Shown here: one piece after another, positions 1-64,000 of the stretch
Layout of the letters: the number at the start of each line of letters is the position of its first letter
How positions within the stretch are numbered: the first letter of the stretch is position 1
Virus record (IMG/VR): IMGVR_UViG_3300011577_000001
Origin: a virus
Lineage: Duplodnaviria > Caudoviricetes
Direction: 5' to 3' (one strand)
DNA length: 64,000 nucleotides
The notes under the pieces: generated by a model
Told to the model about the DNA's origin: nothing
Databases searched by the model: none
Seen by the model: only the letters and a program-made list of their open reading frames with translations
Position numbers and translations under genes: made by a program

Positions 1-1001
1 ACGATGGTCGAGCAGTGACCCAGGATGTCGCGCAGGGTGTTCGGGCCCGGGCAGTCGATCTCGGTACCTTCGTTGATCGAAGGCTTCTTACGAGCCAGGG
101 TCAGGGTGTTCTTGGTAGCGTCTTCGCCAGCCGGGCCAGCTTCGGCCGAGGTGGAGAAGTACCAGCCACCGGCGGCTTCTTTCGAACGGCCGGACAGCTT
201 GGCGGCTACAGGCGAGAACATGCCTTCAGCGCTTTCGACTTCTTTGGTGATCGCAGCTTCTTCCAGAGCAGCCTGGGTTTTCGGGTCAGCCAGTACAGCA
301 CCCATGTGAGCGTAGTACTTCTCGGCAGCCGGAGCCAGTTCACCCCAGGATTCCTGGACCAGTTCACCCAGCACGCCCAGACCCTGAGCAACGCTGGCGC
401 CGTCCACTTTGCCTTTGTAGGCAATGGCGTCGCCGCCGGAGACCTTGACCTTCTTGCCCTGATAGTCGACCGCTTCGCCGGTTTTACCTTTCAGAGCTTC
501 GATGCGGGACTTCAGCTTCTTGGCGCCGCCGAAGATCTTGGCGAAGAAGTTCTTGACCGCAGCGATGGCCTTGGCCACGGCGTTCTTGATGGCCTGCCAG
601 ATCTTCTTGATGGTTTCCTTGATGCCTTCCATCGAGATGGTGGTGGCAGCGGCTTGGCCGGACTGGCCGCCGAAGGATTCCAGGGAAGGAGTAACCGAGC
701 TGACCTTCAGGCCCAGACGGCTGGTGTAGGCGCCGACGGCGTGCTGCATGAACAGAGCGGACTGAGGGTTCAGACCACCGTCTTGCATGGCGGCTTCCAT
801 CGAAACGTAGATGGACTCCAGGCCGTCGGAGATTTCTTCCAGCTCGCCTTGGTCGTCGGAAGACTGCTCGCTCTCGGCGAAGGCTTCGGCGGTTTCGGCG
901 ATTTCTTGCTCAACGGTATCGTCCGGGCTCACGACCAGGTCGGTTTCGTTGACGGTGTCGTCTTCCATGGAGACGAACAGTTGACGCAGAGATTGAGACA
1001 T
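1..1001 (-). CDS. Inner-body/internal head protein (phiKZ gp93-like family), runs off the window's left edge
   Basis: Not in the ORF track; translated by hand from ATG 1001 (MSQSLRQLFVSMEDD...). Acidic propeptide with several S-x-E head-protease sites (VSMED, VSMEA, PSLES, ISMEG) followed by the typical IKKIWQAIKNAV..FFAKIF helix. Confidence 0.8.
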   Translation of the reverse strand, partial: MSQSLRQLFVSMEDDTVNETDLVVSPDDTVEQEIAETAEAFAESEQSSDDQGELEEISDGLESIYVSMEAAMQDGGLNPQSALFMQHAVGAYTSRLGLKVSSVTPSLESFGGQSGQAAATTISMEGIKETIKKIWQAIKNAVAKAIAAVKNFFAKIFGGAKKLKSRIEALKGKTGEAVDYQGKKVKVSGGDAIAYKGKVDGASVAQGLGVLGELVQESWGELAPAAEKYYAHMGAVLADPKTQAALEEAAITKEVESAEGMFSPVAAKLSGRSKEAAGGWYFSTSAEAGPAGEDATKNTLTLARKKPSINEGTEIDCPGPNTLRDILGHCSTI

Positions 1002-1079
1002 GTGGAGTAACTCCGATAAACAATTGTTGATGCGTAAATGCACACGTGCATAACATACATACATTTACACAGATTGGCT

Positions 1080-1649
1080 TTACACGAACTTCGCGTAGAG
1101 GGCCCGGAGGTCGATAGGGTCGTCGCCCTTAGCCTTAGGATTGCGCCATTCACCAAACATGATGTACAGCGAAATCACCAAGTCGTTCAGACCTTCTGGA
1201 TGGGAGATCCATTCGGAAACCACCTTGCTCGGGGCGGTTCCTACCTTTTGGTAGAACTCACGAATCTCCTTGCTGGCGTTACGCTCCCTATAATCATTAC
1301 TGGGTTTAGGGTTCTCAGTCAGCAAGGCTAACCAGTTCTGAACAGACACCCGGCGACGACCCGTTTGGATGTACTTAAGGGTATCGAGCAGAAACTCATA
1401 ATTATATCCGTACAGAAACGGATTGTTCTTCTGCGTATTCAGGAACAGAGCAAAGTTGCTAAAGCAACCCATCGCCACACGCAGGGCTCGTTTTTGGAAC
1501 GTCCAACCATTGCGGTCAACCGTCCCTTCGATCAGAGCGGTGTACAGCGTGTTAACGTCAGCGCTACCGCTAACACGACTGATGTCCATACGATCGGAGG
1601 GAGCAATGAAGCCGCGTGGGTAGAGGTCACCCGATACACGGCTAGTCAT
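1080..1649 (-). CDS. Conserved virion-block hypothetical protein
   Basis: 189-aa ORF overlapping the upstream gene, in the head-protein operon. Confidence 0.65.
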   Translation of the reverse strand: MTSRVSGDLYPRGFIAPSDRMDISRVSGSADVNTLYTALIEGTVDRNGWTFQKRALRVAMGCFSNFALFLNTQKNNPFLYGYNYEFLLDTLKYIQTGRRRVSVQNWLALLTENPKPSNDYRERNASKEIREFYQKVGTAPSKVVSEWISHPEGLNDLVISLYIMFGEWRNPKAKGDDPIDLRALYAKFV

Positions 1650-2532
1650 TGAAACCTTCCTCCATCTCGGCGAGCTTCTTGTTCAGCTTCTGGAGACGAC
1701 CCTCGGTGTAGACGATCTCCTGCTCGATCTTCGCATCTTTGCTACCGTCTTTGAGGACAAGCAGACGGTACTCGAGAGCACGCTTCTCTTCTACGGCAGC
1801 TTTGTAGCGGTTGACTTGCCACTCGGCGATTGCCATGCGGACATAGTAGATCGGGTTCAGGCGGACCGGGATGATACCGAAGTGGAACGGATCGGTCTTG
1901 GTAGCGCCTACGGTGGCTTCTACAGTCGATACGTCGTCCGGTGCTACCACCATGTCAGGGATGGCCTGGAACGAGCTTTCCATGCGACGCACGTCGATGG
2001 AGAGGATGCTGAGACAGTACGCGTAGTTGTCGCGGTTGTCCCAGATCCAACGCTCTTCTGCACGGCTCAGTGCTTTCGGTACACGGAACGGACCGTCTTC
2101 CGATTGCTCTTCCGACAGGGTCCAGAGCAGGACACGGCGAGCATAACGAGAAGCGAACGAGGCCACTTCCAGATACTGGAGGATGTTGGCACGCAGGAAG
2201 CTGATGCTGGTGGAGCCGACGTCTTTGGCGAACGCACGGTCGATCAACTTACCGAGCACTTCCAGTTTGTCGTCCATGTTCGACAGAACTTGGTAGGACG
2301 CAACGATGTAGTTGCCACCAGCCTTTTCGATCTTGGCGATCTTGAGGAAGTTCTTGTCGTAGTTCTGGGTTTGCTTACCCTTGAACTTGGAGTTGCGGTA
2401 GAACTCGGAAGCTTCACGCAGCGGAGGCAGAGTGAGTTCTTTGAGTTCGTTCTTGACGACCGCCAGCTCTTCGATCAGACGACCCTTCTCGAAGGTCGGC
2501 AGCATCAGAGCGAGAAACTTTTGTAACTTCAT
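1642..2532 (-). CDS. Virion structural protein (phiKZ gp90-like)
   Basis: 296 aa with C-terminal coiled coil; assigned by synteny. Confidence 0.6.
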   Translation of the reverse strand: MKLQKFLALMLPTFEKGRLIEELAVVKNELKELTLPPLREASEFYRNSKFKGKQTQNYDKNFLKIAKIEKAGGNYIVASYQVLSNMDDKLEVLGKLIDRAFAKDVGSTSISFLRANILQYLEVASFASRYARRVLLWTLSEEQSEDGPFRVPKALSRAEERWIWDNRDNYAYCLSILSIDVRRMESSFQAIPDMVVAPDDVSTVEATVGATKTDPFHFGIIPVRLNPIYYVRMAIAEWQVNRYKAAVEEKRALEYRLLVLKDGSKDAKIEQEIVYTEGRLQKLNKKLAEMEEGFND

Positions 2533-2544
2533 GGTGACCTCGAG

Positions 2545-3678
2545 TTAGATGGCGGGGCTGTTGCCCAGTTGGTAAGCCTTCAGGATCTCGGCTACGTCTG
2601 GACCTTTGCCTTTGTTGGAGACAGCCAGTTCTTTCACCGACATCTCGGTTGGGATGGCAATCGAGCGGTGGTAGAAGGTGACGTGTTCCCACTCAGGATC
2701 GACCACGCAGAGGATCATGCAGTAGGTCTCACGGAAGAGCTTCTCACGAACGCGGAAGTCCTTCAGACGACCACCGACTTGGCGCTCAACGTCCTTCACT
2801 GCTTGCGAGGACATCACGATGATGTTCGAAGCGGTAGCAACAGAAGGTTGGCCCGAGAAGATGGCGGAGATGCTGTTACCCTTACGACGCTTACGCAGCT
2901 CGTCGTACAGACCGGTTGGATCTTTGGCCAGGGTTTTCTTGTGAGCGTCGATCAGGTCTTGGCACAGCAGCAGGTCGCGAACGAACTCCAGTTGGCCAGC
3001 ACGCCAAGCGTGGAAGCGTTCCTTGACGGAGATGTTCTTGCTGCCGACGCTTAAGATATGAACCAGCTCCTTGGTCCCGATGCCGCTGCAAATGAGGCGA
3101 ACGTTGATCGGGAAGGTAGCTTTGTTGCCCTCGGACTCGATGTTGACTTCCAGCATCTTGCCGACAGACAGGTTGGTCAGCTCACCCAGCATCGAGACAG
3201 TGTCACGACCGTTGGTGAGGGTTGGCGGATTGCCTTCCGGGATCGGATCGTCGATGTCTTCCAGGCTCACGTTGAGCTTTTGCAGACCATCACGACCACC
3301 AGGAACCGGCAGAGCAAAACGATACGAACGCGCATCTTCCAGGCTAACCACGGTGGCGACACCGTTGGAGACGCCGTTGATCAGGTTGTCGGTGGCGTTA
3401 CGCTTGGGGTTCAGCTTGTCCAACAGGCGGATGACATCCACGCTACCAACGTTTACCGACAGCGCGATCGCTTGCAGGTAATAGCCACTGAACAGCGAGG
3501 TCAGGGACTGCATGATGTCGTTGGCATAGGGCAGACGAATGAGCGACTCGTCCATCAGGACGATCGGCTCCACGCGAGTCGGCTGAGTGTATTCGATCAG
3601 CGAACCCGACTTCGCGGCCCGCATCGTGTCCGTCAATTTACTGGCCAGGTTAAGGCCAGTCACAATGTCATTCATCAT
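2545..3678 (-). CDS. Virion head protein (phiKZ gp89-like)
   Basis: 377 aa with two VSLED processing sites; synteny. Confidence 0.65.
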   Translation of the reverse strand: MMNDIVTGLNLASKLTDTMRAAKSGSLIEYTQPTRVEPIVLMDESLIRLPYANDIMQSLTSLFSGYYLQAIALSVNVGSVDVIRLLDKLNPKRNATDNLINGVSNGVATVVSLEDARSYRFALPVPGGRDGLQKLNVSLEDIDDPIPEGNPPTLTNGRDTVSMLGELTNLSVGKMLEVNIESEGNKATFPINVRLICSGIGTKELVHILSVGSKNISVKERFHAWRAGQLEFVRDLLLCQDLIDAHKKTLAKDPTGLYDELRKRRKGNSISAIFSGQPSVATASNIIVMSSQAVKDVERQVGGRLKDFRVREKLFRETYCMILCVVDPEWEHVTFYHRSIAIPTEMSVKELAVSNKGKGPDVAEILKAYQLGNSPAI

Positions 3679-3704
3679 TACTGATAATCCCTCGAAGGTG
3701 ACTA

Positions 3705-4835
3705 ATGGCTAAAACTATTAAAGATGTGTTGAGCATCATTCAAAAGGCAGGTGGGCTAGGTGATCTTTCGCAGGCCGCGATCAATAACCTTAAAGGCATC
3801 AACCACCGAGGTTTCGGAAACCCGTTACCAGTCAACAAAGATAACCAGGGCTTGACGTTCTTCACACGCCCTAACCTGAACTTATCATACGATAATATTG
3901 CAGCTAAGCGTATTCTGACCCCATTGCTCGATGGGGATGGTCCGGCGATGAACACGTATCAGCGTGCGATCCGTATGACACTCGATCCATACCTCGGTGA
4001 TCCGGCGATGTTTAAGCTGGGTGACCCGCGTCGTGGGGCACAGATGATGACTTGTGATCTGATCGATCAGAAGCAAGCCTTCATTCCAATCCTCACGAAC
4101 TGCCTCATTTCCCTAGGTGGTTGGCCTGACCTTTCGGTAGAGACTTTCCGCTCGACTCCCGGTAACTATGGTGAGTCATGGGCGATGGTGGACTCCAGCT
4201 CTCGCTTCTACGAAGTGTACGAGTTGAACGGTGCATTCAAAAGTCTTGAGGGTGATCCGATCTCCACGATCTTCTCGACTTGGCTACACTATATGTCGGG
4301 GGTTTACGAGGGGTCCATGGTCCCTTATCCGAATAACCTCGTGGAACGACGTATTGACTACCAGACGCGTATCTACCGTTTACTGTTAGACTCCAGTCGT
4401 CGATACGTTCAAAAGATCGCTGCTTGTGGTGCCGCCTTCCCTGTGAACTCACCACTGGGTAACTCGTTCAACTTCACGAACGAGGGTGTCTACAACCAAG
4501 ACAACGACCAGATCCAGATCCGCTTCGTAGCAATGGGTGCTGACTACAACGACCCTATCACCATTCAAGAGTTCAACGCCGTAGTACAGATCTTCAACCC
4601 GGAGATGAAAGGTGACGATAATGATCGTTCCCGCTACTACCGCAAGCTCGATGGTATCGATGAGATGAAAGCCTACAACTATAATGGCTATCCTCGAATC
4701 GATCCTGAGTCGATGGAACTGACCTGGTGGGTACCGATTGACAATTCCTCGGTAAGCGTTGCTGTTGCAACTCCTTCTGCGGGTGTGGACCTTTCCCCAA
4801 TCACTGATCTTCTTAAGGGCACTTCGACCTCATGA
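3705..4835 (+). CDS. Virion structural protein (phiKZ gp88-like)
   Basis: 376 aa, divergent from the head operon, ATGA-coupled to the next gene; synteny. Confidence 0.6.
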   Translation: MAKTIKDVLSIIQKAGGLGDLSQAAINNLKGINHRGFGNPLPVNKDNQGLTFFTRPNLNLSYDNIAAKRILTPLLDGDGPAMNTYQRAIRMTLDPYLGDPAMFKLGDPRRGAQMMTCDLIDQKQAFIPILTNCLISLGGWPDLSVETFRSTPGNYGESWAMVDSSSRFYEVYELNGAFKSLEGDPISTIFSTWLHYMSGVYEGSMVPYPNNLVERRIDYQTRIYRLLLDSSRRYVQKIAACGAAFPVNSPLGNSFNFTNEGVYNQDNDQIQIRFVAMGADYNDPITIQEFNAVVQIFNPEMKGDDNDRSRYYRKLDGIDEMKAYNYNGYPRIDPESMELTWWVPIDNSSVSVAVATPSAGVDLSPITDLLKGTSTS

Positions 4836-7747
4836 CGACCACTACCGCTGAGTTAATGGCCGCGATTGACGCGGTTCGTTTTAACCCCTCTGCGATCCAT
4901 CGCTTGGCCCTGAACATTCTCGAAGAGACTCGGAATGGGGAGCGAGTGATTGTAGACCCGACCAACCCTTTCATGTTCCTGCTGGAGTCCAGTGCGGTAA
5001 ACGTTGCGGCTGCTATGGCGTCCAACGAAGCCAACCTGCGTAAACAGTACGGGAGCATGGCGCTGACCGAGGAGGAGATCTACCTCCACATGTCCGACCG
5101 GGACTACCTCGATCGGTTCGCTAAACCGTCTCGTACTGAGATTGGTATTCTGCTGTCGCTGGATGAGATCTACCAACGTGTGATCCCAACTGGCTCTGGT
5201 GGGATGAAGAAGATGGTGATCCCTCGTCACAGTGAGTTTACTGTGGCAGGTTATTCCTTCACCATGCAGTACCCGATTGAACTGCGGGTCATGGCCAACA
5301 AAGGCTTGCAGGTGATCCACGATGTGTCACGACAGTCACCACTGATGTCCCTGACCTCCAACGTGGCTAAGACAGTGCTGATGAACATCGACGGTCAGAA
5401 GTACCTGTTGATCTACGCACCCGTCCTGCAAGTGAAGATCGACGTCCAGTATCCCAAGCTGGTCGCTGCGACGGCGTTCCGCAAACGCTACAACTTCGAT
5501 AACCAGTTCCACTTCGCTCGTGTCTACCAAGCCAACGCGGCTGGTGAATGGGTCGAGATGCGCACTACCCACACTGATCAGGTTTACGACCCGATGGTGC
5601 CCACGGCGGTACTTAAGGTGTTGGAAGGTCAACTCGAAGTCAGCATCCCGATGATCTACCAATCGGCAGGTACTGTAGAGTCTGAACTGCGGGTCGAGAT
5701 CTACACCACTGTCGGACCACTGGATCTGATCCTCAACAACTACGAACCCGGCTCTTACACCGCTCGTTGGTTGGACTTGGACGCTGATGACAACGGCATT
5801 TACATTGCACCGTTGACTCAGTTCAGTTCGGTCTCGGTGTTCTCTGACCGCGTGGTAACTGGTGGTAGCGATGCGCTGACGTTCGAGGCTCTGCGTGAGC
5901 GTGTGATCAACAACAGCCTGGGTTCCCAGCAACTACCGATCACCAACCAACAACTGACTTCGACGCTGTCGAACTTGGGCTATAACTTGTCGACCAACAT
6001 CGACTTGATTACCAACCGTCAGTTCTTGGCTACCCGCGTACTGCCTCCTCCGTCAGATGGTTCGGTGATCTCGGGTGCTGCGGCAACTGTGGCGACCTAC
6101 CAAGCATCGTTCGATGACTTGAAGTCCCATGAGTACATCCGTGACAACGGACTGCGCCTGACCATCACGCCGAAGGTGCTCTTCCAGGGCTACAACGGTC
6201 AGTACGGTCTGGTCTCCAAGATGCGCACCGATGAGCTGCTCGCCATGCGTGGCACCGATGCGTTTTTACCAGAGCTGGAACAGAACCGTTACCTAGCGTC
6301 GCCGTTCTACTACGTGTGGGACATTGACAATGACATCTTTGACTGCCGGATGTATCACCTCGATGCACCGACTGTTGAATCGAAGGTCTTTGTTCAAGAG
6401 AACGACACCACGGGTCTGATTGTTGCCACTGACACCTTTGCCCTGGAGAAGATCGACGAAGGCTATCGCGTCGTCATCAAGACCAAGTCGAGCGAAGAGT
6501 GGAAGCTGCTGCGTGACGATCAGGTCTACGTTCAGTTGGCGTTCGTGGCTCAAGGTGAAACAGCGCGTGCGTACATCAACGGTACGTTGCTGGCGCGTGA
6601 CGTCGACACCAACGAACGGATCTACGAGTTCAAGATCCTCACCAACTACGACGTGGATGAAGCGCATGGTCTGATGATCAACAACTTCACCATCTTCGGT
6701 CAGGTTCAAGACTGCCCAATCCCGCTGGAAGGTAAGTTGGACATTCTGTACGTCGCGGCGGACTACTCCTACCTCGACATGGTCTCCTCGGAAATCGACA
6801 CGATCCTCGACAGTTCTCTGCTGCCTGAGAAATACATCGGGTTGATCCACGAGCAACTGAACGTTACCCTGGGCCACACCTTGGATGGCTTCTGGTTGAA
6901 CAACCGTTCGGTGGTTTCGTCCATCGAGTACATGACCTACCCGACTGATGTGGTGGCCACCTATTCGGAAAACGTTTACGAACGCGATCCGGTGACCGGT
7001 GCGGTGAAGGTTGAGATCGGGGCTGATGGTAAGCCGAAGTTCAATCTGCTGTACGCCAAGGGCGATATCGTTCGAGACTCTACCGGTGAGGTGACTTACC
7101 AGTACCGTCAAGGCGACGTCATCGTTGATGCTCAAGGTAATCCGGTACCAGCTAACCCACGTGGGATGTTGCGGCAGACGGACCTGTTCTTGATGGACGG
7201 TCTGTACTACTTCGCTACCGAGAGTGCATCCAAAGACTACGCTGCGAGTGTTCCTAACACCATCGTGTCGTGGCTGGAAGATGACATCAAACCGATCTCT
7301 GAACGTCTGCTGGAACAAACCGAGCTGTTCTTCCATCCTCAGATTACCACTGGTTACGCCAAGGCTCTGGTGATGGATAACTTCGAGATCGACCTCGACA
7401 CTGAACAGACTCTGACAGTTCGCTACTACCTGTCGGAAACTGGCTTCAAGAACGCTGAGCTGCGCAAGAGCCTCGAGACCACTGCTATTGAAGTGATCCA
7501 CGAAGCCTTTGGGTCTTCTCGCGTGAGCACCAAAGACATCGCTAACCGCATCCAGTTGGCTGCTGGTGATGATGTTCGAACGGTGTCGGTGTCTGGTCTG
7601 GGTGGTGGTACTCCAGGTTACGATATCGTGTCGCTGCAAGACGAATCTGCTCGCTTGGGGATTCGTAAGAAACTGGTGGCACTGGCTGATGGTACTTACG
7701 CGGTGGAAGACTCCGTGGAAGTGCTGTTTATCCAACACGGTAACTAA
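4832..7747 (+). CDS. Large virion protein, probable baseplate wedge (phiKZ gp87-like)
   Basis: 971 aa; GGSDALTFEALRERVINN resembles the T4 gp6/baseplate-J motif; synteny. Confidence 0.6.
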   Translation: MTTTTAELMAAIDAVRFNPSAIHRLALNILEETRNGERVIVDPTNPFMFLLESSAVNVAAAMASNEANLRKQYGSMALTEEEIYLHMSDRDYLDRFAKPSRTEIGILLSLDEIYQRVIPTGSGGMKKMVIPRHSEFTVAGYSFTMQYPIELRVMANKGLQVIHDVSRQSPLMSLTSNVAKTVLMNIDGQKYLLIYAPVLQVKIDVQYPKLVAATAFRKRYNFDNQFHFARVYQANAAGEWVEMRTTHTDQVYDPMVPTAVLKVLEGQLEVSIPMIYQSAGTVESELRVEIYTTVGPLDLILNNYEPGSYTARWLDLDADDNGIYIAPLTQFSSVSVFSDRVVTGGSDALTFEALRERVINNSLGSQQLPITNQQLTSTLSNLGYNLSTNIDLITNRQFLATRVLPPPSDGSVISGAAATVATYQASFDDLKSHEYIRDNGLRLTITPKVLFQGYNGQYGLVSKMRTDELLAMRGTDAFLPELEQNRYLASPFYYVWDIDNDIFDCRMYHLDAPTVESKVFVQENDTTGLIVATDTFALEKIDEGYRVVIKTKSSEEWKLLRDDQVYVQLAFVAQGETARAYINGTLLARDVDTNERIYEFKILTNYDVDEAHGLMINNFTIFGQVQDCPIPLEGKLDILYVAADYSYLDMVSSEIDTILDSSLLPEKYIGLIHEQLNVTLGHTLDGFWLNNRSVVSSIEYMTYPTDVVATYSENVYERDPVTGAVKVEIGADGKPKFNLLYAKGDIVRDSTGEVTYQYRQGDVIVDAQGNPVPANPRGMLRQTDLFLMDGLYYFATESASKDYAASVPNTIVSWLEDDIKPISERLLEQTELFFHPQITTGYAKALVMDNFEIDLDTEQTLTVRYYLSETGFKNAELRKSLETTAIEVIHEAFGSSRVSTKDIANRIQLAAGDDVRTVSVSGLGGGTPGYDIVSLQDESARLGIRKKLVALADGTYAVEDSVEVLFIQHGN

Positions 7748-7783
7748 CGGCATAGAGGGAGGGCGCAGGCCCTCCCCTTATGC
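7748..7783. terminator. Hairpin between convergent genes
   Basis: GGGAGGGC-GCAG-GCCCTCCC flanked by GCATA/TATGC. Confidence 0.65.
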
Positions 7784-9019
7784 TCACTTCTTCTTGGACT
7801 TGTTGTAGTCGCGCAGCTTTTGCTTGGCGTCTTCATCATCCGAGGAGGTGATTGCTGCTACCATTGCGGTGTGACCACCGTTGGCAGCCATGCGACCCAG
7901 TTCCACGAAGCGGTTGCGCATGCGTTCGCACTTAGCCAACATGGCGTCGTACTTCTGCACTACGTCGATCATCTTCTTCATGGAAGCGATGCACTTACGC
8001 AAGGCGCGTTCAACGTCAGCCCCGACTTTCGGGTTGAAGGTGGATTTCTCCAACTTGTTGACGTCACGCAGCAAGTTCTCCAGTTGGCCTGGTTGCTTGA
8101 CTTTACGCAGCGGACACTTGTCGACAGAGTAGCCCTCCAAGTCGTTCAGTACTTTCTCTCCGTTGAAGGAGTTCGTGTAGGCTTGAGCGATGGTGGAGTT
8201 CAGACTGTCGATGATCTCCCGCATGTCTTCTTGGTAATCAACCGGCTCACCAGAGACGCGATGGATCACTTGGAAGGTCTGACGGATGACCGGGTCGGTG
8301 TCGCGGATCTCGATGTCGTTCAGGCTGGTCAGCACACGGTTGACAGCCATCTCGTCATTGGAGTTGTCCTTCTTCGACTCACGTTCGATCAGGGTCGCCA
8401 TCATTTGCATTTTGGTGACCATGGTGGCGAAGGTCGAATCAGCAGAAGCCAAGCAACGAGTGATCGGACCCTGGGCCAAGATGTCACGCAGGACACCGTT
8501 GTACAGTTGGGCCATTTCATCGTAGATCGGCTTGAGCTTTTCAGCTTTGCGTTCTTCGTAGTCGCGACGAATCGGCAGGGACACCATCTTCTCCAAGTCA
8601 CGGGTGGACTTGATGGAGGAGGTCATCTGCTCAGCCGACTTCTGGGCTTCTTTCGAAGCTTTGTCGTTGGCTTTGAACATACCAACCAGCCAGAAGATCA
8701 GTTTGGTCACCAGCGCTACGAAAGCCGCTACCGCACCACCAATCAGAGCCGCACTGGCCGCACTCATCGACTCCATCGAAACGGAGTAGTTGGTGAGGGT
8801 GGGGTTCTTACTGAAACTGTTGAGTTTCAGGTGGGCAGGGAGCAGATGCTGTACCGGTTGGATCATCGTTCTGCTAACGCCGTTCTCACGACGCATCGCG
8901 TTGATTACCATGTCGATATCCAGCGCCTTGGACTCCATCGAGAGCATGATCTCTTCTTCGTCGATGGTATCCGGCTTCTCGGGTTCTGGAAGACCTGTGG
9001 TAGTAGAGCTGAGGGTCAT
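7784..9019 (-). CDS. Internal head protein paralogue
   Basis: 411 aa; LSMES and VSMES sites, LNSFS..PT.TNY motif, then a hydrophobic helix. Confidence 0.7.
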   Translation of the reverse strand: MTLSSTTTGLPEPEKPDTIDEEEIMLSMESKALDIDMVINAMRRENGVSRTMIQPVQHLLPAHLKLNSFSKNPTLTNYSVSMESMSAASAALIGGAVAAFVALVTKLIFWLVGMFKANDKASKEAQKSAEQMTSSIKSTRDLEKMVSLPIRRDYEERKAEKLKPIYDEMAQLYNGVLRDILAQGPITRCLASADSTFATMVTKMQMMATLIERESKKDNSNDEMAVNRVLTSLNDIEIRDTDPVIRQTFQVIHRVSGEPVDYQEDMREIIDSLNSTIAQAYTNSFNGEKVLNDLEGYSVDKCPLRKVKQPGQLENLLRDVNKLEKSTFNPKVGADVERALRKCIASMKKMIDVVQKYDAMLAKCERMRNRFVELGRMAANGGHTAMVAAITSSDDEDAKQKLRDYNKSKKK

Positions 9020-9029
9020 ACCAGTCTCC

Positions 9030-9476
9030 TTAGAAAACGCTGTTGGTCTGGAAGACCTCGATCAGGTCGCGGTTCTCGTAAACACACTTGTAGCGGTTTG
9101 CGATCTCGCAGGAAACCGGGTCGGTGACTTCGCCGCACAGCAACAGGTTCTTCAGCAGGGAAGAAGCGGCCGGATGAGTAGCGTCGTGACACAGACGGTA
9201 ACGAGTAATCCACAGTTTGAACACCAGGTTTTCAACGATGTCCATGTCGATCACATGCTGTTCGTTGATCACGTTCAGCGCTTTACCGATGTTGATGCGC
9301 AGGGTGTTGCGGTACCACGCTTCTGGATGATCCACAGCACTCGAAGGGAGAGGGAGCTGGGCTGCCAGGGCGTCGGCCACCAACAGGCTAACCACCTTGC
9401 AGCGGTCAGCGAATTGCACTTCACCACAATCCAAAGCGCGTTGGATAGCAGTGGCGATAGGTTTGATCTGGAGCAT
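9030..9476 (-). CDS. Hypothetical virion-block protein
   Basis: 148-aa ORF tightly packed in the operon. Confidence 0.6.
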   Translation of the reverse strand: MLQIKPIATAIQRALDCGEVQFADRCKVVSLLVADALAAQLPLPSSAVDHPEAWYRNTLRINIGKALNVINEQHVIDMDIVENLVFKLWITRYRLCHDATHPAASSLLKNLLLCGEVTDPVSCEIANRYKCVYENRDLIEVFQTNSVF

Positions 9477-9485
9477 GTGGGAGCC

Positions 9486-10754
9486 CTATGCGAATTTCAG
9501 GTTGGTGAGTTTCTCGGCAGTCACGAAGAGCTGGTTGTTCACCAGTTTCTCGAGTTCTACCTGGAAGCGGAGTTGTTCGTACTGACGACGACCGCTCGGC
9601 AGGATGGAGGTGTAGAAGAACTCCATCAAGGTGCGTTTGTCATCGATGTTCTTGAGCAAGGCGTCGACCGCTTCGATGTCGTCCACGATTGCTTTGCGCT
9701 GATCGGCTGGCAGGTCTTTTTGCTTGAGGGAAGCAACCAGCTCACGCTTCATACGACCAAGGCGGGCACCTGGATCGTCGTACAGCTTCATGGCAGGGTT
9801 GATCAGCAGCACCAGCAGGATCAGGCCGCAGGTTGGGATCAACAGGGCGAAGAACAGGATCACACGGATCACGGTAGCGAAGATGTGCATGCCGGTAGAC
9901 ATGTACGAGGCGTCGCCGCCGTAGTGGCGGTGAATCTTGTCCAGGCCAGTAGCCAGGTAACGACCAGCACCGGCGCGGATAGCGTACTGGTCAGCCAGTG
10001 CTTCGGTCGCGGTGATGTCGTAGATGTTCGAGCCCAGGGAAGACTTGGCTTCGAGGATGGCTTTACGCAGTACGACGGTCTGGAAGACTTCTTTACTGTC
10101 ACACTTGACCAGTGCTTCAGGGTCATCCAGCGAGATTTCCAACGCTTTACAAGTCTCGTCCAGAATCTGCGTCCGTTTTACCAGATCGTCAGACTTGAAG
10201 AAGGCTTGGGTGGCCGCGTGTAGAATTACGTTCGTCGTTAATGTATGACCGAGGAACTCGTAGTAGGTGAACAGGTGCCCCACTTCGTGCAGTGTAACGG
10301 CTGCGCGTTCTTCATCACACAGCAGGGTGCTTTCACACAGACCCTTGTAAACAGTGAGCTGGTGTTCGATCTCGGTGAAGATACCGTACACCTTACCTTG
10401 TTTCAGGTCCACAGAACCCTTAATGATGTCGCTACGACGGGCTTTGATGAACTTCTTCACGTCGGTGTTATCGATGTGAGGTTTCCACCAATCGTAGATC
10501 AGCGGGTTGTTCTTGTCGACCATCGGCGGAATGACATACGCATTGATGTCATTGTTTTTCTCGACCTTGAATTTGACCTTGAGGCCAGTGTGACGCTTGA
10601 TGATTTCTTCGAATCCGATCCGCTTAAGGGCGTCTCCTTCGTAGGCCTTCTCCGTACGCATACGCTGGAAAGCCAACGTAAGCTCTTTGAAGAAGAGATC
10701 ATTCTGGACCTGAATGGCCTCGAGGCCGATGGAAAGTCGTTTACTGGTTAACAT
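9486..10754 (-). CDS. Virion-associated zinc metallopeptidase-like protein (phiKZ gp84-like)
   Basis: LHEVGH (HExxH), EALADQYA third-ligand motif, hydrophobic segment, N-terminal IGLEA site. Confidence 0.7.
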   Translation of the reverse strand: MLTSKRLSIGLEAIQVQNDLFFKELTLAFQRMRTEKAYEGDALKRIGFEEIIKRHTGLKVKFKVEKNNDINAYVIPPMVDKNNPLIYDWWKPHIDNTDVKKFIKARRSDIIKGSVDLKQGKVYGIFTEIEHQLTVYKGLCESTLLCDEERAAVTLHEVGHLFTYYEFLGHTLTTNVILHAATQAFFKSDDLVKRTQILDETCKALEISLDDPEALVKCDSKEVFQTVVLRKAILEAKSSLGSNIYDITATEALADQYAIRAGAGRYLATGLDKIHRHYGGDASYMSTGMHIFATVIRVILFFALLIPTCGLILLVLLINPAMKLYDDPGARLGRMKRELVASLKQKDLPADQRKAIVDDIEAVDALLKNIDDKRTLMEFFYTSILPSGRRQYEQLRFQVELEKLVNNQLFVTAEKLTNLKFA

Positions 10755-10839
10755 ATCAGCTCCATGGCTCGGGGGTGGGCTGTTAGAAAAGATGACTCAT
10801 AATGATAGTTTGAGCATGGGCTACTAAAGGAAACGGGCA

Positions 10840-12531
10840 GTGAACCAACCGAAATTTAACCCAGATGAAGTTAAAGGTTACGAAGTCAAACACGTAACTT
10901 ACACCAAGTCGAACAACCCGGATTCTCGTGACGATGCGCTGATCATCAAGAAGGTCGCGCACATGAAAAACGGTGACCTGATCCCTTTCGTTGACTTGGA
11001 AGTGAACTACAAGCGCACGTTCTATGTCGAGCGCCAGCAGAACTATTCGGAGAAGAAAACCCAGCAAAAACGTAGTCGTCTCCAACCGTTCACCTGTACT
11101 CAGCGTAACCTGATCCCAGCGATTGGTCGAGCATTAGGTCGAGGCAAGTTATCGGGTGGTCTACGAACCATTGCGCGTAACCCTTTCCTATACGGCACTG
11201 ACATCACCAGTGCTACGCTGTACAAACAAGACTTCCGTAAAGCCTATCCAGATTGTAACTCGCCTAACCGGGTGGCTGTGTTCGACATTGAAACTGATGT
11301 CGTTAACGGTGACGGTAGCGAACCGATCTGTATGTCCCTGACCTTCAAGGACAAGGTCTACCTGGCTGTTACGAAGAAGTGGATCGGCAGCATTCAGAAC
11401 TTTGAAGAGAAGGCCCACAAGGCGGCTGAGAAGTACCTGAGCGAGCACTTCAAAGCTCGGAACATCACCATGGAAGTTCAGGTGGTGGATACTCCGGGTC
11501 AAGCGGTAGTGGAAACGTTCAAGCGTGCTCACGAATGGCAGCCTGACTTCGTGTCTGTCTGGAACATCAACTTCGACCTTCCTAAGTGCTTGCAGGTATT
11601 GAAGAACGAAGGGATCGATCCTGCTCAGGTGTTCTCCGACCCGTCGGTACCAGAAGAGTACAAGTTCTTCCGTTATAAGGAAGGCAATGCGACCAAGGTC
11701 ACTGCTACTGGTCGCGTGGACTCGATTCACCCAGCAGAGCGTTGGCACGTAGCTGAATGCCCTGCCAGCTTCTTCTTGATCGACTCGATGTGCGTGTACA
11801 AGCGCATTCGTATGGCCAAGCAGAACGAACCGAGCTACGGCTTGGATGCTGTAATGAAGAAGAACCTCAAGAACCTGGGTAAGCTCAAGTTCGCTGAGGC
11901 TGACGCTTACAGCGGTCTGCAATGGCACATCTTCATGCAGGAACACTACAAAGTCGAATACGCGATCTATAACGTCTTTGACTGCATTGGTGTGGAACTG
12001 CTCGACGAGAAGATCAAAGACCTGCAACTGGTTATCTCGACTCAGTCCAAAGCGTCGGAGTACACCATCTACAACTCGCAGCCTAAGCGACTCGTGGATG
12101 ACTTCTACTTCTTCTGCTTGGAGCGCGATTACGTTCTGGGTTCTTGCTCGGATGAAATGGCGCACGAGTACGACCAGTACGTCACCGACATGAAGGGTTG
12201 GATCGTTACGCTACCGTCTCACCAGACTGTGGATAACGGGATCAACGTCATTGAAGAGATGCCAGACGTGCGGACCTACATCCGTACCCACGTGGCAGAC
12301 TTGGACATTGTATCAACCTACCCGAACGTACAGGTGATCCTGAACATCTCGCGTGAGACCACTCGTCGTGAGCTGTACAAGATTGCAGGTATCGATGTCC
12401 GTACACAACGGATGGCGGGTATCAACCTCACCGGTGGTCATGTGAACGCTGTTGAGATTGCGTGCTCGGTTTACCAAGCGCCGAACTTCGACATGCTGTT
12501 GGCTGACTTCGAAGCTGAACAAGCGGCATAG
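10840..12531 (+). CDS. Split family-B DNA polymerase, 3'-5' exonuclease plus motif A subunit (phiKZ gp82-like)
   Basis: ExoI FDIETD, ExoII WNINFDLP, ExoIII YNVFD, PolB motif A DLDIVSTYPN. Confidence 0.85.
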   Translation: MNQPKFNPDEVKGYEVKHVTYTKSNNPDSRDDALIIKKVAHMKNGDLIPFVDLEVNYKRTFYVERQQNYSEKKTQQKRSRLQPFTCTQRNLIPAIGRALGRGKLSGGLRTIARNPFLYGTDITSATLYKQDFRKAYPDCNSPNRVAVFDIETDVVNGDGSEPICMSLTFKDKVYLAVTKKWIGSIQNFEEKAHKAAEKYLSEHFKARNITMEVQVVDTPGQAVVETFKRAHEWQPDFVSVWNINFDLPKCLQVLKNEGIDPAQVFSDPSVPEEYKFFRYKEGNATKVTATGRVDSIHPAERWHVAECPASFFLIDSMCVYKRIRMAKQNEPSYGLDAVMKKNLKNLGKLKFAEADAYSGLQWHIFMQEHYKVEYAIYNVFDCIGVELLDEKIKDLQLVISTQSKASEYTIYNSQPKRLVDDFYFFCLERDYVLGSCSDEMAHEYDQYVTDMKGWIVTLPSHQTVDNGINVIEEMPDVRTYIRTHVADLDIVSTYPNVQVILNISRETTRRELYKIAGIDVRTQRMAGINLTGGHVNAVEIACSVYQAPNFDMLLADFEAEQAA

Positions 12532-12534
12532 AAG

Positions 12535-12570
12535 CAAAAAAAAGGAGAGGGTAAAACCTCTCCTTTATGC
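12535..12570. terminator. Bidirectional intrinsic terminator
   Basis: A-tract, AAAGGAGAGG-GTAAAA-CCTCTCCTTT, between convergent genes. Confidence 0.8.
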
Positions 12571-12572
12571 TG

Positions 12573-13049
12573 TCAATGCGGCGGACGCCATGTACCCTTC
12601 TTCTGCTTTCGAATAACTTCTTCTAAGCCTCGGATATCGTCTTGGTCTTTAGGTCGATTCAAGGAACGTTTGAACTTGAGGATTTCCTCAGGAGCCCACA
12701 TCCCTACTCCATCCACCACGATTACGGGGATGTCAGGATTACCACATTGTACATCGACAACATGGTTCATTTCTAACATCTCCATGTCTGGATCATAGTA
12801 GTTCTTGACCTTGAACTTTTTGGATTTCTTCCAAGCCGTGTAGACTTCCAGAGGTACATCCATATCGATGTCGGAGGTATATTGGCGAATACCCAACAAG
12901 AGACACCCACCACCTGCTAACACTGGAGCTTGTTCTGGCTTAAGGTCATACTGACGAATGAACTTAAGGTACTCCCAGATAAATTCATTACGGGACAACA
13001 CTTTCTTACCATCTACTATCACGATTACAGCCCCTATGAAAAAAATCAT
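12573..13049 (-). CDS. Minimal nucleotidyltransferase-fold protein (possible GTG start at 13022)
   Basis: VLAGGGCLLLGIRQYTSDIDMD (GG..DxD) and C-terminal RPKDQDDI. Confidence 0.7.
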   Translation of the reverse strand: MIFFIGAVIVIVDGKKVLSRNEFIWEYLKFIRQYDLKPEQAPVLAGGGCLLLGIRQYTSDIDMDVPLEVYTAWKKSKKFKVKNYYDPDMEMLEMNHVVDVQCGNPDIPVIVVDGVGMWAPEEILKFKRSLNRPKDQDDIRGLEEVIRKQKKGTWRPPH

Positions 13050-13056
13050 ATGATAG

Positions 13057-13090
13057 CAAAAAAAGAAGGGGTGCGAGCCCCTTCTTTATG
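13057..13090 (-). terminator. Intrinsic terminator
   Basis: AAAGAAGGG-GTGCGAG-CCCTTCTTT hairpin with a U-tract on the minus strand. Confidence 0.75.
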
Positions 13091-13121
13091 TCGTCAGTCT
13101 TCTAGACGCTGACGCGCCAGT

Positions 13122-14087
13122 TCATTTCAGTGAACCGTAGATTGGCTGTTGGAAGTCGGTGTCGTAAGCAAACTCGCCCGGCAGGTGGTTGTTGCCATCA
13201 GCCAGTTGGATTTGCAGGACACGCGGTTTCTCAGAACGAGTGATGCAGATCACCTTCTCGTAGTCTGGGTTCTCCCACTCGACCAGTTGGGCACGGACCA
13301 GAGTTTCGTCTGGGCGAGCCAGACCCACATCAACCTCACCCACTTCCAACGGAGTAGTCGACTGAGCCAACATCAGGATCACGTGCGACAACAAGTTCAG
13401 AGGCTGAGCCGCCGAGATATACAACTCGTAACCGAGGGTGCTCACCAGGCCGGTGGTGTAGATGAACTGCGGAACGTCGCCGTTGGCTTCGACGTGTTGA
13501 GCAGCGAAACCGTGTTCAGCGATCAGGCGATCGGTACGGTCCTGAACGATGGAACGCTCAACCGACTGGAGGGTCTTGGTCAGTTGTTCACGGTTCAGGT
13601 CTTTACGAGCACCCAGGCCTTTGAAGAACAGCTCGCGAGTGATACCTTCGTTGACGAACTCACGGGTGTGGTAAGCCGTGGAGAGCATCTCGGCTTCGAA
13701 CTGTTCGATGTACAGCTCAGGCGATTGGGCAACCTTGATCAGGAACTCGCGCATGTCTTCACCGGTTGGGATCAGCGCATGTACGAAGAAGAGGTTACCG
13801 ACGATTGGTGCGTCGTTGTACTCTTCGGGTTCCACGTAGCGACCGTAGTCGTTGTTGACCAGGTACTTGATGAAGCCGGTGCAGATGGTTTCAGCCATCG
13901 GGTGGTCAATCTTGTCGAGGTTGTCGTAGCTGTTCACGCCTTCCGGCAACGCGACCGACGAGATGTAGATCTCGTACATCTGGTACGGGTTGAACTGACG
14001 GCTGGCTTCAAAGCCGAAACCGAAGAACGACGCCATTGCCATCGGAGCCAGTTGGAAGATTGCGCGTGGGCCTTTATGGTTTTGCAT
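13122..14087 (-). CDS. Two-domain protein with C-terminal DUF4262-like domain
   Basis: SD TAAGGAG before ATG 14087; EHGFAAQHV..PQFIYTTGL..GYELYI..QIQLAD...LPGE..YD pattern. Confidence 0.6.
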   Translation of the reverse strand: MQNHKGPRAIFQLAPMAMASFFGFGFEASRQFNPYQMYEIYISSVALPEGVNSYDNLDKIDHPMAETICTGFIKYLVNNDYGRYVEPEEYNDAPIVGNLFFVHALIPTGEDMREFLIKVAQSPELYIEQFEAEMLSTAYHTREFVNEGITRELFFKGLGARKDLNREQLTKTLQSVERSIVQDRTDRLIAEHGFAAQHVEANGDVPQFIYTTGLVSTLGYELYISAAQPLNLLSHVILMLAQSTTPLEVGEVDVGLARPDETLVRAQLVEWENPDYEKVICITRSEKPRVLQIQLADGNNHLPGEFAYDTDFQQPIYGSLK

Positions 14088-14159
14088 TTTAATGCTCCTT
14101 AGCATCAATAGGTTTATCGTCGAATTGGACATCAACGACACTTCTGAAGGTTAATAAGA

Positions 14160-14939
14160 TTAGGCTTTTGGGAATGGTATTAATGGACGACTGACCAGTT
14201 CCTCGTAGACATGGTAGAGTTCATCATAAAAGTCGATGTCGACCTCTTTAATGCCCCACAACAACTTAGGTTTGTAAATTGTAAAATCTCCATCCTCACC
14301 ATCGACTATGATATATTTCGACCCAAAGTGAGTGAAAGTTCGATAGCCGCTTGGTTTGTGATCAGGGTCAATTTTTTGTATCGCCGATATGAGTTCACCG
14401 ACACTACCACTGATGATCATTTCGTTGGCTATGGATTGAAGATGGTCAACCTCGAAAGTGGCGCCAAAGACTTTGAGGTCAATCTCCAAATCCTCGAAGT
14501 TACCGTTGTATTCGACCTCAAGCATCAATGTAACTTCGGTATCTGGTACAGTGCATTTCCAAACAGCCGTACTTCCACCGAAGATCATCAATTCCAAAGT
14601 GTAGCCCGCGTAAGGGGCAAACTTCGAAAAGTCGTGTTCCGTGAAAACTTTAGTTACCATTTGTTGCGGGATGTAGCGAGGTAGCACCAAGGTCTCGTGA
14701 CTAACCAAAATATCGTGATCATTGGTAGCGATCTGGATGGCGTGGGTAGCTGTAGTTACCGCATACCAAGTTACGGTCTCGTCCGGCTCAACGGAACATT
14801 TCCATTCGTTGTTAGGATCTTCTGCCGAATGAGTCCAGAGATTAATGCCGTGCTGCTTCTCCAGTTGTTTGGCAGTTTCCAAATCGATATCGTCGAAGTG
14901 ATGGAAAGTTTCTACAAATTCAGCGGTTACTTTAGACAT
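14160..14939 (-). CDS. Acidic hypothetical protein
   Basis: 259 aa, SD AGGAG, AT-richer codons than core genes. Confidence 0.7.
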   Translation of the reverse strand: MSKVTAEFVETFHHFDDIDLETAKQLEKQHGINLWTHSAEDPNNEWKCSVEPDETVTWYAVTTATHAIQIATNDHDILVSHETLVLPRYIPQQMVTKVFTEHDFSKFAPYAGYTLELMIFGGSTAVWKCTVPDTEVTLMLEVEYNGNFEDLEIDLKVFGATFEVDHLQSIANEMIISGSVGELISAIQKIDPDHKPSGYRTFTHFGSKYIIVDGEDGDFTIYKPKLLWGIKEVDIDFYDELYHVYEELVSRPLIPFPKA

Positions 14940-14957
14940 GTTTTGTTCTCCTGAGAA

Positions 14958-15215
14958 CTAGAAATTATCGAACGCTGTCAATTGTTTTTCAAGACGGGTT
15001 CTAAACTTATCTACCTCGTACCAATAGAAGTACGGAAGGTTTTTAGTTCCCAGTTGCCCGTGGAACTCGACGACGCACGGGTAGGTAGGTTCGTACCCAC
15101 CCGGTTGTCTGGGATTACAAGGTCTTCCAAAGTGTCGCGCCGCAGCCTCGTTAAAGCCTGCGGCAGTACGGACAATGTAAACCCCATAATCAACTTGGCG
15201 GTATACATCACCCAT
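14958..15215 (-). CDS. Small hypothetical protein, paralogue of the next gene
   Basis: 85 aa; RTAAGF...PTYPCVV. Confidence 0.7.
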   Translation of the reverse strand: MGDVYRQVDYGVYIVRTAAGFNEAAARHFGRPCNPRQPGGYEPTYPCVVEFHGQLGTKNLPYFYWYEVDKFRTRLEKQLTAFDNF

Positions 15216-15217
15216 AC

Positions 15218-15493
15218 TTACTCTCCTTGAACTTCTCGGAACTGTGCCAGCAGCTTGTCCTTATAAGCTTCGAGACACATCCAGCGAACACCCATGTCGC
15301 CCCAACGATCGAAGTAGGTCCATACCACACACGGGTACTTCTTCGGGTAGTTGGTTGGGTAGTCTAGCGGTTCGTCGTTTTCCTTATGCTCCCGTTTCAC
15401 AAGGTCACGGTAAGCAGCTTGCGTACGGCAGAGATGTCCACCACACATCAAGCGTTTGTAATTCGGTCTTGCAGCAGTTGTCACAGTGTCCAT
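15218..15493 (-). CDS. Small hypothetical protein, paralogue of the previous gene
   Basis: 91 aa; RTQAAY...PKKYPCVV. Confidence 0.7.
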   Translation of the reverse strand: MDTVTTAARPNYKRLMCGGHLCRTQAAYRDLVKREHKENDEPLDYPTNYPKKYPCVVWTYFDRWGDMGVRWMCLEAYKDKLLAQFREVQGE

Positions 15494-15547
15494 TCCCCAG
15501 CCCCTCTATTGGGCTACAAAAAAGAAGGGGTCAGTAGACCCCGATAT

Positions 15548-15934
15548 TTATTTCGAGCGTTCCTCGAACATCGTGAGGACTTTGGCCCTGGTCCTGCGCA
15601 CCCAACGACCACAGGGTACTTGCGTACCCGTCTTGTGACCTTGGAGCACACGGTCTCGTTCAGTTTTGAACACCAGAGGCAGAGGATAATACACCCAACC
15701 GTTATCAATCACCCGCCGTACCAAGGAGTAGTTGTACTCCCGACTCTCCACCTTCTCGTAGATCCCACGTCTACAGTGTTCGAGTTCTTCTTCGTTTACT
15801 TCGTCGTAAAGGATGGTAGTCACCCCAGTCTCGTCGTCAACGAACTGTTTCTTTCGGAAGATCAGTCCATCGATAGCATGGCTGTAGATTTTGTCATCCC
15901 TCTTTACGATCACACGGTCGGCGGTCTCGGTCAT
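15548..15934 (-). CDS. Hypothetical protein
   Basis: ATG 15934 overlaps the upstream stop (ATGA); terminator-like hairpin follows at about 15517-15542. Confidence 0.65.
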   Translation of the reverse strand: MTETADRVIVKRDDKIYSHAIDGLIFRKKQFVDDETGVTTILYDEVNEEELEHCRRGIYEKVESREYNYSLVRRVIDNGWVYYPLPLVFKTERDRVLQGHKTGTQVPCGRWVRRTRAKVLTMFEERSK

Positions 15935-16224
15935 GGGACTTGAATCCCGTTCTTGTTGACCCACTCCACAACTTCTTTCTCGATCTTGCGGAGTTTCTCT
16001 TGCGGATACTTCTTCGGATCAAAGAGCACGTGGTCGCCATCTTGTAGGTCGTAGTCGAAGAACTCCTTCCCTGTGGCGTAGTTATAACACCAACCCTGAT
16101 TGCAATGGGTGGGCTGCATGTCTTTGACCCAGTACGGATCTTGATCTGCTTTTGGTTGAGCACCAACGTTCGCCTGAACAGAAGCACAGGCTACCAGAGC
16201 GATTACTGCGAAAAGAGTTTTCAT
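15931..16224 (-). CDS. Small secreted/periplasmic protein with CxxGWC motif
   Basis: Sec-type signal MKTLFAVIALVACASVQA; PTHCNQGWC. Confidence 0.7.
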   Translation of the reverse strand: MKTLFAVIALVACASVQANVGAQPKADQDPYWVKDMQPTHCNQGWCYNYATGKEFFDYDLQDGDHVLFDPKKYPQEKLRKIEKEVVEWVNKNGIQVP

Positions 16225-16231
16225 TATTATG

Positions 16232-16543
16232 TCATTCCACAATGACTAGTTTTTGATTGTCGAAGAGTGCTGGCAAACCCATAGGGTCTTCCCTCTCCAG
16301 ACGGAGGAACTCTTCCACCGAGATGGGGTTATCCAAATCAGTGAAAGCGATGTAACGAATACCACCGCACTCACTTTTCACGTAAGCGTAGGGGTAAGGG
16401 GCTTTCTTGGTCGGGAGGTTATCCTCGATCCATTTGGTCGCTGCTTGAGCTTCCTCGAGAGTCTTGAAGACTTTATCCGAGGTGTGCTGAATCATGACCT
16501 TGCAGGTTTTAGGATCAGTGTGATACATGGAGCAACCCCGCAT
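16232..16543 (-). CDS. Hypothetical protein
   Basis: ORF packed in the early operon; start may be ATG 16528. Confidence 0.6.
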   Translation of the reverse strand: MRGCSMYHTDPKTCKVMIQHTSDKVFKTLEEAQAATKWIEDNLPTKKAPYPYAYVKSECGGIRYIAFTDLDNPISVEEFLRLEREDPMGLPALFDNQKLVIVE

Positions 16544-16793
16544 CCGACAAGTCCTTACGGATCATGCGGTACACGATCCAAGTAGCAACTACTACGAAGA
16601 ACAGCAACCAGACCTTGAAGATCGCCAGCGCCAGCGCGATAAAGAAGAACCCAGTTGGAGAGAAGTTCTGGACGCCCCACAGTGCAACCTTGAGCCAGAA
16701 CGTTTCTTTCTTTGTCAGGATGTATTCGCGGCTGGCTTTCCAGACCACGAACAACCCGAACAACACCAGTACCAGAATCAAAACACCCATCAC
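16515..16793 (-). CDS. Small multi-pass membrane protein
   Basis: 92 aa with about three hydrophobic helices; SD AGAAGG. Confidence 0.7.
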   Translation of the reverse strand: MMGVLILVLVLFGLFVVWKASREYILTKKETFWLKVALWGVQNFSPTGFFFIALALAIFKVWLLFFVVVATWIVYRMIRKDLSDAGLLHVSH

Positions 16794-16801
16794 CCTTCTC
16801 C

Positions 16802-17095
16802 TTAGAAGACGTACTTCACCACTTTGATATTAGCCCGCGTTGCCACGGGGTGCAGATCCGCTCGGCTCCACTGTTGAGTGACGCTTTGCGAATAATCTTT
16901 CAGGTGCTGCGCTTCTTCCTGAGGGTGCTCAGGAGTCCCTTTGACGTGCGGAATGAAGATCGCAGTCAATACCAGGGCTACGACGAAGAACAGCACCAGC
17001 CAGCGCAGGAACGCGTTCTGACGTGCCAGTTCACGTTGGTCCACGTTCTCCAGATCGTGGATCAGTTTTGCGTTCTTTTCAGCTTCCTTATCCAT
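16802..17095 (-). CDS. Single-pass membrane protein
   Basis: 97 aa with central WLVLFFVVALVLTAIFI helix; TAATG-coupled. Confidence 0.7.
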   Translation of the reverse strand: MDKEAEKNAKLIHDLENVDQRELARQNAFLRWLVLFFVVALVLTAIFIPHVKGTPEHPQEEAQHLKDYSQSVTQQWSRADLHPVATRANIKVVKYVF

Positions 17096-17295
17096 TACTT
17101 ACCCACCCACACTTTGACTTCGGTTTGTTCGAACGAGCCGTCTTCCAGGACGACAGTTTGTTTCACATTGCACCAGCCAGCTTCACACTGAGCAGGCTCA
17201 GCTTTGAAGTCCTTGAGTTGGTACATGGCGAAGGCCGAAGAGCAGATGCCAGCGATGGCGATAACGGCGATCAGAGCTTTTACGAATTTGTTCAT
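17095..17295 (-). CDS. Small secreted/periplasmic protein with CxxGWC motif
   Basis: Signal MNKFVKALIAVIAIAGICSSAFA; PAQCEAGWC; SD GAAGGA. Confidence 0.7.
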   Translation of the reverse strand: MNKFVKALIAVIAIAGICSSAFAMYQLKDFKAEPAQCEAGWCNVKQTVVLEDGSFEQTEVKVWVGK

Positions 17296-17328
17296 GGTTC
17301 TTTTCCTTCTGAGGATTTTAAGTTTAGT

Positions 17329-17964
17329 TTAGTGGCGCGACTTTGGATTGATGTCGATGCCGGGCAAACGGGATACTGCGGTTAAGAGACGGCGTACGTG
17401 AGAGACCTGAATACTGATACGGGAAGGACCACCACGAGGATAACCACGACCGCGAGTGATTTGCTGCACAGCTTCATTGAGAGCGTCAACTAACCCTTGA
17501 ATGAACTCACGTTCTTCCTTCATTGGTTGGAAACGCATTGGACAGAGTCGAACGAATTCTTCAACAGTCCAACCCATGATGAAGATCTCGCCGTCTTTAA
17601 CAACGACTTCTTCAGCAGGATCGGTCTTCAAGTACTTGAAATACAGAACCGTTGCGTTGTCTCTCTTCTGCTTGGGTGGTGGGTAAACGATGTCTCGAAG
17701 TTCATCGATCGTGTTAGGACGAATTGCTTCGATCAACTTCATCACCGATGCTGGGGGTAGCGGCTCACGGCGCAATTGATTCCCGTAATCGAGTCCAAGT
17801 TTGATCTTGAATCCGCTCGGGGAATGTGCAATAGCGAAAGGCTGGTGTTGGTCCACGCCAACAATCGTGTAGTAACTCGCATCCGAGAACTGAAGTTTGT
17901 TGTCGTAGTTATAAAGCAGTGCATGGATAAGAAGCCTGAGGCCTTCTCGCATGATGTTCTCCAA
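17329..17964 (-). CDS. Hypothetical protein
   Basis: About 211-aa ORF in the early operon. Confidence 0.65.
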   Translation of the reverse strand: MENIMREGLRLLIHALLYNYDNKLQFSDASYYTIVGVDQHQPFAIAHSPSGFKIKLGLDYGNQLRREPLPPASVMKLIEAIRPNTIDELRDIVYPPPKQKRDNATVLYFKYLKTDPAEEVVVKDGEIFIMGWTVEEFVRLCPMRFQPMKEEREFIQGLVDALNEAVQQITRGRGYPRGGPSRISIQVSHVRRLLTAVSRLPGIDINPKSRH

Positions 17965-18007
17965 AGAACAGAAATTAGAATGGGGAACCGAGGCTCCCCA
18001 GTGTCGC

Positions 18008-18487
18008 TTATTTCAGGCGAGCCATCGCGTCAGCCAGAGCACGGTCGGCGTGCTGAGCACGGACTTCCGATTGAGCCAGCTCACGCTCAGAAGCAGCGAG
18101 GTTCTGACGGGCACGTTGGATGCCTTCTACCAGAGTAGGGGCAGCAGCAGTAGGGGCGTCACCGTCTTTACGCTTGGCTACATCGGACAGCATGATGGGA
18201 GTGCAGTTGAACTCGCGGCAGGACTTGCGCAACATATTCACGTCAGTAGGGATCGACTCACGACGTTTGAACACGAAGTCGAACAGTTCGTCACCGATGA
18301 TGACTACGCCCATACCCAGGTAGGTGTGGAAGTGGCGACCACCGATGTTAACGACGCACAGATCACGCTCGTAGGGATCGTTCTCTTTCGAGGTGCCGAC
18401 TTCTACGGTGTGGACCAGGGTTTGTACTTGGGTGTTCTTCAGACGAGCAACGCCGGAAGACAGAATCAGGTTGTCGATTGCTTTCAT
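18008..18487 (-). CDS. Early hypothetical protein with C-terminal coiled coil
   Basis: First gene after an early promoter; SD AGAAGGA; biased codons. Confidence 0.75.
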   Translation of the reverse strand: MKAIDNLILSSGVARLKNTQVQTLVHTVEVGTSKENDPYERDLCVVNIGGRHFHTYLGMGVVIIGDELFDFVFKRRESIPTDVNMLRKSCREFNCTPIMLSDVAKRKDGDAPTAAAPTLVEGIQRARQNLAASERELAQSEVRAQHADRALADAMARLK

Positions 18488-18542
18488 GGTACGATTCCTT
18501 CTAAGGGTTTAAGGTTAGATGAAAGGGATTTAGTATCCTATT

Positions 18543-18562
18543 CACTTTCGTAATATGTATCT
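18543..18562 (-). promoter_or_regulatory. Early (virion RNAP) promoter
   Basis: AGATACATATTACGAAAGTG; one of eight copies of a motif resembling the phiKZ early TATATTAC consensus. Confidence 0.75.
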
Positions 18563-18589
18563 GAGATTTTTTTGATTCCAGTTTACACG

Positions 18590-18733
18590 TATGTAGTGAA
18601 TACAGGCAATGTCAACATTGCTCGCAAGGGGGTGATCCAGCCTTAGTGTGGTCTCCGAATCCTTGTATCGCTGGGAAGCGTAATAAAACGGATTCACGGC
18701 TGCCTGTATCCAGTCCGCCCTTCGGGGCGGACT
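18590..18733 (+). ncRNA. Candidate structured small RNA or leader
   Basis: ATACAGGCA(18600-18608)/TGCCTGTAT(18701-18709) closing stem, inner GAATCC/GGATTC helix, then AGTCCGCCC-TTCG-GGGCGGACT. Confidence 0.5.
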
Positions 18734-18762
18734 CCTATTCCCAAAATCAACAGGTATCGAAC

Positions 18763-19257
18763 ATGACCACCAAGATGACGATCGATTACGATACGATCAT
18801 GCAGGGGCTTGAGAAAGCTGTAGAAGAGCGTAAAGAAGCGGCGGCATGGACCATGGCTAAAGGTCCCACGTTGTTGAAAGAATTCTGTACCATTGGCGTT
18901 ATTGTCCCTAGACAGTGTGGCCGCACCTACACTGCACTTAAACGCTTGGTAGCAAACGAACGTTCAATGTTGATTGTTCCAAACGGGTCTATCCGTGATG
19001 CAATGGCCTGCAACTACCATCATCACTGTGGAGACGAGTTGAACGCCTACGCCAAGTCCCGCATCTACACTTACGGTAATATTGCCTCGGCGATCGCTAA
19101 GGTGGAGGATGGTCAACAGGACATCCTTTGTGCCAATGTGACCGAGATCATCGTGGATGACGCTCTGTACTTCTTCGAACACATTCGCCGTAACAAGTTC
19201 TACAAATGGCTTCACGCTCGCGGTGGGAATGACCAGTTGATTGTCCTGTTGAGCTAA
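18763..19257 (+). CDS. Small degenerate P-loop NTPase-like protein
   Basis: IVPRQCGRT (terminase-like Walker A with K to R) and EIIVDDA (Walker B-like). Confidence 0.55.
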   Translation: MTTKMTIDYDTIMQGLEKAVEERKEAAAWTMAKGPTLLKEFCTIGVIVPRQCGRTYTALKRLVANERSMLIVPNGSIRDAMACNYHHHCGDELNAYAKSRIYTYGNIASAIAKVEDGQQDILCANVTEIIVDDALYFFEHIRRNKFYKWLHARGGNDQLIVLLS

Positions 19258-19293
19258 AAAAAAAGCAGGGGATGCGGCCCCTGCTTTTATGCC
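19256..19293. terminator. Bidirectional terminator
   Basis: AAAAGCAGGGG-ATGCGG-CCCCTGCTTTT between convergent genes. Confidence 0.8.
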
Positions 19294-19294
19294 C

Positions 19295-19651
19295 TTAGAT
19301 ACGGGCACCAGCTTTCTTCAAAGCCGCTTTTACCAATGGGTTCTGTTTGGTCTTGTCCTCGGACATGAGCTTAAGGAGGGTCGGGCTGGATTTAACCAAC
19401 TCGGAGATTTCGATCTCATACCGACCACCCTTACGGATGTGCAGTATACCGAGCTGCCAGCCAAACTCGATACTGGCGAACTCGATGAAGTCGCCTTCGT
19501 TGCAATAGCTGATAGCCAACTGCAACATCCGAGGGATAGCTGTGTCTAAGTAACTGTAACGCCGCACATCAATGATCTCTTTGGATTTACCGCGAGTCAT
19601 GGTGGCGATGATACGACGAGGGGCGATTGCTTTTTGTTCCGATGTAGCCAT
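19295..19651 (-). CDS. Hypothetical protein
   Basis: 118 aa; SD TAAGAAGGA. Confidence 0.7.
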   Translation of the reverse strand: MATSEQKAIAPRRIIATMTRGKSKEIIDVRRYSYLDTAIPRMLQLAISYCNEGDFIEFASIEFGWQLGILHIRKGGRYEIEISELVKSSPTLLKLMSEDKTKQNPLVKAALKKAGARI

Positions 19652-19717
19652 TTTCTATTTTCCTTCTTAGGACTAAAGTTTAATGGGGGGTTCTTCAATA
19701 AACCCCTTTATGCCTTG

Positions 19718-20392
19718 TTACTTCAAGCGCATGTTACGTTGAGCGATTTTCAGGATGTCCTCGTACGACTGAGCAGGACGAACCCTTTCTTTCATGCCAA
19801 GCTTTTGTTTGCCTGTTTCCTTGTCCAACTTCCAACCAGCAACGCTGTAGGTGTCGGTGCTGGAATGTTTGTCTCGATGGATAGCCATGCGGAAAGCAAA
19901 GAACCAACCGATCTTGAAAGATTCAAGGTAGGTGTGGAAGTAGGATGCACCAGAACCAATGGCCACAGGTAGTTCTTTCTGTGGGATCTCGCGGAGAAAC
20001 ATCAGCTTTTTGCGAGGACTGACGCTAAACCGATAGACCTCATGGTTCTCTGTGACGATCAGAGCCTGACCATCTGGAATGCGGGTGTTCTCCATGTTCA
20101 CAGCGCTGAAAGCATCAACGATGTGTTTAAGGTCAGAACGTGCAGTCCAGATAGCCTTGATGAAGGAGGTCATGTTGGAAGAACCACAGGTTCCCATGAA
20201 GACCGCTTTGCGACCTTCGATCAACCGATGATCCAGTTTAGACTCTTTATCAAGGAGTGTGATCTTTGTAGCTTCTTCTTTACTACTGTGGCCAGTAGAC
20301 CCACAGTCGTTACAAGCGTAGTTGTTGGGGTTGATGTTCGTTGACCGTTTGTCAGCGTACATCGCGTGTCCGTTTGTTGCAACTGTCGTCAC
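19718..20392 (-). CDS. HslV/proteasome-beta-like Ntn hydrolase
   Basis: N-terminal (M)TTVA, ADKR, AIGSGA and AIHRD motifs; SD TAAGAAGGA. Confidence 0.7.
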   Translation of the reverse strand: MTTVATNGHAMYADKRSTNINPNNYACNDCGSTGHSSKEEATKITLLDKESKLDHRLIEGRKAVFMGTCGSSNMTSFIKAIWTARSDLKHIVDAFSAVNMENTRIPDGQALIVTENHEVYRFSVSPRKKLMFLREIPQKELPVAIGSGASYFHTYLESFKIGWFFAFRMAIHRDKHSSTDTYSVAGWKLDKETGKQKLGMKERVRPAQSYEDILKIAQRNMRLK

Positions 20393-20451
20393 AGGCTATT
20401 CCTTCTTAGGATCTAATTAGTGGGGTCCCCGAGAGGACCCCGTTATGTCAC

Positions 20452-21531
20452 TTACTTGTCAGCGTTCAGTTCGAACCGCTTGCGGAAGTGTTGCAACAGA
20501 CCAGCCTTGATCTCGGCACGCTTCTTGACACCGACGCCGTCGATGCAGATGAAGGCTTCGTTGATCGCTTCTTCTGCTGCTACCATGTACTTCTCGAGCG
20601 TAACCTTGCTGTCGCTCTGGAAGTGACGCTGATACACCGCACCGAGGCTAACGGTGGTGGCGTGCCCCAGTGAACCAGGTTCGAGAGGCAGCAAGGTGGT
20701 GAGCATTTCACACACTTGCTTTTCGCTGAACGTTGGGCTGTTGTGGACACCACCACGGTGAATGCCACTGCGAGCTTCGTCTTTCGGTAGGTTGTACGGC
20801 ATCGGGTTGACGCCACGTACTCGCCAACCTTTGATCGAGTACTCGCGAGTGAAGCGAATGAACTCGTTGTAACCTTTGGCCGAAGTGACTACCTTCAAGC
20901 CTAACGGCAGGCTATCGCCGTGACGCTTGGTGACGAACCAGATGTTGCCGTTATCGCACCACATCAGAATGTTGCCAAACTCGAGATCGGTGCGTTCGTT
21001 ATCACGACCACGATGGTATTGGCCTTCGCCGAAGAACTCGAGGTTGATCATAGCTTTCGGGGTGTGGAAGAGCCCCTCGGTGTCAATGAACTTGTCGACG
21101 CCGTCGAAAGTCACCAGCGCATTGCTGTGGAAGCACGGGAAGATCTCCTTGGTAGGGAGGAACTCCAGCAACTTGACGTAGTTGTGATCGTAGTTGCCGC
21201 TGAGCAACATGGCGAACAACTCATCCACCGTGGTGCCTTCGTGTCGACCCTGGAGGTAGCGGAAGTGGTAACCGTTGTCATCGAACTCTGTGACTACTTC
21301 GACCAGCGCAGTGCGATTGGCGGCTGGGTTCTGTGTGACGTCTCCAGTGAGTACCAACGGAAGGTAATGTTCTTTACAGAACAGCAGTTGCTTCGGAACA
21401 TCGTTGAACGTGAACAGCGCTACCGCTTGTACGGTGAGAGGACCACCATCACGACGAGAGCCGGAAGGTGGCATCACAACAACGTTCTTCTGGGCGAACA
21501 GTTTATCTACAACAGGCTGGAGCAGAGACAT
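20452..21531 (-). CDS. Early hypothetical protein
   Basis: 359 aa; SD AGAAGGA; directly after an early promoter. Confidence 0.75.
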   Translation of the reverse strand: MSLLQPVVDKLFAQKNVVVMPPSGSRRDGGPLTVQAVALFTFNDVPKQLLFCKEHYLPLVLTGDVTQNPAANRTALVEVVTEFDDNGYHFRYLQGRHEGTTVDELFAMLLSGNYDHNYVKLLEFLPTKEIFPCFHSNALVTFDGVDKFIDTEGLFHTPKAMINLEFFGEGQYHRGRDNERTDLEFGNILMWCDNGNIWFVTKRHGDSLPLGLKVVTSAKGYNEFIRFTREYSIKGWRVRGVNPMPYNLPKDEARSGIHRGGVHNSPTFSEKQVCEMLTTLLPLEPGSLGHATTVSLGAVYQRHFQSDSKVTLEKYMVAAEEAINEAFICIDGVGVKKRAEIKAGLLQHFRKRFELNADK

Positions 21532-21597
21532 ACGACATCTTCCTTCTAAGGATTCATAAATAGCTTAGGTGTGTGAGAATTAACAACCGTTGTTCCT

Positions 21598-21617
21598 CAC
21601 CTGGGTAATATGTATCT
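21598..21617 (-). promoter_or_regulatory. Early promoter
   Basis: AGATACATATTACCCAGGTG. Confidence 0.75.
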
Positions 21618-21656
21618 CAAATTTGTTTCATTGCGGCATAGAGGGCCCGAAGGCCC

Positions 21657-22097
21657 TCAGAACAAAAGGATGTCGATTGGGAGTTCTGTTTCGCTCAGAC
21701 ACTCGTGTACCAAGGGTTTGAAGACCTTGATGTAATCGAGTTGTCCGTAGCCACAACCGAGAGCAGGCATCGCGAGTTCCGTGATGCCCAGCTCTTTATA
21801 CCGCGCAACCAGATCCTTGAATCCAGCTTCGAGGTATTCCTTCTTGCTCGGCTTGGACCAATGCTGCTTCGTGGGAAACAACAAGACACGGAACGGACCG
21901 ACGTCGTAAGTCACAAGCTTGCCTACAGCCAAGTCACCTGAACGCAAGGCGGCTTGATAGAACTCCAACAGCCCAGGAATCCTGATCTTGAACTGGAGCG
22001 CCAAACCATTGCCCAAAGTACCTGCGGTGTTCACAGGACAAGCAATGGTCTGGACTCCACAGGAGAACAAGTCTCCTTCACCCTCGAATCGGATCAT
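21657..22097 (-). CDS. DarG-like macrodomain (ADP-ribosyl glycohydrolase)
   Basis: GDLF..CPVNTAGTLGNGLALQFK, FPTKQHW, MPALGCGYGQL. Confidence 0.85.
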   Translation of the reverse strand: MIRFEGEGDLFSCGVQTIACPVNTAGTLGNGLALQFKIRIPGLLEFYQAALRSGDLAVGKLVTYDVGPFRVLLFPTKQHWSKPSKKEYLEAGFKDLVARYKELGITELAMPALGCGYGQLDYIKVFKPLVHECLSETELPIDILLF

Positions 22098-22516
22098 TAG
22101 GTCTTCCTCGTGTTTTGATTCTGTTGTAGCTGACGAATCTGCTGTTCCGTAGGCAAGGTTGCCCGGTTGGCATCTTCGGCAGTGATTCGCAGGATCAAAC
22201 GGTGAATCTCTCGAGGCAAGGCCAAGAACTGATCAACCGTGTAGCCCCAGCGCTTATAGATCTCGTTGACGTTGTACTGGTAGATCGCTCTGTAAAGACC
22301 ACCGTACTCGTGGTAGTCTTCTTTGTCAAAGCGAGCTGCCAATGCCAACGGACGAGACCTGTCATTGAGATGGTCGTAAATCCCATAATCAATGTCGTAT
22401 GCGTCACGCAATACTAATTGGGCAGAAATGCTATCGAGCTTCGGCGTTGTTTCCAACAGATGCTCGACTTGCCCTTTGGCACCGACGCGACCCAATCCGA
22501 AGCCTGGCATAGCCAC
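22097..22516 (-). CDS. T4 gp51-like tail/baseplate assembly protein; probably the -1 frame extension of the upstream gene
   Basis: WGYTVDQFLALPRE motif; weak own RBS; frame open back to the T8 run at 22604-22611. Confidence 0.6.
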   Translation of the reverse strand: MAMPGFGLGRVGAKGQVEHLLETTPKLDSISAQLVLRDAYDIDYGIYDHLNDRSRPLALAARFDKEDYHEYGGLYRAIYQYNVNEIYKRWGYTVDQFLALPREIHRLILRITAEDANRATLPTEQQIRQLQQNQNTRKT

Positions 22517-22551
22517 ATGGCGATCGTTGTGTTCTCTGATCTCGGGATCGA

Positions 22552-24105
22552 TTACAAGAGGGAGGCTTTTGAAAGGACTTTGCTGATGCGTTGGGAGAGC
22601 AGGAAAAAAAACACTCGAGCCACATCCAGGGGAATGACGTGCGGGTGTACTTTGTGCTCTGCGGTCATCTGCGGGAAGTTACAGGCCGGGCAGTTATGGC
22701 GCGGCAGACCAACCAGCGAGATGGTGGAGTCATCGATGAACTTACCAATCGACTCGATGAACTTGTTACGCAGTTCTTCGTTGGTCGAGAAGGTAGCCAT
22801 CAGACCTTCCACAGTTTCACGGTCAGTGCCCAGTTGGACATCGCCGTTACCCATGTGGACTTCCTGCACCCAGTGGCCGTATTGACGCATGGTCGACAGA
22901 CGACCCTGGTTGCTGATGTAGGCGTCGCGCTCGTCGCCTTTCAGCGGAACTTGGAACGCGCTTTCCATCATGTCCACAATACCACCAACCCAGGTGAAGC
23001 CCGAGTCTTCGTATTGTTGCAGGTTCGGAACAGCCAGGGTAGCCGAAACGACTTCCGACAGTTCCACACGACGTTGACCACCACGAACGTGTTCGGACTC
23101 GTAGCGCTTGATGTCCTCGTCGGTCATGCGGGCTTTGCGCTGCTGCATGCGGCGCTTCTGCCATGGCGACAGAGATGCCTTGTCGGTGTAGATCAGCTTG
23201 CCCAGGTCGAGCATTTCTTTGATCACGTGCTTGCACGACGCGTCGGTGTTCACGCACGCCTGAGCGTACGGATAACCGTTCGGGTACATTGCCAGCGCAA
23301 TACCCCACAGGATGGTCGGGATGTCGGTGACCTTGATGATCGACTTGAGGTAGTCGATGTTCAGCTCTTTGGCGTTGGTTTCGAACACGTAGGTGAACGC
23401 GAAGTTCAACAAGTAGTTGATCTGGTAGACCGAGGTGTTCGAGAACAGCAGGCCGTTGGTGAAGCGACCGAGGGTGATCTTGTCGTTGGCGATGCGACGT
23501 TCCAGCTCCAGGATCGCAGCTTCTGGTGGAGCCTTGAAGCTCAGCCAGATACCGGTGTGCCACAGTGGGATCGACACAATCGAACCCAGGCCGGTGGCTG
23601 CCGCGGCAAAGATCATGGCGCGTTCGCCGGTCAGTACGCCACCGCCAGTGTCGAACTTCGGACGAGCGGCACCGAGCTTCTGACCTTCAACTTCGATGTA
23701 CTGAACCCACTCGGAGTCATCGCGGTTCATCGAAGCAGCCAGCGGGTTACCACGCATCAGGGCGTCTTGGCCCTTGTTCAGCGTGTTGGTCCACAGACGC
23801 GTGGTCGGATCACCAGCCGAGTTGATGTTCGGGTAGTTGTCGATCAGCGCGTTCAGGTCGAGGGCGTCGCCACCGAGCAGTTGCAGAGTGGAGTTCTCTG
23901 CTTCGTAGTCGATGTACTGGAGTTCCTTTTCAGTCGGCTTGCGGCTGTGGGGAATCTCTTGGGTGACCCGAGGGTTGTGGGTCTTGGTCTGGTAGTCGTG
24001 GCTCTGAGAAGTCGGATCGAGGCTTGCTTTGGTCACCTCGTTCGAAGAAGCAGGGACACCCTGCTCTTCTGGACTTGCGCCTTGACCGTCATCATTGATA
24101 GGCAT
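22552..24105 (-). CDS. Conserved core protein (phiKZ gp77-like), T4 gp26-like tail/baseplate assembly chaperone
   Basis: 517 aa; C-x6-C and CPAC motifs, C-terminal VFFF; SD AAGGAG. Confidence 0.6.
   Translation of the reverse strand: MPINDDGQGASPEEQGVPASSNEVTKASLDPTSQSHDYQTKTHNPRVTQEIPHSRKPTEKELQYIDYEAENSTLQLLGGDALDLNALIDNYPNINSAGDPTTRLWTNTLNKGQDALMRGNPLAASMNRDDSEWVQYIEVEGQKLGAARPKFDTGGGVLTGERAMIFAAAATGLGSIVSIPLWHTGIWLSFKAPPEAAILELERRIANDKITLGRFTNGLLFSNTSVYQINYLLNFAFTYVFETNAKELNIDYLKSIIKVTDIPTILWGIALAMYPNGYPYAQACVNTDASCKHVIKEMLDLGKLIYTDKASLSPWQKRRMQQRKARMTDEDIKRYESEHVRGGQRRVELSEVVSATLAVPNLQQYEDSGFTWVGGIVDMMESAFQVPLKGDERDAYISNQGRLSTMRQYGHWVQEVHMGNGDVQLGTDRETVEGLMATFSTNEELRNKFIESIGKFIDDSTISLVGLPRHNCPACNFPQMTAEHKVHPHVIPLDVARVFFFLLSQRISKVLSKASLL
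22603..22611 (-). promoter_or_regulatory. Candidate -1 ribosomal frameshift site
   Basis: GTG TTT TTT TTC contains the X XXY YYZ heptamer T TTT TTC; the -1 frame is stop-free to 22097. Confidence 0.6.
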
Positions 24106-24116
24106 TTACCTGCTCC

Positions 24117-24629
24117 TTACAGCGAGGACAGTTCAGGGGTTTGGACTGGCGCGACTTGGCCAGGTTGGGTGGTAGCCACAACGTCAGCAGGCTGGAAGAA
24201 GCCAGTCACGTTGTACGCAGCCGGGATCACAACCAATTGATATGACGTGATCCATTCGCTGTACTCTTCTGCGATCGAAAGCACAGCGGCCAGCAGGTCT
24301 TCCTGCGTCAGGGTTGGGTTGCCCTGTTGGGCACGAGCCAACTCAACGTGCTTGGCGTGGATGACTTCCAGCTTAGCACGATAGGTCTGCATATCGCGGT
24401 TCAGTACTTCGACCGCAGCCATCAGACCCTTCGGATCTTGCACCGCACGGCTGACCAGCTCCTTGTTGCGGATGAGGATCAGTGCGTTGGACGGACTGGT
24501 GCGCAGTGCGTTGCACTCGGCCAGCAGTTCATCCAGACCCATCCAAACGGACAGGCCTTCATTGTGAGCTTTCAGTTCGCTCACATTATTTGGCCCGCGA
24601 TATTTCGAGCGACTTTGGGAATTCGACAT
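24117..24629 (-). CDS. Hypothetical helical protein
   Basis: ATG 24629 with AGGA upstream; same operon as the gp77-like gene. Confidence 0.7.
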   Translation of the reverse strand: MSNSQSRSKYRGPNNVSELKAHNEGLSVWMGLDELLAECNALRTSPSNALILIRNKELVSRAVQDPKGLMAAVEVLNRDMQTYRAKLEVIHAKHVELARAQQGNPTLTQEDLLAAVLSIAEEYSEWITSYQLVVIPAAYNVTGFFQPADVVATTQPGQVAPVQTPELSSL

Positions 24630-24741
24630 TGCTTCTGAGTTCCTGTGGTAAAAAGTTACGTGCCGGTGGACTGAATAAAAGAAAAGAGGCACTTTTCCTA
24701 TAATTGGAAGTCGGTGTATTATTTAACAGATAGGACAGTCT

Positions 24742-25596
24742 ATGACTATTGATGAACTTGAGGTCTACCTCGATCAGCGCATCTCACCCGAGGCGACCGA
24801 GTCACTGGTTGACTGTGCTCGCGTGATGTGCGAATCCGGTTTGGTCACTCACTTAGATGACATCGAAGACATCATTGCCGTTGAGGACGGTGTGGGTCGT
24901 GATGCTACCATGGCCAAAATCCGCAACTATTTGGAAGACGCACTCGAAGCTTGCGTCAACCAGTTCGGTGTTACCCTGCAACAAGGGATTGACATCAACC
25001 TGCGTCACTTAGTTGCTTTGCAACGCGGGATCAACCAGATCACCAACTTCGAGGACATCGAGACCATCGAAGCGTACTGTCTGTCCGAAGAAGATCCTGA
25101 ACAACGTCTGGCTGACATGTTGGAGTTGCTCACTGAATACACGTGGGCCGACTACTTACTGTTTGTACAAGAAGTCAGTCCATCACTGTTCAAGCGCATC
25201 CTTGAAGAGATCACCAAGCCGGACGAACTCGAAGAGATCGACAACTCGGACAACGCAATTCTGCTGCGCACCAAATCGTTACTGCTCAAGGTTGAGAAGC
25301 CTTGGCTGATCGATGAGATCGAAGACGGGGCTACGCTGGGTCTGCCTCTGGAAGCGCTGATCATTCGTTTCCGTGCTCGTTACGAAGCAGCACTTGCTCA
25401 AACTATGGATTGGAACCGTAAGCCTCAACTGTTGGCTGAACAGTACCTTCTGTATGTGCTCGCCTCGAACGTTCCAGACGACAAGTTGCTGGAAGCTGCA
25501 CAGACCCAGGCCGAAGACGTGATCCATCACATGCCAACCTTGTCGGCTGTGTTGCGTCATTGCCAACAACTCTTAAGTCAGGTGCCCACTAAATGA
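24742..25596 (+). CDS. Conserved acidic protein (phiKZ gp79-like)
   Basis: 284 aa, overlapping the start of the vRNAP gene; synteny. Confidence 0.6.
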   Translation: MTIDELEVYLDQRISPEATESLVDCARVMCESGLVTHLDDIEDIIAVEDGVGRDATMAKIRNYLEDALEACVNQFGVTLQQGIDINLRHLVALQRGINQITNFEDIETIEAYCLSEEDPEQRLADMLELLTEYTWADYLLFVQEVSPSLFKRILEEITKPDELEEIDNSDNAILLRTKSLLLKVEKPWLIDEIEDGATLGLPLEALIIRFRARYEAALAQTMDWNRKPQLLAEQYLLYVLASNVPDDKLLEAAQTQAEDVIHHMPTLSAVLRHCQQLLSQVPTK

Positions 25597-26906
25597 AAGT
25601 CGCCGATTACTACTTGGCCGCCTTGAATGCTGGCGCCTATAAAAAGAAGATCTGGGTACTGAGTCTGTTCAGCCTTTTGGTTGACCCAAAGGAATATCGG
25701 TTCCCGTACGAGATCGTGAAGACCGACAAGAATGTGTTCTTCCGTAACCCTGATGACTTAGATGACCTCGTGTTACTGGACGACGCTCCGATTGATCGTC
25801 CGGTCCTGACCTTCAAGGACAAGCTCCAAATCACCCCTGATCGGGTTCCTAACCTGGCTGCGCCGATCACGACCACAGCGGGTAACTTGCTGTTTAACTT
25901 CTACGTCCTGATCTACTCGATGGGCAAGAAGATTCCATACTTGGAAGGGCGTCTGACGCCTAAGGGTGTGGAGGCGTTGATCCAGCCTCGTCTGACGTCG
26001 AACCCTGTGAACAATGGGGAGAACTACGACCCGAACGATCTGAACCCGATCTACGTTTCAGAGTACAAGAAGTTCAACCGTGCAATGTTTGCACTGATGG
26101 GCTTCACACAGCTCTGTGTGCCGTCTGCTACGCCTCGGACGATGTCGACTGACCCTCGTATCCCTGAGATCCGAAACAAGCTGGTAGAGAAGTACAAGGA
26201 CCGTCTGAACGACCCAGCCGTGATCTCGATGATCGATGCTGAGTTGATCAAGATCGACAAAGAGTGGATGAAGAACGACCCCGATGGCGGTGCTGGCTTC
26301 TACGTGAACGAGAACAAGTCTTACGACGTTGTGCGTAAGAAAGTGTTCCTGATGCACGGTGCAGAAGCAGGCTTCCAAGAAGGTACGGATGTTGACTTCA
26401 TCAAGAACTCCCTGAACGAAGGTTGGGAGATCGAGAAGCTACCGAGCATGGTGAACTCCTTGCGTGAGGGTTCGTATAACCGTGGTCGAGACACAGCACT
26501 CGGTGGTGAAGCGGTGAAGTTCCTGGGTCGTGTTTTCCAGAACACGGTGATTGCAGAGAAGGACTGTGGGTCTACTCTGGGCTGGGACAAGGAAGTTACC
26601 GAGGACAACTACAAGGATTATGCTGGCTTCTATGAGAACACCCCAAAGGGCCCTGTCCTCTTAGAAGAAGCTTACCTCAAGGGTAAGATCGGTAAAACTA
26701 TCAACATGAGAACACCCATGTTGTGTAGGACTCCGAAAACCGGCTTCTGCGAATGCTGTATGGGCGCAAAGAACGCCCTGAACCCAACCTCGCTGGGTTT
26801 GCTGGCGGCAGACGTAGGTTCCCAGATGATGGGCATTTTCATGGGTGCCATGCATGGCAAATCACTTAAGACTGCGCCCTATAACTTCAAGAAGATGATC
26901 TTTTAA
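25593..26906 (+). CDS. Virion RNA polymerase beta' fragment (phiKZ gp80-like)
   Basis: Bridge-helix-like REGSYNRGRDTALGG, EKDCGS, Zn site RTPMLC..GFCECCMG. Confidence 0.85.
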   Translation: MKVADYYLAALNAGAYKKKIWVLSLFSLLVDPKEYRFPYEIVKTDKNVFFRNPDDLDDLVLLDDAPIDRPVLTFKDKLQITPDRVPNLAAPITTTAGNLLFNFYVLIYSMGKKIPYLEGRLTPKGVEALIQPRLTSNPVNNGENYDPNDLNPIYVSEYKKFNRAMFALMGFTQLCVPSATPRTMSTDPRIPEIRNKLVEKYKDRLNDPAVISMIDAELIKIDKEWMKNDPDGGAGFYVNENKSYDVVRKKVFLMHGAEAGFQEGTDVDFIKNSLNEGWEIEKLPSMVNSLREGSYNRGRDTALGGEAVKFLGRVFQNTVIAEKDCGSTLGWDKEVTEDNYKDYAGFYENTPKGPVLLEEAYLKGKIGKTINMRTPMLCRTPKTGFCECCMGAKNALNPTSLGLLAADVGSQMMGIFMGAMHGKSLKTAPYNFKKMIF

Positions 26907-26946
26907 TTCCACGCATGCCTTATCATATAACACTTTGACGTGAGTT

Positions 26947-27558
26947 GTGATGATGGCTAGGAAGAATAAGGTGTGCGGGTTCTATAAGCTCCTGCACAAA
27001 CCTTCTGGTAAGTTTTACCTCGGTAGTAGTGCAGATGTTCTTGGACGACTGGCTCACCATAAGTGGGCGCTCAGGAAAGATCAGAATGCGTGTAGGAAGC
27101 TCCAAGAGGCTTTCAACACTCATCCCGACCTAGATCAACTGGATATCCTGATTCATCCCTGTAAGACTCGAGAAGAAGCTTACGACATGGAACAATCCTG
27201 GGTGGATCGTTTTTGGGATCATCCTGACTGCTTAAATAGTAGTCGAGATGTTCGTAGTCCAATCACAGAGCAGATGCACAAACCCGAGGTTAATGATAAG
27301 CGCAAACAGACTTGGGCTAAACGAGCTGAAAGCGAAGAGTTCCGTCAGGCTATGGGTAAGTACTCAGAATCTAGATGGAAGAGCCCAGGTGCCCGTGAAG
27401 CTTTCTCTGGTGCTAATAACCCGTTTGCCAAAGGCATCAAGATCGACGGGACCGAATATGGTTCTGTTAAAGATGCTGTCAGAGCCACGGGGGTTAGTGA
27501 AAAGACTATTCGCAAAAGGGCTAACCTAGAGTCGTTCCTTAACTACTCTTGGACTTAA
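26947..27558 (+). CDS. GIY-YIG homing endonuclease
   Basis: GFYKL..FYLGSS..R..HH catalytic module; C-terminal IDGTEYGSVKDAVRATGVSEKTIRKR HTH. Confidence 0.9.
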   Translation: MMMARKNKVCGFYKLLHKPSGKFYLGSSADVLGRLAHHKWALRKDQNACRKLQEAFNTHPDLDQLDILIHPCKTREEAYDMEQSWVDRFWDHPDCLNSSRDVRSPITEQMHKPEVNDKRKQTWAKRAESEEFRQAMGKYSESRWKSPGAREAFSGANNPFAKGIKIDGTEYGSVKDAVRATGVSEKTIRKRANLESFLNYSWT

Positions 27559-27604
27559 GTCCTTGAAGACCGCCAAGTACGATTTCAAGAAGATGATTTT
27601 CTAA
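27557..27604 (+). pseudogene. Orphaned 3' end of the vRNAP gene
   Basis: 15 codons plus stop, 13/15 identical to the in-use C-terminus, no start codon or RBS at its 5' end. Confidence 0.75.
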
Positions 27605-27651
27605 AGTCTATCTTCTGAAGCAGTTCATTCTCAATACGGAGACAGTCCCAA

Positions 27652-28566
27652 ATGGGCAAGCAAAACAACACCACCCAAACTCAAACTCAACAGCAGGGTG
27701 AACAGGATGTTCAGGACCAGGACAAGTTGGCTACTATTGGCGCTATCGACGACGCTGAGCAAGACAGCGAAGCCTCTGGCGATTCGAGCGGCGAACAGAG
27801 CGACGGCCAGGGCGGCACCGATTCCGAAGGCTCCGAGGGTGATGGGTCGTCCGATGCGGGCTCGGACGCAGAAGCGCTGGCAGCGCTCGAGGCGCTGACC
27901 GCTGCTGGTCTGGCTGGCGGTGAAACCGGTGCTGATCAAGGTGAAGGTGGTGATGAAGGCGAGGCCGCTGATGAAGACCCCATCAACGATGCTCCCGCTG
28001 TAGTCGACGCCCCGGCTCAAGGCGACCTGCCTTCCGTGGCTGACGCCCCGAACGATACCCCAGTGGCCATCCAACACGCACGTGCGCCGTCGGTGACCCT
28101 GACCCCAGTCGCTGTTACCAAAGAAGAGATCAAAGTGCAGCAGAACAACCTCACCCTGACCATCCTGGCCAACCAGCTCGCTGAATACGCCAAAACCATG
28201 CACCCGTCGCAGCCGATGACCGCTACCATCGGTAAGACCCAGCAGACCATCTTGTGGCGCACCATCGACGCCATCCTGAAGCTGGAAGGTGCCGAGTTCA
28301 TCAAGGGCTACACCATGCTGCTGGCCTTCGTGAACGAGAACCGCGACGGTGCTCTGAACGAGCGTTACATCTACCGTTACTTCGCGGATCTCACCATGCC
28401 GAACAACGACCGCAAGAACTTCAACCGCATCCTGAACCTGCTGTCGGCGACTGCTGATCCGGCCACCCGTCGTCTGGGTCTGGAACAAGCTGACCTGGCT
28501 GCTTCCCTGGCTGGCTTCCGCGACGGCGCCATCCAACAGCGTGTGACCGAGTTCTACTCGCTGTAA
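27652..28566 (+). CDS. Hypothetical protein with long acidic disordered N-terminus
   Basis: 304 aa; Q/D/E/G/S-rich first half; SD GGAG; strongly biased codons. Confidence 0.8.
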   Translation: MGKQNNTTQTQTQQQGEQDVQDQDKLATIGAIDDAEQDSEASGDSSGEQSDGQGGTDSEGSEGDGSSDAGSDAEALAALEALTAAGLAGGETGADQGEGGDEGEAADEDPINDAPAVVDAPAQGDLPSVADAPNDTPVAIQHARAPSVTLTPVAVTKEEIKVQQNNLTLTILANQLAEYAKTMHPSQPMTATIGKTQQTILWRTIDAILKLEGAEFIKGYTMLLAFVNENRDGALNERYIYRYFADLTMPNNDRKNFNRILNLLSATADPATRRLGLEQADLAASLAGFRDGAIQQRVTEFYSL

Positions 28567-28580
28567 GGCGGCATAGAAGC

Positions 28581-28620
28581 AAAAAAAAAAGAGCCCTGGG
28601 AAACCGGGGCTCTTTATGCC
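28581..28620. terminator. Bidirectional terminator
   Basis: A10-GAGCCCTGG-GAAA-CCGGGGCTC-TTTATGCC. Confidence 0.8.
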
Positions 28621-28624
28621 GCAC

Positions 28625-29236
28625 TCAATGTACGGTGTAGTCATGGTTGATGTGTTTGGACACTTGCTTGGTACGTTCACAGATAACCTTCGTTTGTGCA
28701 ACGGAGGCATTCATGAAGTGGAGCACGCGACCGATCATATCGACCGAGACTTCTTCACGGAAGCAACCTTCCATGTTGGCAAACAGTGTAACAAGGTAGT
28801 CGTCGATCACCGAGAACATCCTTAATGGATTAGTCTCGGGGCGAATGTGTTGCAGATACATCGTGATGCGGAACTGGTCATACGCTTCGGCTAAGAAGAA
28901 CCCAGCGAAGAGTAAGCCCATGTGACGAACGAACCCCATAACCCAGGCAGGACCCATCAGGTGCCACGCAAAGTTAAAACCGTGCAGGACTTGAAGACGC
29001 AGGGTCTGATCGTTCAGTTCATGACCCACCCAAGAGAAGTGGTAGGCGCTGTCTGGTATCGCATAACGAGTAGACAACATGTATCGCAAATACGGCTGTT
29101 CCAACAACTGAATCATCAGGTGTCGTAAATCAGGAGGGCACCGAGGGTCGGAGAAGAACGCGTCGGGTGCCAAGTTGAAAAGCTGTTCAGCACGATGTTT
29201 GGGCATCTCACCGAAGATTACTGCCGATTGTTCCAT
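28625..29236 (-). CDS. Hypothetical protein
   Basis: ATG 29236 preceded by GAGGAG. Confidence 0.65.
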   Translation of the reverse strand: MEQSAVIFGEMPKHRAEQLFNLAPDAFFSDPRCPPDLRHLMIQLLEQPYLRYMLSTRYAIPDSAYHFSWVGHELNDQTLRLQVLHGFNFAWHLMGPAWVMGFVRHMGLLFAGFFLAEAYDQFRITMYLQHIRPETNPLRMFSVIDDYLVTLFANMEGCFREEVSVDMIGRVLHFMNASVAQTKVICERTKQVSKHINHDYTVH

Positions 29237-29293
29237 ACTCCTCACCTTTCTAAAGGCTGGCATAAAACGTAGGGGTCCGTAGACCCCCACAAT

Positions 29294-30871
29294 TTAAATC
29301 ACGTAATCGGTTGTGTACAACTTGTGACTGACCACTCGACCACGGAAAGTTTCCACCTTGCGGTCGTGATACTCGATATGCTTTTCAATGTCGCTACACA
29401 CCAAGTAGAAGAAGATCGGTACAGCATCGGGCCAGATCTTCAAGATCGTATCCCGTAGGCGCCCCATCGCTTGCAGGTTTGCCTGACTGGAACCCAATCC
29501 ATCCGTCATGTACACATGGAGCAGCTTTGGAATGTCCTGGGCCGTACCAAGTGATTTCAGGGTGGAGATAATGATGTCCGACTCTAACATCTCGTCGAAA
29601 TCATCTTCTGCTGTATACCGCATGACCTTCAAGTCAGGGTGACGTGGACGCAGGTAATCTGCCATCAACGTACACATTTCCACCGTGGCGAAGTACATCA
29701 AGCATTTCTGCCCTTCCTTCATTACACGGCGGTAGTTCTGCTGGATGATGTCAGCGTTCATCTCCAGATAAGCTTTCAACGACTCTTTATTCTTCGGGTC
29801 CATCAGGGCCTGTTCGAAGATGATGTGCGAATAGGACTTACGGGCCCTATTGATCCATTTGAGTCGTGTTGGCTGTTTCAACCGATACGCAAGCGCTTCC
29901 ACTGTGGTGTAGATCACCCGCTCGCCGTTGTCAATCCGTTCCCGTTTCGGGAACATGATCTCCTTACGACGGTTCAGGAAATCGTCATCACCTTCCAGCG
30001 TACCGGACAGTGAGAGCGCTTTCTGACAGTGCATGTACAGGTCTTGGCGATAGTTGAGGTGGAAGTCCTGGTGAACCTCGTCAATCAACCGGAAGCCAAT
30101 CCCAAGGGTTTGATAGAAGTTAGGTGGAGTGCACCCGTACCCGATGTCTAACAGACCATCTTTAAACTTCTCATAATCCTTCAGGTAGTTGTAGAACGTC
30201 GTGTTGGAGCAGATGATGATCTTCGCATCCAACGCATTCGCCACAGCCAGGTTCGTCGCAAGCGCAAGCTGCTTGGAACCTTGGATCACCATCAGGTCAC
30301 CCTTCTTTAACTTAAACGCAGCCTCAATGTCACCGATCCACTTCTTGATGTACATGGCTTTGATGCAGATAAACACCCGCTTGCCATAACTCGCGATAGC
30401 AGTCAATGCCATAAAGGTTTTACCACGACCGGGATCGACCGTGATGATTTTTGTGACACCGTCTTGTCCGACGTACTCAATCTTGGGGATCTGGTCGTCT
30501 CGGGGAGTACGTTTGTCGATAACATCGAACGACGCTGGGAAGCCGTAGTTCTCGACTAAGTACTCGTACTGGATGTTCTGGTCGTTAAACCCGTACATCT
30601 TCAGGTGTCGCTTAAGGTCGTCTAACTCATTCCGGTGGAAGTGAAAGAATGACCTGTCATGTGCTACCCCTACAAAGACGCGCAGCATGGCACGTTTGAA
30701 TTGCCCATTGGGCATTCGCTCCATGCCGTACTGCGCTAAGCCCCTACAGAACTCCAGCAGGGCAAACTTCACCCGGTGATCGAAATCGGTCACACGGACG
30801 TGATGACTCGCCACAATGATGCGCAAGTCCGGCTTTGCAATGGTAGGTGGGATCGGGGTTAAACTCGACAC
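29294..30871 (-). CDS. SF2 DEAD/H helicase (phiKZ gp75-like)
   Basis: DPGRGKT, DEVH, SGT, QAMGRLR. Confidence 0.9.
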   Translation of the reverse strand: MSSLTPIPPTIAKPDLRIIVASHHVRVTDFDHRVKFALLEFCRGLAQYGMERMPNGQFKRAMLRVFVGVAHDRSFFHFHRNELDDLKRHLKMYGFNDQNIQYEYLVENYGFPASFDVIDKRTPRDDQIPKIEYVGQDGVTKIITVDPGRGKTFMALTAIASYGKRVFICIKAMYIKKWIGDIEAAFKLKKGDLMVIQGSKQLALATNLAVANALDAKIIICSNTTFYNYLKDYEKFKDGLLDIGYGCTPPNFYQTLGIGFRLIDEVHQDFHLNYRQDLYMHCQKALSLSGTLEGDDDFLNRRKEIMFPKRERIDNGERVIYTTVEALAYRLKQPTRLKWINRARKSYSHIIFEQALMDPKNKESLKAYLEMNADIIQQNYRRVMKEGQKCLMYFATVEMCTLMADYLRPRHPDLKVMRYTAEDDFDEMLESDIIISTLKSLGTAQDIPKLLHVYMTDGLGSSQANLQAMGRLRDTILKIWPDAVPIFFYLVCSDIEKHIEYHDRKVETFRGRVVSHKLYTTDYVI

Positions 30872-30887
30872 TTCCTACCTCCAACAC

Positions 30888-32855
30888 TTACTGTCTAGTC
30901 AAGTCCCCCATCATCAGAGGGTCCAGTGGGTGGTCTGGTCGGTTCTTCAAAATGAAGGTACGGATGTCTTGGAGCGTAGCCCCTTGACGCTCGTACGCCA
31001 TGGACGCAGTCAGGCTGCGGTGATCCATGTTATCCTCGTAGTACCCAATTTCACCGTTCTCACGGTCTAGTGGTAAGCGGTGGTCCCGTTTCTCCACGCT
31101 CTCCACCATGGTGGACAGAATGATCACCTCAAGGTGTTGGATGTTCACATTCAGCTTCGAGCTGATCAGCCCGTAGAACGCAAACAGTGCTTCCTCGGTG
31201 TTCGAGTAGGCATTCGAGGTCTGGTAGCGCGAACGCTTCCCACGCGGTTTGCCTTTCCGGGTCGGGGCCGCTTTGATGAACTTCTCGATCTCGCCCATGT
31301 ATTCCACCATGTTGGTGTGTTTCATGGGGAGCTTGAACATTACATCGTTGTAGTCCCAGTTGGTCAGGTCGATGACATAGTCACCGCGCGAGGTCAGATC
31401 CCATCCGTTACGCTTGATGTAGATCAACGCTTCTTCAGTCAGGTACGACAGACGCGAACCCATCGAGACCGACAGGTTGACTTTGTCCGCCGTTTCCTCG
31501 GGTCCAGGGATTTCCAGGGTGATGTCGACGATTTCCGACAGCCGTTCCAACGGTAGCGCCCGTACAGTCCGTACCCGGTTAAGGTCCGGCAGTCGTGGTG
31601 CGTAATCCGCAGGGATAACCATCTTGATCGGTTGACCAGCGAACTCAGCATTGAGCTTGACTTCGTTGCCCATTGTACCCAGTCGCAGATACGCCTGATC
31701 GTGTTCGTTGATGTAGAAGTCATCGACCACAGAGCTACCATCCAGGTGTTTGGTAGACAGAACGCTTTGCGACACCAGCTCACATAAGGTTGTGGCAGAG
31801 ACGTGACCCAATACAGTACCGGGCGGAATCGAGAATGCCAGCTCACCCATGCAGGTAGAACACACACCGTAACGGTCGGGGTGCTTACATTTCAGTACGG
31901 TCCGTACTTCAATTTCAGTCCCGATCAGGTGACGCTGGTGTTTCAGGATCGGGAACAGACCCTCAGGGGTCACCCGATACTTACCTTCCAGAGCCTGGAA
32001 GTTCCCAGCAGTCACCTTCCAACGCATGGTCCCGGTGGAACCACAGTCGCCGTAGTGTACCCGTTGAAGCGTACCGCAACCGAGTTGGAGCTGTCGGTTG
32101 AAGTATTCGGAATCCGCCACCGGGTCTTTTGCAGCTTCCAACGCTTTGGATGCCGATCGAGATTCGATCAACGCGTCGTACAGGCTGATCAGACCTTGGG
32201 TGTAGTTCCGCATCACCGGATCGTGGAAGATCCGGGAGTCTACGTCAGTCAGGAAGCCCCGCAGAGAAACCACCTGCAACGTCTGACCGATGCTCACCAG
32301 CTTAGACTTCACAGCCTTAGCAATTGGGTTGCCGATCAGTTCGTTGGGGTCTTTCAACACCGCCGTCACAGCACGATAAGTTTCATCGATACTCTGTTGG
32401 GTCGGTTTCGCATTGGCGTTGGCCGCTGCGATCTTCGGATGCCGGATCACTTGGATGAAGTCAGTAATGCAGATACTGGCTACATGTTTCTCCTGCATCG
32501 TCACGGTGTTGTTGTAGATCACCTGCTGCGTGTCGTAGATTGCTCGCGACCACTCTTCGTTGTCGTAGCTGATCCCGTTCGCGTTGCAGTAGTCCACTGC
32601 CAAGGAGCGCCCCACGGCCATGAGGTCGTTGAACGTTTCCTTGGTCAGACGGTCATTCCCCATGTGCGACTTCTTGAGATGGGGGATCTGCGGGTAACGG
32701 CGGTTGAACAAGGCGCAATACCACACGTAGATCGTGGACTCACGCTCAACCAGAAGGTCACCATCGTCGTATTCGATGATGAACTTGTCGTCCGGGAAGG
32801 TCCAGACATCTTCTTCACTCTGCTGGTAAATCTCGCGTGCAGGGTAACGATTCAT
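30888..32855 (-). CDS. Non-virion RNAP beta' C-terminal subunit (phiKZ gp74-like)
   Basis: YFNRQL bridge helix, GDCGS, C..GVCSTCMG, SQSVLSTKH trigger loop; SD TAAGGAGG. Confidence 0.9.
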   Translation of the reverse strand: MNRYPAREIYQQSEEDVWTFPDDKFIIEYDDGDLLVERESTIYVWYCALFNRRYPQIPHLKKSHMGNDRLTKETFNDLMAVGRSLAVDYCNANGISYDNEEWSRAIYDTQQVIYNNTVTMQEKHVASICITDFIQVIRHPKIAAANANAKPTQQSIDETYRAVTAVLKDPNELIGNPIAKAVKSKLVSIGQTLQVVSLRGFLTDVDSRIFHDPVMRNYTQGLISLYDALIESRSASKALEAAKDPVADSEYFNRQLQLGCGTLQRVHYGDCGSTGTMRWKVTAGNFQALEGKYRVTPEGLFPILKHQRHLIGTEIEVRTVLKCKHPDRYGVCSTCMGELAFSIPPGTVLGHVSATTLCELVSQSVLSTKHLDGSSVVDDFYINEHDQAYLRLGTMGNEVKLNAEFAGQPIKMVIPADYAPRLPDLNRVRTVRALPLERLSEIVDITLEIPGPEETADKVNLSVSMGSRLSYLTEEALIYIKRNGWDLTSRGDYVIDLTNWDYNDVMFKLPMKHTNMVEYMGEIEKFIKAAPTRKGKPRGKRSRYQTSNAYSNTEEALFAFYGLISSKLNVNIQHLEVIILSTMVESVEKRDHRLPLDRENGEIGYYEDNMDHRSLTASMAYERQGATLQDIRTFILKNRPDHPLDPLMMGDLTRQ

Positions 32856-32865
32856 ACTGGCCTCC

Positions 32866-35043
32866 TTAGGACTCTTCTTTCTTATAGACGAAGCGCATGC
32901 CCGCACATTCAAGGATGTGGTTCACGAACACGTTGTTTCGACCATTACCCACCGGGAACTCTTTCCGGTCGATAACTTCCTTGATATCGGTAGGTTTCTC
33001 AGCTCGCATGATGTTTGCCAAGATTTCCTTACCGACGGTCGGGTTGTTGGACTGATCGATGATATCCGCCCACACTTCGCCACCACAGGTCGCCGCACCC
33101 AGACGCACTTCCGCCTCACCAGTCATCCGTACAGGCTGCGCAGCCCCTGGGTAACTGTTCTTGTCAGACTTGGTGATCTTGGCTGGGATACCGTGGTGTT
33201 GCAGTTTCGCTGCCGAAACGCCCGACCAATCGCCACCGGTTTTCTCCAGGACGATGATGTAGGCGCTACCGATCAATACAGGCTCGACGGTAGTGATTTC
33301 CTTGCCGAGGTAACCGATGAACTTAACCGGACCGTATACTGGCGGGAACTCCGCCTGCAACTGTTCGATCATGGTCGGGTAATCGACTGGGTTGTTGTTC
33401 GGCATCCACAGGTAGATCCCGTCCCGTAGAACGGAGAGCACGTGTGGTTCACCGGCGTTCGGATAGTCCGGCTCCATCATCATCTGCACCATCCACGGCG
33501 AGCAGATCTGATAGAAGCGCAGCAACGAACTGTACGCCAGTTGTACTTTCTCTGGGTCCAACCGCACACCAGGTTGTGGTGTTGTGAAGCGCAGCAACGA
33601 TTTAACCTCCTTAGGGACGTCGCTACCATCGCGATTGAAACCGAACAGCTCACGCAGGTTCTTGGTCAGACGGTCTGCCGAGGCGTTGATATACGGCTCG
33701 TACATGCAACCCAGGTTCATCCGCTTGATAACGGAGTAGGGCTCCATGATGATGTCAGCCCGGTTACCCTCAGCATCGACAGGCATCCGGTGGGCTGGCC
33801 ACACTTGGCAGATTACGCCTTTGTTACCGTGACCACCAGAAAGCTTGGCACCATCGGTTGGATGGGTGTCGAACTCAATGGTGATTTCCACCCGCCAATC
33901 GTCAAGCGGTTGCCGTCGATAGGTTTTACTCGCTTGTTGCCCTTGCGAGTTGGGTTTGTTCACATAGCCCAGCGCCTGGAAGATCAGCTCGTGGAACTCA
34001 GGAGTCAACGACAGGTTAGCGCCGTGAGACTTCTTGAGCTTGTAGTACACGTCCAGGATTTTCTGGGAGAACTTCAGGTTCGCCTGATAATACTTGTTCA
34101 TCTGGCGTTCCATACCCACAGGCGTCGGAGGATTCCGGTTGGTATCCTCGTGATACACCTGTACGTCAATGACGCGCGCACCCGGTTGAACATAGGTGAG
34201 TTTGTCGTAGACGTAGTCGACTTCTTGCAGAGCACCCACAGACATCTCTACGGGAGCCAGCAATGGATCGTACGGGCGAGTGGCAAACAGCAGGCCGTCT
34301 GGACGAACGTAGTCGCCAATGTCCGGGAACGGCTTGTACTGACCGGGGTTTTCCTTGTCGTGATACAGATTCAGGAACATGTGTTTCGAACCTGCCGACT
34401 CGGTGTACTTCTTGAAGCCTTTTGCAACGAGGTGAGGGCAGACGTCGTCAGCCACAATCACGCCGTCCTCGATAACCCCCGGCAACGACATGTACGCCAC
34501 CTTGAGTTCACGACCCAAGTTGTAGTTACCGTCTTTGTCATGGTTCGAGGAACGTGCCACCACGGAACCAGCAGGAATGCTAGCACCGGCATAAAGCTTG
34601 GAGGTCACGTCTTTGTTGAACTGGTACTTGAAACCAAAGTACTGGTGTTTGCAGTTAAACCGGGGGACCACCAAGACCCCAATTTCTAGTGTCTCCGCAT
34701 CTTCGTAGATGTAAACAGTTTCAGGGTTTTCAGCAATGGTGTCCACACCAATGGAAAACGGATAGCGTTCGATCTCTGCAATGATGTTCACATTGCGGTC
34801 AAACCTTTTCTCAAAGGTGAAACGACCGAACTCTCGTTCTGTGCCGGTTTGTTGCCGACGGGGTGTTGCTCCCTTAATTACCAGTGCTTGACCGTACTGC
34901 GAGTTGACCATCTGCACACGAGACGAACTGTTGGCGCGCAGGTGAGTAATGATACTACCTTGGCCAGTGATCTCTGGAAACAGTTGGTAATCTGTCGCCA
35001 TCGGGTCCGCGTTCGAATAGTGCGGAATGGGTGTATCGTCCAT
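32866..35043 (-). CDS. Non-virion RNAP beta C-terminal subunit (phiKZ gp71-73-like), uninterrupted
   Basis: NSSSRVQM, IEDGVI, GAKLSGGHGNKGVI, RMNLG, RMTGEAE. Confidence 0.9.
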   Translation of the reverse strand: MDDTPIPHYSNADPMATDYQLFPEITGQGSIITHLRANSSSRVQMVNSQYGQALVIKGATPRRQQTGTEREFGRFTFEKRFDRNVNIIAEIERYPFSIGVDTIAENPETVYIYEDAETLEIGVLVVPRFNCKHQYFGFKYQFNKDVTSKLYAGASIPAGSVVARSSNHDKDGNYNLGRELKVAYMSLPGVIEDGVIVADDVCPHLVAKGFKKYTESAGSKHMFLNLYHDKENPGQYKPFPDIGDYVRPDGLLFATRPYDPLLAPVEMSVGALQEVDYVYDKLTYVQPGARVIDVQVYHEDTNRNPPTPVGMERQMNKYYQANLKFSQKILDVYYKLKKSHGANLSLTPEFHELIFQALGYVNKPNSQGQQASKTYRRQPLDDWRVEITIEFDTHPTDGAKLSGGHGNKGVICQVWPAHRMPVDAEGNRADIIMEPYSVIKRMNLGCMYEPYINASADRLTKNLRELFGFNRDGSDVPKEVKSLLRFTTPQPGVRLDPEKVQLAYSSLLRFYQICSPWMVQMMMEPDYPNAGEPHVLSVLRDGIYLWMPNNNPVDYPTMIEQLQAEFPPVYGPVKFIGYLGKEITTVEPVLIGSAYIIVLEKTGGDWSGVSAAKLQHHGIPAKITKSDKNSYPGAAQPVRMTGEAEVRLGAATCGGEVWADIIDQSNNPTVGKEILANIMRAEKPTDIKEVIDRKEFPVGNGRNNVFVNHILECAGMRFVYKKEES

Positions 35044-35154
35044 AAAACGCTCCTGACAGAGGGAGTTTTGTTACCATTGAAACAGGCGCACGAAGCCTAT
35101 GTCCCAATAATAGTATAGGTTTCAAATGATTTTTGTTGGATGTGAGGTTTTACT

Positions 35155-35499
35155 ATGGCCATGCCAATTGCCCAGAAAATGATTGACCCTGGAGCGCAGG
35201 TCTATTACGACCCCGCATTCAGGCGCGTGCTCGAAACACATCTAGGTCTACTGCGTAACATGCAGGACACCAAGCCAGTTGAAATCAGTAACGACCTTGC
35301 GTACAAGTACGAATACGATTTCTACGGGTTGCTCCAGGCTAAAAACGTCCCGGAGTATTTACACTGGGTAGTCATGCGGGTTAATGACATGACCGATCCA
35401 CGGGAATACCTGAGTACCATGAACCAGTTCCTCTATCCACCGATTGAAGTCATTGAGAACATCCGTCGGATTTATGCAACCACTGTCAATAAGCTATAA
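35155..35499 (+). CDS. Small LysM/T4 gp53-like baseplate protein
   Basis: DFYGLL....PEYLHWVVMRVNDMTDP. Confidence 0.55.
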   Translation: MAMPIAQKMIDPGAQVYYDPAFRRVLETHLGLLRNMQDTKPVEISNDLAYKYEYDFYGLLQAKNVPEYLHWVVMRVNDMTDPREYLSTMNQFLYPPIEVIENIRRIYATTVNKL

Positions 35500-35541
35500 A
35501 AAGAAAAGGGAGGGTTTGACCCCTCCCTTTTCTTTATGCCG
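35497..35541. terminator. Bidirectional terminator
   Basis: AAAGAAAAGGGAGGG-TTTGA-CCCTCCCTTTTCTTT. Confidence 0.8.
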
Positions 35542-35546
35542 TCAGG

Positions 35547-36896
35547 TCAGATCCCGTTAGGGAACATGACCTGTTGCTGCTGACCGAAGAGACCCGGAGT
35601 CGGTTGACCACGGAAGCTGTTCTGGTTGTTGAAGAAGCTGTTCGCCTGCGGCTGTGCGTAGCCACCACGAGACACCTGCACAGGTGGGTGGAAGGCTTGC
35701 GGCTGCTGGTTGAACAGACCGGGCTGAGCGAAACGATTCGCCTGCTGGAACGCGGCGTTTTGTTGTTGCAGCGCTGGGGACTTGGCGAGCAGCTCTTTCC
35801 ACGAACCCTGGGCTGGTGCTTGCTCTTGCTGAGCAGTGACCGGTTGCTGGCTGAACGGTGGATCGAACGGAATGTCGCTGTTGCTCTGTTGCGGGAACGG
35901 AGTAGGAGCAGCGGATTCACGCTCAACCACAGCTTGAGCCAGGCGATTCACGTTGGCCTTCGGAGCACCGGTGACACCACCGAGTGCAGCCTTGATGCCT
36001 TCGTGACCGTCACCTACATCACCCTCGTTGCCAGCCAGCGACGGAATCAGGTCGCGGTACTGGGCCAGATCGTCGATGTGATCGGCGAAGGACAGGTCGA
36101 TGTGCAGTTCGTCTGGATTGTCCAGGTGTTTGCGGAACAGGTGAGTAACCTTGTTCAGCTTCTTGGCGATCTTGACGAACGAACTCAGCAGCGCGTGCAG
36201 GTTCGGAGCGGCCAGGCTGTTGCTGCCGAACGAGTAGGCTTCTGCGACGTCCGCATCCGGGAGGATGTAGTTGAACAGCGCGAGGATTGCCTTCTTGTTC
36301 TTGAGCGACCCCATGTTGACTTCGTAGGCTTTGGTGCCTTCGGATTTCAACTGCTCGATCAGTGGGAAGTCCACGACCGCCACACGCTGGTAGCTTTTAC
36401 CTTTGTAGTGACCACCACGCTTGATGAACAGCGACATCAGGCGACGTTCGCCGTCGATCGAGATCACGTCCATCAGGTTGTTGAGCTTCTTGAGGGTGTC
36501 AGCGTTGACCGAACCGATCAGCGACAAGAACTCCGACTGGGTCGGAGACAGCTTCTTGTGGTAGTCGGTATCGACAGCCATACCCATCAGGTCGGTCAGC
36601 AGGCAGGAAGCCACGGTGGTGATACGAGCCATCACCGCCACTTTCAGCTTACGGATCATCGGGGACTCGCCCCGAATGATCGCTTCGGACATGGGGTGGA
36701 ACGCGATGGTGTTCTCCCAGTCCGGGTTCTGGAGTACCGAAGGTGCCGGGAAGACAATGCGCTTCCCGTTACACATGGCCGGGACTTTCTCGCCGCCGAT
36801 TACGTAGCTGACGAGATTGTCGTCGCCGACCACGAAGTTGTTCGCAGCCAGGATGGCGCGATACAGTTCGAGGATGGTCATAGTTTTCCTTCCCAT
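35547..36896 (-). CDS. Conserved nucleus-block protein (phiKZ gp70-like) with Q/P/F-rich disordered tail
   Basis: 449 aa; FHPMSE motif; synteny. Confidence 0.7.
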   Translation of the reverse strand: MGRKTMTILELYRAILAANNFVVGDDNLVSYVIGGEKVPAMCNGKRIVFPAPSVLQNPDWENTIAFHPMSEAIIRGESPMIRKLKVAVMARITTVASCLLTDLMGMAVDTDYHKKLSPTQSEFLSLIGSVNADTLKKLNNLMDVISIDGERRLMSLFIKRGGHYKGKSYQRVAVVDFPLIEQLKSEGTKAYEVNMGSLKNKKAILALFNYILPDADVAEAYSFGSNSLAAPNLHALLSSFVKIAKKLNKVTHLFRKHLDNPDELHIDLSFADHIDDLAQYRDLIPSLAGNEGDVGDGHEGIKAALGGVTGAPKANVNRLAQAVVERESAAPTPFPQQSNSDIPFDPPFSQQPVTAQQEQAPAQGSWKELLAKSPALQQQNAAFQQANRFAQPGLFNQQPQAFHPPVQVSRGGYAQPQANSFFNNQNSFRGQPTPGLFGQQQQVMFPNGI

Positions 36897-38371
36897 GGGT
36901 TATGTTGATGACCCGACATCGGATCGTTGAATTGCGGCTGCTGGACAGGCACCTGAACATTGTAGTTCTGTGGAGTCTGCGGCGCGTGGTGTTGAATGTC
37001 CAGGTTGCGGGCGATCGTTTCGAAATCGCTCACCAGACCGAACACGTGCTCTTTGTTGTACGACAGGACCGGAGCGAACAGGGCCGAGGCACAGGTCGGT
37101 GCGCAGTAGTCCTGAGCAGGACCGCCTTGCATGCTGACTTTTACCCAAGTTTCGCCGTGCATGTCCACCATACCAGTCAAGCTGAACTTGATCTGGCTGT
37201 TGTGAGACAGGCCGCGCAGCACCGAGCCGATCAAGCGTTGCTTGAACATTTCGATGTAGCGAGTCATGTCGAACGCTGCGAAGGCGTGGTAGTCTTTGAC
37301 GTCCACGATGTACTCACCGCCGAAGGTGTCGTTAGTAGCTACGAACACCACGCCAGTCAGGAACAGATCCGACATCAGAGCCGGTACCTGAGTGGCTACA
37401 GCGATTGCTGCCAGGGTTTCCCCGTTGGCCGCGTTCCAGTTCGCAGTCGAACCACGGTTGTGCAGCGCATGAGCAAACTGCGACTGACCGCCTGCTACCG
37501 CCGTGACGTTGTCCAGACCCGGAGAGATGCTGCACAGCGCACCGTAAGTGATGCTGCCATCCTCGTTGAAGTTCAGCGTCTTACAGATCGCATGGAACAG
37601 CGGGTCTTCGGTAATCACGCCTTCTGCCACGTTACCGATGGCGTACTGCATGGCGTCTGGCATGGTGGACTGCCCACCCATACCGTTGACCACCGAGTCA
37701 CGGAAGTTCGACATCACCGAAGCCGCGTAGTGGTTCGGGATCTCGTTCACCAGCTTCGACTTCTTCGGCAACTGGTCAGCAAAGACCAAGCGACCGTCAG
37801 CGTAGTGAGCGCCGCCAGTTTGCGACGAGACTTCCAGTACCGAGAAGATGTCTTCTGGACGGATAGCCATTGCCACGTTTTCTTGGCTGGCGTTGAAGCT
37901 TGGGTTGTACGCACCGAACAACAGGTGGCTGGAATCGATGACGTTGGTACGCTCACCCAGGTGCTGGATGGTGACCGACTTGTCGAAGTACAGCTTGAGG
38001 TTCGGATCGATCACGGTGTTCTGGCTGTCCACACGGTGGTAGCCAGGGTAGTCGGTGTAGCCCGACACGTAGGTGATCAGGTTAGCGCCCATGGCGCGGG
38101 AATGTACTTCCATCATGAAACGCAGGCGCTGCTCACCAAACCCGTTGGCGATTTGTACTTGCGTATAGATGTCAGCACTCGGCTTGAGCATCATGCCACC
38201 CAGACCGGACAACGTACCTGCGTTGATCTGACGTCCGTTACGGGTGCTCTCCTGCAACATCGACAGCACTTGGCTGTCCACGTTGTCGCCCATGTAGTAC
38301 GGACGCAGGTACTGGTCGTTGTACGTGCCGGTCGGCGTGAACAACAACTTAGCGATTTGGAAATTGGACAT
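36878..38371 (-). CDS. picA: Nuclear protein import factor PicA/Imp1 (phiKZ gp69-like)
   Basis: 497 aa; TGTYNDQYLRPY, IANGF..R.RFM, GYTD, IRPEDIF; position between gp68- and gp70-like genes. Confidence 0.75.
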   Translation of the reverse strand: MSNFQIAKLLFTPTGTYNDQYLRPYYMGDNVDSQVLSMLQESTRNGRQINAGTLSGLGGMMLKPSADIYTQVQIANGFGEQRLRFMMEVHSRAMGANLITYVSGYTDYPGYHRVDSQNTVIDPNLKLYFDKSVTIQHLGERTNVIDSSHLLFGAYNPSFNASQENVAMAIRPEDIFSVLEVSSQTGGAHYADGRLVFADQLPKKSKLVNEIPNHYAASVMSNFRDSVVNGMGGQSTMPDAMQYAIGNVAEGVITEDPLFHAICKTLNFNEDGSITYGALCSISPGLDNVTAVAGGQSQFAHALHNRGSTANWNAANGETLAAIAVATQVPALMSDLFLTGVVFVATNDTFGGEYIVDVKDYHAFAAFDMTRYIEMFKQRLIGSVLRGLSHNSQIKFSLTGMVDMHGETWVKVSMQGGPAQDYCAPTCASALFAPVLSYNKEHVFGLVSDFETIARNLDIQHHAPQTPQNYNVQVPVQQPQFNDPMSGHQHNPWEGKL

Positions 38372-38406
38372 CTTCGTATTTGACCTTCTGAGTCAGTGAG
38401 TTTAGA

Positions 38407-39936
38407 TTAGGCCGGGATACGCTCAATGATCAAGCGCGCCAACTGATTTTTGATTTCAGCAGGCAGGACCATATCGCCATTGACAATGTAGCGGGAGAGT
38501 TCCGGGAGCAGTTCCTGAGGCAGGTTCAGACTCCAGTAGTTCTTCGACATCTCGCTGACCAACATGTTGATCGCTTTGATAGCCACATTGTTTTGCCGGT
38601 CGTTTTGACCAGCGTTCGCTTTCCCGCCTTGGCGTTGAGCGTATGGATAACGCTCCAACAGTGCCGCAACGTGATCACGAGAGACACGCGCACGGTAATC
38701 GTTGTTACCCAACGAGTACTCATCAGCCAGCACGACAGGCTGTGCGCTCATCAAGGCTGCGAGTTCCTTGAAGTCCCAATGCCACAGCAGCGCTTGGGTT
38801 ACACCCATGGTGCGCAGCAAGGCAGGTTTGTTCAGGCTTGGGATTGCCCGGGCTGACAGGGATTTCGACATCACCCACTGACACAGGGTCATGTGGTGTT
38901 GCTCAATGCGCATCCCCGACATCCTCGTGAGAATTCCCACGAAACCTTCTACCAGTTCTGATGGGATCGTCGGATCGACCTTCCGCGCCATACCAAGGTA
39001 GTTCTCCGTATAAACAGACAACATCACGATGTCGCCGTTGGAGACTTCCTGTTTGATCTTGTAGTTCTCTGCCGAGGAAATGTTATCTTCCTCAGTTTCC
39101 CGGGACTTGTTGGTCTTCGGGATGATCGCGCCGTCTTTCCAGAAGTTACGATCCAGCGAACGCAAGCTGGTGTCGATCGTGTGGTACACGTTCGAGATCA
39201 CGCTGCAATTGTTATCTTCAACGGTGACTTCACCGATGCAGACTTTGCGCACGATCACTTTCGCCAACAGCCAGGTAGGCAGGGCTTCGGAACCCAGTGC
39301 CTTGTAAACCGCCCCGTTCGAAACTTTCTCGGCTTGAGCGTACGGTTCAATGTACACCCGCAGTCTTTCCATCGCTGGAGTTTCGTACAGCCACGATTTA
39401 CCGATCAAGCCCAGAGTGTGGAACTCTTTCAAGTTGTTGCCAACCTGAGGCAAGATCACTTCGGCGTATTCACCGAAGATTGGGACCATTGCATTCAAAG
39501 CCACCGACATGATGGCCATGCTGTAATAGTCATCCCGCAGGTACGTTTTCTCCCACGGTTTGTCGTCATACTCCGTTTTGGTGGTGGTGGGCATGTAGAT
39601 CTTTCCGTACATGCGGATGTAGTTCGTAACCCCTTCCAAGCTGATGAGCTTGTAAAGATCACGGACCAACGCCATGATGCGCATCTTCATGCGCGACATT
39701 TCCGCAACGGATTTGATCACCTCGTGGATCTGACAGTAGATCTGCCAGATTTCGAACTGCTTCTCGTGGGGCAACGAGGCAAAGAATGCGTTGATCTGCA
39801 AAAACAGACTCGGCAAATCTTTGAAGTTGTTCCGACGATACAGAATCGAAACGCTCCAGTCCAACGACTCAAGTCCGTGCACGATACGGATTGTAGTGAG
39901 TTCATTGGGCTTCTCACTAGCATTTAGAATTTGCAT
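38407..39936 (-). CDS. Non-virion RNAP promoter-specificity subunit (phiKZ gp68-like)
   Basis: 509 aa; KTYLRDDY, EEDNISSAENYKIKQEVSNGD; synteny. Confidence 0.75.
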   Translation of the reverse strand: MQILNASEKPNELTTIRIVHGLESLDWSVSILYRRNNFKDLPSLFLQINAFFASLPHEKQFEIWQIYCQIHEVIKSVAEMSRMKMRIMALVRDLYKLISLEGVTNYIRMYGKIYMPTTTKTEYDDKPWEKTYLRDDYYSMAIMSVALNAMVPIFGEYAEVILPQVGNNLKEFHTLGLIGKSWLYETPAMERLRVYIEPYAQAEKVSNGAVYKALGSEALPTWLLAKVIVRKVCIGEVTVEDNNCSVISNVYHTIDTSLRSLDRNFWKDGAIIPKTNKSRETEEDNISSAENYKIKQEVSNGDIVMLSVYTENYLGMARKVDPTIPSELVEGFVGILTRMSGMRIEQHHMTLCQWVMSKSLSARAIPSLNKPALLRTMGVTQALLWHWDFKELAALMSAQPVVLADEYSLGNNDYRARVSRDHVAALLERYPYAQRQGGKANAGQNDRQNNVAIKAINMLVSEMSKNYWSLNLPQELLPELSRYIVNGDMVLPAEIKNQLARLIIERIPA

Positions 39937-39960
39937 ACAAGCTTCCTAGTCGAAGTACTG

Positions 39961-39980
39961 CACTTGGATGATATATACTT
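39961..39980 (-). promoter_or_regulatory. Early promoter (variant)
   Basis: AAGTATATATCATCCAAGTG. Confidence 0.55.
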
Positions 39981-40094
39981 CAAAAATCTTCGTGTCGACT
40001 TTTCTCAAGCGACACATAGCCCTTCGATTCAGGACAAGTTACCTAAGAGAAAGGAGTGGATCGTATTGATCCACTCCTTTCTCTCTTTATGGGT

Positions 40095-40862
40095 TTACAT
40101 CGGGAAATCGTCGTCGCCGAAGGAATCAGCGCCGCCACCGGTACCAGCACCATCACCGCCCCAATCGTTGTTGCGCTGGCCACCGCCACCGCCGCCACCA
40201 TTGTTGTTACGGTTGTAGTTGTTACCGCCGCCACCACCGTTACCGCCACGGTTGTAGTTGTTGCCACCGCCGTTGTTGTCTTTCGGCTTCGGCTCGGTGT
40301 AGTTGACGGCAGCCACAGCAGCCATCATGTTTTCCAGCATGTTCGCGTAACCAGCCAAGAAGTAGTTGGACGCTTCACGCTTGTTCATCGGCTCGCCGTT
40401 CACGTCGATCATGACGTGGTAGTTGGTCGGCAGCATGTTGAACTTGAGGTACGGACGATCTTTGGCCACGCAGGCCAGGAACAGCACGCCGTCTTTGTCG
40501 CGACCGACCAGAGTGGTCGAGATCAGCTTCGGCTCGGCCGAGCGCTCACCGCCGAAGAAGACGTGGTTCAGGTTTTGCAGCTTGAGGACTTGGTTGTCGT
40601 CGAGGGTGATCGCTTTACGCATCATCTCGATCAACAGGTAGAACGTCGGCATGTCCATGGCGCCACGGATGTTGCCGTTGTTCTTGTCGTTCGGGACGTT
40701 GGTGTAAACGTCGATGCGCGGGTTGTTCGCTACCAACGAGATTGCCCAGGAACCCGGCTTGGTCGCACCTTGCACGGGTGGGCACGACAGGCGCAGTTTG
40801 AATTCGTCCAGGGCATTCTTCGGACGGGGTGGTGCTTGGAAACGACCTTGTTGACCAGCCAT
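40095..40862 (-). CDS. chmC: ChmC-like nucleic-acid-binding protein (phiKZ gp67-like)
   Basis: NNPRIDVYTNVPNDKNNGNI domain, G/N-rich disordered tail ending SFGDDDFPM; synteny. Confidence 0.7.
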   Translation of the reverse strand: MAGQQGRFQAPPRPKNALDEFKLRLSCPPVQGATKPGSWAISLVANNPRIDVYTNVPNDKNNGNIRGAMDMPTFYLLIEMMRKAITLDDNQVLKLQNLNHVFFGGERSAEPKLISTTLVGRDKDGVLFLACVAKDRPYLKFNMLPTNYHVMIDVNGEPMNKREASNYFLAGYANMLENMMAAVAAVNYTEPKPKDNNGGGNNYNRGGNGGGGGNNYNRNNNGGGGGGGQRNNDWGGDGAGTGGGADSFGDDDFPM

Positions 40863-40924
40863 TGTGAATCTCCAACTTGCGTACAAATGATGAGTGATCG
40901 CTGTAAACAGTTACAGTGACCTAT

Positions 40925-41776
40925 TTAAAACATCGACAACAGGATCGCTTTGAAGGTTGGATGCAGTGGTTCCGCTTGGATGTCCATCCGCATCTTGTCC
41001 AACGTGGTGGTGGGATTCCACCGCCGCGCTTCCGCTAACTCGATGATTTGTTTCTTTTCCTTCATCGGGAAGGTGTTGAAGTGAACGCCGTCACCAAAGA
41101 ACTGGAGGGTTACATGGTTGAACGGCATCCGCGACAATTCTTTACCGCCTGTGAGCTTTGAGTTCCAGGAGGTGTATGCCTTGATCTTACCCGTGTGGGA
41201 CTCCAGTAACCGAAGGCGGGAGAACTGATACCGAGACAATAAGTCAATCGGCATGTGGGTAATGATCAGTGCATCATCGGGATTTTGCGGCAGCTTCATG
41301 TCGCTTTGCATTACCACCATGTCCAAGTGCATCTCAGGGATACGACTTAGAACGTTGCGCTCAAGTTCAGCATTGAACAACTGCTTCTCGGTTTTGGGTT
41401 CCCGAATGAAGCAGTTCTTGTATTGCGACTTAAGGCTTTGGTACGACTGAACGTACGGTACCAATTTACAGCGACGCTGCGTGTTCATCTGAACGGCTGA
41501 GGCAAGGATTCTCAACTCAGCCGTCAAGGCGTCAAGCAGTGGATCAGGGAAGACTTTATCCTGATCTTGGGTTGGGATTGCTCCCATGATGTTACGGATC
41601 AGCGTGCGCAGGTTAACCCAAAGCGCAGTAGCCGATTGTAGCGGCGGCTTGGCCTTGTGCTCTGGGTGGTCTTCTGAGATCCCCATCGCACTTTCCAAAG
41701 CCAAGGCTGTTGCAATGGAAACGGGTACTTGCGTACCCATCTCACGATTACCCAGTACTTGGTAGTAGCGATCCAT
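40925..41776 (-). CDS. Conserved core protein (phiKZ gp66-like)
   Basis: WVNLRTLIRN, HMPIDLL..LLESHTG, MPFN..TLQFFGD. Confidence 0.7.
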   Translation of the reverse strand: MDRYYQVLGNREMGTQVPVSIATALALESAMGISEDHPEHKAKPPLQSATALWVNLRTLIRNIMGAIPTQDQDKVFPDPLLDALTAELRILASAVQMNTQRRCKLVPYVQSYQSLKSQYKNCFIREPKTEKQLFNAELERNVLSRIPEMHLDMVVMQSDMKLPQNPDDALIITHMPIDLLSRYQFSRLRLLESHTGKIKAYTSWNSKLTGGKELSRMPFNHVTLQFFGDGVHFNTFPMKEKKQIIELAEARRWNPTTTLDKMRMDIQAEPLHPTFKAILLSMF

Positions 41777-42893
41777 TCATGTATTCCTCAGCCAGCGCAA
41801 GATGCTCTGGAGAAAACCCTCTCGCTCGCAACCTTTCCAGTACCATTGGAACGACCGACGTCGGTGTGATAGCCACTGGCGTAAACGGTGTAACAATGCG
41901 GTTGACTGCTTCGCGAGTGATCTTTTCGCCATCTGTCCACTTGCCACTTAACGAGTGCAGGTTGAAATGTTTCTCGACCTCTTTGAAGCCGAGTTGGATA
42001 GGATCACCCTTATTACCGAGGACCCGGATGAACGTACCGATAGGCATGGTGTCCGCCAAAGCTTGGATGCGGTTCATGCACTCTTCCAGCTCGTAACCCT
42101 TGAGGTCAATGGTCTTGTACAACATCGCGTCTTCGTTCACCACGAAAGTGATCTCATGGTTTCCGTGTTCGCGATCAACCACCACGCGGTAGTGACCTTT
42201 GTCTTCCTCTTCCCCGTGACTCAGGCGTTCCAGAGAACCAGCAGCCAGGATGTTCCCGTACTGCGAGCGCTTGTGGATGTGTCCGCCAAAGACGAAGTAC
42301 CTGGTGATTCCCATGTACCTCTCGGGGATGTGGGTTGGAACCGGAACGTGGCTCGGAAGCTGGTAGTTAAACGCACCGTGCAAAATGGTGAAGTCTACCT
42401 TTTCCAAACCTTTCTCGGTCATGACCTGGACAACGTCTTTCCAAACATCGTCAGTCTCCACACGCCATTCGTCAGGTACGTAAAGAATGTTGATACCGAA
42501 CCGTTCGATGTACTCGATCGACAGGGTTTCAATCCACTTCACGTCAGCCCCGATAGACGCAATCTCGTTCTCGGAGATTACGTTAGCACTCTGCTTCCAG
42601 TCGTGGGACGGTGTCCCTTCCAGAATGCGCACCACAATGTCACGGCGCTTACACATGGAAAGGAACCAGAAGAACCAGCGACGGATCTGGTCAATCAACA
42701 CAACCTCAGAGTGCATGATCAGACGGTCGTAGAGATCGCCTGCGATGATGATCAAGTCCAGCTCACCAGTCTCTGCGTTATCCGGGAACGCTTTGTACAG
42801 CGCTTTCAGGACGTGGCTGGTGGGGGTATTGTGATGGCCTAGGTGAACATCCCCCGTTTCACCTATACGCAGCTTACGCGAGGTCGAAGTCAT
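41748..42893 (-). CDS. sbcD: SbcD/Mre11-like metallophosphoesterase nuclease (phiKZ gp65-like)
   Basis: GDVHLG, AGDLYD, GTPSHD, GHIH, GSLERL. Confidence 0.85.
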   Translation of the reverse strand: MTSTSRKLRIGETGDVHLGHHNTPTSHVLKALYKAFPDNAETGELDLIIIAGDLYDRLIMHSEVVLIDQIRRWFFWFLSMCKRRDIVVRILEGTPSHDWKQSANVISENEIASIGADVKWIETLSIEYIERFGINILYVPDEWRVETDDVWKDVVQVMTEKGLEKVDFTILHGAFNYQLPSHVPVPTHIPERYMGITRYFVFGGHIHKRSQYGNILAAGSLERLSHGEEEDKGHYRVVVDREHGNHEITFVVNEDAMLYKTIDLKGYELEECMNRIQALADTMPIGTFIRVLGNKGDPIQLGFKEVEKHFNLHSLSGKWTDGEKITREAVNRIVTPFTPVAITPTSVVPMVLERLRARGFSPEHLALAEEYMNGSLLPSTG

Positions 42894-43437
42894 CGGACAG
42901 GAATCCAGCAGACTGAACGGGAGCAGCTTTCTGAGCTGGCGCTTTGCCTGGCTCTACGGCAGATGCTTCGGTGTCTAAGGATTTCAGTCCATAGTAGTCA
43001 AAGACCTTACGCCATTCCAACACTTCACGATCGTACAGACGACGACCTTCTACACGTTGCACCAGAGCGTTCTGGATGTAACGCTGGCCCAGCATCGGGA
43101 TCATGTCATCCTTTTGCATGGCTTTGGAGATGTGCTCGAACATGCTGTCGCGTGGATTGCGAGCATGACCGAAGTTCACAGGTCGACCAATGGCCGGACA
43201 CTTGAACAGGAAGGTTTGCCCTTGATACACATTGATCGGACGCAGCAAGGAATCCGATACAGCGAACCACGCCGAGAAATCTTTCGGTGGCTCTTTGCTC
43301 AGGATCAACGGCAGAATTGTATCGCGGAACTGATGTTCCTGAATACGCGGAAGATCTTCTTCGAATGCTTTTTCTAACACTGCGAAGGCTTCTTTTACTC
43401 TGTCGTCGTTTGGTACCGGTTTGCTAAGTGGGTTCAT
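42874..43437 (-). CDS. Conserved hypothetical protein
   Basis: 187 aa; SD AGGAGGA. Confidence 0.7.
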   Translation of the reverse strand: MNPLSKPVPNDDRVKEAFAVLEKAFEEDLPRIQEHQFRDTILPLILSKEPPKDFSAWFAVSDSLLRPINVYQGQTFLFKCPAIGRPVNFGHARNPRDSMFEHISKAMQKDDMIPMLGQRYIQNALVQRVEGRRLYDREVLEWRKVFDYYGLKSLDTEASAVEPGKAPAQKAAPVQSAGFLSDDFDLA

Positions 43438-43517
43438 GATAGTCCTCCTACGAAAGACCCAGGGCTCTATACCCTAGGTCTTTCGCATAAAGAGTTACGT
43501 GGTGAGTAGCGGTACGT

Positions 43518-44240
43518 TTATCGCGACTGACCCGCGCCCGGCAAACCCGGACGAGAGTCTCCGACGGTACGGGCACGGACTTGTTCAGTCAGACCTTGAA
43601 CCATCTGTTGCATCTGTTGCGCCGGAGTCAGGTGTTCGAACACACCTTGATCTACAGCAGGCAGACCAGCGGAGGGCTGGAGTGCCGGTTGCAGAGACTT
43701 CGGCAGGGCTGGGGCGACGCGGGCCGCACCAACAGGTTGAGCCACAGCTTCGGCAGGCGCTGGCGCTTGGTCCATGATGAAGGAGGTTTCGTCGATCGGC
43801 TCAGCCGACGCACGATACACTTCGACATAGAATGCGACGTTCACGGTGCCGCCAGTCTGGTGCTGGAACTCGTGAGTCAGTAGCGCAGCCAGCGCTTCAT
43901 CCACTTCCAGAACTTCGAACTGGTCGGAACCCAGCTCACGGCGGGTATGGATGTGCACCTTGCCAGGATTGATCGGATGATCATAAGCGTCCTGGTAAAT
44001 GCGGTACATAGTATTCTCGGTCAGGCGCTCGAATACCTTGAACACCAGTTGAGGAGCTTGGGGCTCTTCGTGGTGGTGGTCATGACCGTGGCTGTGGCCT
44101 TGCGCTTGGCGCAGCGAGATCAGTTGGGAGACGGTGATACCCAGGTCACGAATAGCGACCAGCAGGGAGTTCTCCAGACCATCCAAACGTTGTTCGATGG
44201 CGATCAGGCGTTGCTCATGGCTCGGTTGGTTCTTGGACAT
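43518..44240 (-). CDS. Hypothetical protein with N-terminal coiled coil and His-rich linker
   Basis: 240 aa; HSHGHDHHHEE. Confidence 0.7.
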   Translation of the reverse strand: MSKNQPSHEQRLIAIEQRLDGLENSLLVAIRDLGITVSQLISLRQAQGHSHGHDHHHEEPQAPQLVFKVFERLTENTMYRIYQDAYDHPINPGKVHIHTRRELGSDQFEVLEVDEALAALLTHEFQHQTGGTVNVAFYVEVYRASAEPIDETSFIMDQAPAPAEAVAQPVGAARVAPALPKSLQPALQPSAGLPAVDQGVFEHLTPAQQMQQMVQGLTEQVRARTVGDSRPGLPGAGQSR

Positions 44241-44251
44241 CGGTGTTTCCT

Positions 44252-44653
44252 CTACCCGTTGTTGGCGTCAAAGATAGCGACGACTTTCGAGTTGATGACT
44301 TGGATCTCCTTACCGACACTATAAATAGTGGCGTCTTGGGTCACAGTAGCATCCACCCGAAGGTTGATATTGTCAGGGTTGGTTTCGTCAACTGCCGAGA
44401 TCGACACGTCCACTTGGATGGTGTCAAAGTAGGGAGTGATGAAGTTCATTACCACGCGTTTGGTTTCCGAGCGCAGTAAGCTGCGATTATCCGCACACTC
44501 CTTGATCAGGTTTGGCAGAGAAGAAATCTGGCCCTGATACAGGTGACTCTGGGAAAAGTCACTCAAAAAGAAATAGCTGATCAACTTATCCAGCTTCTCT
44601 GAAATGTTTCCGACCCAGCCGGAAGCACTCAGACTTGGCACTTGAACGGCCAT
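44252..44653 (-). CDS. Conserved small protein (phiKZ gp62-like)
   Basis: MAVQVPSLSASGWV..SDFSQS..YQG.ISSL; synteny. Confidence 0.6.
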   Translation of the reverse strand: MAVQVPSLSASGWVGNISEKLDKLISYFFLSDFSQSHLYQGQISSLPNLIKECADNRSLLRSETKRVVMNFITPYFDTIQVDVSISAVDETNPDNINLRVDATVTQDATIYSVGKEIQVINSKVVAIFDANNG

Positions 44654-44751
44654 GACTCTACCCTCTAAAAGACATATAAAGGAAGAAGAGGGTAGAAAGG
44701 ACAAAAAAAGAAAGGGAGCCGAAGCCCCCTAACTTTTCCCAGCCCGCAGGA

Positions 44752-45366
44752 TTAAAGAGAGGCGTTGTAACGACTGGTTGGGTCGTCACGGCCTTCTTTA
44801 ATCTTACGGATCAGATTACCGATCGAGTTTTCCAGGATGACTTGTTCGTCATGCTGCAACTCGCGGTCACCTTCGAGGAGTTCTTCGAAGAACGTCCACG
44901 CTACCCAGTCTTCTTCGGTTTCCTGCACCACACCATTCATGAGGCGGCGGTAGTCATAATGATCATGACCAATCGCATCCCCGTGGATGTTCTTGTAGGT
45001 ATCGGAGTAACCGTCGAGTTTCTGAGCCAAGTACCTTGCCCGGATGAACGGGTCTGCCATCAGGTAACGCTGCATGACCGGTGGAGCATGTTGCATCTGT
45101 GCAATCGATTCAAGCAGCCGGATTACATCAGCATCCCACATGGTCTGGACACTACGGACCGCAGCACGCGCTGCCCGCATCGCATCTTGACCGAAATACT
45201 GATCCCATTTTTGCGTGGCCATCTGCACGAACGCCCGCCCAGAATCCGTAAGGTTCTGTGTGAACATCTGTGCCGATTCAGCCAGGTATTGCATTGTTGA
45301 CTCAGCTCGTGGCGCGTACGCCAACTCGTTAAACGCCAACGAGCCGCCTTCGATATAGCCTGCCAT
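44752..45366 (-). CDS. Conserved nucleus-block protein (phiKZ gp59-like)
   Basis: 204 aa; MQRYLMADP..DGYSDTY..HYDYRRLMNG..DPTS. Confidence 0.65.
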   Translation of the reverse strand: MAGYIEGGSLAFNELAYAPRAESTMQYLAESAQMFTQNLTDSGRAFVQMATQKWDQYFGQDAMRAARAAVRSVQTMWDADVIRLLESIAQMQHAPPVMQRYLMADPFIRARYLAQKLDGYSDTYKNIHGDAIGHDHYDYRRLMNGVVQETEEDWVAWTFFEELLEGDRELQHDEQVILENSIGNLIRKIKEGRDDPTSRYNASL

Positions 45367-45407
45367 GGTAGCTCCCTCGTTACATACTTTATTGGCTACC
45401 TGTAAGA

Positions 45408-45689
45408 TTAGACGTGCTCGAACCCTCGGGCCTTAAGCCAATCAGGTTGAGCGTTCGTTGCGACCAGCACCATGGAGTCGGTTCCTTTGTCCACCAGGTA
45501 CAGGTCATACTGCTTCTTGTCGTCGTTCTCACGACCACGCAGTTCGAAAACCACGTTGTGTTCCTCGAGTCCCTGTTTCATCAACACGAAGTCTTCCGCA
45601 GGTTGCGGGAACATGGCAAGGTAGAGAGCAGGGGTGGAGTGGTGTCCATCCTTGATCATCTGGAGCACTTTCTCAGCACTGGTGTTCAT
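45408..45689 (-). CDS. Hypothetical protein
   Basis: 93 aa; SD AAGGA. Confidence 0.65.
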   Translation of the reverse strand: MNTSAEKVLQMIKDGHHSTPALYLAMFPQPAEDFVLMKQGLEEHNVVFELRGRENDDKKQYDLYLVDKGTDSMVLVATNAQPDWLKARGFEHV

Positions 45690-45736
45690 AGTTTCCTTTT
45701 CCTTAAAAGGGAAGGGGGACTCAAGTCCCCCAGAGG

Positions 45737-47179
45737 TTAGCGGCCATGGTGAATGAAGTTGGCAATGGTTGCGATGATAGGTGCCGGGAGCGATACGTGT
45801 CCAGAGATTGCCCTGGGGTTACGCAGATCCAGTACACCGTTATGCGGGGCCAACGGGTCTAACTTGAGAAGCGTCTTTTCGTCCAGGATCACAATGCCGT
45901 TCAAGGCGTCACCGTCAAAGTCAGCGTTCATACCGGAGAGGATGTTCACCGACGGGCTGATGGTGTTGATCTTGGGGTCTTTCTTGATACGACGGATGTA
46001 CAGGCGCTGAGCCGAGAGACGAGTCAGCGTTGGGTTTCGCTGGAAGATTACCGCAATACCGCCACGGGGACCTTCTGCGATCAGTTCCTCAAACAGCTCA
46101 TCCAGCAGTGGGTGATACCGCAGGGTGTGCTCGTAAAGGAACTTGTTGATTTCGTTCGGACTGAACAGTTGGTCAGTGCCCGGAACGCAACGGCGCAGCA
46201 GCTTACTGGTCAGGTGGACCTTGAGGGTCATCACCGCCATTGGCCACGGCATTTCCAGATCTTCGTAGTGGTGCGGGTCAGACAAGGACGAGATCACACC
46301 ACGGAACGAGTAGTTCACTCGAGAGCCGAAGATGTGTTTGCGGTACCATCCTGGCTTACCGCCCAGTTGCCCTGCAATGAATGGTGCATAATAAGCCACC
46401 AACATGTTCAGAGCTTTGATCGTCATCACTTCAATCTGCCGAGGTTTCAGCGGAGTCGGTGAGTTTTCGATCGAACTGAATGTCCGCATCGCGTTGATCG
46501 CCGGAGTCATCCCAGTATCGGCATAAGTGCCGGTGGCCGTATTCTCCGTGATGAAGGAGATCCGACTTGGACAGGGAATGTACTTCGAGAAGATCGCATG
46601 GCGATACATCTGAATGAAGAGCAGCGTGTCATCCATCTGCTGCTGGTTCTTGTTGTTCGGAAGAATCTCCCGCAAGAACAAGTTCATCAGGTCATCGAAA
46701 TGCCTGTAGAACGTATTGATGCCGCGACCGATGTTGAGCCCTTTGAGGTACTGCAACACGTTTTGTGCATCGTTGTTGGGAGGAATGTAGGACGGATTTG
46801 TAATCCAGTCCAGCAAGTTCGTTCCCTTGTAGGCGAAGATCGGTTTCAGCACATGCAGAGCCCAGGGGTTGATCAGTGCGTCAATACCACGTGGCGCAGC
46901 AATCCACAACAAGGACTCCAGAGGTCTTTCCGTAACCGACATACAGGGAAACCCGCAGTGGTCACACACAACGCCTACGTTGTGCTCGTACTTGACTCTC
47001 TTACATTCACATGACGGCACGACGTCTAAGGTGTCACCCTCATAACGCGTCATGATCATTTGGTTCAGTCGTTCCCGATCCAGCTCGGTAGTAACATCGA
47101 AGTCGTTGATGATCACGGGAGCTGTTGTCAACTTGTTGAACAACTCGTCATGACTCACGATTTCCGCTTCTACGCCCAT
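45737..47179 (-). CDS. Non-virion RNAP beta' N-terminal catalytic subunit (phiKZ gp55-56.1-like), uninterrupted
   Basis: NADFDGD catalytic motif, N-terminal Zn finger, GKPGWYRKHIFGSR, RNPTL. Confidence 0.92.
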   Translation of the reverse strand: MGVEAEIVSHDELFNKLTTAPVIINDFDVTTELDRERLNQMIMTRYEGDTLDVVPSCECKRVKYEHNVGVVCDHCGFPCMSVTERPLESLLWIAAPRGIDALINPWALHVLKPIFAYKGTNLLDWITNPSYIPPNNDAQNVLQYLKGLNIGRGINTFYRHFDDLMNLFLREILPNNKNQQQMDDTLLFIQMYRHAIFSKYIPCPSRISFITENTATGTYADTGMTPAINAMRTFSSIENSPTPLKPRQIEVMTIKALNMLVAYYAPFIAGQLGGKPGWYRKHIFGSRVNYSFRGVISSLSDPHHYEDLEMPWPMAVMTLKVHLTSKLLRRCVPGTDQLFSPNEINKFLYEHTLRYHPLLDELFEELIAEGPRGGIAVIFQRNPTLTRLSAQRLYIRRIKKDPKINTISPSVNILSGMNADFDGDALNGIVILDEKTLLKLDPLAPHNGVLDLRNPRAISGHVSLPAPIIATIANFIHHGR

Positions 47180-47202
47180 GGGCTACTCCTGAAGAGACGG
47201 AC

Positions 47203-47234
47203 ATAAAAAGAAAAGGGGACCGAAGTCCCCTTTT
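47203..47234 (-). terminator. Terminator after chmA
   Basis: AAAAGGGGAC-TTCG-GTCCCCTTTTCTTTT on the minus strand. Confidence 0.85.
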
Positions 47235-47259
47235 ACTCATTGCAACAACCTACCGCTGA

Positions 47260-49278
47260 TTAGCGGTTCCAGGTCCCGGTGAAGGGAGAGCTGAACAGGC
47301 GCGAGCCTTGTTGCTGACCGCCACCGTAGTTGAAGAAGCCACCAACGTTGTTGGCAACCAGGTGGTTCAGGTCGTAGCCACCACGCTGAGTCAGGACGTT
47401 GTTATCGTCCAGGCCCTTGGCAGGACGCACGTTCAGACCGCAACGTACGATTGCTTCGGACAGCGCGTCCATGAAGGCGTTGTCGAACGACACGCGACGA
47501 GCGAAGCCCTTGACGTGGATTTCCGAGGCCAGGAGCTGGCGCAGGATTTCCTTGCGCTGAGCCAGGCGGATTTCCAGCGGGACCTGCACGTTGCGGTGGG
47601 TTTCTTCCCAGGCTTCGACCAGTTTCGGGTTGGTCTTGCCAGCCAGGTTGAGGATGGCCAGGTAGTCGATTTCACGCAGGTCACGACGATTGCCTTCGCG
47701 ATCGTAGTAGAAGCCCAGGTGGATGCGATCCTGATCGTCGTAGCAAACCGGCTTGGTCGCGTCGAACAGTTGCTGGAAGTGACCCATGGTCAGGTTGTTG
47801 GCCGCTTGCAGGATGGCCAGACGAGCGTTCTCGTCGCCGTTGGCGGCGGCGATGTAGGTCTGGTGAATCCAGGACAGCTCGCCAACCTCGGCGATGTCGA
47901 GGGTGAAGATCAGCTTCGGCGCGATCAGGGTGTTGATGAGCTGGCGCATTTCGTTGTCACCGAAGTCGGCGGAACGAGTCGGCAGTGCATCAGGCTTGGC
48001 GTTCGGGTCACCGGTCAGGTTGACTTCGTAGCCGACAGCACCCAGGTCTTTCAGATCGACGTCGGTAGCCTTGCCCTTGTTGGCGCGCCAGGTACCGGTG
48101 TACAGCGCGTTGCGGTTCAGACCGAAGGCGGTAGACAGGGTCAGCAGTTGCAGTTCCATGTTCACGGCGTCGGTCAGGGTGTCGACCGAGGTCATCACCA
48201 GACGCGGCTGGTACATCTGAGTCGCCATCATTTGCTGCTGGCCGAACATACCGAAGGCGTTCTGCTGCGGCTGGAAGCCCGCTTGTGCCGGTTGGTACAT
48301 CAGGTCAACGTACGCACCCACGCGGGTGAGCTGACGGGTTTGTTGCAGGCTGAACTGCGAGTCGGCTTGGGACTGCGCGGACATGGTGACGATGATGTCT
48401 TCACGTACCGGCATGCCAACCAGGTCTTCGCCGTGCTGACGAGTGAACTCGACACGCGCGCTCAGTTGGTCACCAGCGCCGACTTCGCCCAGGGTGAACG
48501 GCTCTTCGGTGCCGCCGAGCTGGTTGTCCATGATGGTGTAGCAGGCCTGGGTGCTGTTGTGCAGCAGGCGGTTGAAGCGGTTCTCGGTGCTGACTTCGGC
48601 TTCGGCCGGGATCACGATGCCACCGGCGTCGTGGACCTGAGCGTTCATGCCGTAGGTGTTGATGACGAACTGCTCCAGAACTTGCCAGTACGACTTGTTC
48701 AGGTAGATGTCACCCGGTACGATGTCGACTTCGACGGTGGTGCCGCCCAGGTTGACGCTGTTCGGGTCCAGCGGCGCACCGCTCGATTCGATCAGCATGC
48801 TGTAGACCGCGATGTGGTCTTGGCCCTGGAAGTTCTCGTGGTAGCAGACCAGGATGCTGGAGAAGGTCACCTTGGACTGGTTGTTGTCCAGTACCAGGAT
48901 GTTGAATTCCTTCTTCTGCTGTTCGGTCAGCACTTTGGCGGCGCGTTCTTTCAGACCGGTCTGGATGGTCTGCACGTCTTCGCCGGACATGTTACGAGGA
49001 ACCGGACGGCGGTGGTTGGCGTTGACGTCGAGGACCGAACGGCCACGGCTGCCGACGCGAGAGTTTTGCTGGTTCATCTGAGCACCTGCGTTGAAAGGTT
49101 GTTGCGGTTGAGCGTTACCGCCAGTCGGCTGTTGCTGACCACCGGCTGGTTGTTGTGCTTGCTGGGTCTGATCAGCACCCTGCGGATTGAGGCCTGCTTT
49201 CAGCATGGCTTCTGCCATTGCGCTGTTCGCAGGTTGGTTCGACTGGCTCTGGCCAGGTTGGTTACGTTTGACGGACAT
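47260..49278 (-). CDS. chmA: Chimallin (phage nuclear shell protein)
   Basis: About 672 aa directly upstream of the nvRNAP catalytic gene; Q-rich N-terminus, GMPVREDI, HLGFY...G..RDLREIDYLA; strongly biased codons; SD AAGGA. Confidence 0.88.
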   Translation of the reverse strand: MSVKRNQPGQSQSNQPANSAMAEAMLKAGLNPQGADQTQQAQQPAGGQQQPTGGNAQPQQPFNAGAQMNQQNSRVGSRGRSVLDVNANHRRPVPRNMSGEDVQTIQTGLKERAAKVLTEQQKKEFNILVLDNNQSKVTFSSILVCYHENFQGQDHIAVYSMLIESSGAPLDPNSVNLGGTTVEVDIVPGDIYLNKSYWQVLEQFVINTYGMNAQVHDAGGIVIPAEAEVSTENRFNRLLHNSTQACYTIMDNQLGGTEEPFTLGEVGAGDQLSARVEFTRQHGEDLVGMPVREDIIVTMSAQSQADSQFSLQQTRQLTRVGAYVDLMYQPAQAGFQPQQNAFGMFGQQQMMATQMYQPRLVMTSVDTLTDAVNMELQLLTLSTAFGLNRNALYTGTWRANKGKATDVDLKDLGAVGYEVNLTGDPNAKPDALPTRSADFGDNEMRQLINTLIAPKLIFTLDIAEVGELSWIHQTYIAAANGDENARLAILQAANNLTMGHFQQLFDATKPVCYDDQDRIHLGFYYDREGNRRDLREIDYLAILNLAGKTNPKLVEAWEETHRNVQVPLEIRLAQRKEILRQLLASEIHVKGFARRVSFDNAFMDALSEAIVRCGLNVRPAKGLDDNNVLTQRGGYDLNHLVANNVGGFFNYGGGQQQGSRLFSSPFTGTWNR

Positions 49279-49358
49279 CTCGTGTTCCTTTTCATTGGGG
49301 TTGAGCACTACGACACACCATTTGCCTATGCTCTATTTATTTACATTGGGCATGGTGT

Positions 49359-49378
49359 CACTTAGGTAATATGTGGGT
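49359..49378 (-). promoter_or_regulatory. Early promoter of chmA
   Basis: ACCCACATATTACCTAAGTG with upstream GATTCAAA. Confidence 0.7.
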
Positions 49379-49498
49379 CAAATCGCTTTGAATCCAATAC
49401 CACCAACCGGTTACAAAGATCATGCGCCCATAACGCTAAGTGCCGAAGCACCTAGTTGAGAGCATTCTCCTATAACATAGTGCAGTGTATGTAAGAAA

Positions 49499-49795
49499 TT
49501 ACTTTATCCTTACATTGCTGATCAGCGAGTACACGTTAAGTCCTTTCGCCTTTGCAGCTTTTCGAGCTTCCATCTCGGCAGGTAGTTCGAAGGTTTGCTT
49601 GGAGTCAAACACAAACTCCGTGATATCGTGCCCACGGTTATTGCTGATTCCCAACGTCACCCGACGCTCGAACTTCTTCCGGGTCTTCGCAACGGCCTTC
49701 GCCGGTTCCGAGGCAGCAGGAGTTTGTCCAGTAGTACGGGCAATCTCCAAACGCAGCGCTGCTTCGAAATCCGAGAGTTCTTTGCTAACAACCAT
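49499..49795 (-). CDS. Small basic hypothetical protein
   Basis: 98 aa; SD TAAGGAG. Confidence 0.7.
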   Translation of the reverse strand: MVVSKELSDFEAALRLEIARTTGQTPAASEPAKAVAKTRKKFERRVTLGISNNRGHDITEFVFDSKQTFELPAEMEARKAAKAKGLNVYSLISNVRIK

Positions 49796-49848
49796 GGTTC
49801 AACTCCTTAGTTGAAAAAAGTTTATAAGACAGATTACCTAGTGTCTGT

Positions 49849-49868
49849 CACGTGGATATTATGTATTT
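49849..49868 (-). promoter_or_regulatory. Early promoter (variant)
   Basis: AAATACATAATATCCACGTG. Confidence 0.55.
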
Positions 49869-49904
49869 GAAATTCCTTTTAATCAACTCTAAAGGGCCGC
49901 CCCA

Positions 49905-51005
49905 ATGTACAGCCTTTTCAATGAACCGATCTGGGGTACGCAAGGTGCTAACATTACCTTCCCCAAGTATCAGCGCGCTATTCAGGGGCTGCGCCAGAAT
50001 CTCGAGAAGGTGATCGAGTACAACCGTACCTATCCACGTGCTGTTGATAGTGGTCACTTCCTCGTGAAATTGCTGCAATCCCTTAACGTACCATTATCCA
50101 TGGACGTCAACATTTACAGGGACCGGGTTGAAGAAGCGGCTGAAGGCGCCAGTATGGCGTTCAACATGACCTCTTCATTATACAGGGGTCGCGTGTTCAG
50201 TCCAGGACTTTTCTATGGGCCGGGGTCTTACGAGATCGTGATTGCCCACTCAGAAGAATTCGATCTGCGGGGAATCGAAGACAACTGGGAAGACTTATGT
50301 CCTGTGACGTTCCTGACCCATCCCAAAACTGACCTTGGCATGGACACACCCATCGGCTTCCAAACCAACGGCGAGGAAGGTCTGACCATTGTGTTGGTCA
50401 ACATCCCGATGCTGGCGGTTCAGTACCGGATGTGGCGTATCCGAGAATGGCACCAGAACAATGAAGCCCAACGGACGATCATGCAGTTCATGTCTTCGTA
50501 TCCGTTGAACAACGCTTTACATTCCCAGCTAGACTTGGCGATCCTCAACCGGTTCATGGCGGTTTACCGTGGTGATCCTCGAGGAATGTCCATGGTTCGA
50601 AAACCCTACACCCTGACACGCTGGGAAGCAGAGTTGGACTTTGGTCTGGACCAGTACGCCGAGGACTTGCAGAAACGTAAGTACACCTTCGATCACTTCC
50701 TCTCTGTGTTCAAGGGAGTGTCGTCGTGGACCCTGCGTGATGCTATTCGTATTCCTCGGATGGTACCAACCCGACAGGTTACTTGGGCGTTGGCAATGTC
50801 CAGGGCTCGTGTAGTGGACTTCCTGTTGGATTGGACCAAAGAGAACAACGTTGACCGCAACAAAGGTTACTGTAACGACATCCAGTTGGAGACTTCCAGA
50901 ATGCTCAATGACAGTGCTCTTCGCAGTTCCCTCCCGCGCTGGGCATATCCGGCATGGGAAGACCTCTTTAAAGAGATCGTCGCCAAAGCTAAAAGCGTCC
51001 GCTAG
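49905..51005 (+). CDS. Conserved core protein (phiKZ gp52-like)
   Basis: 366 aa, opposite strand between the polymerase and chimallin genes; synteny. Confidence 0.65.
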   Translation: MYSLFNEPIWGTQGANITFPKYQRAIQGLRQNLEKVIEYNRTYPRAVDSGHFLVKLLQSLNVPLSMDVNIYRDRVEEAAEGASMAFNMTSSLYRGRVFSPGLFYGPGSYEIVIAHSEEFDLRGIEDNWEDLCPVTFLTHPKTDLGMDTPIGFQTNGEEGLTIVLVNIPMLAVQYRMWRIREWHQNNEAQRTIMQFMSSYPLNNALHSQLDLAILNRFMAVYRGDPRGMSMVRKPYTLTRWEAELDFGLDQYAEDLQKRKYTFDHFLSVFKGVSSWTLRDAIRIPRMVPTRQVTWALAMSRARVVDFLLDWTKENNVDRNKGYCNDIQLETSRMLNDSALRSSLPRWAYPAWEDLFKEIVAKAKSVR

Positions 51006-51006
51006 A

Positions 51007-51050
51007 GAAACGGGGAAGCCGCAAGGCCTCCCCGTTTCCCTTTATGCCGC
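51007..51050. terminator. Terminator between convergent genes
   Basis: GAAACGGGGA.GCC-GCAA-GGC.TCCCCGTTTC. Confidence 0.75.
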
Positions 51051-53270
51051 GGTAGACGCTGGAACAAAGTCCGAAACCAACTTGGTATTATTGTCGTTAG
51101 ACAAGAACACGCCGAGCGATTCCAAGATCAGATAGAACGGTCGGACTGTAGAGTATACCAGTTTGCGAATGTTCATTGCTGACAGCACTTCTTTTGGTAG
51201 ACCTGTCAACTCCACTACGTCCTTAGGCAGCAGCAACGTGGTAGCGTTGGTTTTGCCAGCGTAAGTCGCAGTAAGGGTTTCTTTGATCTGCGGATCTTCG
51301 ATACCATCCAACCAGAGTTGCAGTGCCGTTTTGTTCGGCAGGTCGAGGGATACCTTGATCGCTTGGTACGGCGGCTTTGGAGCCTCGCCGTATTTTGGAC
51401 GGAACACTCGCTCCCACAGGAGGTAGTGTTGGTATGGTGACTGGCCTGGGTTTGCATAAGCAGCCGGGTCTTTCACCGAAGTCCGTGCCAGGTAAGTCGA
51501 TTCAGCACGCATCACAGAACCGATAATGCCGTGTTCGATATCTGCCACACGTTGCATGATCTCGGTGATGCTGATCTTCTTACCGTCGATTACAGTATCC
51601 ATGATCTCGCACATGGTGGCCGTAACCTGTTTCATGATTGCTGGAGGACAGTTCGAGTCTTTGAGGTAAACCCCTTTGATCTCTTCTTCCAACTCAGCAA
51701 ACACGTTCCCTTCTTTGGCTGCCTTGTAGGCGTAGTAATGCTTAGCCATCGAAGTCAGCGAGAACACCGAGAAAGCAAACTCGTTCTTCATCGCCAGTAC
51801 GTTCAGCTTGTCTGGTACCACACCGAGTGTAGTCGACAGCATAGCCAACACGTGGATGATCGACTGCGTAGCCAGGTAAACCATGGTGTAGTCCACGGCA
51901 AAAGCGGTTTCGCTAAAGTCAATCTTACCGGTGTACCACTCAACCCAGTTCTGCACGGTGAAGATCGTGGAGTCTGTGTCGGAGGTGATCGCAACGTGAC
52001 GGACAGAATCTCGAATCCATGCAACCGAAGCAGGCATGTTGTCGGATACCCAAAACGCTTTGATCAGGTACTGGTAGTCGTTCAGTACAGCGTGGATGTT
52101 CTTGATGGTCGCACCGATCAAGCAGTAGTTCGCAGGATTGACTTCCAACAAACGACCCAGACCCAAGCCTTGTAGCTCCTTAGCGCACAGGAGGCTCACA
52201 AACGCTTTTAAGTCTGCATCCATACCCTTGACATAGACTTTCGCTTCTTCAAGCTCCAGCGGCACCTCAGCCTTCATAGAGAGGCGTGCCATGAACACCC
52301 GCATTGGTCCGTCGTTGTACTTCGCTAGATGCCAGCAATCGCCGACATACGCAAAGGCCGAACGTTGCAGATCGTTCATCCCTTCAACCAGCTTACGGAT
52401 TTCCGCAATCTGACTTTTGTTGTTCCAGTAGTGGTGGGTGGAGTACAGGATCAGCTCCATGACTTCATCCACGGTCGGAGCACGGAAACCGTACAGCGAC
52501 ATGGCTTTCTCGATCAACTCATAGTCAACATGACCAATGATGCTGACGATGTTAGCCTTCACTACATCAGGACACCAGTAGTGACGGTTACCGGCCAAGA
52601 ACTTCTCGTTGTTGGCGTTCCCCAAACTGGTAGCCACTCGACAGGTCGAAGTCAGGCTCGAGTGAGCAGACTTGTTGTGCAGAATGGTGGAGGTCGACGC
52701 CTGTGCCCCGGACAGACTGTTGTTGGCAATCTTGTACGTAGTCTGTTCGTTCTCCTTGAGTTCCGCCAGTTCTTCCATCTGAGTGGCGTGTCTGCGAAAC
52801 TTTGCCGCGGCAACGGTATCGCCTGATTTCTCAGCCTCGGCTGCTTTCAGGTTCGATTCTTGTTGCTCCATCTGTGCATTGTGACCTTCCTTCTTCACAG
52901 CACCCCGGCCGACGATGTTACCGGTGATGTATTCCGACAACAGGGACGGAATAACGTCTGGGTGTTCGTACACAGTCATGGACGGTGCAAACAACCAGTT
53001 GTTGTCCTTGATGTCCTTGAGGTAAGTTGAGTAGGTCATCTCCGTACGCTCACGGTCACCGACTTTGTTGCGGTGCAGGCAGTACAGAGCTGGGTCTTTG
53101 ATCTCGAATTTACCACCAGGACCTGTCACGCGATGAATGTAAGCCTGACAGTCTTCCAACGGCTTCCCCGTACGGACATGCAAGAATATCGCCATGTCTC
53201 GACGGTAGTTAGCCAGAATATCGAGGTCTCGCTTATAAGCGGACGCTGGCTTGATGAAATGGTTTTCCAT
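51042..53270 (-). CDS. Split family-B DNA polymerase, polymerase subunit (phiKZ gp50-like)
   Basis: Motif B KIANNSLSG, motif C SDTDS, KHYY..KGV. Confidence 0.88.
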   Translation of the reverse strand: MENHFIKPASAYKRDLDILANYRRDMAIFLHVRTGKPLEDCQAYIHRVTGPGGKFEIKDPALYCLHRNKVGDRERTEMTYSTYLKDIKDNNWLFAPSMTVYEHPDVIPSLLSEYITGNIVGRGAVKKEGHNAQMEQQESNLKAAEAEKSGDTVAAAKFRRHATQMEELAELKENEQTTYKIANNSLSGAQASTSTILHNKSAHSSLTSTCRVATSLGNANNEKFLAGNRHYWCPDVVKANIVSIIGHVDYELIEKAMSLYGFRAPTVDEVMELILYSTHHYWNNKSQIAEIRKLVEGMNDLQRSAFAYVGDCWHLAKYNDGPMRVFMARLSMKAEVPLELEEAKVYVKGMDADLKAFVSLLCAKELQGLGLGRLLEVNPANYCLIGATIKNIHAVLNDYQYLIKAFWVSDNMPASVAWIRDSVRHVAITSDTDSTIFTVQNWVEWYTGKIDFSETAFAVDYTMVYLATQSIIHVLAMLSTTLGVVPDKLNVLAMKNEFAFSVFSLTSMAKHYYAYKAAKEGNVFAELEEEIKGVYLKDSNCPPAIMKQVTATMCEIMDTVIDGKKISITEIMQRVADIEHGIIGSVMRAESTYLARTSVKDPAAYANPGQSPYQHYLLWERVFRPKYGEAPKPPYQAIKVSLDLPNKTALQLWLDGIEDPQIKETLTATYAGKTNATTLLLPKDVVELTGLPKEVLSAMNIRKLVYSTVRPFYLILESLGVFLSNDNNTKLVSDFVPASTAA

Positions 53271-53362
53271 TAGTGCTCCCGAAAGCGGTAGTCCCACATT
53301 CTATTACCCACGGACAGATTTAAATACAGACGTCATAAAAGGAGGCCGAAGCCTCCCTCTAT

Positions 53363-53980
53363 TTATTCCTCAGCGGAACCTTCTTGCTCTGCAACCACAT
53401 TCGCCATATCGACGTTGATGGTCCACTCTTCGAAGAGCTTGCCGATGTGGGCTTTCTCTTCTTCGGTGCGTTGGGCAGGTTGGTTCACGATCACTTCTTT
53501 CAGTGGGAACGGGAACTTTGGCAGCTCGGTCCCTTCGGACTTCACTTCCAGATCAATCTTGATCCATGGGTGACGCTCACCGCTCTGGGTGGTATACACG
53601 TCCACTTCCCATTTCAGGTCGGTACCTTCGATGTTGAAGAAGTACCGGGTCTTGTTCAGGCCTTTGTCGGCGAACATGCGGAAGAGATCGAAGTAGTCCT
53701 TGGTGCAGATCTGTTCGACTTCCCGCTTACCGAGTTCGGCGGAGAACTTGGCCTTGACGCACATGTGGTACACGTTGTCGTTGATGGCCCGTACGCGACA
53801 CTGAGCGAAGTTACCCTCACCACGATCGCGGTAAGATTCCCATTGCTCTTGTTTCTCCTGGCCGTCGGCCTGTTCCAGGAAACTCCAATCCTCTACACGA
53901 GCAAAGAACGTGTATTCGATTTCTTGTTGGACTTGCCCGTTGGCTTCATCCTCGAGCGAAATCCTCAAACGCTTCAACAT
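53363..53980 (-). CDS. CYTH/triphosphate-tunnel protein with N-terminal S-L-E site
   Basis: EIEYTF, RVR, KTRY, WEVDVY, IDLEV; N-terminus MLKRLRISLED. Confidence 0.75.
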   Translation of the reverse strand: MLKRLRISLEDEANGQVQQEIEYTFFARVEDWSFLEQADGQEKQEQWESYRDRGEGNFAQCRVRAINDNVYHMCVKAKFSAELGKREVEQICTKDYFDLFRMFADKGLNKTRYFFNIEGTDLKWEVDVYTTQSGERHPWIKIDLEVKSEGTELPKFPFPLKEVIVNQPAQRTEEEKAHIGKLFEEWTINVDMANVVAEQEGSAEE

Positions 53981-54028
53981 TGTCCATCCCTCGCAAAAAA
54001 AAAAAGAGCTAGGGCCGAAGCCCTGTAC

Positions 54029-54442
54029 TCAGAGTGGTTTCGCCGACAGTTCCACGTGATCGTATCCGTTCGCCGCCAACAACGCCAGGATGTGCTCGTA
54101 GTCATCAGGTTTGACTTGAGAGATCTTGGCGTAGAGGGTTTCGAAGTTCATGGATACGATGGTGGATTCCCTGATCCATGGCAAGCCGAGGATTTCGAAC
54201 TCGCCAGAGGGATGTTGAATGCGCACGTACATGTACGCAGTCGGATCGTCCGGCGTACCGGCTGGGAGTGAGGGATAAACGTTGACGTGTTTCTCCTGCA
54301 CGCTGAGCCCCAGAGCACGAGCCGTGGTGTCGTCGATGATGCCCAACACTTTCACGTTCTTGTAGCTCGAAGGGAGCGCAGCGGCAGGGTAGACTGAAAA
54401 CGAGACAGTGCTCTTGGGGATCAGTAAGTCCTGGGTAGCCAT
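54029..54442 (-). CDS. Conserved small protein (phiKZ gp49-like)
   Basis: HVNVYPSLPAGTPDDP..Y..GLPWI. Confidence 0.65.
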   Translation of the reverse strand: MATQDLLIPKSTVSFSVYPAAALPSSYKNVKVLGIIDDTTARALGLSVQEKHVNVYPSLPAGTPDDPTAYMYVRIQHPSGEFEILGLPWIRESTIVSMNFETLYAKISQVKPDDYEHILALLAANGYDHVELSAKPL

Positions 54443-54789
54443 GGGAAGTAGGTCTCCTTGAACTCGACGAAGATCAAGCCTCGTCCGTTCAATACTTTAA
54501 TAGAAAGAAGAGGACCTCTTACCATTGATTGCCAGAACCGTTCCCGCCTGATTCCTTCCACCAGATCCCAAAACAACTGGAATTGCTCGTGGTCGTACTC
54601 AGGGATATCGTAGTCATGCGGATCTACGATACCCAGAACAATGCTGATTAGCAGCTCAAGGTATTCAGTGCGCTCTTCATCATAAGGTGTATCCTCATAA
54701 TGATTCCCCTCCAAACAGGAAGAACGCAAAACCCCGTACTGCTTTAGAGCCTCCGCCAGGCTGTGTGACACGAAGGCAACTCGACCCAC
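54421..54789 (-). CDS. Hypothetical protein
   Basis: 122 aa in the early operon. Confidence 0.55.
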   Translation of the reverse strand: MGRVAFVSHSLAEALKQYGVLRSSCLEGNHYEDTPYDEERTEYLELLISIVLGIVDPHDYDIPEYDHEQFQLFWDLVEGIRRERFWQSMVRGPLLSIKVLNGRGLIFVEFKETYFPWLPRTY

Positions 54790-54797
54790 GATGACCT

Positions 54798-55154
54798 CTA
54801 CTTAGTAGCCACCACCATTACGGTCTGGCTAACGAGTGCTTGGAAACGGTAGTTTAACTTACCGGATTCATCGTACAGGCGCATCTGACGCATGCACTTC
54901 TGCAACCCGTTAGCCAGGTTCTGGAGTGCATCCACCATGATGTCACCATCGAACCCTGAACCGCCTTCGCGGAGATTCAGTTCACGGTGCGACTCGATGT
55001 AAGCGGTAAGTGTGTTCATGTTATTACTATCGTGCAAATGATTAATTACATCAGACACGATTGTTTTCAGATCATAGTCCACCACAGACATTCGTGCTAC
55101 GGCGGCTTGGAACTGACTTAAAACATGGACACTGTTGAGAGCACAAGTAAGCAT
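54798..55154 (-). CDS. Hypothetical protein
   Basis: 118 aa; SD GAGGA. Confidence 0.65.
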   Translation of the reverse strand: MLTCALNSVHVLSQFQAAVARMSVVDYDLKTIVSDVINHLHDSNNMNTLTAYIESHRELNLREGGSGFDGDIMVDALQNLANGLQKCMRQMRLYDESGKLNYRFQALVSQTVMVVATK

Positions 55155-55189
55155 GGGAAATCCTCGTCATAAAGCGAGGGCCAATGCCC

Positions 55190-55606
55190 TCATCGAAATG
55201 GTTCAATCAAGATGTTGTTTCCGATCCATCTGCGGATCTCGTGATAACCATAGTTGGGTAGTGGGGTATAGCAGTTAACCATACTTACTACGCGGTCATG
55301 AATTTCACTGGCCAGTGCGGTAAGCTGGTGTATCTCGATAGCCTCACTGTCCGTAAGCTCGGTTTGAGCATTAGGACGGTGTGCTATAAAGTAGTCGGAC
55401 ATGACAGCCAACGTCGACCACATGGTGGGTCGTTTATCAAACGATTGGTTGAGGTCCGACAGGGAGAACGATAACTCGACTAAGCCCTTCACGCTGAGCT
55501 GGTGCTCAGCGAGATAGCTTTCGAGGTGATCGTACTCTTTGACAATTCGTTCGACGGGAACGAGGATATGTTCATTTTGCACGATAACCAATCCTTCCAT
55601 ATCCAC
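55190..55606 (-). CDS. Hypothetical protein
   Basis: 138 aa; SD GAGGAG. Confidence 0.65.
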   Translation of the reverse strand: MDMEGLVIVQNEHILVPVERIVKEYDHLESYLAEHQLSVKGLVELSFSLSDLNQSFDKRPTMWSTLAVMSDYFIAHRPNAQTELTDSEAIEIHQLTALASEIHDRVVSMVNCYTPLPNYGYHEIRRWIGNNILIEPFR

Positions 55607-55626
55607 TCTCCTCAGAGTGTGTCAGG

Positions 55627-56058
55627 TTAGTAGATGTCTATTAAGTACCCGCGATCAGTGTGCTTGAGGTCAAACGACCAATCACGGTTCCGCATCAACT
55701 TGCCAACGTACTGTCTGGCAATGCGACGAGTTAGCCCATACACGTACTCGTAATGCCGAAGCATCCGGTGATCATTGTGAAAGGCATAATACTCGTCGTT
55801 GCACATGTTGTCGACCAACACCTCATCCATCGCCATGACCAGACTTTCGTCGTACGCCATTGGATCGTGGGTCAACTCACCATGTAGCACATTCAGAATG
55901 AAATCTGCCCGACCCATGCCGAGCATGTTCAGAATGCGCTGCTCCATCACTGGAAAATGCGAATCGGGGATATAGATGTACACGATATCTTTCTCAGATG
56001 TCGGTGAGGTATCCAGTAATCCCAAGCTGTCGACGAAGTTCCTCAGGATACCAGTCAC
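55627..56058 (-). CDS. Hypothetical protein
   Basis: 143 aa, overlapping operon gene. Confidence 0.6.
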   Translation of the reverse strand: MTGILRNFVDSLGLLDTSPTSEKDIVYIYIPDSHFPVMEQRILNMLGMGRADFILNVLHGELTHDPMAYDESLVMAMDEVLVDNMCNDEYYAFHNDHRMLRHYEYVYGLTRRIARQYVGKLMRNRDWSFDLKHTDRGYLIDIY

Positions 56059-56500
56059 CTTTGTCCACTCCTTCTTGTATCTGTCGACGCAATACGTCAG
56101 TCGGGTTCTCAGGGCGACTGCGTGCTAGTTGATGGATCACCACGTCTCCGCGTGGGGTCAAATCAAAGTCCCAACTCCAGTCTTCTACTTCCACTTGTAC
56201 CAATGACCACACATACTTCTTAATGGAGTCAATGGCTTCTTCGAGCATATCCTCGACTTGGTCAACAGGAATCCGATCGCTATATGACTGAATGTAGTTG
56301 ACCAAGCTTTGGTAGTTCGACATTACGTTTCCATAGAAAACGTTTTCCACTAACCCGAAGTAGAAACCACTCAGGTCAATGAACTTGGCTTGGGCGCCCA
56401 AGTATTCAGCTAGGCGCCCCTCCAATTGTCTAATGACAGGAGCCCCAGGGATGACAGTTGACGCCACGAGAGTTACTCCAATCCCAAATCCGGTAGTCAC
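55994..56500 (-). CDS. Hypothetical protein
   Basis: 168 aa, overlapping operon gene. Confidence 0.6.
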   Translation of the reverse strand: MTTGFGIGVTLVASTVIPGAPVIRQLEGRLAEYLGAQAKFIDLSGFYFGLVENVFYGNVMSNYQSLVNYIQSYSDRIPVDQVEDMLEEAIDSIKKYVWSLVQVEVEDWSWDFDLTPRGDVVIHQLARSRPENPTDVLRRQIQEGVDKGDWYPEELRRQLGITGYLTDI

Positions 56501-56948
56501 CTTTACGCTCCAGAATCAAGTTATAACCGAACTCCTTGATTTCGAACACATCCCAGCTCGGTTGATCGCCGAAGTACTTACCGAAGATCTGATTGATCAG
56601 ACATTCGATTGGGTCACCAACGGCATCTACAAACATAGCTTTAAATTGCGGATGTAGATATTCATCGTTTGGACACAAGCGAGCCATTGCTCCCGCCCGG
56701 TGGCCACGTTCGATGAACTCTTTCGGGAACGGGCCAAAAGCACGGGTGAGTTTCTTCTCCCGTGTTTCAATCTCCCACCAAGGTAGCCAACTACGCAGTT
56801 GTTGGAGCACCATCGCTTTGGCCAAGAGTATGCACTTTGGCCGTGTTGCTGCCGGGATCAAGTGGTGCGCACCGATCTCCAAGTAGAAGTTATCAAGCCT
56901 GTACTTCAGTTGCAGCGCAATGGTTTCTACTGGATACAAGAAGTTCAT
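56430..56948 (-). CDS. Conserved hypothetical protein
   Basis: 172 aa; SD TGAGG; C-terminal GDYRIWDW. Confidence 0.65.
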   Translation of the reverse strand: MNFLYPVETIALQLKYRLDNFYLEIGAHHLIPAATRPKCILLAKAMVLQQLRSWLPWWEIETREKKLTRAFGPFPKEFIERGHRAGAMARLCPNDEYLHPQFKAMFVDAVGDPIECLINQIFGKYFGDQPSWDVFEIKEFGYNLILERKGDYRIWDWSNSRGVNCHPWGSCH

Positions 56949-56955
56949 GCCAACC

Positions 56956-57306
56956 TCATTTACTGAACAAGTACAACCCAGTTGTGAGGATCTCCAAACG
57001 AAGTTCTCCTTCCGGGATGTGATGGTAACCGCATGAGGTTATCAATTTGAACAAACGCTCTCGAAGTAGGTTAGACGAATCCATGTCGTGGATAGTTCTC
57101 AGAACAGGAACCGAAGTCTCCTGTTTAATGCTGAGTAGTGTACAGGATTCGATTACATCGATAACCCATGCACGTTCTATCACACCGACTGTAGTCATGA
57201 AATCGCATCCAGGAAACAGATCGCGATTCTTCGAGAGAGCCTGCACAACCTCACCATGTATCAACGGTTGTATGTTGCGATAATCCGCAACCAATTGAAG
57301 GCCCAT
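56956..57306 (-). CDS. Hypothetical protein, first gene of an early operon
   Basis: 116 aa after the promoter motif. Confidence 0.65.
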   Translation of the reverse strand: MGLQLVADYRNIQPLIHGEVVQALSKNRDLFPGCDFMTTVGVIERAWVIDVIESCTLLSIKQETSVPVLRTIHDMDSSNLLRERLFKLITSCGYHHIPEGELRLEILTTGLYLFSK

Positions 57307-57332
57307 AGTTTCTTACCTTTCTGAAGGTTAGT

Positions 57333-57352
57333 CACTTGGATAATATAGGTCT
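57333..57352 (-). promoter_or_regulatory. Early promoter
   Basis: AGACCTATATTATCCAAGTG. Confidence 0.7.
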
Positions 57353-57451
57353 AAAACTTATTGGGATGGCGTCTATGACGCTTTCTCTATAGGATCAGGG
57401 GTATGTGTCAATTTAAACAGTCTGTTGCTTAAAACGCAAAATAGACGGCAT

Positions 57452-58100
57452 AAAAGGTAAATCCCCACAACGCACCCCGCGGACACGAGGAGCGCCGTGG
57501 GGCGCCTCACCAACAACACAAGGTCCGCTTAGGAGGACGGACATGAAGCGACACCCGGATCGCTTCCCTAAACACACTCAGTCAAGGTCGGCCGCCAGAG
57601 AACCGAGAGTGTTTAAGGCTGCGGTCAAGACGCTAAATCCCGTCGATGGTTAACGGGAGGGTCTACAACAACAACTTGTGGGATTCGCCGTCCCACCAGA
57701 CCTTTTCAGTTACTTAGCACTTGCGAGGCGCTAAGTACTTCCTTACTGCCCCTGTGATGGAAGGTCTAGGTACACAGGAGTCCTACCCTAACACGGGTTG
57801 GATTACACGCACAAGGCGACAAGCCGCGCTCGCAGCGGCCGCCGTGCAGGTGTCAAGCAGCTTTCGCCCTTTGGGCTGTCTACACTTACAGGATGACTCG
57901 GTTCTTAGCCAAGGTCCTGATTTGGGGTTCTGTCCTGAAAGTAGTAACAGTTCCTACGACACTGGGGTTTAATCCAGGAAAGCTCAACTCAAGAGTGAGT
58001 GGGGAAGCCGAAACCTCCCAGACAGTTAATGGCCCGACGGGGTGGGGTCCTGTCCAAGGTTAGGGTAGATTAGCTCCTAACCAAGACTTTCGATACACTC
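57452..58100 (-). ncRNA. Large (~640 nt) multi-hairpin RNA ending in a terminator-like stem
   Basis: No credible ORF; continuous helices whose G-U pairs mostly favour the minus strand; UUCG loop; possible pseudoknot. Confidence 0.6.
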
Positions 58101-58105
58101 ACGTT

Positions 58106-58192
58106 TGGTACCCGAAGTCGGACTCGAACCGACATGGCTCAAGGCCGTCGCATTTTAAGTGCGGTGCGTCTCACCAATTTCACCATTCGGGC
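58106..58192 (-). tRNA. trnL: tRNA-Leu(UAA)
   Basis: GCCCGAA acceptor, CT-TAA-AA loop, long variable arm, TTCGAGT, CCA. Confidence 0.92.
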
Positions 58193-58195
58193 AAA

Positions 58196-58271
58196 TGGGT
58201 GCCTTCTCTACTTTGCCAGGTAAGGGTTCTTTGTTTCCACGCGCAGATCCACTCATTGACGAGAGAAGACA
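58196..58271 (-). ncRNA. 76-nt rod-like RNA ending in CCA
   Basis: TGTCTTCTCT/AGAGAAGGCA 10-bp terminal stem then C-CCA; no D or T arm. Confidence 0.4.
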
Positions 58272-58276
58272 TTGAA

Positions 58277-58376
58277 AGGGGTCCCCTGATGGATTCGAAC
58301 CACCGACCGTCGCATCCATTCTGTCCCAGGTTTGGACCAAGATGCACAACTCTAACCGACTGAGTTTAAGGAGACC
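58277..58376 (-). ncRNA. tRNA-like RNA with expanded anticodon arm
   Basis: 8-bp acceptor GGTCTCCT/AGGGGACC, D arm AACTC..GGTTA-GAGTT, T arm GGTGG-TTCGAAT-CCATC; 24-nt insert between TGCATC and GATGCG. Confidence 0.7.
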
Positions 58377-58453
58377 ATCAACTGAATTCCCTGGGGAACC
58401 TTAATCGACTTGGAAGCCATTCAAAGTTTGATGGGAGACTCCCCAAGGGAAAG

Positions 58454-58541
58454 TGGCGGAAGGACAGGGACTCGAACCCTGGGACCTGTTACAGTCGGCG
58501 GTTTTCAAGACCGCTGCAATACGCCGCTATGCGACCCTTCC
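58454..58541 (-). tRNA. trnS: tRNA-Ser(UGA)
   Basis: GCGGT-CT-TGA-AA-ACCGC, long variable arm, GCCA. Confidence 0.93.
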
Positions 58542-58747
58542 GAAAATCAAGCCAGGGCTATTCCCTGGAGTCACTCCCATGGCTAGGCACCATGACCGAT
58601 TAGAGCGAGGTCCTAAGCGAAACCGATCGGCACGGTTACTCGCTTACTCTTTCGAGTACGGATGTCTAGGCGTCTCGTTGTGTGAGCAACGATCCACTCG
58701 CCCGCAGGACAGGGCCACCAGCAGGGCAGGCGCTTGGTGTTCCTTGG

Positions 58748-58843
58748 TCAGGCTTTCGCCCGAGACAGCAGTTTCAGCATTCCTTTCGGGATATGCTTAG
58801 TCTTCGCTTTACGACGAGGACTGTAGAACGGAAAACCAGGCAT
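58748..58843 (-). CDS. 31-aa basic peptide MPGFPFYSPRRKAKTKHIPKGMLKLLSRAKA
   Basis: Preceded by CTAAGAAGGA, the same RBS used by the genes starting at 19651 and 20392. Confidence 0.5.
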   Translation of the reverse strand: MPGFPFYSPRRKAKTKHIPKGMLKLLSRAKA

Positions 58844-58864
58844 GGCTCTCTCCTTCTTAGAAAG

Positions 58865-58952
58865 TGGCAGTAGGTGAGAGATTCGAACTCTCGTGGCTGT
58901 TACACCAACACGCTTTCCAGGCGTGCCTTTTCGACCGCTCAAGCAACCTACT
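58865..58952 (-). tRNA. trnS: tRNA-Ser(GGA)
   Basis: CACGC-CT-GGA-AA-GCGTG, long variable arm, GCCA. Confidence 0.93.
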
Positions 58953-58970
58953 GTGAAAGGTAAAGCAAAG

Positions 58971-59125
58971 TTCAATCAATACCCGGTGTGTGGTATCTTT
59001 TCGTTTACAGATCTGGTGGCCCAGCCAGGATTTCGGGTTGTACCTGGAATGCTACCTTGGAGGGTAGAGTTATACCTTTCGGCGTTTTTAACTATTGGGC
59101 CTTTCTTACCACACCACTGATTGAA
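58971..59125 (-). ncRNA. Cloverleaf-in-a-stem RNA, copy 1
   Basis: Outer stem TTCAATCAGT..GTGTGGTA/TACCACAC..ATTGATTGAA encloses a tRNA-like unit at 59014-59101 ending GGCC-ACCA. Confidence 0.6.
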
Positions 59126-59148
59126 TCCCGCGAGGGAACTTCCAAACA

Positions 59149-59304
59149 GATAGACAAGATTCCTTTGTAACGCGTATTGTATTCGCTCTCTTTCAAACGA
59201 GTGGCCAGGGGAGCCTTCGGACCCTACTCCCACGTGGAACCCCGGTTGGTGGGGCTGCTTTAGAGCTTTTAGCGACTGGCCTTTCTACGTTACCGCTGTC
59301 TATC
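59149..59304 (-). ncRNA. Cloverleaf-in-a-stem RNA, copy 2
   Basis: Outer stem GATAGACA..GTAACG/CGTTAC..TGTCTATC encloses GGCCAG-(three hairpins)-CTGGCC-AC at 59203-59281. Confidence 0.55.
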
Positions 59305-59307
59305 AAA

Positions 59308-59421
59308 ATCACAAGCAGTAGATTTCACCGTACCGTCGGCTGTGATGTTACTTTCTACTTGCCTAGGCTTTCGCCTTGATTCCCTGCATCCAGACTCGCG
59401 TTACTGGATACTGCTTGTGAT
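59308..59421 (-). ncRNA. Structured RNA closed by a perfect 13-bp stem
   Basis: ATCACAAGCAGTA/TACTGCTTGTGAT; inner TCCAG/CTGGA and AGGC-GAAA-GCCT. Confidence 0.5.
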
Positions 59422-59463
59422 CTTTGTCAACCATCTTGTCGAGGACGACAACACAGTCGAACA

Positions 59464-59539
59464 TGGCACGCACCCAGGGAGTCGAACCCCGAACCTACGG
59501 ATTTGGAATCCGTTGCTCTGCCAATTGAGCTAGGCACGT
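59464..59539 (-). tRNA. trnW: tRNA-Trp(CCA)
   Basis: ACGGA-TT-CCA-AA-TCCGT; canonical D and T arms; CCA. Confidence 0.93.
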
Positions 59540-59546
59540 GTAAAAC

Positions 59547-59622
59547 TGGTAGCACCAAGTGGGCTCGAACCACCGACCTCACCCTTATCAGGGGTGCGCT
59601 CTACCAACTGAGCTATAGCGCT
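59547..59622 (-). tRNA. trnI: tRNA-Ile(GAU)
   Basis: CACCC-CT-GAT-AA-GGGTG; CCA. Confidence 0.95.
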
Positions 59623-59629
59623 ATGAAAC

Positions 59630-60001
59630 TTAACCGCGACGGTTATAGTTGACGCGCTGGACTTCCAGCTCGACATACAATTCCATCGGGTATTGAGAAG
59701 GCAGTTCTACCGAGACACGCGCGATGGCAGTCTCAGGGTTGACGAATACCGCAAACGGAGCATTGGCGAAGGAGCCCAACACGCCTTGCATCTGGACACC
59801 ACGCTCGGTTTCGCTCTTGATCGGGCTGGTGATGTTGCAGGCAATGTCCACACCGTCAACGGTGGTGACACGCACTGCTTTCACCGACTCGATGGAGTCA
59901 GTACTGTCGAACTCTTCGGTCTGTGTAGCAATCAGACCAAACAGGTTGACTTGGCTAACCTTGAGCGGCAAACGAACGTGGTCAACAGGATACTTGTACA
60001 T
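59630..60001 (-). CDS. Stand-alone paralogue of the C-terminal domain of the Tad2 fusion
   Basis: VRLPL....NLFGL...T......DSIESV..V...TVDG and ELYVEL..NRR match the upstream gene. Confidence 0.75.
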   Translation of the reverse strand: MYKYPVDHVRLPLKVSQVNLFGLIATQTEEFDSTDSIESVKAVRVTTVDGVDIACNITSPIKSETERGVQMQGVLGSFANAPFAVFVNPETAIARVSVELPSQYPMELYVELEVQRVNYNRRG

Positions 60002-60010
60002 GACAGCCCC

Positions 60011-60646
60011 TTATTCAGAACGACGGTTGCGTTGGCCGTACTCGATGCGAAGAACCGCGAACAGCTCAACCGAATTCTCGGCAGCAGATGAACGCGTTGG
60101 CATGCAACCCCATTTCTGGGTGTCAACTTGGATGTTGACGTGTTGCTTACCGTTGAGGCGATCCGCAAAGGTCTTCAAGCGAGTCTCAGTACGGTGTCCC
60201 GGTACTTCGACGACGTTGCTCTTGACGACCAACCCATCAGCAGTCTCCAGGTGAACGACTTCCACCGAGAAGATAGCATCAGGACCCTCCAACACGGCGC
60301 CGGTTTCACCAGCCAACGTGAAGAGGTTTTGTTCAACGCCGTTCAAAGGAACGCGCACGTCAACCTTGGCAACGTAATCCTCAGCATCAAGGACTACCCA
60401 GTCGTCGGCAAGGATGTCGGACTGAGAAGCAACCCACGGGACAAAATCACCGTTGTGCGCTTTCAGACCCAGCCAAGGTCGCAGAGTCGGTGCAGGGTCC
60501 TTACGAACGTTGAGACCAACGGTGCGAGCACCCACGTCATAATGGCCAGAGCCAACCATGACGACCCACATGCCTTTACCGTTCCAGCCTTCGCGTGTGG
60601 CGCGAGAGCCATGCTTCAAAGCCGTAAGGGCTTGACCGAACTCCAT
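60011..60646 (-). CDS. tad2: Tad2/DUF2829 anti-defence sponge domain fused to a ~125-aa domain
   Basis: MEFGQALTALKHG.RATREGWNGKGMWV...PWVASQSDILADDW; SD CAGGAG before ATG 60646. Confidence 0.8.
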   Translation of the reverse strand: MEFGQALTALKHGSRATREGWNGKGMWVVMVGSGHYDVGARTVGLNVRKDPAPTLRPWLGLKAHNGDFVPWVASQSDILADDWVVLDAEDYVAKVDVRVPLNGVEQNLFTLAGETGAVLEGPDAIFSVEVVHLETADGLVVKSNVVEVPGHRTETRLKTFADRLNGKQHVNIQVDTQKWGCMPTRSSAAENSVELFAVLRIEYGQRNRRSE

Positions 60647-60667
60647 GTGAAGCTCCTGTTGTGAATG

Positions 60668-60753
60668 TGGCGGTGGGCGAAGGATTCGAACCTTCGGGGC
60701 CGCAACCCTCTCCCTTAGCAAGGGAGTGCGATAGACCGCTCTGCCAGCCCACC
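60668..60753 (-). tRNA. trnS: tRNA-Ser(GCU)
   Basis: CTCCC-TT-GCT-AA-GGGAG, variable arm, GCCA. Confidence 0.93.
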
Positions 60754-60776
60754 CATTTGAAAAGATGAAACGAAAT

Positions 60777-60853
60777 TGGCTGGGATAGTTGGGCTCGAAC
60801 CAACGACCTGGTGATTAACAGTCACCCGCTACTACCAACTGAGCTATATCCCA
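60777..60853 (-). tRNA. trnN: tRNA-Asn(GUU)
   Basis: GGTGA-CT-GTT-AA-TCACC; GCCA. Confidence 0.93.
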
Positions 60854-61356
60854 TTATAACGAATACCAAGAGCTACCCGACGAACCGTGTCTTTACCGAT
60901 TTCAAACTCCCGAGCAATTGCTCGATAGCTCATGGTACCGACCAGTTCAAGGATAGCCTTGACTGACTCTTCATCAAGCGCAGCATGTGGGCTGTCAAAC
61001 CCTTTCTTGCCTTCATACAAACCTAAGGCTTGCGCATGATCAATATTACCTTGATGCGTTACCCACTCCAAGTTATCCCACCGGTTATTTGTCTTATCCG
61101 TGTCCTTATGGTTCACGAAGGGAAGATTCAACGGGTTAGGGACAAAAGCCTTGGCCACTTGTACATGAGCCCTTAAACAGAACGACTTACCTTTCCTTCC
61201 TCCTATCTTGGAGGCGTGAGTAAGATAGCCATTATGGTTGGGCGTCAGTGCCAAATCTTGGAACGTGCGAATGCTAAACAGTGTCCCGAAATTGCCGATC
61301 ATGAAGAGATCAGGGTAGTCAGGACATTCCGTGAAGACTTCAAATTCATACGACAT
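60844..61356 (-). CDS. HNH homing endonuclease (I-HmuI-like, C-terminal HTH)
   Basis: HVQVAKAFVPN..FVNHKDTDKTNNRWDNLEWVT..N..HA; stop codon lies inside tRNA-Asn. Confidence 0.9.
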   Translation of the reverse strand: MSYEFEVFTECPDYPDLFMIGNFGTLFSIRTFQDLALTPNHNGYLTHASKIGGRKGKSFCLRAHVQVAKAFVPNPLNLPFVNHKDTDKTNNRWDNLEWVTHQGNIDHAQALGLYEGKKGFDSPHAALDEESVKAILELVGTMSYRAIAREFEIGKDTVRRVALGIRYNGI

Positions 61357-61380
61357 GTACTACTCCAGTAAGTGTTACTT

Positions 61381-61400
61381 CCTGTAAGTAATATACATCT
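61381..61400 (-). promoter_or_regulatory. Early-type promoter of the HNH gene
   Basis: AGATGTATATTAC. Confidence 0.65.
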
Positions 61401-61428
61401 GAACTATTTTAGTCTCCTAGGAAGGAGA

Positions 61429-61505
61429 TGGCGCCTCCGAGGGAACTTGAACCGTCGACCCCCGGCGTGACAGGCCGGTGCTCTAACCAACTGAGCTACG
61501 GAAGC
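61429..61505 (-). tRNA. trnD: tRNA-Asp(GUC) with mispaired T stem
   Basis: CCGGC-CT-GTC-AC-GCCGG; T stem GACGG/TCCCT has two mismatches. Confidence 0.8.
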
Positions 61506-61699
61506 GAAAACGTCCTGAGGAAAATGGACTCTGCAATCACCCAGACTGTGCCTGTAGGTGCATCGCGTGTAGGCTCAAGGTTCATGTAGACAACCATGGG
61601 CCAAGAACAATCCTGAGCGTGTCGACCGACGTGTAGCACTCGGAAGCGCAACCCGCTAGGAGAGAGGTACTCTCGATCCTTCTCGACAAACTCTAACAT
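61496..61699 (-). CDS. DUF1653-like small protein
   Basis: Y....G..F.VLHVGRH..D....MVVY..L....WV....F...F; SD GAGGA; stop inside tRNA-Asp. Confidence 0.65.
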   Translation of the reverse strand: MLEFVEKDREYLSPSGLRFRVLHVGRHAQDCSWPMVVYMNLEPTRDAPTGTVWVIAESIFLRTFSLP

Positions 61700-61717
61700 T
61701 GTTCATTCCTCTAATTC

Positions 61718-62257
61718 GGCTCCGGCTTGCTTCCCACCGCTTCGGTGGTTCACTGTACAACTCACCTGTAAACCAGACGACCCGCCGGAGAGGTCTTTAA
61801 CTAACTACGTCAGCACACCTAAGGTTCCGAAGAAGGTAGGTACTTGATGTAGATCCACTGGAGTACTAGCTCTCGTCGACGTTGGCACTAACGAGATTGG
61901 GTGATCCTCCCGGCGGGGACATCCGCCGAGTTAATGCACAGTGAGCCGGATTTTCGTAACGCACAAAGGCAAACGACACGGCATGGCAAAGGATCGTAAG
62001 GGTGGTCTCCCCGTAGTTCTCCCACGAGGTTAAGGGACCGCTGCGGCGCTATGCTAGATGCTTTTGTCCGCTGCGACAATCCAAGACCGTTGTTTGACAC
62101 GCCTCGCCTCATTGGGTTGGAATTCCCGAGACTTATTTTCCCTGACTGATGACGCTCTCAGCATCGACCGAGCGGGTTACTCCTTTCCAAGGGAGCACCT
62201 ATCTAAGTCTTACAAGGTAAAACCACCGTATCGCCAGCAAGGGTCGTCGCGGTGTTA
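61718..62257 (-). ncRNA. Non-coding stretch with several structured modules
   Basis: CTCCGGC/GCCGGAG-closed 73-nt unit, AGACTTA/TAAGTCT multiloop, GATCCT/AGGATC stem followed by ACCCA. Confidence 0.4.
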
Positions 62258-62261
62258 AAAG

Positions 62262-62348
62262 TGGTGGTCGAAGGATGGAATTGAACCTCTAGCACAAGGC
62301 GGCGCGTTTACAGCGCGCTGACAGTAGCCATCTGTCTCTACAACGACC
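62262..62348 (-). tRNA. trnY: Atypical tRNA-Tyr(GUA)
   Basis: GCGCG-CT-GTA-AA-CGCGC and ACCA end; irregular acceptor, D and T stems. Confidence 0.65.
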
Positions 62349-62355
62349 GTGAAAC

Positions 62356-62486
62356 TGGTGCCCCGTTACTCTATTACGAGTGTCTGTTAGACTGACCCCG
62401 TGAGAGGGGAGTTTGGGTTTGACCGGCTCTACATTCCCACCCCGAAGGGTTCACAATGCGATCTCCGATGACCTCAGACCAGGACA
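62356..62486 (-). ncRNA. 131-nt CCA-terminated non-tRNA RNA
   Basis: TGTCCTG/CGGGGCA stem plus CCA, ACTC-GTAATA-GAGT hairpin in the T-arm position, GTCTG/CAGAC-closed domain with ACCC-TTCG-GGGT. Confidence 0.55.
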
Positions 62487-62499
62487 TGAAACTAGAAGA

Positions 62500-62633
62500 T
62501 GGCCCCGCTACGTGGACTCGAACCACGGACCTCCCGCTGGCACGCGCATTCAAACGTCATCACTGCCGGAAGGGCTGCTAGCGACGTAACCGCATGTCTA
62601 ACGAGTGCTCTAACCAACTGAGCTATAGCCGGG
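62500..62633 (-). ncRNA. tRNA body whose anticodon loop is replaced by a 63-nt structured extension
   Basis: TAGCTCAGTTGGTTAGAGCA D arm, AGGTC-CGTGG-TTCGAGT-CCACG T arm, GCCA end; insert between CTCGT and GCGGG. Confidence 0.8.
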
Positions 62634-62636
62634 ATG

Positions 62637-62871
62637 TGAGAGAAGGCCGCTACCCCGATCTACGGGCCGTGATACTCTCGGGGACTCAGGCGAAAGGGAA
62701 CCAAAAGCCTAAGAACTGCGGTATGCAAGCGCAGTCGTCTATTACCCCAGAGTCGGGTCGCAATATCATTCGATGGTGTGTGGGGTCCGTCAAGTCTCCA
62801 CGTTCCCTCTCGGTGGCGAAACCAAGAGCGTGCTGGAACTTACCATTCAAACAAATCACGTCATTCTCTCA
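62637..62871. ncRNA. 235-nt multibranch structured element at the head of the RNA island
   Basis: TGAGAGAA/TTCTCTCA closing stem; ACTCT.GGGG/CCCCAGAGT, ACTGCG/CGCAGT and GTTCC/GGAAC helices; strand ambiguous. Confidence 0.45.
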
Positions 62872-62914
62872 TGATATCATTGAGCTATGTATTTTTTTAC
62901 TGCATTTGTAGGGA

Positions 62915-62943
62915 CAAAAAAAAGAGGGCCCCGAAGAGCCCCG
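62915..62943 (-). terminator. Terminator after an early gene
   Basis: GGGCTC-TTCG-GGGCCC then TCT8 on the minus strand. Confidence 0.8.
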
Positions 62944-62950
62944 ACTTTTA

Positions 62951-63349
62951 TTAAGGTATTTCAGGGAACCCAACGATCTTGAGGATCAGGTTCCGTTTGC
63001 GTCTGTACCAACCATCAGGCATCGCGGGTATTCCACGAGCTTCGGATTCTTTACGAATCTCTTCATCGGTCTTGAAGAGCAGGGGGACCGGGAAGTAGTG
63101 CCAGGCATTGGGTTGACCGTAACGCACCAAGGCGTGAGCAGCCTTGCGGCTCCACTCTTTCTCGGTGATACCTTTACGCAGTTCTTCTTTCAGTTGCTCT
63201 TGCAGTTCCTCAGGCGAGGACGGGTTGAGCAGACTGATGTAATGGGTGCTCTTCTTTTTGGATCGACGAGCAGCGTAGATAACGCCACCGAGTTCGTGGT
63301 GAACTTGGTTACCGTTACTGTAAGTGTGGGTGTAATATTCGCGAGTCAT
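62951..63349 (-). CDS. Early hypothetical protein
   Basis: 132 aa between an early promoter and a terminator. Confidence 0.7.
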   Translation of the reverse strand: MTREYYTHTYSNGNQVHHELGGVIYAARRSKKKSTHYISLLNPSSPEELQEQLKEELRKGITEKEWSRKAAHALVRYGQPNAWHYFPVPLLFKTDEEIRKESEARGIPAMPDGWYRRKRNLILKIVGFPEIP

Positions 63350-63401
63350 GATGAAGGTTACCTTCGAAGGCTATTAGGTTAGAGGTTTATCACCAACTAT
63401 T

Positions 63402-63421
63402 CACTCGGGTAATATGTATCT
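63402..63421 (-). promoter_or_regulatory. Early promoter
   Basis: AGATACATATTACCCGAGTG with upstream GATTCAAA. Confidence 0.75.
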
Positions 63422-63483
63422 GAAAGTAGTTTGAATCGACCCGAATAGAATGAGTGGGTTTTCTTTATATGGGGAGTTCTTAA

Positions 63484-64000
63484 ATGAACCGGTTACAACA
63501 ATTGGTGGAGGAAGGAGAACTTTCCTATACCTACAGTCCTGAGGGCATAGACCTTCTGGATGCAGCAGGGGTTGAAGTACCCACCAAGGAGATCTTTGTT
63601 CTTCTGACTGATACCAAGACTCTCGTGAGTAAGGTCAGTCGGATGGTGACGGGTGATCCTTATAACCACGTTTCCTTAATGCTGTCCGATAACTTCGACG
63701 ACGGGATCTACACGTTCAGTCTGGGCAACGGGATCAATGGCATAAAAGGCGGGTTCATGGTGGAAGACCGTGCCAACCTTAAAGGCTCACGGTACTCCAT
63801 GTATCGCATGGCTGTCACACAGGCGGTATACGACAAGATCAAAGCGCGGGTGACAGACTACATCAATGGGGTGGAGAAAACCTCCTACAACCACCTAGGG
63901 TTGTTTAACGCGATCTTCAAGAAGAACATCTTCAAGTCAGAAGACGATCAGACATCCATCTGTTCGGAGTTCGTAGTCGAAGTCTTGAAGTTCTCCGGCG
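63484..64000 (+). CDS. Permuted papain-like (NlpC/P60, YaeF/YiiX-type) amidase, runs off the window's right edge
   Basis: Translated by hand from ATG 63484 (SD GGGGAG): YNHVSL (His) precedes SYN..GL and ICSEFV (Cys). Confidence 0.75.
   Translation, partial: MNRLQQLVEEGELSYTYSPEGIDLLDAAGVEVPTKEIFVLLTDTKTLVSKVSRMVTGDPYNHVSLMLSDNFDDGIYTFSLGNGINGIKGGFMVEDRANLKGSRYSMYRMAVTQAVYDKIKARVTDYINGVEKTSYNHLGLFNAIFKKNIFKSEDDQTSICSEFVVEVLKFSG

What the first reader, a model, noticed from the sequence alone, without database searches (positions are those of the whole stretch)
58971..59304. Twin ~155-nt RNAs: a remodelled tRNA cloverleaf locked inside an outer stem
Seen: two adjacent units (155 and 156 nt) differ in sequence but share architecture: outer helix, GTA(A)GAAA, GGCC stem, hairpin 1 opening TAAAA, hairpin 2 with a CCAA loop, short linker, hairpin 3 with an enlarged CCGAA loop, GGCC-AC, a CGAA-containing linker, outer helix. 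Copy 1 reads as a tRNA: GGCCCAA-TA-GTTA..GGTA-TAAC-T-CTACC-CTCCAA-GGTAG-CATT-CCAGG..CCTGG-CTGGGCC-ACCA, with a 6-nt anticodon loop and expanded D and T loops. Helices are kept while their sequences change, which is internal covariation. Inference: an undescribed tRNA-derived ncRNA family (decoy, caged precursor or ribozyme).
Basis: partly seen in the sequence, partly recalled or inferred. Interest (0 to 1): 0.85.

Follow-up and report, generated by a model that had tools for sequence, protein, structure and literature searches.

The report
Caged tRNA-like RNAs in jumbo phage
Two neighbouring ~156-nt genes in the tRNA cluster of an uncultivated 240-kb phage encode a previously undescribed, structure-conserved RNA that is a remodelled, non-decoding tRNA cloverleaf shut inside a long closing helix; its function is unknown and the family is so far confined to a handful of related phage contigs.

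Summary
On the minus strand, the strand of the 8 tRNA genes, unit u1 (58971-59126) and unit u2 (59149-59304) each fold into a two-part closing helix around a closed four-arm cloverleaf.

- **Relation of the two units:** they are 44% identical. A covariance model built only from u1 orthologues finds u2 at E about 1e-5.
- **Orthologues:** u1 occurs in 6 other IMG/VR jumbo-phage contigs and 7 metagenome contigs (70-88% identity). They give 13 compensatory pairs in an unfitted alignment and 24 of 44 pairs once u2 is added. Shifted controls give 5 or fewer.
- **tRNA descent:** u1 keeps U8, A9, G10, A14, GGUA at the D-loop end, tRNA-like stem lengths and linkers, G53-C61, G1-C72 and N73-C74-C75.
- **Not a decoding tRNA:** the anticodon-like loop is 4-7 nt (UUCG in one phage), the T loop is 13 nt, and ARAGORN and Rfam tRNA do not call it.
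- **Known families:** no Rfam family matches. It is not YrlA, whose arm order differs, and the phage has no Ro60 gene.

My reading is a stable tRNA-derived RNA cut out by processing of the flanking tRNAs. It probably acts as a ligand or decoy for a tRNA-recognising factor. That function is inference; no RNA data were available.

The parts
58971..59126 (-). Unit u1, whole RNA module (about 156 nt): closing helix plus closed tRNA-like cloverleaf
   Evidence: MFE fold; model R1 at 189 bits; orthologues in 6 viral and 7 metagenome contigs
59118..59125 (-). u1 closing helix P1a, 5' strand (UUCAAUCA); pairs with 58971-58978
   Evidence: Covarying pairs A-U/G-C; coordinates
59108..59117 (-). u1 closing helix P1b, 5' strand (GUGGUGUGGU, one bulged G); pairs with 58986-58994
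   Evidence: RNAalifold register; 3 covarying pairs
59102..59107 (-). u1 A-rich 5' linker (AAGAAA) just upstream of the acceptor-like G1; putative RNase P leader
   Evidence: Sequence. Purine-rich in all copies. Cleavage is inferred only.
59095..59101 (-). u1 acceptor-like stem, 5' strand (GGCCCAA); pairs with 59018-59024 (6 bp plus an A-C mismatch)
   Evidence: Double changes at 2 of 6 pairs among 5 u1 orthologues, at 4 of 6 once u2 is added
59069..59092 (-). u1 D-like arm: GUUA/UAAC stem, AAAAAC asymmetric loop, nested GCC-GAAA-GGU hairpin; keeps the tRNA GGUA end of the D loop
   Evidence: Invariant in 7 of 8 orthologues. The nested hairpin differs in L039 and carries GUAA in L038.
59052..59067 (-). 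u1 anticodon-like hairpin (CUACC-CUCCAA-GGUAG), 6-nt loop
   Evidence: The stem covaries. The loop is CUCCAA, CUCCGA, UUCG, CGUCCAA or UACAAA in orthologues.
59025..59047 (-). u1 T-like arm: 5-bp stem closed by G-C, invariant 13-nt loop UACAACCCGAAAU
   Evidence: Stem covaries (C-G to U-A, G-C); loop invariant in all u1 copies
59014..59024 (-). u1 acceptor-like 3' strand (CUGGGCC) followed by ACCA (N73-C74-C75-A76 equivalent)
   Evidence: CC invariant in all 8 u1 copies; flanking positions vary: ACCA, ACCG, GCCU, GCCA, UCCU
58995..59013 (-). u1 variable A/U-rich 3' linker
   Evidence: Length and sequence vary among orthologues
58979..58985 (-). u1 3'-strand bulge of the closing helix (CGGGUAU); GGGU proposed to pair with ACCC of the T-like loop
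   Evidence: Invariant in u1. u2 has GGA(A)U opposite GUCC. 100% pairable in 10 sequences, with one double and one single change. Tentative.
59149..59304 (-). Unit u2, paralogous module (156 nt), 44% identical to u1
   Evidence: MFE fold; R1 at 27.8 bits, E about 1e-5; R2 at 118 bits; one orthologue in L003/L014, about 85% identical in the model alignment and 90% by blastn
59276..59281 (-). u2 acceptor-like stem, 5' strand (GGCCAG); pairs with 59203-59208 (CUGGCC), followed by AC only
59209..59231 (-). u2 T-like arm: GGGAG/CUCCC stem with 13-nt loop UAGGGUCCGAAGG
59254..59273 (-). u2 D-like arm (GCU-AAAA-[GCU-CUAA-AGC]-AGC)
59240..59254 (-). u2 anticodon-like hairpin (CCCC-ACCAACC-GGGG)
59287..59304 (-). 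u2 closing helix, 5' strand (GAUAGACAG-CG-GUAACGU); pairs with 59149-59157 and 59167-59173. 3' bulge AAAGGAAUC at 59158-59166.
   Evidence: G-C to A-U compensatory change between the window and L003 copies.
58865..58952 (-). tRNA-Ser(GGA) 18 nt downstream of u1; its 5' maturation would set the 3' end of u1
   Evidence: ARAGORN. A tRNA-Ser follows u1 within 7-18 nt in every contig checked.

Best explanation
u1 and u2 are paralogous genes for a new family of tRNA-derived, non-decoding structured RNAs.

Origin. A tRNA gene in the phage's tRNA operon was remodelled in three ways. The anticodon loop lost its identity. The D loop gained a nested hairpin. The T loop grew to 13 nt. The whole cloverleaf was also enclosed by a 16-18-bp closing helix made from its 5' and 3' flanks.

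Biogenesis. The RNA is co-transcribed with the tRNAs. It is released when the neighbouring tRNAs are matured: 3' processing of the upstream tRNA and RNase P cleavage of the downstream tRNA-Ser. The closing helix then protects both ends from exonucleases.

Fold. The invariant T-like loop probably docks on the invariant 3' bulge of the closing helix (ACCC:GGGU in u1, GUCC:GGA-U in u2). This would give a compact particle in which the tRNA elbow is replaced by a new surface.

Function. u1 keeps exactly the acceptor-end determinants read by bacterial RNase P (G1-C72, R73, C74, C75, with position 76 free). Its most likely role is as a stable ligand, decoy or substrate for a tRNA-recognising factor, such as RNase P or a tRNA-targeting host defence or enzyme. 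It is unlikely to act in translation.

Sub-probabilities:
- real, structurally constrained RNA family: about 0.95
- descended from a tRNA: about 0.85
- non-decoding: about 0.9
- released by tRNA processing as a stable RNA: about 0.6
- trans-acting ligand or decoy for a tRNA-binding factor: about 0.3
For: Shown:
- Same strand and operon as the 8 tRNAs.
- The fold is recovered by MFE, by RNAalifold on an unfitted alignment (13 of 36 pairs compensatory), and by pair counts. Those counts are 95.6% paired with 9 double-change pairs against 0-1 in shifted controls, and 24 of 44 against 5 or fewer with u2 included.
- u2 is found by a u1-only model at E about 1e-5.
- tRNA marks in u1, read from the sequence: U8-A9-G10, A14, GGUA before the 3' D stem, 1 nt between the D and anticodon stems, a 5-bp anticodon stem, a 4-nt variable region, a 5-bp T stem closed by G-C, and the acceptor 3' strand abutting the T stem.
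- The best non-family matches of R1's inner part (model positions 32 to about 125) are genuine tRNAs.
- Non-decoding: the loop is 4-7 nt, including a UUCG tetraloop, and neither ARAGORN nor RF00005 calls it.
- C74-C75 are invariant in 8 u1 copies, while N73 and position 76 vary.
- In 4 of 8 contigs an upstream tRNA ends 0-2 nt from the closing helix. In all contigs checked a tRNA-Ser starts 7-18 nt after it.
- The invariant blocks are the D-like arm, the T-like loop and the bulged region of the closing helix, while the other helices covary. That pattern fits a tertiary core or a binding surface.
- The RNA island also carries a Tad2-like anti-defence gene.

Inferred: the processing route, stability, docking and ligand or decoy role.
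Against:
- The family is seen only in one small clade of uncultivated phages, so most covariation comes from few lineages.
- The A5 alignment behind one search was fitted to the model.
- The docking helix rests on a single u1/u2 contrast. An alternative partner exists in u1: the D-loop GGU could pair with ACC of the T loop, as in a normal tRNA elbow.
- u2 lacks the CC after its acceptor-like stem, so the RNase P-type signature is not general.
- The u1/tRNA-Ser adjacency reflects shared ancestry, because it is one orthologous tRNA-Ser gene. It is therefore not independent evidence.
- No phage protein partner was identified.
Confidence: 0.55

Rival explanations
1. Processing punctuation only. 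The tRNA-like body is a 't-element' that recruits RNase P (and RNase E/Z) to cut the long tRNA-operon transcript. The closing helix is a processing stalk, possibly an RNase III site, that brings the two ends together. The excised RNA has no function of its own.
For: - It sits between tRNAs with almost no spacer.
- It keeps G1-C72 and N73-C74-C75.
- It has A-rich single-stranded linkers typical of RNase P leaders and RNase E sites.
- Other spacers in this island, and in related phages, also fold into units closed by terminal helices.
Against: - Genuine tRNAs lie tRNA-to-tRNA only 7-23 nt apart elsewhere in this cluster and need no such element.
- The invariant 13-nt T-like loop, D-like arm and helix bulge are conserved far more strongly than a mere cleavage signal requires.
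- The closing helix is only 16-18 bp and interrupted, which is short for RNase III.
Confidence: 0.2
2. Self-contained catalytic or ligand-sensing RNA (ribozyme or aptamer). The compact fold with invariant loops would form an active site or binding pocket.
For: Invariant unpaired nucleotides are clustered in three loops. There are GNRA tetraloops and A-rich junction strands, and a possible loop-bulge tertiary helix.
Against: No match to any ribozyme or riboswitch family in Rfam, even at E <= 10. No hammerhead, twister or HDV-type core was seen on reading. It is not placed in a 5' UTR; it is flanked by tRNAs.
Confidence: 0.07
3. An aberrant but chargeable tRNA-like RNA. After RNase P and 3' trimming, the inner cloverleaf receives CCA and an amino acid and acts outside normal decoding, for example as an aminoacyl donor or a ribosome-binding factor like the tRNA-like domain of tmRNA.
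For: A near-7-bp acceptor stem with N73-CC(A). One lineage has a 7-nt loop, CGUCCAA, resembling a Gly-UCC anticodon loop. M. smegmatis YrlA is cleaved by RNase P and receives CCA (PMC4201824).
Against: - The 3' end is buried in the closing helix 25-30 nt downstream.
- Position 76 is not conserved, and u2 has no CC.
- Loop length varies from 4 to 7 nt, with no U33.
- The elbow used by EF-Tu, the ribosome and synthetases is remodelled.
- The phage has no CCA-adding enzyme.
Confidence: 0.06
4. A Y-RNA-like (YrlA/Yrn1-type) RNA that binds a host Ro60/Rsr protein through the closing helix and presents a tRNA-like module to an effector such as PNPase.
For: The overall design is the same: a long stem formed by the 5' and 3' ends with an asymmetric bulge, plus a tRNA-like domain in the loop. 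Two different copies lie side by side, as with YrlA/YrlB (PMC4201824).
Against: - No TROVE/Ro60 gene in the phage.
- No Rfam family of any kind, Y-RNA-type models included, matches even at E <= 10.
- The GNCGAAN0-1G motif is absent from the 5' strand of the stem.
- The arm order is acceptor-D-anticodon-T, not T-AS-D.
- The T and D loops are non-canonical, whereas those of YrlA are canonical.
Confidence: 0.04
5. Decaying tRNA pseudogenes or chance structure with no selected function.
For: A narrow phylogenetic range. u2's MFE z-score is modest: -1.9, with 9 of 200 shuffles as good.
Against: Helices are maintained by many compensatory changes while loops stay invariant across copies 70-88% identical. 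The architecture is kept between paralogues only 44% identical.
Confidence: 0.03

Closest known systems
Phage T4 small stable RNAs, species 1 and 2 (rnaC, rnaD)
   Same: Two adjacent non-tRNA RNAs of 139 and 119 nt, encoded on the tRNA strand at the end of the phage tRNA cluster (annotation of AF158101). rnaC carries a tRNA-like T arm and a terminal stem. Their function is unknown. Release by tRNA-processing enzymes is established knowledge for T4; I did not test it here.
   Different: No sequence or structure homology: R1 hits only T4 tRNA-Arg in that locus, not rnaC or rnaD. T4 rnaC keeps a canonical UUCGAAU T loop. It has no second, outer closing helix around a complete cloverleaf.
Bacterial and phage Y RNAs with a tRNA-like domain (YrlA; D. 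radiodurans Yrn1), PMC4201824
   Same: A long helix formed by the RNA's two ends encloses a tRNA-mimicking module. Copies often occur as two neighbouring, dissimilar RNAs. M. smegmatis YrlA is an RNase P substrate.
   Different: YrlA lies next to rsr, carries GNCGAAN0-1G in the stem, has canonical T and D loops, and has permuted arm order (T, acceptor-like stem-loop, D). None of these holds here.
Canonical tRNA (Rfam RF00005)
   Same: Cloverleaf topology, stem lengths, inter-stem linkers, U8/A9/G10/A14, the GGUA end of the D loop, G53-C61, G1-C72 and N73-CC.
   Different: A 4-7-nt anticodon-like loop without U33, a 13-nt T loop, and a 16-17-nt D loop with a nested hairpin. Both ends are locked in an extra helix. 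Not detected by ARAGORN or RF00005.
tRNA-like processing signals (plant mitochondrial t-elements; MALAT1 mascRNA). Cited from general knowledge, not tested here.
   Same: A non-decoding tRNA-shaped element embedded in a longer transcript that can be recognised by RNase P/Z.
   Different: Those are eukaryotic or organellar, lack an enclosing helix, and do not have invariant enlarged loops.
Large ornate phage-associated RNAs found next to tRNAs (GOLLD, ROOL). Cited from general knowledge.
   Same: Structured RNAs of unknown function that cluster with tRNA genes in phage genomes.
   Different: They are 4-5 times larger, are not tRNA-shaped, and do not match here.

Membership tests
tRNA (RF00005) | Cloverleaf with 7/4/5/5-bp stems and standard linkers | tested here: met
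   u1 has 6 bp plus a 7:66 mismatch, then 4, 5 and 5 bp, with linkers of 2, 1, 4 and 0 nt. u2 is approximate, with a 3-bp D stem.
tRNA (RF00005) | 7-nt anticodon loop with U33 and a purine at 37 | tested here: not met
   Loops are CUCCAA, CUCCGA, UUCG, CGUCCAA and UACAAA; u2 has ACCAACC.
tRNA (RF00005) | 7-nt T loop (UUCRANY) and a D loop of 7-11 nt | tested here: not met
   The T-like loop is 13 nt. The D-like loop is 16-17 nt with a nested hairpin.
tRNA (RF00005) | Detected by the tRNA covariance model or ARAGORN | tested here: not met
   No call at 58971-59304 by ARAGORN or by cmscan at E <= 10.
YrlA / bacterial Y RNA | Encoded next to a Ro60 (TROVE) gene | tested here: not met
   PF05731 is absent from the 240-kb phage record, while the controls ring. 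The host genome is unknown.
YrlA / bacterial Y RNA | Ro60-binding stem with GNCGAAN0-1G on its 5' strand | tested here: not met
   The 5' strands read UUCAAUCAGUGGUGUGGU and GAUAGACAGCGGUAACGU. The motif definition comes from PMC4201824.
YrlA / bacterial Y RNA | tRNA-like domain ordered T arm, acceptor-like stem-loop, D arm, with canonical T and D loops | tested here: not met
   The order here is acceptor 5' strand, D, anticodon-like, T, acceptor 3' strand, and the loops are non-canonical.
YrlA / bacterial Y RNA | Binding to Ro60/Rsr | not testable with these tools
   Needs immunoprecipitation.
T4 rnaC/rnaD-type stable RNAs | Non-tRNA RNA gene on the tRNA strand inside a phage tRNA cluster | tested here: met
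T4 rnaC/rnaD-type stable RNAs | Sequence or structure homology to rnaC or rnaD | tested here: not met
   R1 over the T4 locus L010 hits tRNA-Arg (12 bits) and an unrelated AT-rich stretch, not rnaC or rnaD. The folds differ.
Bacterial RNase P substrate (works-like claim) | G+1:C72, R73, C74-C75, an acceptor/T stack of about 12 bp, and a single-stranded leader | tested here: met
   u1 has G-C at the first pair in 7 of 8 copies; A or G at position 73 in 7 of 8; CC invariant; 6(+1)+5 bp; and a 4-6-nt A-rich leader. u2 has only AC after the stem.
Bacterial RNase P substrate (works-like claim) | Actual cleavage at G+1 | not testable with these tools
   Needs an M1 RNA or holoenzyme assay, or 5'-end mapping.

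The most novel reading that the evidence does not exclude
A self-caged tRNA mimic. The closing helix folds back and base-pairs with the enlarged T loop. This hides the tRNA elbow while displaying an RNase P-type acceptor end. The particle would then act as an RNA-only decoy or inhibitor for a host tRNA-recognising enzyme or tRNA-targeting immune effector during infection by a phiKZ-like jumbo phage. The two paralogues, with their different loop/bulge sequences, would be tuned to different targets. That would make it an RNA-based counter-defence built on a tRNA scaffold.
Probability: 0.12. Interest if true: 0.8.

Novelty: new variant of a known kind. Interest (0 to 1): 0.5.

Why it matters
Phage tRNA clusters have been known for decades to carry stable RNAs of unknown function, such as T4 species 1 and 2. 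tRNA mimicry is also a recurring strategy, seen in Y RNAs, tmRNA and viral tRNA-like structures.

This family adds a clean, covariation-supported case with an unusual design. A complete cloverleaf has lost decoding features and grown new invariant loops, and it is enclosed by a second helix.

It sits in a 5-kb island where nearly every inter-tRNA spacer folds into a closed unit, and where a Tad2-like anti-defence gene is embedded. This suggests that this lineage of jumbo phages uses the tRNA operon as an expression platform for a set of RNAs.

If a partner were found, it could explain a class of phage RNAs that has resisted explanation. It could also provide a natural scaffold for expressing stable RNAs.

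The value is limited for now by the narrow distribution (uncultivated phages only) and by the absence of any expression data.

Tried and rejected
- **Rfam:** gathering thresholds on the whole window, then E <= 10 on 4.2 kb and on 471 nt. Only the true tRNAs and noise appeared.
- **GenBank phages:** blastn ('distant') with the 511-nt region found no match.
- **Nearest isolates by DNA polymerase** (Xanthomonas phages Xoo-sp14, LucasX and RTH11; Burkholderia phage FLC9; 42-44% aa identity), plus a 39%-related IMG/VR contig: R1 finds nothing.
- **Degenerate architecture patterns:**
  - The viral scan gave 26 stretches, of which only family members scored with R1.
80 loci were returned, 7 of them real u1 copies. 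The rest were chance or recurrent unrelated sequences.
- **u2-specific 17-mer:** one extra contig, shown to be chance.
- **u1 T-arm 19-mer in 596 Gb of prokaryote genomes:** one hit in Sphingomonas rustica, inside a 407-aa ORF. About 4 chance hits were expected, so I rejected it.
- **Fetching by the downstream tRNA-Ser sequence:** returned the same six contigs.
- **Wider model R2 (u1 + u2)** over five whole phage contigs: no further paralogues.
- **Phage-encoded partners:** no TROVE/Ro60, RtcB or CCA-adding/PolyA_pol domains.
- **Antisense targets** of the invariant loops in the phage genome (2 or fewer mismatches over 12-15 nt): none beyond the genes themselves and a few 12-13-nt matches at the 2-mismatch limit, which I take as chance.
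- **Coding reading** of the overlapping 85-aa ORF: rejected.
- **Motifs considered by eye and dropped:** a sarcin-ricin/bulged-G reading of the T-like loop, a K-turn in the helix bulge, and a hammerhead core. The sequences do not fit in both paralogues.
- **Resemblance of u2's GGUCCGAAGG to the 5' end of human Y1 RNA** (recalled from memory): treated as chance, because here it lies in a hairpin loop rather than in the closing stem.
Full report
**Setting.** The window is part of a 240-kb IMG/VR viral contig (G000:C1:147699-211698). Its DNA polymerase is most similar, at 39-44% amino-acid identity, to those of jumbo phages of Xanthomonas, Burkholderia, Ralstonia, Pseudomonas and Erwinia. I take these to be phiKZ-like from general knowledge; the records carry no family name. 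The finding lies in a tRNA cluster whose 8 ARAGORN-called tRNAs are all on the minus strand. It sits between tRNA-Trp (59464-59539) and tRNA-Ser(GGA) (58865-58952). All structures below are read on the minus strand.

**Observation.**
- Unit u1 (59126 to 58971) folds at -44.8 kcal/mol, z = -2.9, with no shuffle as good.
- Unit u2 (59304 to 59149) folds at -48.7 kcal/mol, z = -1.9, with 9 of 200 shuffles as good.
- Both MFE structures show a closing helix in two segments with a 3'-strand bulge, and an A-rich 5' linker.
- Inside is a 6-bp GGCC-started stem that encloses three hairpins, followed by a variable 3' linker.
- The two units are separated by 22 nt and are only 44% identical.

**Are the twins related beyond chance?** I built covariance model R1 only from five u1 orthologues. 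With filters off it finds u2 full-length at 27.8 bits, E about 1e-5. It finds the u2 orthologue of a second phage at 26.8 bits. The shared architecture is therefore statistically supported, and the units are best read as diverged paralogues.

**Homologues.**
- Fetching relatives through the DNA polymerase and through exact or degenerate DNA patterns gave u1 in six further IMG/VR contigs. These are L003/L007, L004/L009, L006, L008, L020 and L031. R1 scores run from 109 to 201 bits.
- One metagenome scan added seven near-identical copies among 80 returned loci.
- u2 occurs only in the window's phage and in L003.
- A broader model, R2 (u1 + u2), finds no further copies in five whole contigs.
- The four closest isolates and a 39%-related contig have none.
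- The family is therefore real but narrowly distributed.

**Structure support.**
- On the MAFFT alignment of five u1 orthologues, 95.6% of cells pair. Nine of 41 pairs show changes on both sides, against 0-1 in every shifted control.
- RNAalifold on an independent, unfitted alignment of eight orthologues predicts the same helices. Thirteen of 36 pairs are compensatory. It gives a better register for the closing helix: 7 bp, then a 7-nt 3' bulge CGGGUAW, then 9 bp with one bulged G.
- Adding u2 gives 24 of 44 pairs with double changes, against 5 or fewer in shifted controls. That alignment was fitted to the model and so leans towards it.
- Recurrent G-U pairs fix the RNA strand.
- Length differences of -4, -3, -1 and +2 nt among orthologues, and the absence of a Pfam hit, dismiss the overlapping 85-aa ORF.

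**tRNA ancestry and loss of decoding.** Numbered as a tRNA, u1 keeps these features:
- U8, A9, G10 and A14
- GGUA immediately before the 3' D-stem strand (the G18-G19-N-A21 signature)
- one nucleotide between the D and anticodon stems
- a 5-bp anticodon stem and a 4-nt variable region
- a 5-bp T stem closed by G-C, with a loop starting with U and containing CGAA
- an acceptor 3' strand that abuts the T stem
- G1-C72, followed by N73-C74-C75

The best non-family matches of R1's inner part are genuine tRNAs, for example T4 tRNA-Arg and several tRNAs of the related loci.

The RNA is nevertheless not a tRNA.
- ARAGORN and RF00005 do not call it.
- The T loop has 13 nt.
- The D loop carries a nested hairpin.
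- The anticodon-like loop is CUCCAA, CUCCGA, CGUCCAA, UACAAA or a UUCG tetraloop in different phages, while its stem covaries.

A hairpin is being conserved, not an anticodon.

**What is conserved.** Among u1 copies that differ by up to 30%, four blocks barely change:
- the 5' strand AUCAGUGGUG and the 3' strand CACACCGGGU of the closing helix are invariant
- the T-like loop GGUACAACCCGAAAUCC is invariant
- the D-like arm is invariant in 7 of 8 copies

The acceptor-like, anticodon-like and T stems, and part of the closing helix, change by compensation. u2 has different sequences at the same places but shares a skeleton: CAG.GGU, UAAAA, UA...YCCGAA and ACA..GG.

The T-loop ACCC of u1 can pair with GGGU of the 3' bulge. 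In u2 the aligned nucleotides are GUCC and GGA(A)U. The proposed 4-bp helix is pairable in all ten sequences, with one double and one single change. This rests on a single evolutionary contrast and is tentative. In u1, the D-loop GGU is a competing partner.

**Context and biogenesis (inferred).**
- In four of eight contigs an upstream tRNA (Val, Gly or Asn) ends 0-2 nt before the closing helix.
- In every contig checked a tRNA-Ser begins 7-18 nt after it.
- Maturation of the neighbours would therefore release the unit with its ends paired.
- The tRNA-Ser is one orthologous gene whose anticodon arm is GGA or GCU in different phages. The adjacency therefore reflects synteny and is not independent evidence of coupling.
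- In L003 the order is tRNA-Trp, u2, u3, tRNA-Gly, u1, tRNA-Ser. This shows the units move as modules, like tRNA genes.
- No sigma-70-type promoter or terminator separates them.

**Mechanism.** u1 retains G1-C72, a purine at position 73 in most copies and an invariant C74-C75, while position 76 is free. This is the set read by bacterial RNase P (established knowledge of the P15-loop/CCA contact), not the set needed for charging. I therefore rank a role as a stable ligand, decoy or substrate for a tRNA-recognising factor first.

It remains open whether RNase P cuts at G1, leaving a nicked two-piece particle held by the closing helix, or is blocked by the remodelled and possibly docked elbow.

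The rivals, with their evidence, are in the Rival explanations section. They are processing punctuation only, a ribozyme or aptamer, a chargeable tRNA-like RNA, a Y-RNA-like Ro60 ligand, and decay.

Several checks bear on these rivals:
- The phage encodes no Ro60, RtcB or CCA-adding enzyme.
- The invariant loops have no extended antisense target in the phage genome.
- A Tad2-like anti-Thoeris domain protein lies 700 nt away, inside the same RNA island. That is compatible with an accessory or counter-defence region but proves nothing about the RNAs.

**Comparison with known systems.**
- The closest in context are T4 rnaC and rnaD, two adjacent stable RNAs at the end of the T4 tRNA cluster. They share neither sequence nor fold with u1 or u2.
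- The closest in design are bacterial and phage Y RNAs with a tRNA-like domain (PMC4201824). All four testable defining features of YrlA fail here.
- I file the finding as a new variant of a known kind: tRNA-derived, non-decoding stable RNAs of phage tRNA clusters.
- Searches of the paper library found no description of it.

**Limits.** All homologues come from one small clade of uncultivated phages. The function is inference.

**Earlier scan notes.** Other first-stage notes on this same genome had already flagged the RNA island and this same stretch. I checked the parts I reuse. I did not look for earlier notes on other DNA.

Noticed in passing
window 59305-59424 (-), with a further hairpin at 59425-59463: A third closed RNA unit (u3). 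A 13-bp terminal helix (59409-59421 with 59308-59320) encloses several hairpins, one of them capped by GAAA. The z-score is -5.4. A copy whose 104-nt aligned part is 99% identical exists in L003, but there it lies after u2 instead of before it.
   Followed up: partly
window 58278-58376 (-): A tRNA-shaped RNA with a canonical T arm (GGUUCGAAUCC), a D arm and an 8-bp acceptor. Its anticodon arm is expanded by a nested hairpin. It gives only a weak tRNA-Sec-model hit (20.9 bits) and is not called by ARAGORN.
   Followed up: partly
window 62500-62632 (-): A canonical D arm, T arm and encoded CCA, with a structured insert of about 73 nt where the anticodon arm should be. It could be an intron-like insert or another tRNA-scaffold RNA.
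   Followed up: partly
window 58542-58864 (-): A 323-nt spacer between two tRNA-Ser genes, rich in GAAA-capped hairpins, that folds with z = -2.7. It is partly conserved (73-83%) in three related contigs.
   Followed up: partly
window 60011-60721 (-) and 60844-61356 (-): Two protein genes lie inside the tRNA/RNA island. One is a 236-aa protein with a Pfam Tad2-like (anti-Thoeris) domain, E = 2.5e-23. The other is a 170-aa HNH endonuclease.
   Followed up: partly
window 58865-58952 (-), compared with L011, L013, L014, L015, L038 and L039: The tRNA-Ser downstream of u1 is one orthologous gene, with the same acceptor, D and T arms. Its anticodon arm reads GGA in some phages and GCU in others, which is an anticodon-arm swap.
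   Followed up: partly
L168 (Burkholderia phage FLC9), L167 (Xanthomonas phage RTH11), L169 (Xanthomonas phage LucasX): The tRNA clusters of these related isolates also have inter-tRNA spacers that fold (MFE only) into units closed by long terminal helices. One is a 150-nt element in FLC9 with a ~25-bp closing helix around three hairpins. There are also tRNA bodies carrying inserts. None matches model R1.
   Followed up: partly
L165:5943-5965 (Sphingomonas rustica contig): An exact copy of the u1 T-like hairpin loop with a compensated closing pair. It lies inside a 407-aa ORF of a high-GC genome, and about four such 19-mer hits are expected by chance, so I took it as coincidence.
   Followed up: yes

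Follow-up and report, generated by a model that had tools for sequence, protein, structure and literature searches.

Tad2 sponges are homotetramers that bind gcADPR and relieve Thoeris defense. In an uncultured phage we noticed a Tad2 domain that is fused to a second domain, here termed X, which recurs as the free-standing product of the next gene. What X is, what it adds to a sponge and why it is encoded twice are the questions raised by this locus. The DNA analyzed (the window) is a stretch of 64,000 nucleotides that forms part of a 240 kb IMG/VR virus record. The ORF list places the fusion gene (gene A) and the free-standing gene (gene B) co-directionally on its minus strand, at the position given in the original prediction (Table 1).

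Table 1. Features of the Tad2-X locus (positions in the window)
Feature	Coordinates	Strand	Remarks
Gene A, Tad2-Xalpha fusion (P0001), 211 aa	60011-60646	-	ATG at 60646, TAA at 60013-60011; coding 60646 to 60014
Tad2 domain (DUF2829, PF11195), gene A residues 1-87	60386-60646	-	Pfam and PDB sequence matches
Xalpha, ~120-residue beta-sandwich, gene A residues 92-211	60014-60373	-	Predicted fold like capsid insertion domain
Gene B, free-standing Xbeta (P0002), 123 aa	59630-60001	-	ATG at 60001, TAA at 59632-59630; coding 60001 to 59633
AGGAG ribosome-binding site of gene A	60653-60657	-	6 nt from ATG; read off sequence
A-B spacer, 9 nt, with GGGG Shine-Dalgarno-like run	60002-60010	-	Read off sequence
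tRNA-Ser(GCT), directly upstream of gene A	60668-60753	-	ARAGORN; 21 nt to gene A ATG
tRNA-Ile(GAT)	59547-59622	-	ARAGORN; begins 7 nt past gene B stop codon

The A-B pair lies within a same-strand array of eight tRNA genes, between those for tRNA-Ser(GCT) and tRNA-Ile(GAT). As read from the DNA, the short A-B spacing and the Shine-Dalgarno-like run of gene B suggest coupled translation and stoichiometric co-production of the two proteins, and the pair is probably excised from the tRNA transcript and then translated together. Simple scans for promoters and terminators around the pair returned nothing above shuffled sequences. Compared to two relatives, the dN/dS values were 0.02 and 0.08 for Tad2, 0.12 and 0.28 for Xalpha and 0.12 and 0.12 for Xbeta, so that all three are maintained coding sequences under purifying selection. 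The tRNA array also contains an HNH endonuclease gene (60844-61356, minus strand; PF13392, E = 5.8e-9; phrog_59, E = 4.6e-38) that overlaps the annotated tRNA-Asn(GTT) gene (60777-60853) by 10 nt. Given that no gene of this size was called at the matching place in the contigs L004-L007, it looks like a recent homing-endonuclease insertion. In two relatives (L004 5027-5456; L006 5030-5459), two small genes of 60 and 76 aa are found between gene B and tRNA-Ile, and in the more distant contigs L009 and L013 the 60-aa gene is found after the single fusion gene as well. Both small genes are missing in the window (59623-59629), where gene B abuts tRNA-Ile.

Residues 1-85 of gene A match the Tad2-like family PF11195 with an E value of 1.9e-23 and 83.2 bits (curated cut-off, 25 bits), and PDB sequence comparison matched gene A to the solved Tad2 proteins ModTad2, SptTad2, HgmTad2 and SPO1 Tad2 with E values of 6e-16 to 5e-9. 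Set beside SPO1 Gp34.65 (8sme), ModTad2 (8v3e/9eib), HgmTad2/AcrIIA7 (8kbi) and SptTad2 (8wjd), residues 1-87 are a clear family member, which bears out the original assignment of the N-terminal DUF2829 domain as a Tad2 sponge. The ligand-contact motifs WNG and W-x-x-S-x-S/T-D of the single-domain Tad2 sponges are kept, while the 120-residue C-terminal domain is extra. The residues of HgmTad2 that contact gcADPR are W21, N22, G23, W87, L88, S90, T92 and D93 (bioRxiv 10.1101/2023.11.15.567273), and the residues of gene A aligned to them are W21, N22, G23, W71, V72, S74, S76 and D77. The Tad2 subtype that binds cyclic dinucleotides (HgmTad2, SptTad2) is defined by a 35-41-residue insertion between beta2 and beta5 together with R31, S47, F70 and N85. 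In the alignment of gene A with HgmTad2, R31 is replaced by V31, N85 falls in a gap, and the matched segments are separated by 25 unaligned residues in gene A (32-56) vs. 40 in HgmTad2 (chain 33-72). Because the cyclic-dinucleotide pocket residues of HgmTad2 and its long insertion are missing, the binding of some cyclic dinucleotides, which the original prediction had listed for Tad2, is unlikely for gene A. With that pocket missing and the gcADPR pocket kept, a 3'cADPR-type sponge is therefore expected, and the Tad2 domain of gene A would sequester the Thoeris TIR signal 3'cADPR (1''-3' gcADPR) or a close relative. Since Tad2 relatives that bind N7-cADPR or cUMP instead are known (bioRxiv 10.1101/2025.08.24.671296), we infer rather than assign this ligand.

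The rest of gene A is a paralogue of gene B. Residues 91-154 of gene A are 34% identical to residues 2-66 of gene B (BLASTP, E = 6e-7), and hhalign comparison of the Xalpha and Xbeta families gave an E value of 1.8e-7 and 93.8% probability over 110 columns that include a common C-terminal NRR. With distant members added, the X alignment is near gap-free over ~120 residues, from a VR.PL start to the terminal NRR, and contains invariant Asp/Thr/Asp residues and a terminal Arg-Arg. The homology of the two, first proposed from the sequence of this locus, is thus confirmed. Two subtypes are distinguished: alpha, which comprises the C-domains of gene A, P0015 and P0019, and beta, which comprises gene B and the C-domains of the Tad2-Xbeta fusions P0016 and P0017 (44-47% identical to gene B). 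The Tad2 and X trees are incongruent. The Tad2 of the alpha-fusion P0015 is 67-69% identical to the Tad2s of the beta-fusions and only 58% identical to that of gene A, and the dS in L004 is 1.28 for Xalpha vs. 0.40 for Tad2 and 0.68 for gene B. These identities and this contrast in dS indicate that X modules are exchanged as cassettes on a conserved sponge. P0017 (289 aa; L013 5001-5870) is a three-part fusion, in which Tad2-Xbeta is preceded by an extra 77-residue N-terminal extension with no Pfam match.

Gene B has close relatives only, which are 83-90% identical to it and always adjoin a Tad2-Xalpha gene, and it is present in every member of the clade. The relatives of the X part of gene A (54-97% identical) are all Tad2 fusions in related jumbo-phage contigs. 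A profile of both X subtypes returned eight matches from 1.84 billion representative proteins. Six were credible, all of them Tad2-X fusions or a free X adjoining one and never away from Tad2; the remaining two, weak and located in very long unrelated proteins, were rejected. X was absent from 50,697 phage records searched with gene B by tblastn, and no cultured phage in that set carries it. The A-B pair is conserved in related chimallin-encoding jumbo phages of ~230-245 kb, and the combination of Tad2-Xalpha with a free Xbeta is found only in the clade of this phage. At the syntenic place, more distant jumbo phages carry one fusion gene, of either the alpha or the beta subtype, without a second copy in the sequence available. 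The pairing of Tad2 with X is previously undescribed, and literature searches found no precedent for a Tad2-capsid fusion or a capsid decoy.

The window encodes the chimallin nuclear-shell protein (47260-49305), split multisubunit RNA polymerase subunits and two DNA polymerase parts, and in related contigs a PhuZ/TubZ tubulin is encoded close to the locus. The major capsid protein of this phage shares 44-45% identity with its counterparts in Xanthomonas jumbo phages and 33-38% with those in Goslar-type and Erwinia jumbo phages. From the chimallin, the RNA polymerase subunits, the tubulin of the relatives and the capsid identity, it is therefore an uncultured nucleus-forming jumbo phage. One related contig stems from a sample whose record name, SwRhRL2b, points to a rhizosphere metagenome, and compost metagenomes are the source of capsid homologues. 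Outside the window (L025), at G000:C1:118228-120189 on the minus strand, the genome encodes a NAMPT of 654 aa (phrog_448, E = 3.6e-174), an NAD-salvage enzyme that could offset Thoeris-type NAD depletion as a second line beside the Tad2 sponge.

A first model of gene B was mediocre (pLDDT 74) and nothing clearly matched it, the best viral look-alikes being already small proteins of phiKZ-like phages. The model of Xalpha, built without templates from a 16-sequence alignment of X sequences only, is confident (pLDDT 87.7, pTM 0.81) and has the same strand order as the gene B model. Among 48,161 solved chains, each of the best four matches to the Xalpha model is the major capsid protein of a jumbo or large myophage, aligned in the region of its insertion (I) domain: the capsid proteins of S6 (7x30; score 7.7; 103 residues, 150-280), phiKZ (gp120, 8y6v; score 7.0; 115 residues, 250-467), phiKp24 (8bfl; score 6.6; 116 residues, 91-311) and P1 (9ukm; score 5.7; 97 residues, 196-311). 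The fifth match scores 4.9, and a second alignment pass was led by the same four capsid proteins, whose entries were released from December 2022 to October 2025. The I domain of phiKZ gp120 (residues 248-472, ~225 residues) forms dimers between capsomers (PMC11297242). It is an outgrowth of the E-loop, lies on the outer capsid surface and packs on the neighboring subunit (PMC11297242; Goslar preprint). X is not embedded in the E-loop of an HK97-fold capsid protein but is fused to Tad2 or free-standing.

The capsid gene of this phage lies outside the window (G000:C1:78800-80980), and its product contains the stretch APLAINVELNLLGL...DHTDAID at residues 271-304 and the stretch YDLKAARTNSNRR, which ends at residue 451, its NRR lying at the C-terminal edge of the I domain. 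Both stretches are conserved in phiKZ and other solved relatives. When the X profile was compared with an I-domain profile of 85 capsid homologues, X 3-120 aligned to capsid 265-453 with 24% identity and a p value of 0.009; this score was equalled by two of 250 column shuffles, and the motifs PL..NL.GL, D.TD.I and N.NRR are colinear. The capsid protein ranked third of 342 when single ORFs of the genome were compared with the X profile by hhalign, and an HMM search of the genome with the same profile found A and B only and not the capsid gene, which makes the sequence by itself suggestive only. No significant BLASTP match linked gene B to the capsid protein (lowest E = 0.22, in the NRR segment), and global hhalign yielded a poor alignment. 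The profile alignment agrees with the structural match in place and order, and the structure-based identity between X and the capsid I domains is 11-15%. Judged from its predicted structure, X shares the fold of the phiKZ-type capsid I domain, with those of gp120, phiKp24, S6 and P1 superposable on the model, and the two probably share ancestry, although X is about half the size of the phiKZ domain and barely recognizable by sequence. The likeness of the PL..NL.GL..D.TD.I pattern to phiKZ-type capsid proteins, put forward in the original prediction, thus holds at the level of the fold, with the top four chains and the colinear motifs, while at the level of sequence it reaches a p value of about 0.01 only.

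The predicted viral structures closest to X (BFVD) are small uncharacterized proteins of Chimalliviridae, with Foldseek E values of 1.6e-4 to 5e-3 and TM scores up to 0.69. Those of Phabio (A0A1Y0SZ72), Psa21 (A0A481W544), PS119XW (A0A5C1K869) and PhiPA3 (gp366) are similar to X in size and 9-16% identical to it; none is reported with Tad2, and one is annotated as a virion structural protein. Further look-alikes are found in Psa21 (A0A481W6H9, A0A481W537 and A0A481W4T4), 201phi2-1 (B3FJQ7), PhiEaH1 and other phages. Such X-like proteins have 100-190 aa, with several per phiKZ-like genome. Given these matches across phiKZ-like phages, free I-domain-like modules seem common in the phage family, and the X-like small proteins may be an unrecognized, expanded family. 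A 139-aa ORF outside the window (G000:C1:86480-86896, plus strand), which has the lowest hhalign p value (0.0046) against the X profile among the other ORFs, could by this similarity be one of them.

The capsid likeness might also be a coincidence between generic beta-sandwiches. X would then be no more than a passive extension, and gene B a remnant, without a role of its own, of a fusion gene that was duplicated or recombined. Consistent with this are the lineages that dispense with a free X and the first, weaker model of gene B without a clear match. The selection on the parts of A and B disfavors it, however, in that gene B has a dN/dS of 0.12, is 83-90% conserved and occurs in every clade member, and Xalpha is under purifying selection. 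The top four structural matches, moreover, are to the same capsid domain and cover the region of the sequence-motif alignment. We therefore regard a coincidence or remnant as very improbable.

X could, instead, be a second and new signal sponge, which would make the gene A protein two-headed like Acb4-Tad2, the gene B protein a stand-alone sponge and the range of signals wider. The strongest precedent is for this explanation, as fusions of Tad2 to Acb4 (PF13876) and Sequestin (PF21825), themselves sponges, are common; such fusions block two systems, and one fusion partner that had been unknown was identified as a sponge (Tal et al., 2025, PMC12265669). Tad2 is likewise joined to a small phage-specific domain in gene A. 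The small size of X, its probably oligomeric state, for which the complex prediction described below offers weak support, and its invariant Asp/Thr/Asp and terminal Arg-Arg would all suit a sponge, and the NAMPT gene indicates that the phage seems to face NAD-depleting defenses. The Acb4 partner of Tad2 also recurs in the next gene in the N4-like Alcaligenes phage vB_Af_QDWS595 (L003, OK149171.2; 1940-3055). There, the adjacent genes gp05 (Acb4-Tad2) and gp06 (Acb4-Sequestin), annotated in the record only as a DUF2829 protein and a hypothetical protein, shuffle three sponge domains, with the terminase genes just downstream. The product of gp06 had looked like a split X because tblastn extended the match of gene A past Tad2 into it, but this similarity was spurious (BLASTP, E = 0.31). 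The Acb4/Sequestin precedent and the QDWS595 layout favor a second sponge over a hetero-oligomer built through X. On the other hand, X is C-terminal to Tad2 and never apart from it among the 1.84 billion representatives, whereas Sequestin is mostly stand-alone (PMC12265669), and X has the predicted beta-sandwich of a capsid I domain. Its most conserved residues are also conserved in the capsid I domain and look ancestral or structural rather than like a new pocket. To our knowledge, no sponge with this fold is known, which also counts against the explanation. Neither residues 88-211 of gene A nor gene B has a Pfam match at E values up to 1, so that X matches neither Acb4 nor Sequestin, and X has no PHROG match and no PDB sequence match to any sponge. 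That X is a sponge in its own right is, on balance, somewhat unlikely, albeit worth serious consideration.

Thoeris ThsB cyclases are activated by complex formation with major capsid proteins (PMC12578639), so that a capsid-like piece on an anti-Thoeris sponge makes functional sense. X might be a domesticated piece of the capsid surface that engages capsid sensors such as ThsB, occupying them as a mimic (decoy), or that serves as a docking module to park the sponge on capsomers or capsids, at the sites where such sensors fire (tether). The I domain whose fold X has is outward-facing (PMC11297242), and the swapping of subtypes as cassettes and the faster divergence of Xalpha than of Tad2 are expected of a domain facing a variable protein. 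Against a mimic or tether, the identity of X to I domains is 11-15% by structure and 24% by profile-profile alignment, and with ~120 residues vs. ~225 in the phiKZ I domain so much is missing that X would be a poor mimic of today's capsid. The fold is, moreover, common to many small Chimalliviridae proteins and so may be a common building block. We consider both the decoy or tether and the underlying domestication of a capsid-surface piece unlikely. Were the latter true, one protein pair would both dampen sensing and remove the signal at its site of production, and nucleus-forming jumbo phages would have, in their I-domain-like small proteins, an expanded set of tools that has stayed hidden.

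We favor, with a probability of roughly 40%, the explanation that X-X contacts join the Tad2 tetramer and the gene B protein in an extended hetero-oligomer and that X binds protein rather than ligand. X would keep the protein-contact role of an I domain: it would self-associate and, in this clade, also bind the gene B protein that is translated along with it, and the outcome would be a larger Tad2-Xalpha/Xbeta hetero-oligomer built around the Tad2 tetramer. We infer this oligomer and this purpose of X partly from its evolution, as two swappable subtypes and an Xalpha that diverges much faster than the near-invariant Tad2 fit a variable protein partner better than an invariant small molecule. 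Hetero-oligomerization through the common domain had been put forward in the original prediction, and a complex prediction of Xalpha with Xbeta hints at such pairing, with a score of 0.57 vs. 0.00 for the best control, at least 88% agreement between runs in their contacts and partner pLDDT values of at least 84. Of 80 solved complexes, 58 attained the mark used, as did 2 of 110 mismatched pairs; scores of 0.60 or below were obtained by just 7 of the 80 solved complexes and by both passing mismatches. According to the prediction tool, a pass in the band of 0.57 is wrong more often than it is right, unless the proposed pairing was probable a priori. Lineages that have one fusion gene and lack a free X indicate that the free copy is not required, which counts against association of X with gene B.

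The sponges known so far are single domains or sponge-sponge fusions. A Tad2 sponge that carries a partner module like the capsid I domain and is accompanied by a free paralogue of that module is new and so far confined to one uncultured jumbo-phage clade. In every lineage with X, Tad2 is well conserved and is coupled to a domain that is swappable, diverges faster and resembles an exposed knob of the capsid protein, and the capsid protein is the molecule recently shown to be sensed by Thoeris cyclases. If X binds nucleotide, it would be a new sponge fold found via the "guilt by fusion" rule. If X binds capsid, sensor or its own paralogue, phages would combine signal sequestration with a protein-level function. 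X also points to an uncharacterized family of I-domain-like small proteins in Chimalliviridae.

Follow-up and report, generated by a model that had tools for sequence, protein, structure and literature searches.

In this work, we describe a tRNA-shaped RNA of a nucleus-forming phage, hereafter rod-tRNA, in which a long irregular hairpin, the rod, takes the place of the anticodon loop. The features of this RNA and of its homologues point to a conserved, tRNA-derived family of scaffold RNAs that does not decode and whose rod is probably a docking site for a protein, a reading to which we give a probability of about 0.6. The GAC remnant of the former anticodon loop (YNGACAU), together with the D arm, suggests descent from a Val(GAC)- or Asp-like tRNA. 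The folding energy of the element was no better than that of shuffles (z = 0.03) and is thus no evidence by itself; the argument against chance is built on the tRNA score and the covariation in 11 homologues.

The rod-tRNA gene and its tRNA island

The window, i.e. the whole stretch of 64,000 nucleotides that was analyzed, is part of a 240,392-bp IMG/VR virus record that is ~87% complete. The gene for chimallin, the nuclear-shell protein, at 47260-49308 of the window (minus strand) and the split multisubunit RNA polymerase subunits encoded in the record indicate a nucleus-forming, phiKZ-like jumbo phage, whose nearest cultured relatives are Burkholderia phage FLC9 and Xanthomonas phages RTH11, Xoo-sp14 and LucasX (~40% protein identity). 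Its tRNA island lies on the minus strand at 57.4-62.7 kb of the window, where ARAGORN finds 8 ordinary tRNAs, and the rod-tRNA gene forms the upstream end of this island (Table 1). Since the gene upstream ends in a hairpin that resembles an intrinsic terminator, rod-tRNA is the first tRNA-shaped unit of the tRNA-island transcript. The leader in between is GC-rich, with several hairpins and without a credible ORF, and its last ~40 nt before rod-tRNA are ~90% identical in a close relative (L003).

The Rfam tRNA model (RF00005) matched the element over 62503-62632 with 41.2 bits (E 2.7e-7; gathering score 29), all 71 model positions (1-71) being aligned and 63 nt standing where the model has the 7 positions of the loop, and the covariance model of the family (R1) gave 122.6 bits over 62500-62632. 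The acceptor stem, the D arm with G18G19, the variable loop and the T arm with GTTCRA are all present, as are U8 and A9 between acceptor stem and D arm and A26 after the latter, whereas a 7-nt loop with U33 and R37 is not. Nothing that gives the tRNA elbow and the acceptor/T minihelix their shape is missing from the element. The original prediction of an intact tRNA body with textbook D and T arms and a 63-nt rod is borne out by these matches, both arms being read on the minus strand of 62500-62632, and the helices that it named within the rod (CAUGCG/CGCGUG, ACGUCG/UGACGU and a GCC..GGC tip) are all found in the MFE fold.

Table 1. Coordinates of rod-tRNA, its parts and its upstream region in the window, and of oversized tRNA-like genes in cultured phages
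Feature	Record	Position	Strand	Basis or remark
Whole gene, tRNA-shaped RNA, 133 nt incl. encoded CCA	window	62500..62632	minus	Rfam tRNA and family model R1
Acceptor stem, 5' strand CCGGCUA	window	62626..62632	minus	pairs with 62504-62510, G3.G70 mismatch
D arm GCUC / AGUUGGUUA / GAGC, with G18 G19	window	62607..62623	minus	nearly invariant in 11 homologues
Anticodon stem, 5' strand CUCGU (nt 27-31)	window	62601..62605	minus	pairs with GCGGG 62533-62537
63-nt insert (rod) replacing the 7-nt anticodon loop	window	62538..62600	minus	Rfam alignment, fold, covariation
UAGACAU, remnant of positions 32-38 (A33 for U33)	window	62594..62600	minus	paired with 3' strand CGCGUGCCA
P1, 5' strand CAUGCG	window	62591..62596	minus	pairs with CGCGUG 62541-62546; family helix 4
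GUU and P2, 5' strand ACGUC	window	62583..62590	minus	GUU with AAU 62548-62550; P2 with GACGU 62554-62558
Internal loop, 5' side GCUA	window	62579..62582	minus	UA invariant in family (T53 A54)
P3 hairpin GC(A)GCC-CUUCC-GGC(A)GU	window	62562..62578	minus	terminal loop differs among homologues
Internal loop, 3' side GAU	window	62559..62561	minus	GA invariant in family (G72 A73)
3-nt bulge UUG (UUU in most homologues), adjoining the GUU/AAY helix	window	62551..62553	minus	fold, alignment
Variable loop AGGUC and T arm CGUGG-UUCGAGU-CCACG	window	62511..62532	minus	GGAGGUC, GUUCGA invariant in family
Acceptor 3' strand UAGCGGG, G73, encoded CCA	window	62500..62510	minus	CCA not kept in distant group
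Intrinsic-terminator-like hairpin and T8, end of upstream gene	window	62925..62942	minus	strong hairpin
Leader, ~290 nt, terminator to rod-tRNA	window	62634-62925	minus	
Oversized tRNA-like genes, Xanthomonas phage RTH11	OQ790161.1	75700-75998		unannotated
Oversized tRNA-like genes, Burkholderia phage FLC9	LC667451.1	128919-129202		unannotated
Oversized tRNA-like gene, Ralstonia phage RP12	AP017924.1	131865-131972		
Oversized tRNA-like gene, Xanthomonas phage LucasX	MW825358.1	137824-137946		

Other features of the island were also recorded, all on the minus strand. A degenerate tRNA-Tyr(GUA)-like sequence at 62266-62348, with the loop CUGUAAA, a long variable arm, a T arm and an ACCA end, was not called by ARAGORN and reached only 20 bits in Rfam, to tRNA-Sec; L003 has a regular tRNA-Tyr in its place. 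An HNH endonuclease gene at 60844-61356 (phrog_59, E 5e-38) recalls the segB homing endonuclease of the T4 tRNA cluster, and among the tRNAs at 60011-60721 a protein with a Tad2-like Thoeris anti-defence domain is encoded (PF11195, E 2.5e-23). Directly after tRNA-Ser(UGA), at 58277-58375, there is a second oversized tRNA-like gene, read by ARAGORN in intron mode as Thr(GGU) with a 17-nt insert, in which a 24-nt segment with its own GUCC/GGAC hairpin is flanked by GCAUC and GAUGC; the tRNA-Ala found at the same place in L003 is no homologue of this gene.

Homologues in related phages

Homologues were searched for through relatives of the flanking proteins and then with degenerate DNA patterns in viral and metagenome contigs. 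The same architecture was found in 11 sequences from 10 viral or metagenome contigs, the carriers being the phage of the window and some nine uncultured relatives of it. An element built in the same way is present in L003, whose neighbour proteins are 89% identical, and in each of the distant relatives L005 to L008, whose neighbour proteins are 45-46% identical; L014, L021, L024 and L034 were added by the degenerate patterns. The exact pattern joining the two junctions of the window element had no match in viral contigs, and it was the looser patterns that succeeded. The model R1, built on ten of the 11 sequences, scores the members at 117-133 bits against at most 69 bits for the ordinary tRNAs of the same loci, and detects one copy of rod-tRNA per genome. 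Its place in the island varies, as it comes first in the group of the window and after tRNA-Ser(UGA) in the distant group. A blastn search of the element against 50,697 cultured phage records returned short generic tRNA matches only, and the five nearest cultured phages (Burkholderia FLC9, Xanthomonas RTH11, Xoo-sp14 and LucasX, and Ralstonia RP12) are without the family, their best R1 score being 62.5 bits, and have oversized tRNA-like genes of other kinds. Besides, a locus search based on chimallin gave two close relatives only, and the closest contig stops short of its tRNA island.

Within the family, hardly any change is seen in the elbow nucleotides, in GGAGGUC or in the upper part of the anticodon stem, and variation is found in the acceptor stem, discriminator and 3' tail. 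The encoded CCA that had been noted in the window stands for the group formed by the window, L003, L014 and L024, but fails as a feature of the family, since GCA, GCU or GCC, with CAUU after it, takes its place in the other group. Odd mismatches are found in the acceptor stem (G3.G70, U4.C69, G1.A72) and, together with the unconserved CCA and discriminator, they weaken those roles that would depend on aminoacylation. In the distant group, rod-tRNA is followed by a conserved 3' trailer, CAUUAGAAGGUUCCUUAGGGAACAGAAG, which forms a small hairpin (L005 7945-7975, and the same place in L006 to L008); in L005, the next gene after the trailer encodes a staphylococcal-nuclease-like protein (PF00565, L005 8167-8649).

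Covariation and conserved features of the rod

The insert measures 56-63 nt in the family, and a continuous but irregular helix of about 25-28 bp has taken up the anticodon loop. In a model-guided alignment of the 11 sequences, which are partly related, 95.1% of the cells are standard pairs, compared with 76% in shuffles and 38-46% when the partners are slid by 1-3 columns, and changes on both sides were counted in 25 of the 36 pairs. RNAalifold, applied to an independent MAFFT alignment, gave compensatory changes in 23 of 36. Both partners have changed in all five pairs of P2, in 4/5 pairs of the P3 tip hairpin and in 6/7 pairs of the acceptor stem, covariation is seen in 4/5 pairs of the T stem, and the U28.G42 wobble of the anticodon stem is kept in ten of the 11 members. 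As judged from this pattern of substitutions, the rod is under structural selection.

Outwards from the anticodon stem, the rod is made up of a helix that swallows the former positions 32-38, the GUU/AAY helix by the bulge, P2, a 4x3 internal loop and the terminal hairpin. Three of its features are conserved: (i) the GUU/AAY helix, with a U-rich bulge of 3 nt next to it on the 3' strand, (ii) the 5-bp helix P2, and (iii) the 4x3 loop, 5' NNUA / 3' GAN, of which UA and GA are invariant (alignments A4 and A5). The free terminal loop of P3, by comparison, reads CUUCC, GCU, UAAC, CUCC, UUAG, UUCG or UU among the homologues. In its size and UA/GA core, the 4x3 loop may resemble S-turn or loop-E modules; a k-turn reading of this loop does not fit.

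Decoding, splicing and processing

Removal of the insert at 37/38 in the window leaves UAGACA+A, with A rather than U at position 33, just as the original prediction had stated. Across the family, positions 32-38 are base-paired with the 3' strand of the insert, and they read UAGACAU (window, L014), CUGACAU (L003), CGGACAC (L034), CGGGCAU (L005), CGGGCCU (L007), CUAAUCC (L008), UUAAUCC (L021) and CCAACCU (L006, L024). We enumerated all single-segment removals that leave seven nucleotides between the stem strands, with Y32-U33-NNN-R37 as the target. No such excision exists in 8/11 members, the window among them; in the other three, L003 would yield GAC, and L008 and L021 would yield GAA, AAA or AAU. 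The orthologues do not have the same anticodon, and ARAGORN in intron mode proposed six for the homologues (ACC, GAC, GAA, AGA, CGA and UUA). Its call in the window, a tRNA-Gly(ACC) with an intron of 58, can only be drawn if the stem is taken as 4 bp with an A.A mismatch and nucleotide 26 is left out; it does not recur in L003 and was rejected as an artefact. The burial of positions 32-38, the failure of excision in 8/11 members and the differing anticodons in the remaining three make a conserved, intron-bearing decoding tRNA unlikely. The earlier view of a tRNA scaffold with a structured stem that is unlikely to decode is strengthened by this outcome and by the compensatory changes in the family.

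The main rival of this scaffold reading is a Val-GAC-like tRNA gene with a small protein-spliced intron, of a kind undescribed in bacteria or phages, in which the rod would be the recognition element for an endonuclease and a ligase, and splicing would restore decoding. Since the anticodon is paired with the intron in precursors of truly intron-bearing tRNAs as well, splicing is compatible with a rod shape as such. Pairing of this kind is usual in pre-tRNAs (see the review PMC4090602), GAC recurs in the window, L014, L003 and L034, and inserts in the tRNAs of huge phages have been reported as introns (bioRxiv 10.1101/356790, PMC13037316). The string CUGACAU of L003, with U33 and A37, looks canonical and also speaks for this rival; the element of L003 may once have decoded, or may still decode to a residual degree once it has been processed in some way. 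Furthermore, the rod of the window group is weakest, with a mismatch and a bulge, exactly at the old anticodon, and this spot could be a processing site.

Several observations stand against an intron. First, the canonical loop cannot be obtained by a single excision in most members, and the three others disagree on the anticodon. In addition, the helix of L005 and L007 is unbroken from the anticodon stem onward, without bulges to mark splice sites, and no bulge-helix-bulge of the 3-4-3 type occurs in the folds, which led us to reject an intron of this class. The phage record (~87% complete) has no match to RtcB, Rnl2 or a CCA-adding enzyme, nor to the splicing endonuclease (PF01974), though the control genomes were detected; Rnl1 likewise had no match, but its control was silent everywhere, which makes this absence uninformative. 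These enzymes could be encoded in the missing part of the phage genome or in the host. A group I intron, already judged too large for the insert in the original prediction, is discarded as well, because 56-63 nt compare with a core of about 200 nt or more and no Rfam intron matched at E ≤ 10. Finally, the selection on the UA/GA loop and the U bulge exceeds that on the usual discarded intron. Taken together, we consider the intron rival unlikely.

A different proposal is that the element only punctuates the transcript: the tRNA shape would recruit RNase P or RNase Z, and the duplex RNase III, to cleave the tRNA-island transcript, and the RNA itself would have no task once cut. Its position at the head of a 5-kb tRNA island, behind a leader of ~290 nt, would suit such a task, and RNase III sites in phages look like a ~25-bp duplex interrupted by internal loops. 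But any ordinary tRNA would do for this purpose, and the invariant UA/GA loop, the U bulge and the single copy at differing places of the island argue for a specific role, and we therefore hold the punctuation proposal to be distinctly improbable.

Comparison with known RNA classes

A cmscan search of 651 nt with all 4227 Rfam families (E ≤ 10) lists only tRNA and chance-level matches, and no YrlA, Y RNA, tmRNA, group I intron or self-cleaving ribozyme. This bears on a further alternative, for which the original prediction gave the analogy: the element would be an RNA of the Y-RNA/YrlA type, with a tRNA-like module and a stem that docks the host Ro60/Rsr in the surveillance or repair of RNA. 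Mimicry of tRNA is a property of YrlA RNAs, which are found in 22 phages (PMC4201824), and both kinds of RNA join a tRNA-like module to a stem that binds, or in rod-tRNA would bind, a protein. Their topology is nevertheless reversed, as YrlA ends in the Ro-binding stem and rod-tRNA in the acceptor stem. The Rsr-binding motif of YrlA, GNCGAAN0-1G (PMC4201824), or its alternative GGUCCGA, is absent from the rod in the family alignment. Moreover, neither Ro60/TROVE (PF05731) nor RtcB was found in the 240-kb record, ~87% complete, whereas YrlA genes sit within 4 kb of Ro60. Membership in the YrlA/Ro60 system is accordingly very improbable. That the element is a decaying tRNA pseudogene, or a tRNA with a selfish hairpin insertion, and has no function is strongly disfavoured: A33, the acceptor-stem mismatches and the unremarkable folding energy would be in its favour, but the element is kept where flanking proteins are only 45-46% identical, with compensatory changes in every helix and invariant elbow nucleotides.

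Likeness to tmRNA lies in the tRNA-like top half and in a long helix that leaves in the place of the anticodon arm. A tmRNA, however, has roughly 360 nt against the 133 nt and full D arm of rod-tRNA, ARAGORN found no tmRNA in the window, position 3:70 is G.G and not G3:U70, and the rod is a simple helix with no reading frame or pseudoknots. Other candidates were rejected too. A box C/D reading, which calls for a conserved C box RUGAUGA and a D box CUGA forming a k-turn, relied on GUGAUGA, present in the window only (GUGAGAA in L003, GUGAAG or GCGAGG in the others), and SNORD104, with its cut-off at 40 bits, scored no more than 13. GUGAUGA...GAA and UGACA, when read as a k-turn, hammerhead or hairpin ribozyme, failed too, as the strings are unconserved and the required helices missing. 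The guide role that had been suggested for the stem found no footing either, since the single-stranded tip varies freely among the homologues, and complementarity of the insert to the rest of the phage genome was not above chance, with none longer than 11 nt.

Among phage RNAs, RNAC and RNAD of T4 (species 1 and 2) are stable RNAs of unknown role encoded in the phage tRNA cluster (PMC3014915, PMC9697503), and share with rod-tRNA this origin as small RNAs inside such a cluster. The fold of T4 rnaC has a T-arm-like hairpin, CCGGG-UUCGAAU-CCCGG, and a closing stem next to long hairpins; the Rfam tRNA model does not recognise it, its best match being tRNA-Sec with 17.5 bits. Neither rnaC nor rnaD matches R1 or shows homology, and they differ from rod-tRNA, which keeps the full cloverleaf body including the D arm.

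Another likeness is offered by Lak megaphages and other huge or jumbo phages, whose tRNAs have been described with 'enigmatic' introns (bioRxiv 10.1101/356790, PMC13037316). These tRNAs, too, are oversized; their inserts are conserved and lie in the anticodon region, and no splicing route is known for them. As far as their description allows comparison, the inserts were called introns by tRNAscan in eukaryote mode, with assigned anticodons and some with a nested tRNA, whereas in the rod family the homologues, when compared, have no conserved anticodon that an excision could restore. The rod family of chimallin-encoding phages is a new instance of anticodon-less RNAs of tRNA shape, with unusually clear covariation. 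We found no paper on the rod family, nor one showing that such inserts abolish decoding.

Proposed mechanism and significance

On the scaffold reading, rod-tRNA would be transcribed as the first unit of the tRNA island and, because its top half is that of a normal tRNA, it would be released by host RNase P and 3' trimming enzymes, to accumulate as a stable L-shaped RNA barred from the decoding site. The working surface would be the rod, above all its UA/GA loop and U bulge, most likely for docking a protein, and the tRNA half would provide folding, processing, stability and access to tRNA-handling factors. Both maturation by host tRNA enzymes and protein binding appear plausible. Our most specific guess, at lower odds, is an uncleavable decoy or adaptor for a tRNA-binding factor, e.g. 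a host anticodon nuclease; aimed at host nucleases that attack tRNAs, a decoy would have the appeal that its former anticodon is hidden within a duplex. The wider idea that nucleus-forming jumbo phages use the tRNA shape as a carrier, with rod-tRNA as a ribonucleoprotein module whose tRNA half enters the machinery that handles or attacks tRNAs and whose double-stranded rod binds or blocks a protein, for instance as an uncleavable decoy for a host anticodon nuclease or some other defence directed at tRNAs, is tentative, and we take it as possible but doubtful.

The usual explanations for tRNA genes in phages are codon supply and escape from defences that cut tRNAs. An RNA that is conserved among phages and retains the whole tRNA body, yet has given up decoding, would point to another, third use of this fold. 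Such an RNA would also be the counterpart in nature of the engineered tRNA scaffolds for RNA expression in bacteria: in the design of Ponchon and Dardel, a cargo RNA reportedly replaces the anticodon loop and the tRNA body drives processing and stability. That scaffold is a laboratory design, whereas rod-tRNA has the same layout as a natural and evolutionarily conserved RNA. In addition, oversized 'tRNAs with introns' are routinely reported in huge phages and left unexplained, and the homologue comparison suggests that at least some of them are not interrupted tRNAs. With ~130 nt, a structure supported by covariation and a candidate binding surface, rod-tRNA would be a practical entry to its partner protein.

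Other oversized tRNA-like genes

Oversized tRNA-like genes of 108-150 nt, with other inserts, are also found in cultured nucleus-forming phages (Table 1). One of the RTH11 inserts contains a T-arm-like and then a D-arm-like hairpin, and looks like a permuted tRNA nested in a tRNA. Another type of insert, of ~80 nt and with CCAAAGGG, begins right after nucleotide 31 of the tRNA body in L012 (857-997, minus strand) and L032 (11007-11143, minus strand). In L012, AGACAA stands between the insert and the 3' stem strand; compared with the rod family, this type of insert is on the opposite side of the loop remnant. Finally, the marine metagenome contigs L023, L028, L029, L030 and L035 carry tRNA-Ile(UAU)-like genes with an insert of ~55 nt, whose removal at 37/38 would give the canonical loop CUUAUAA; unlike the rod family, these look like true intron candidates.
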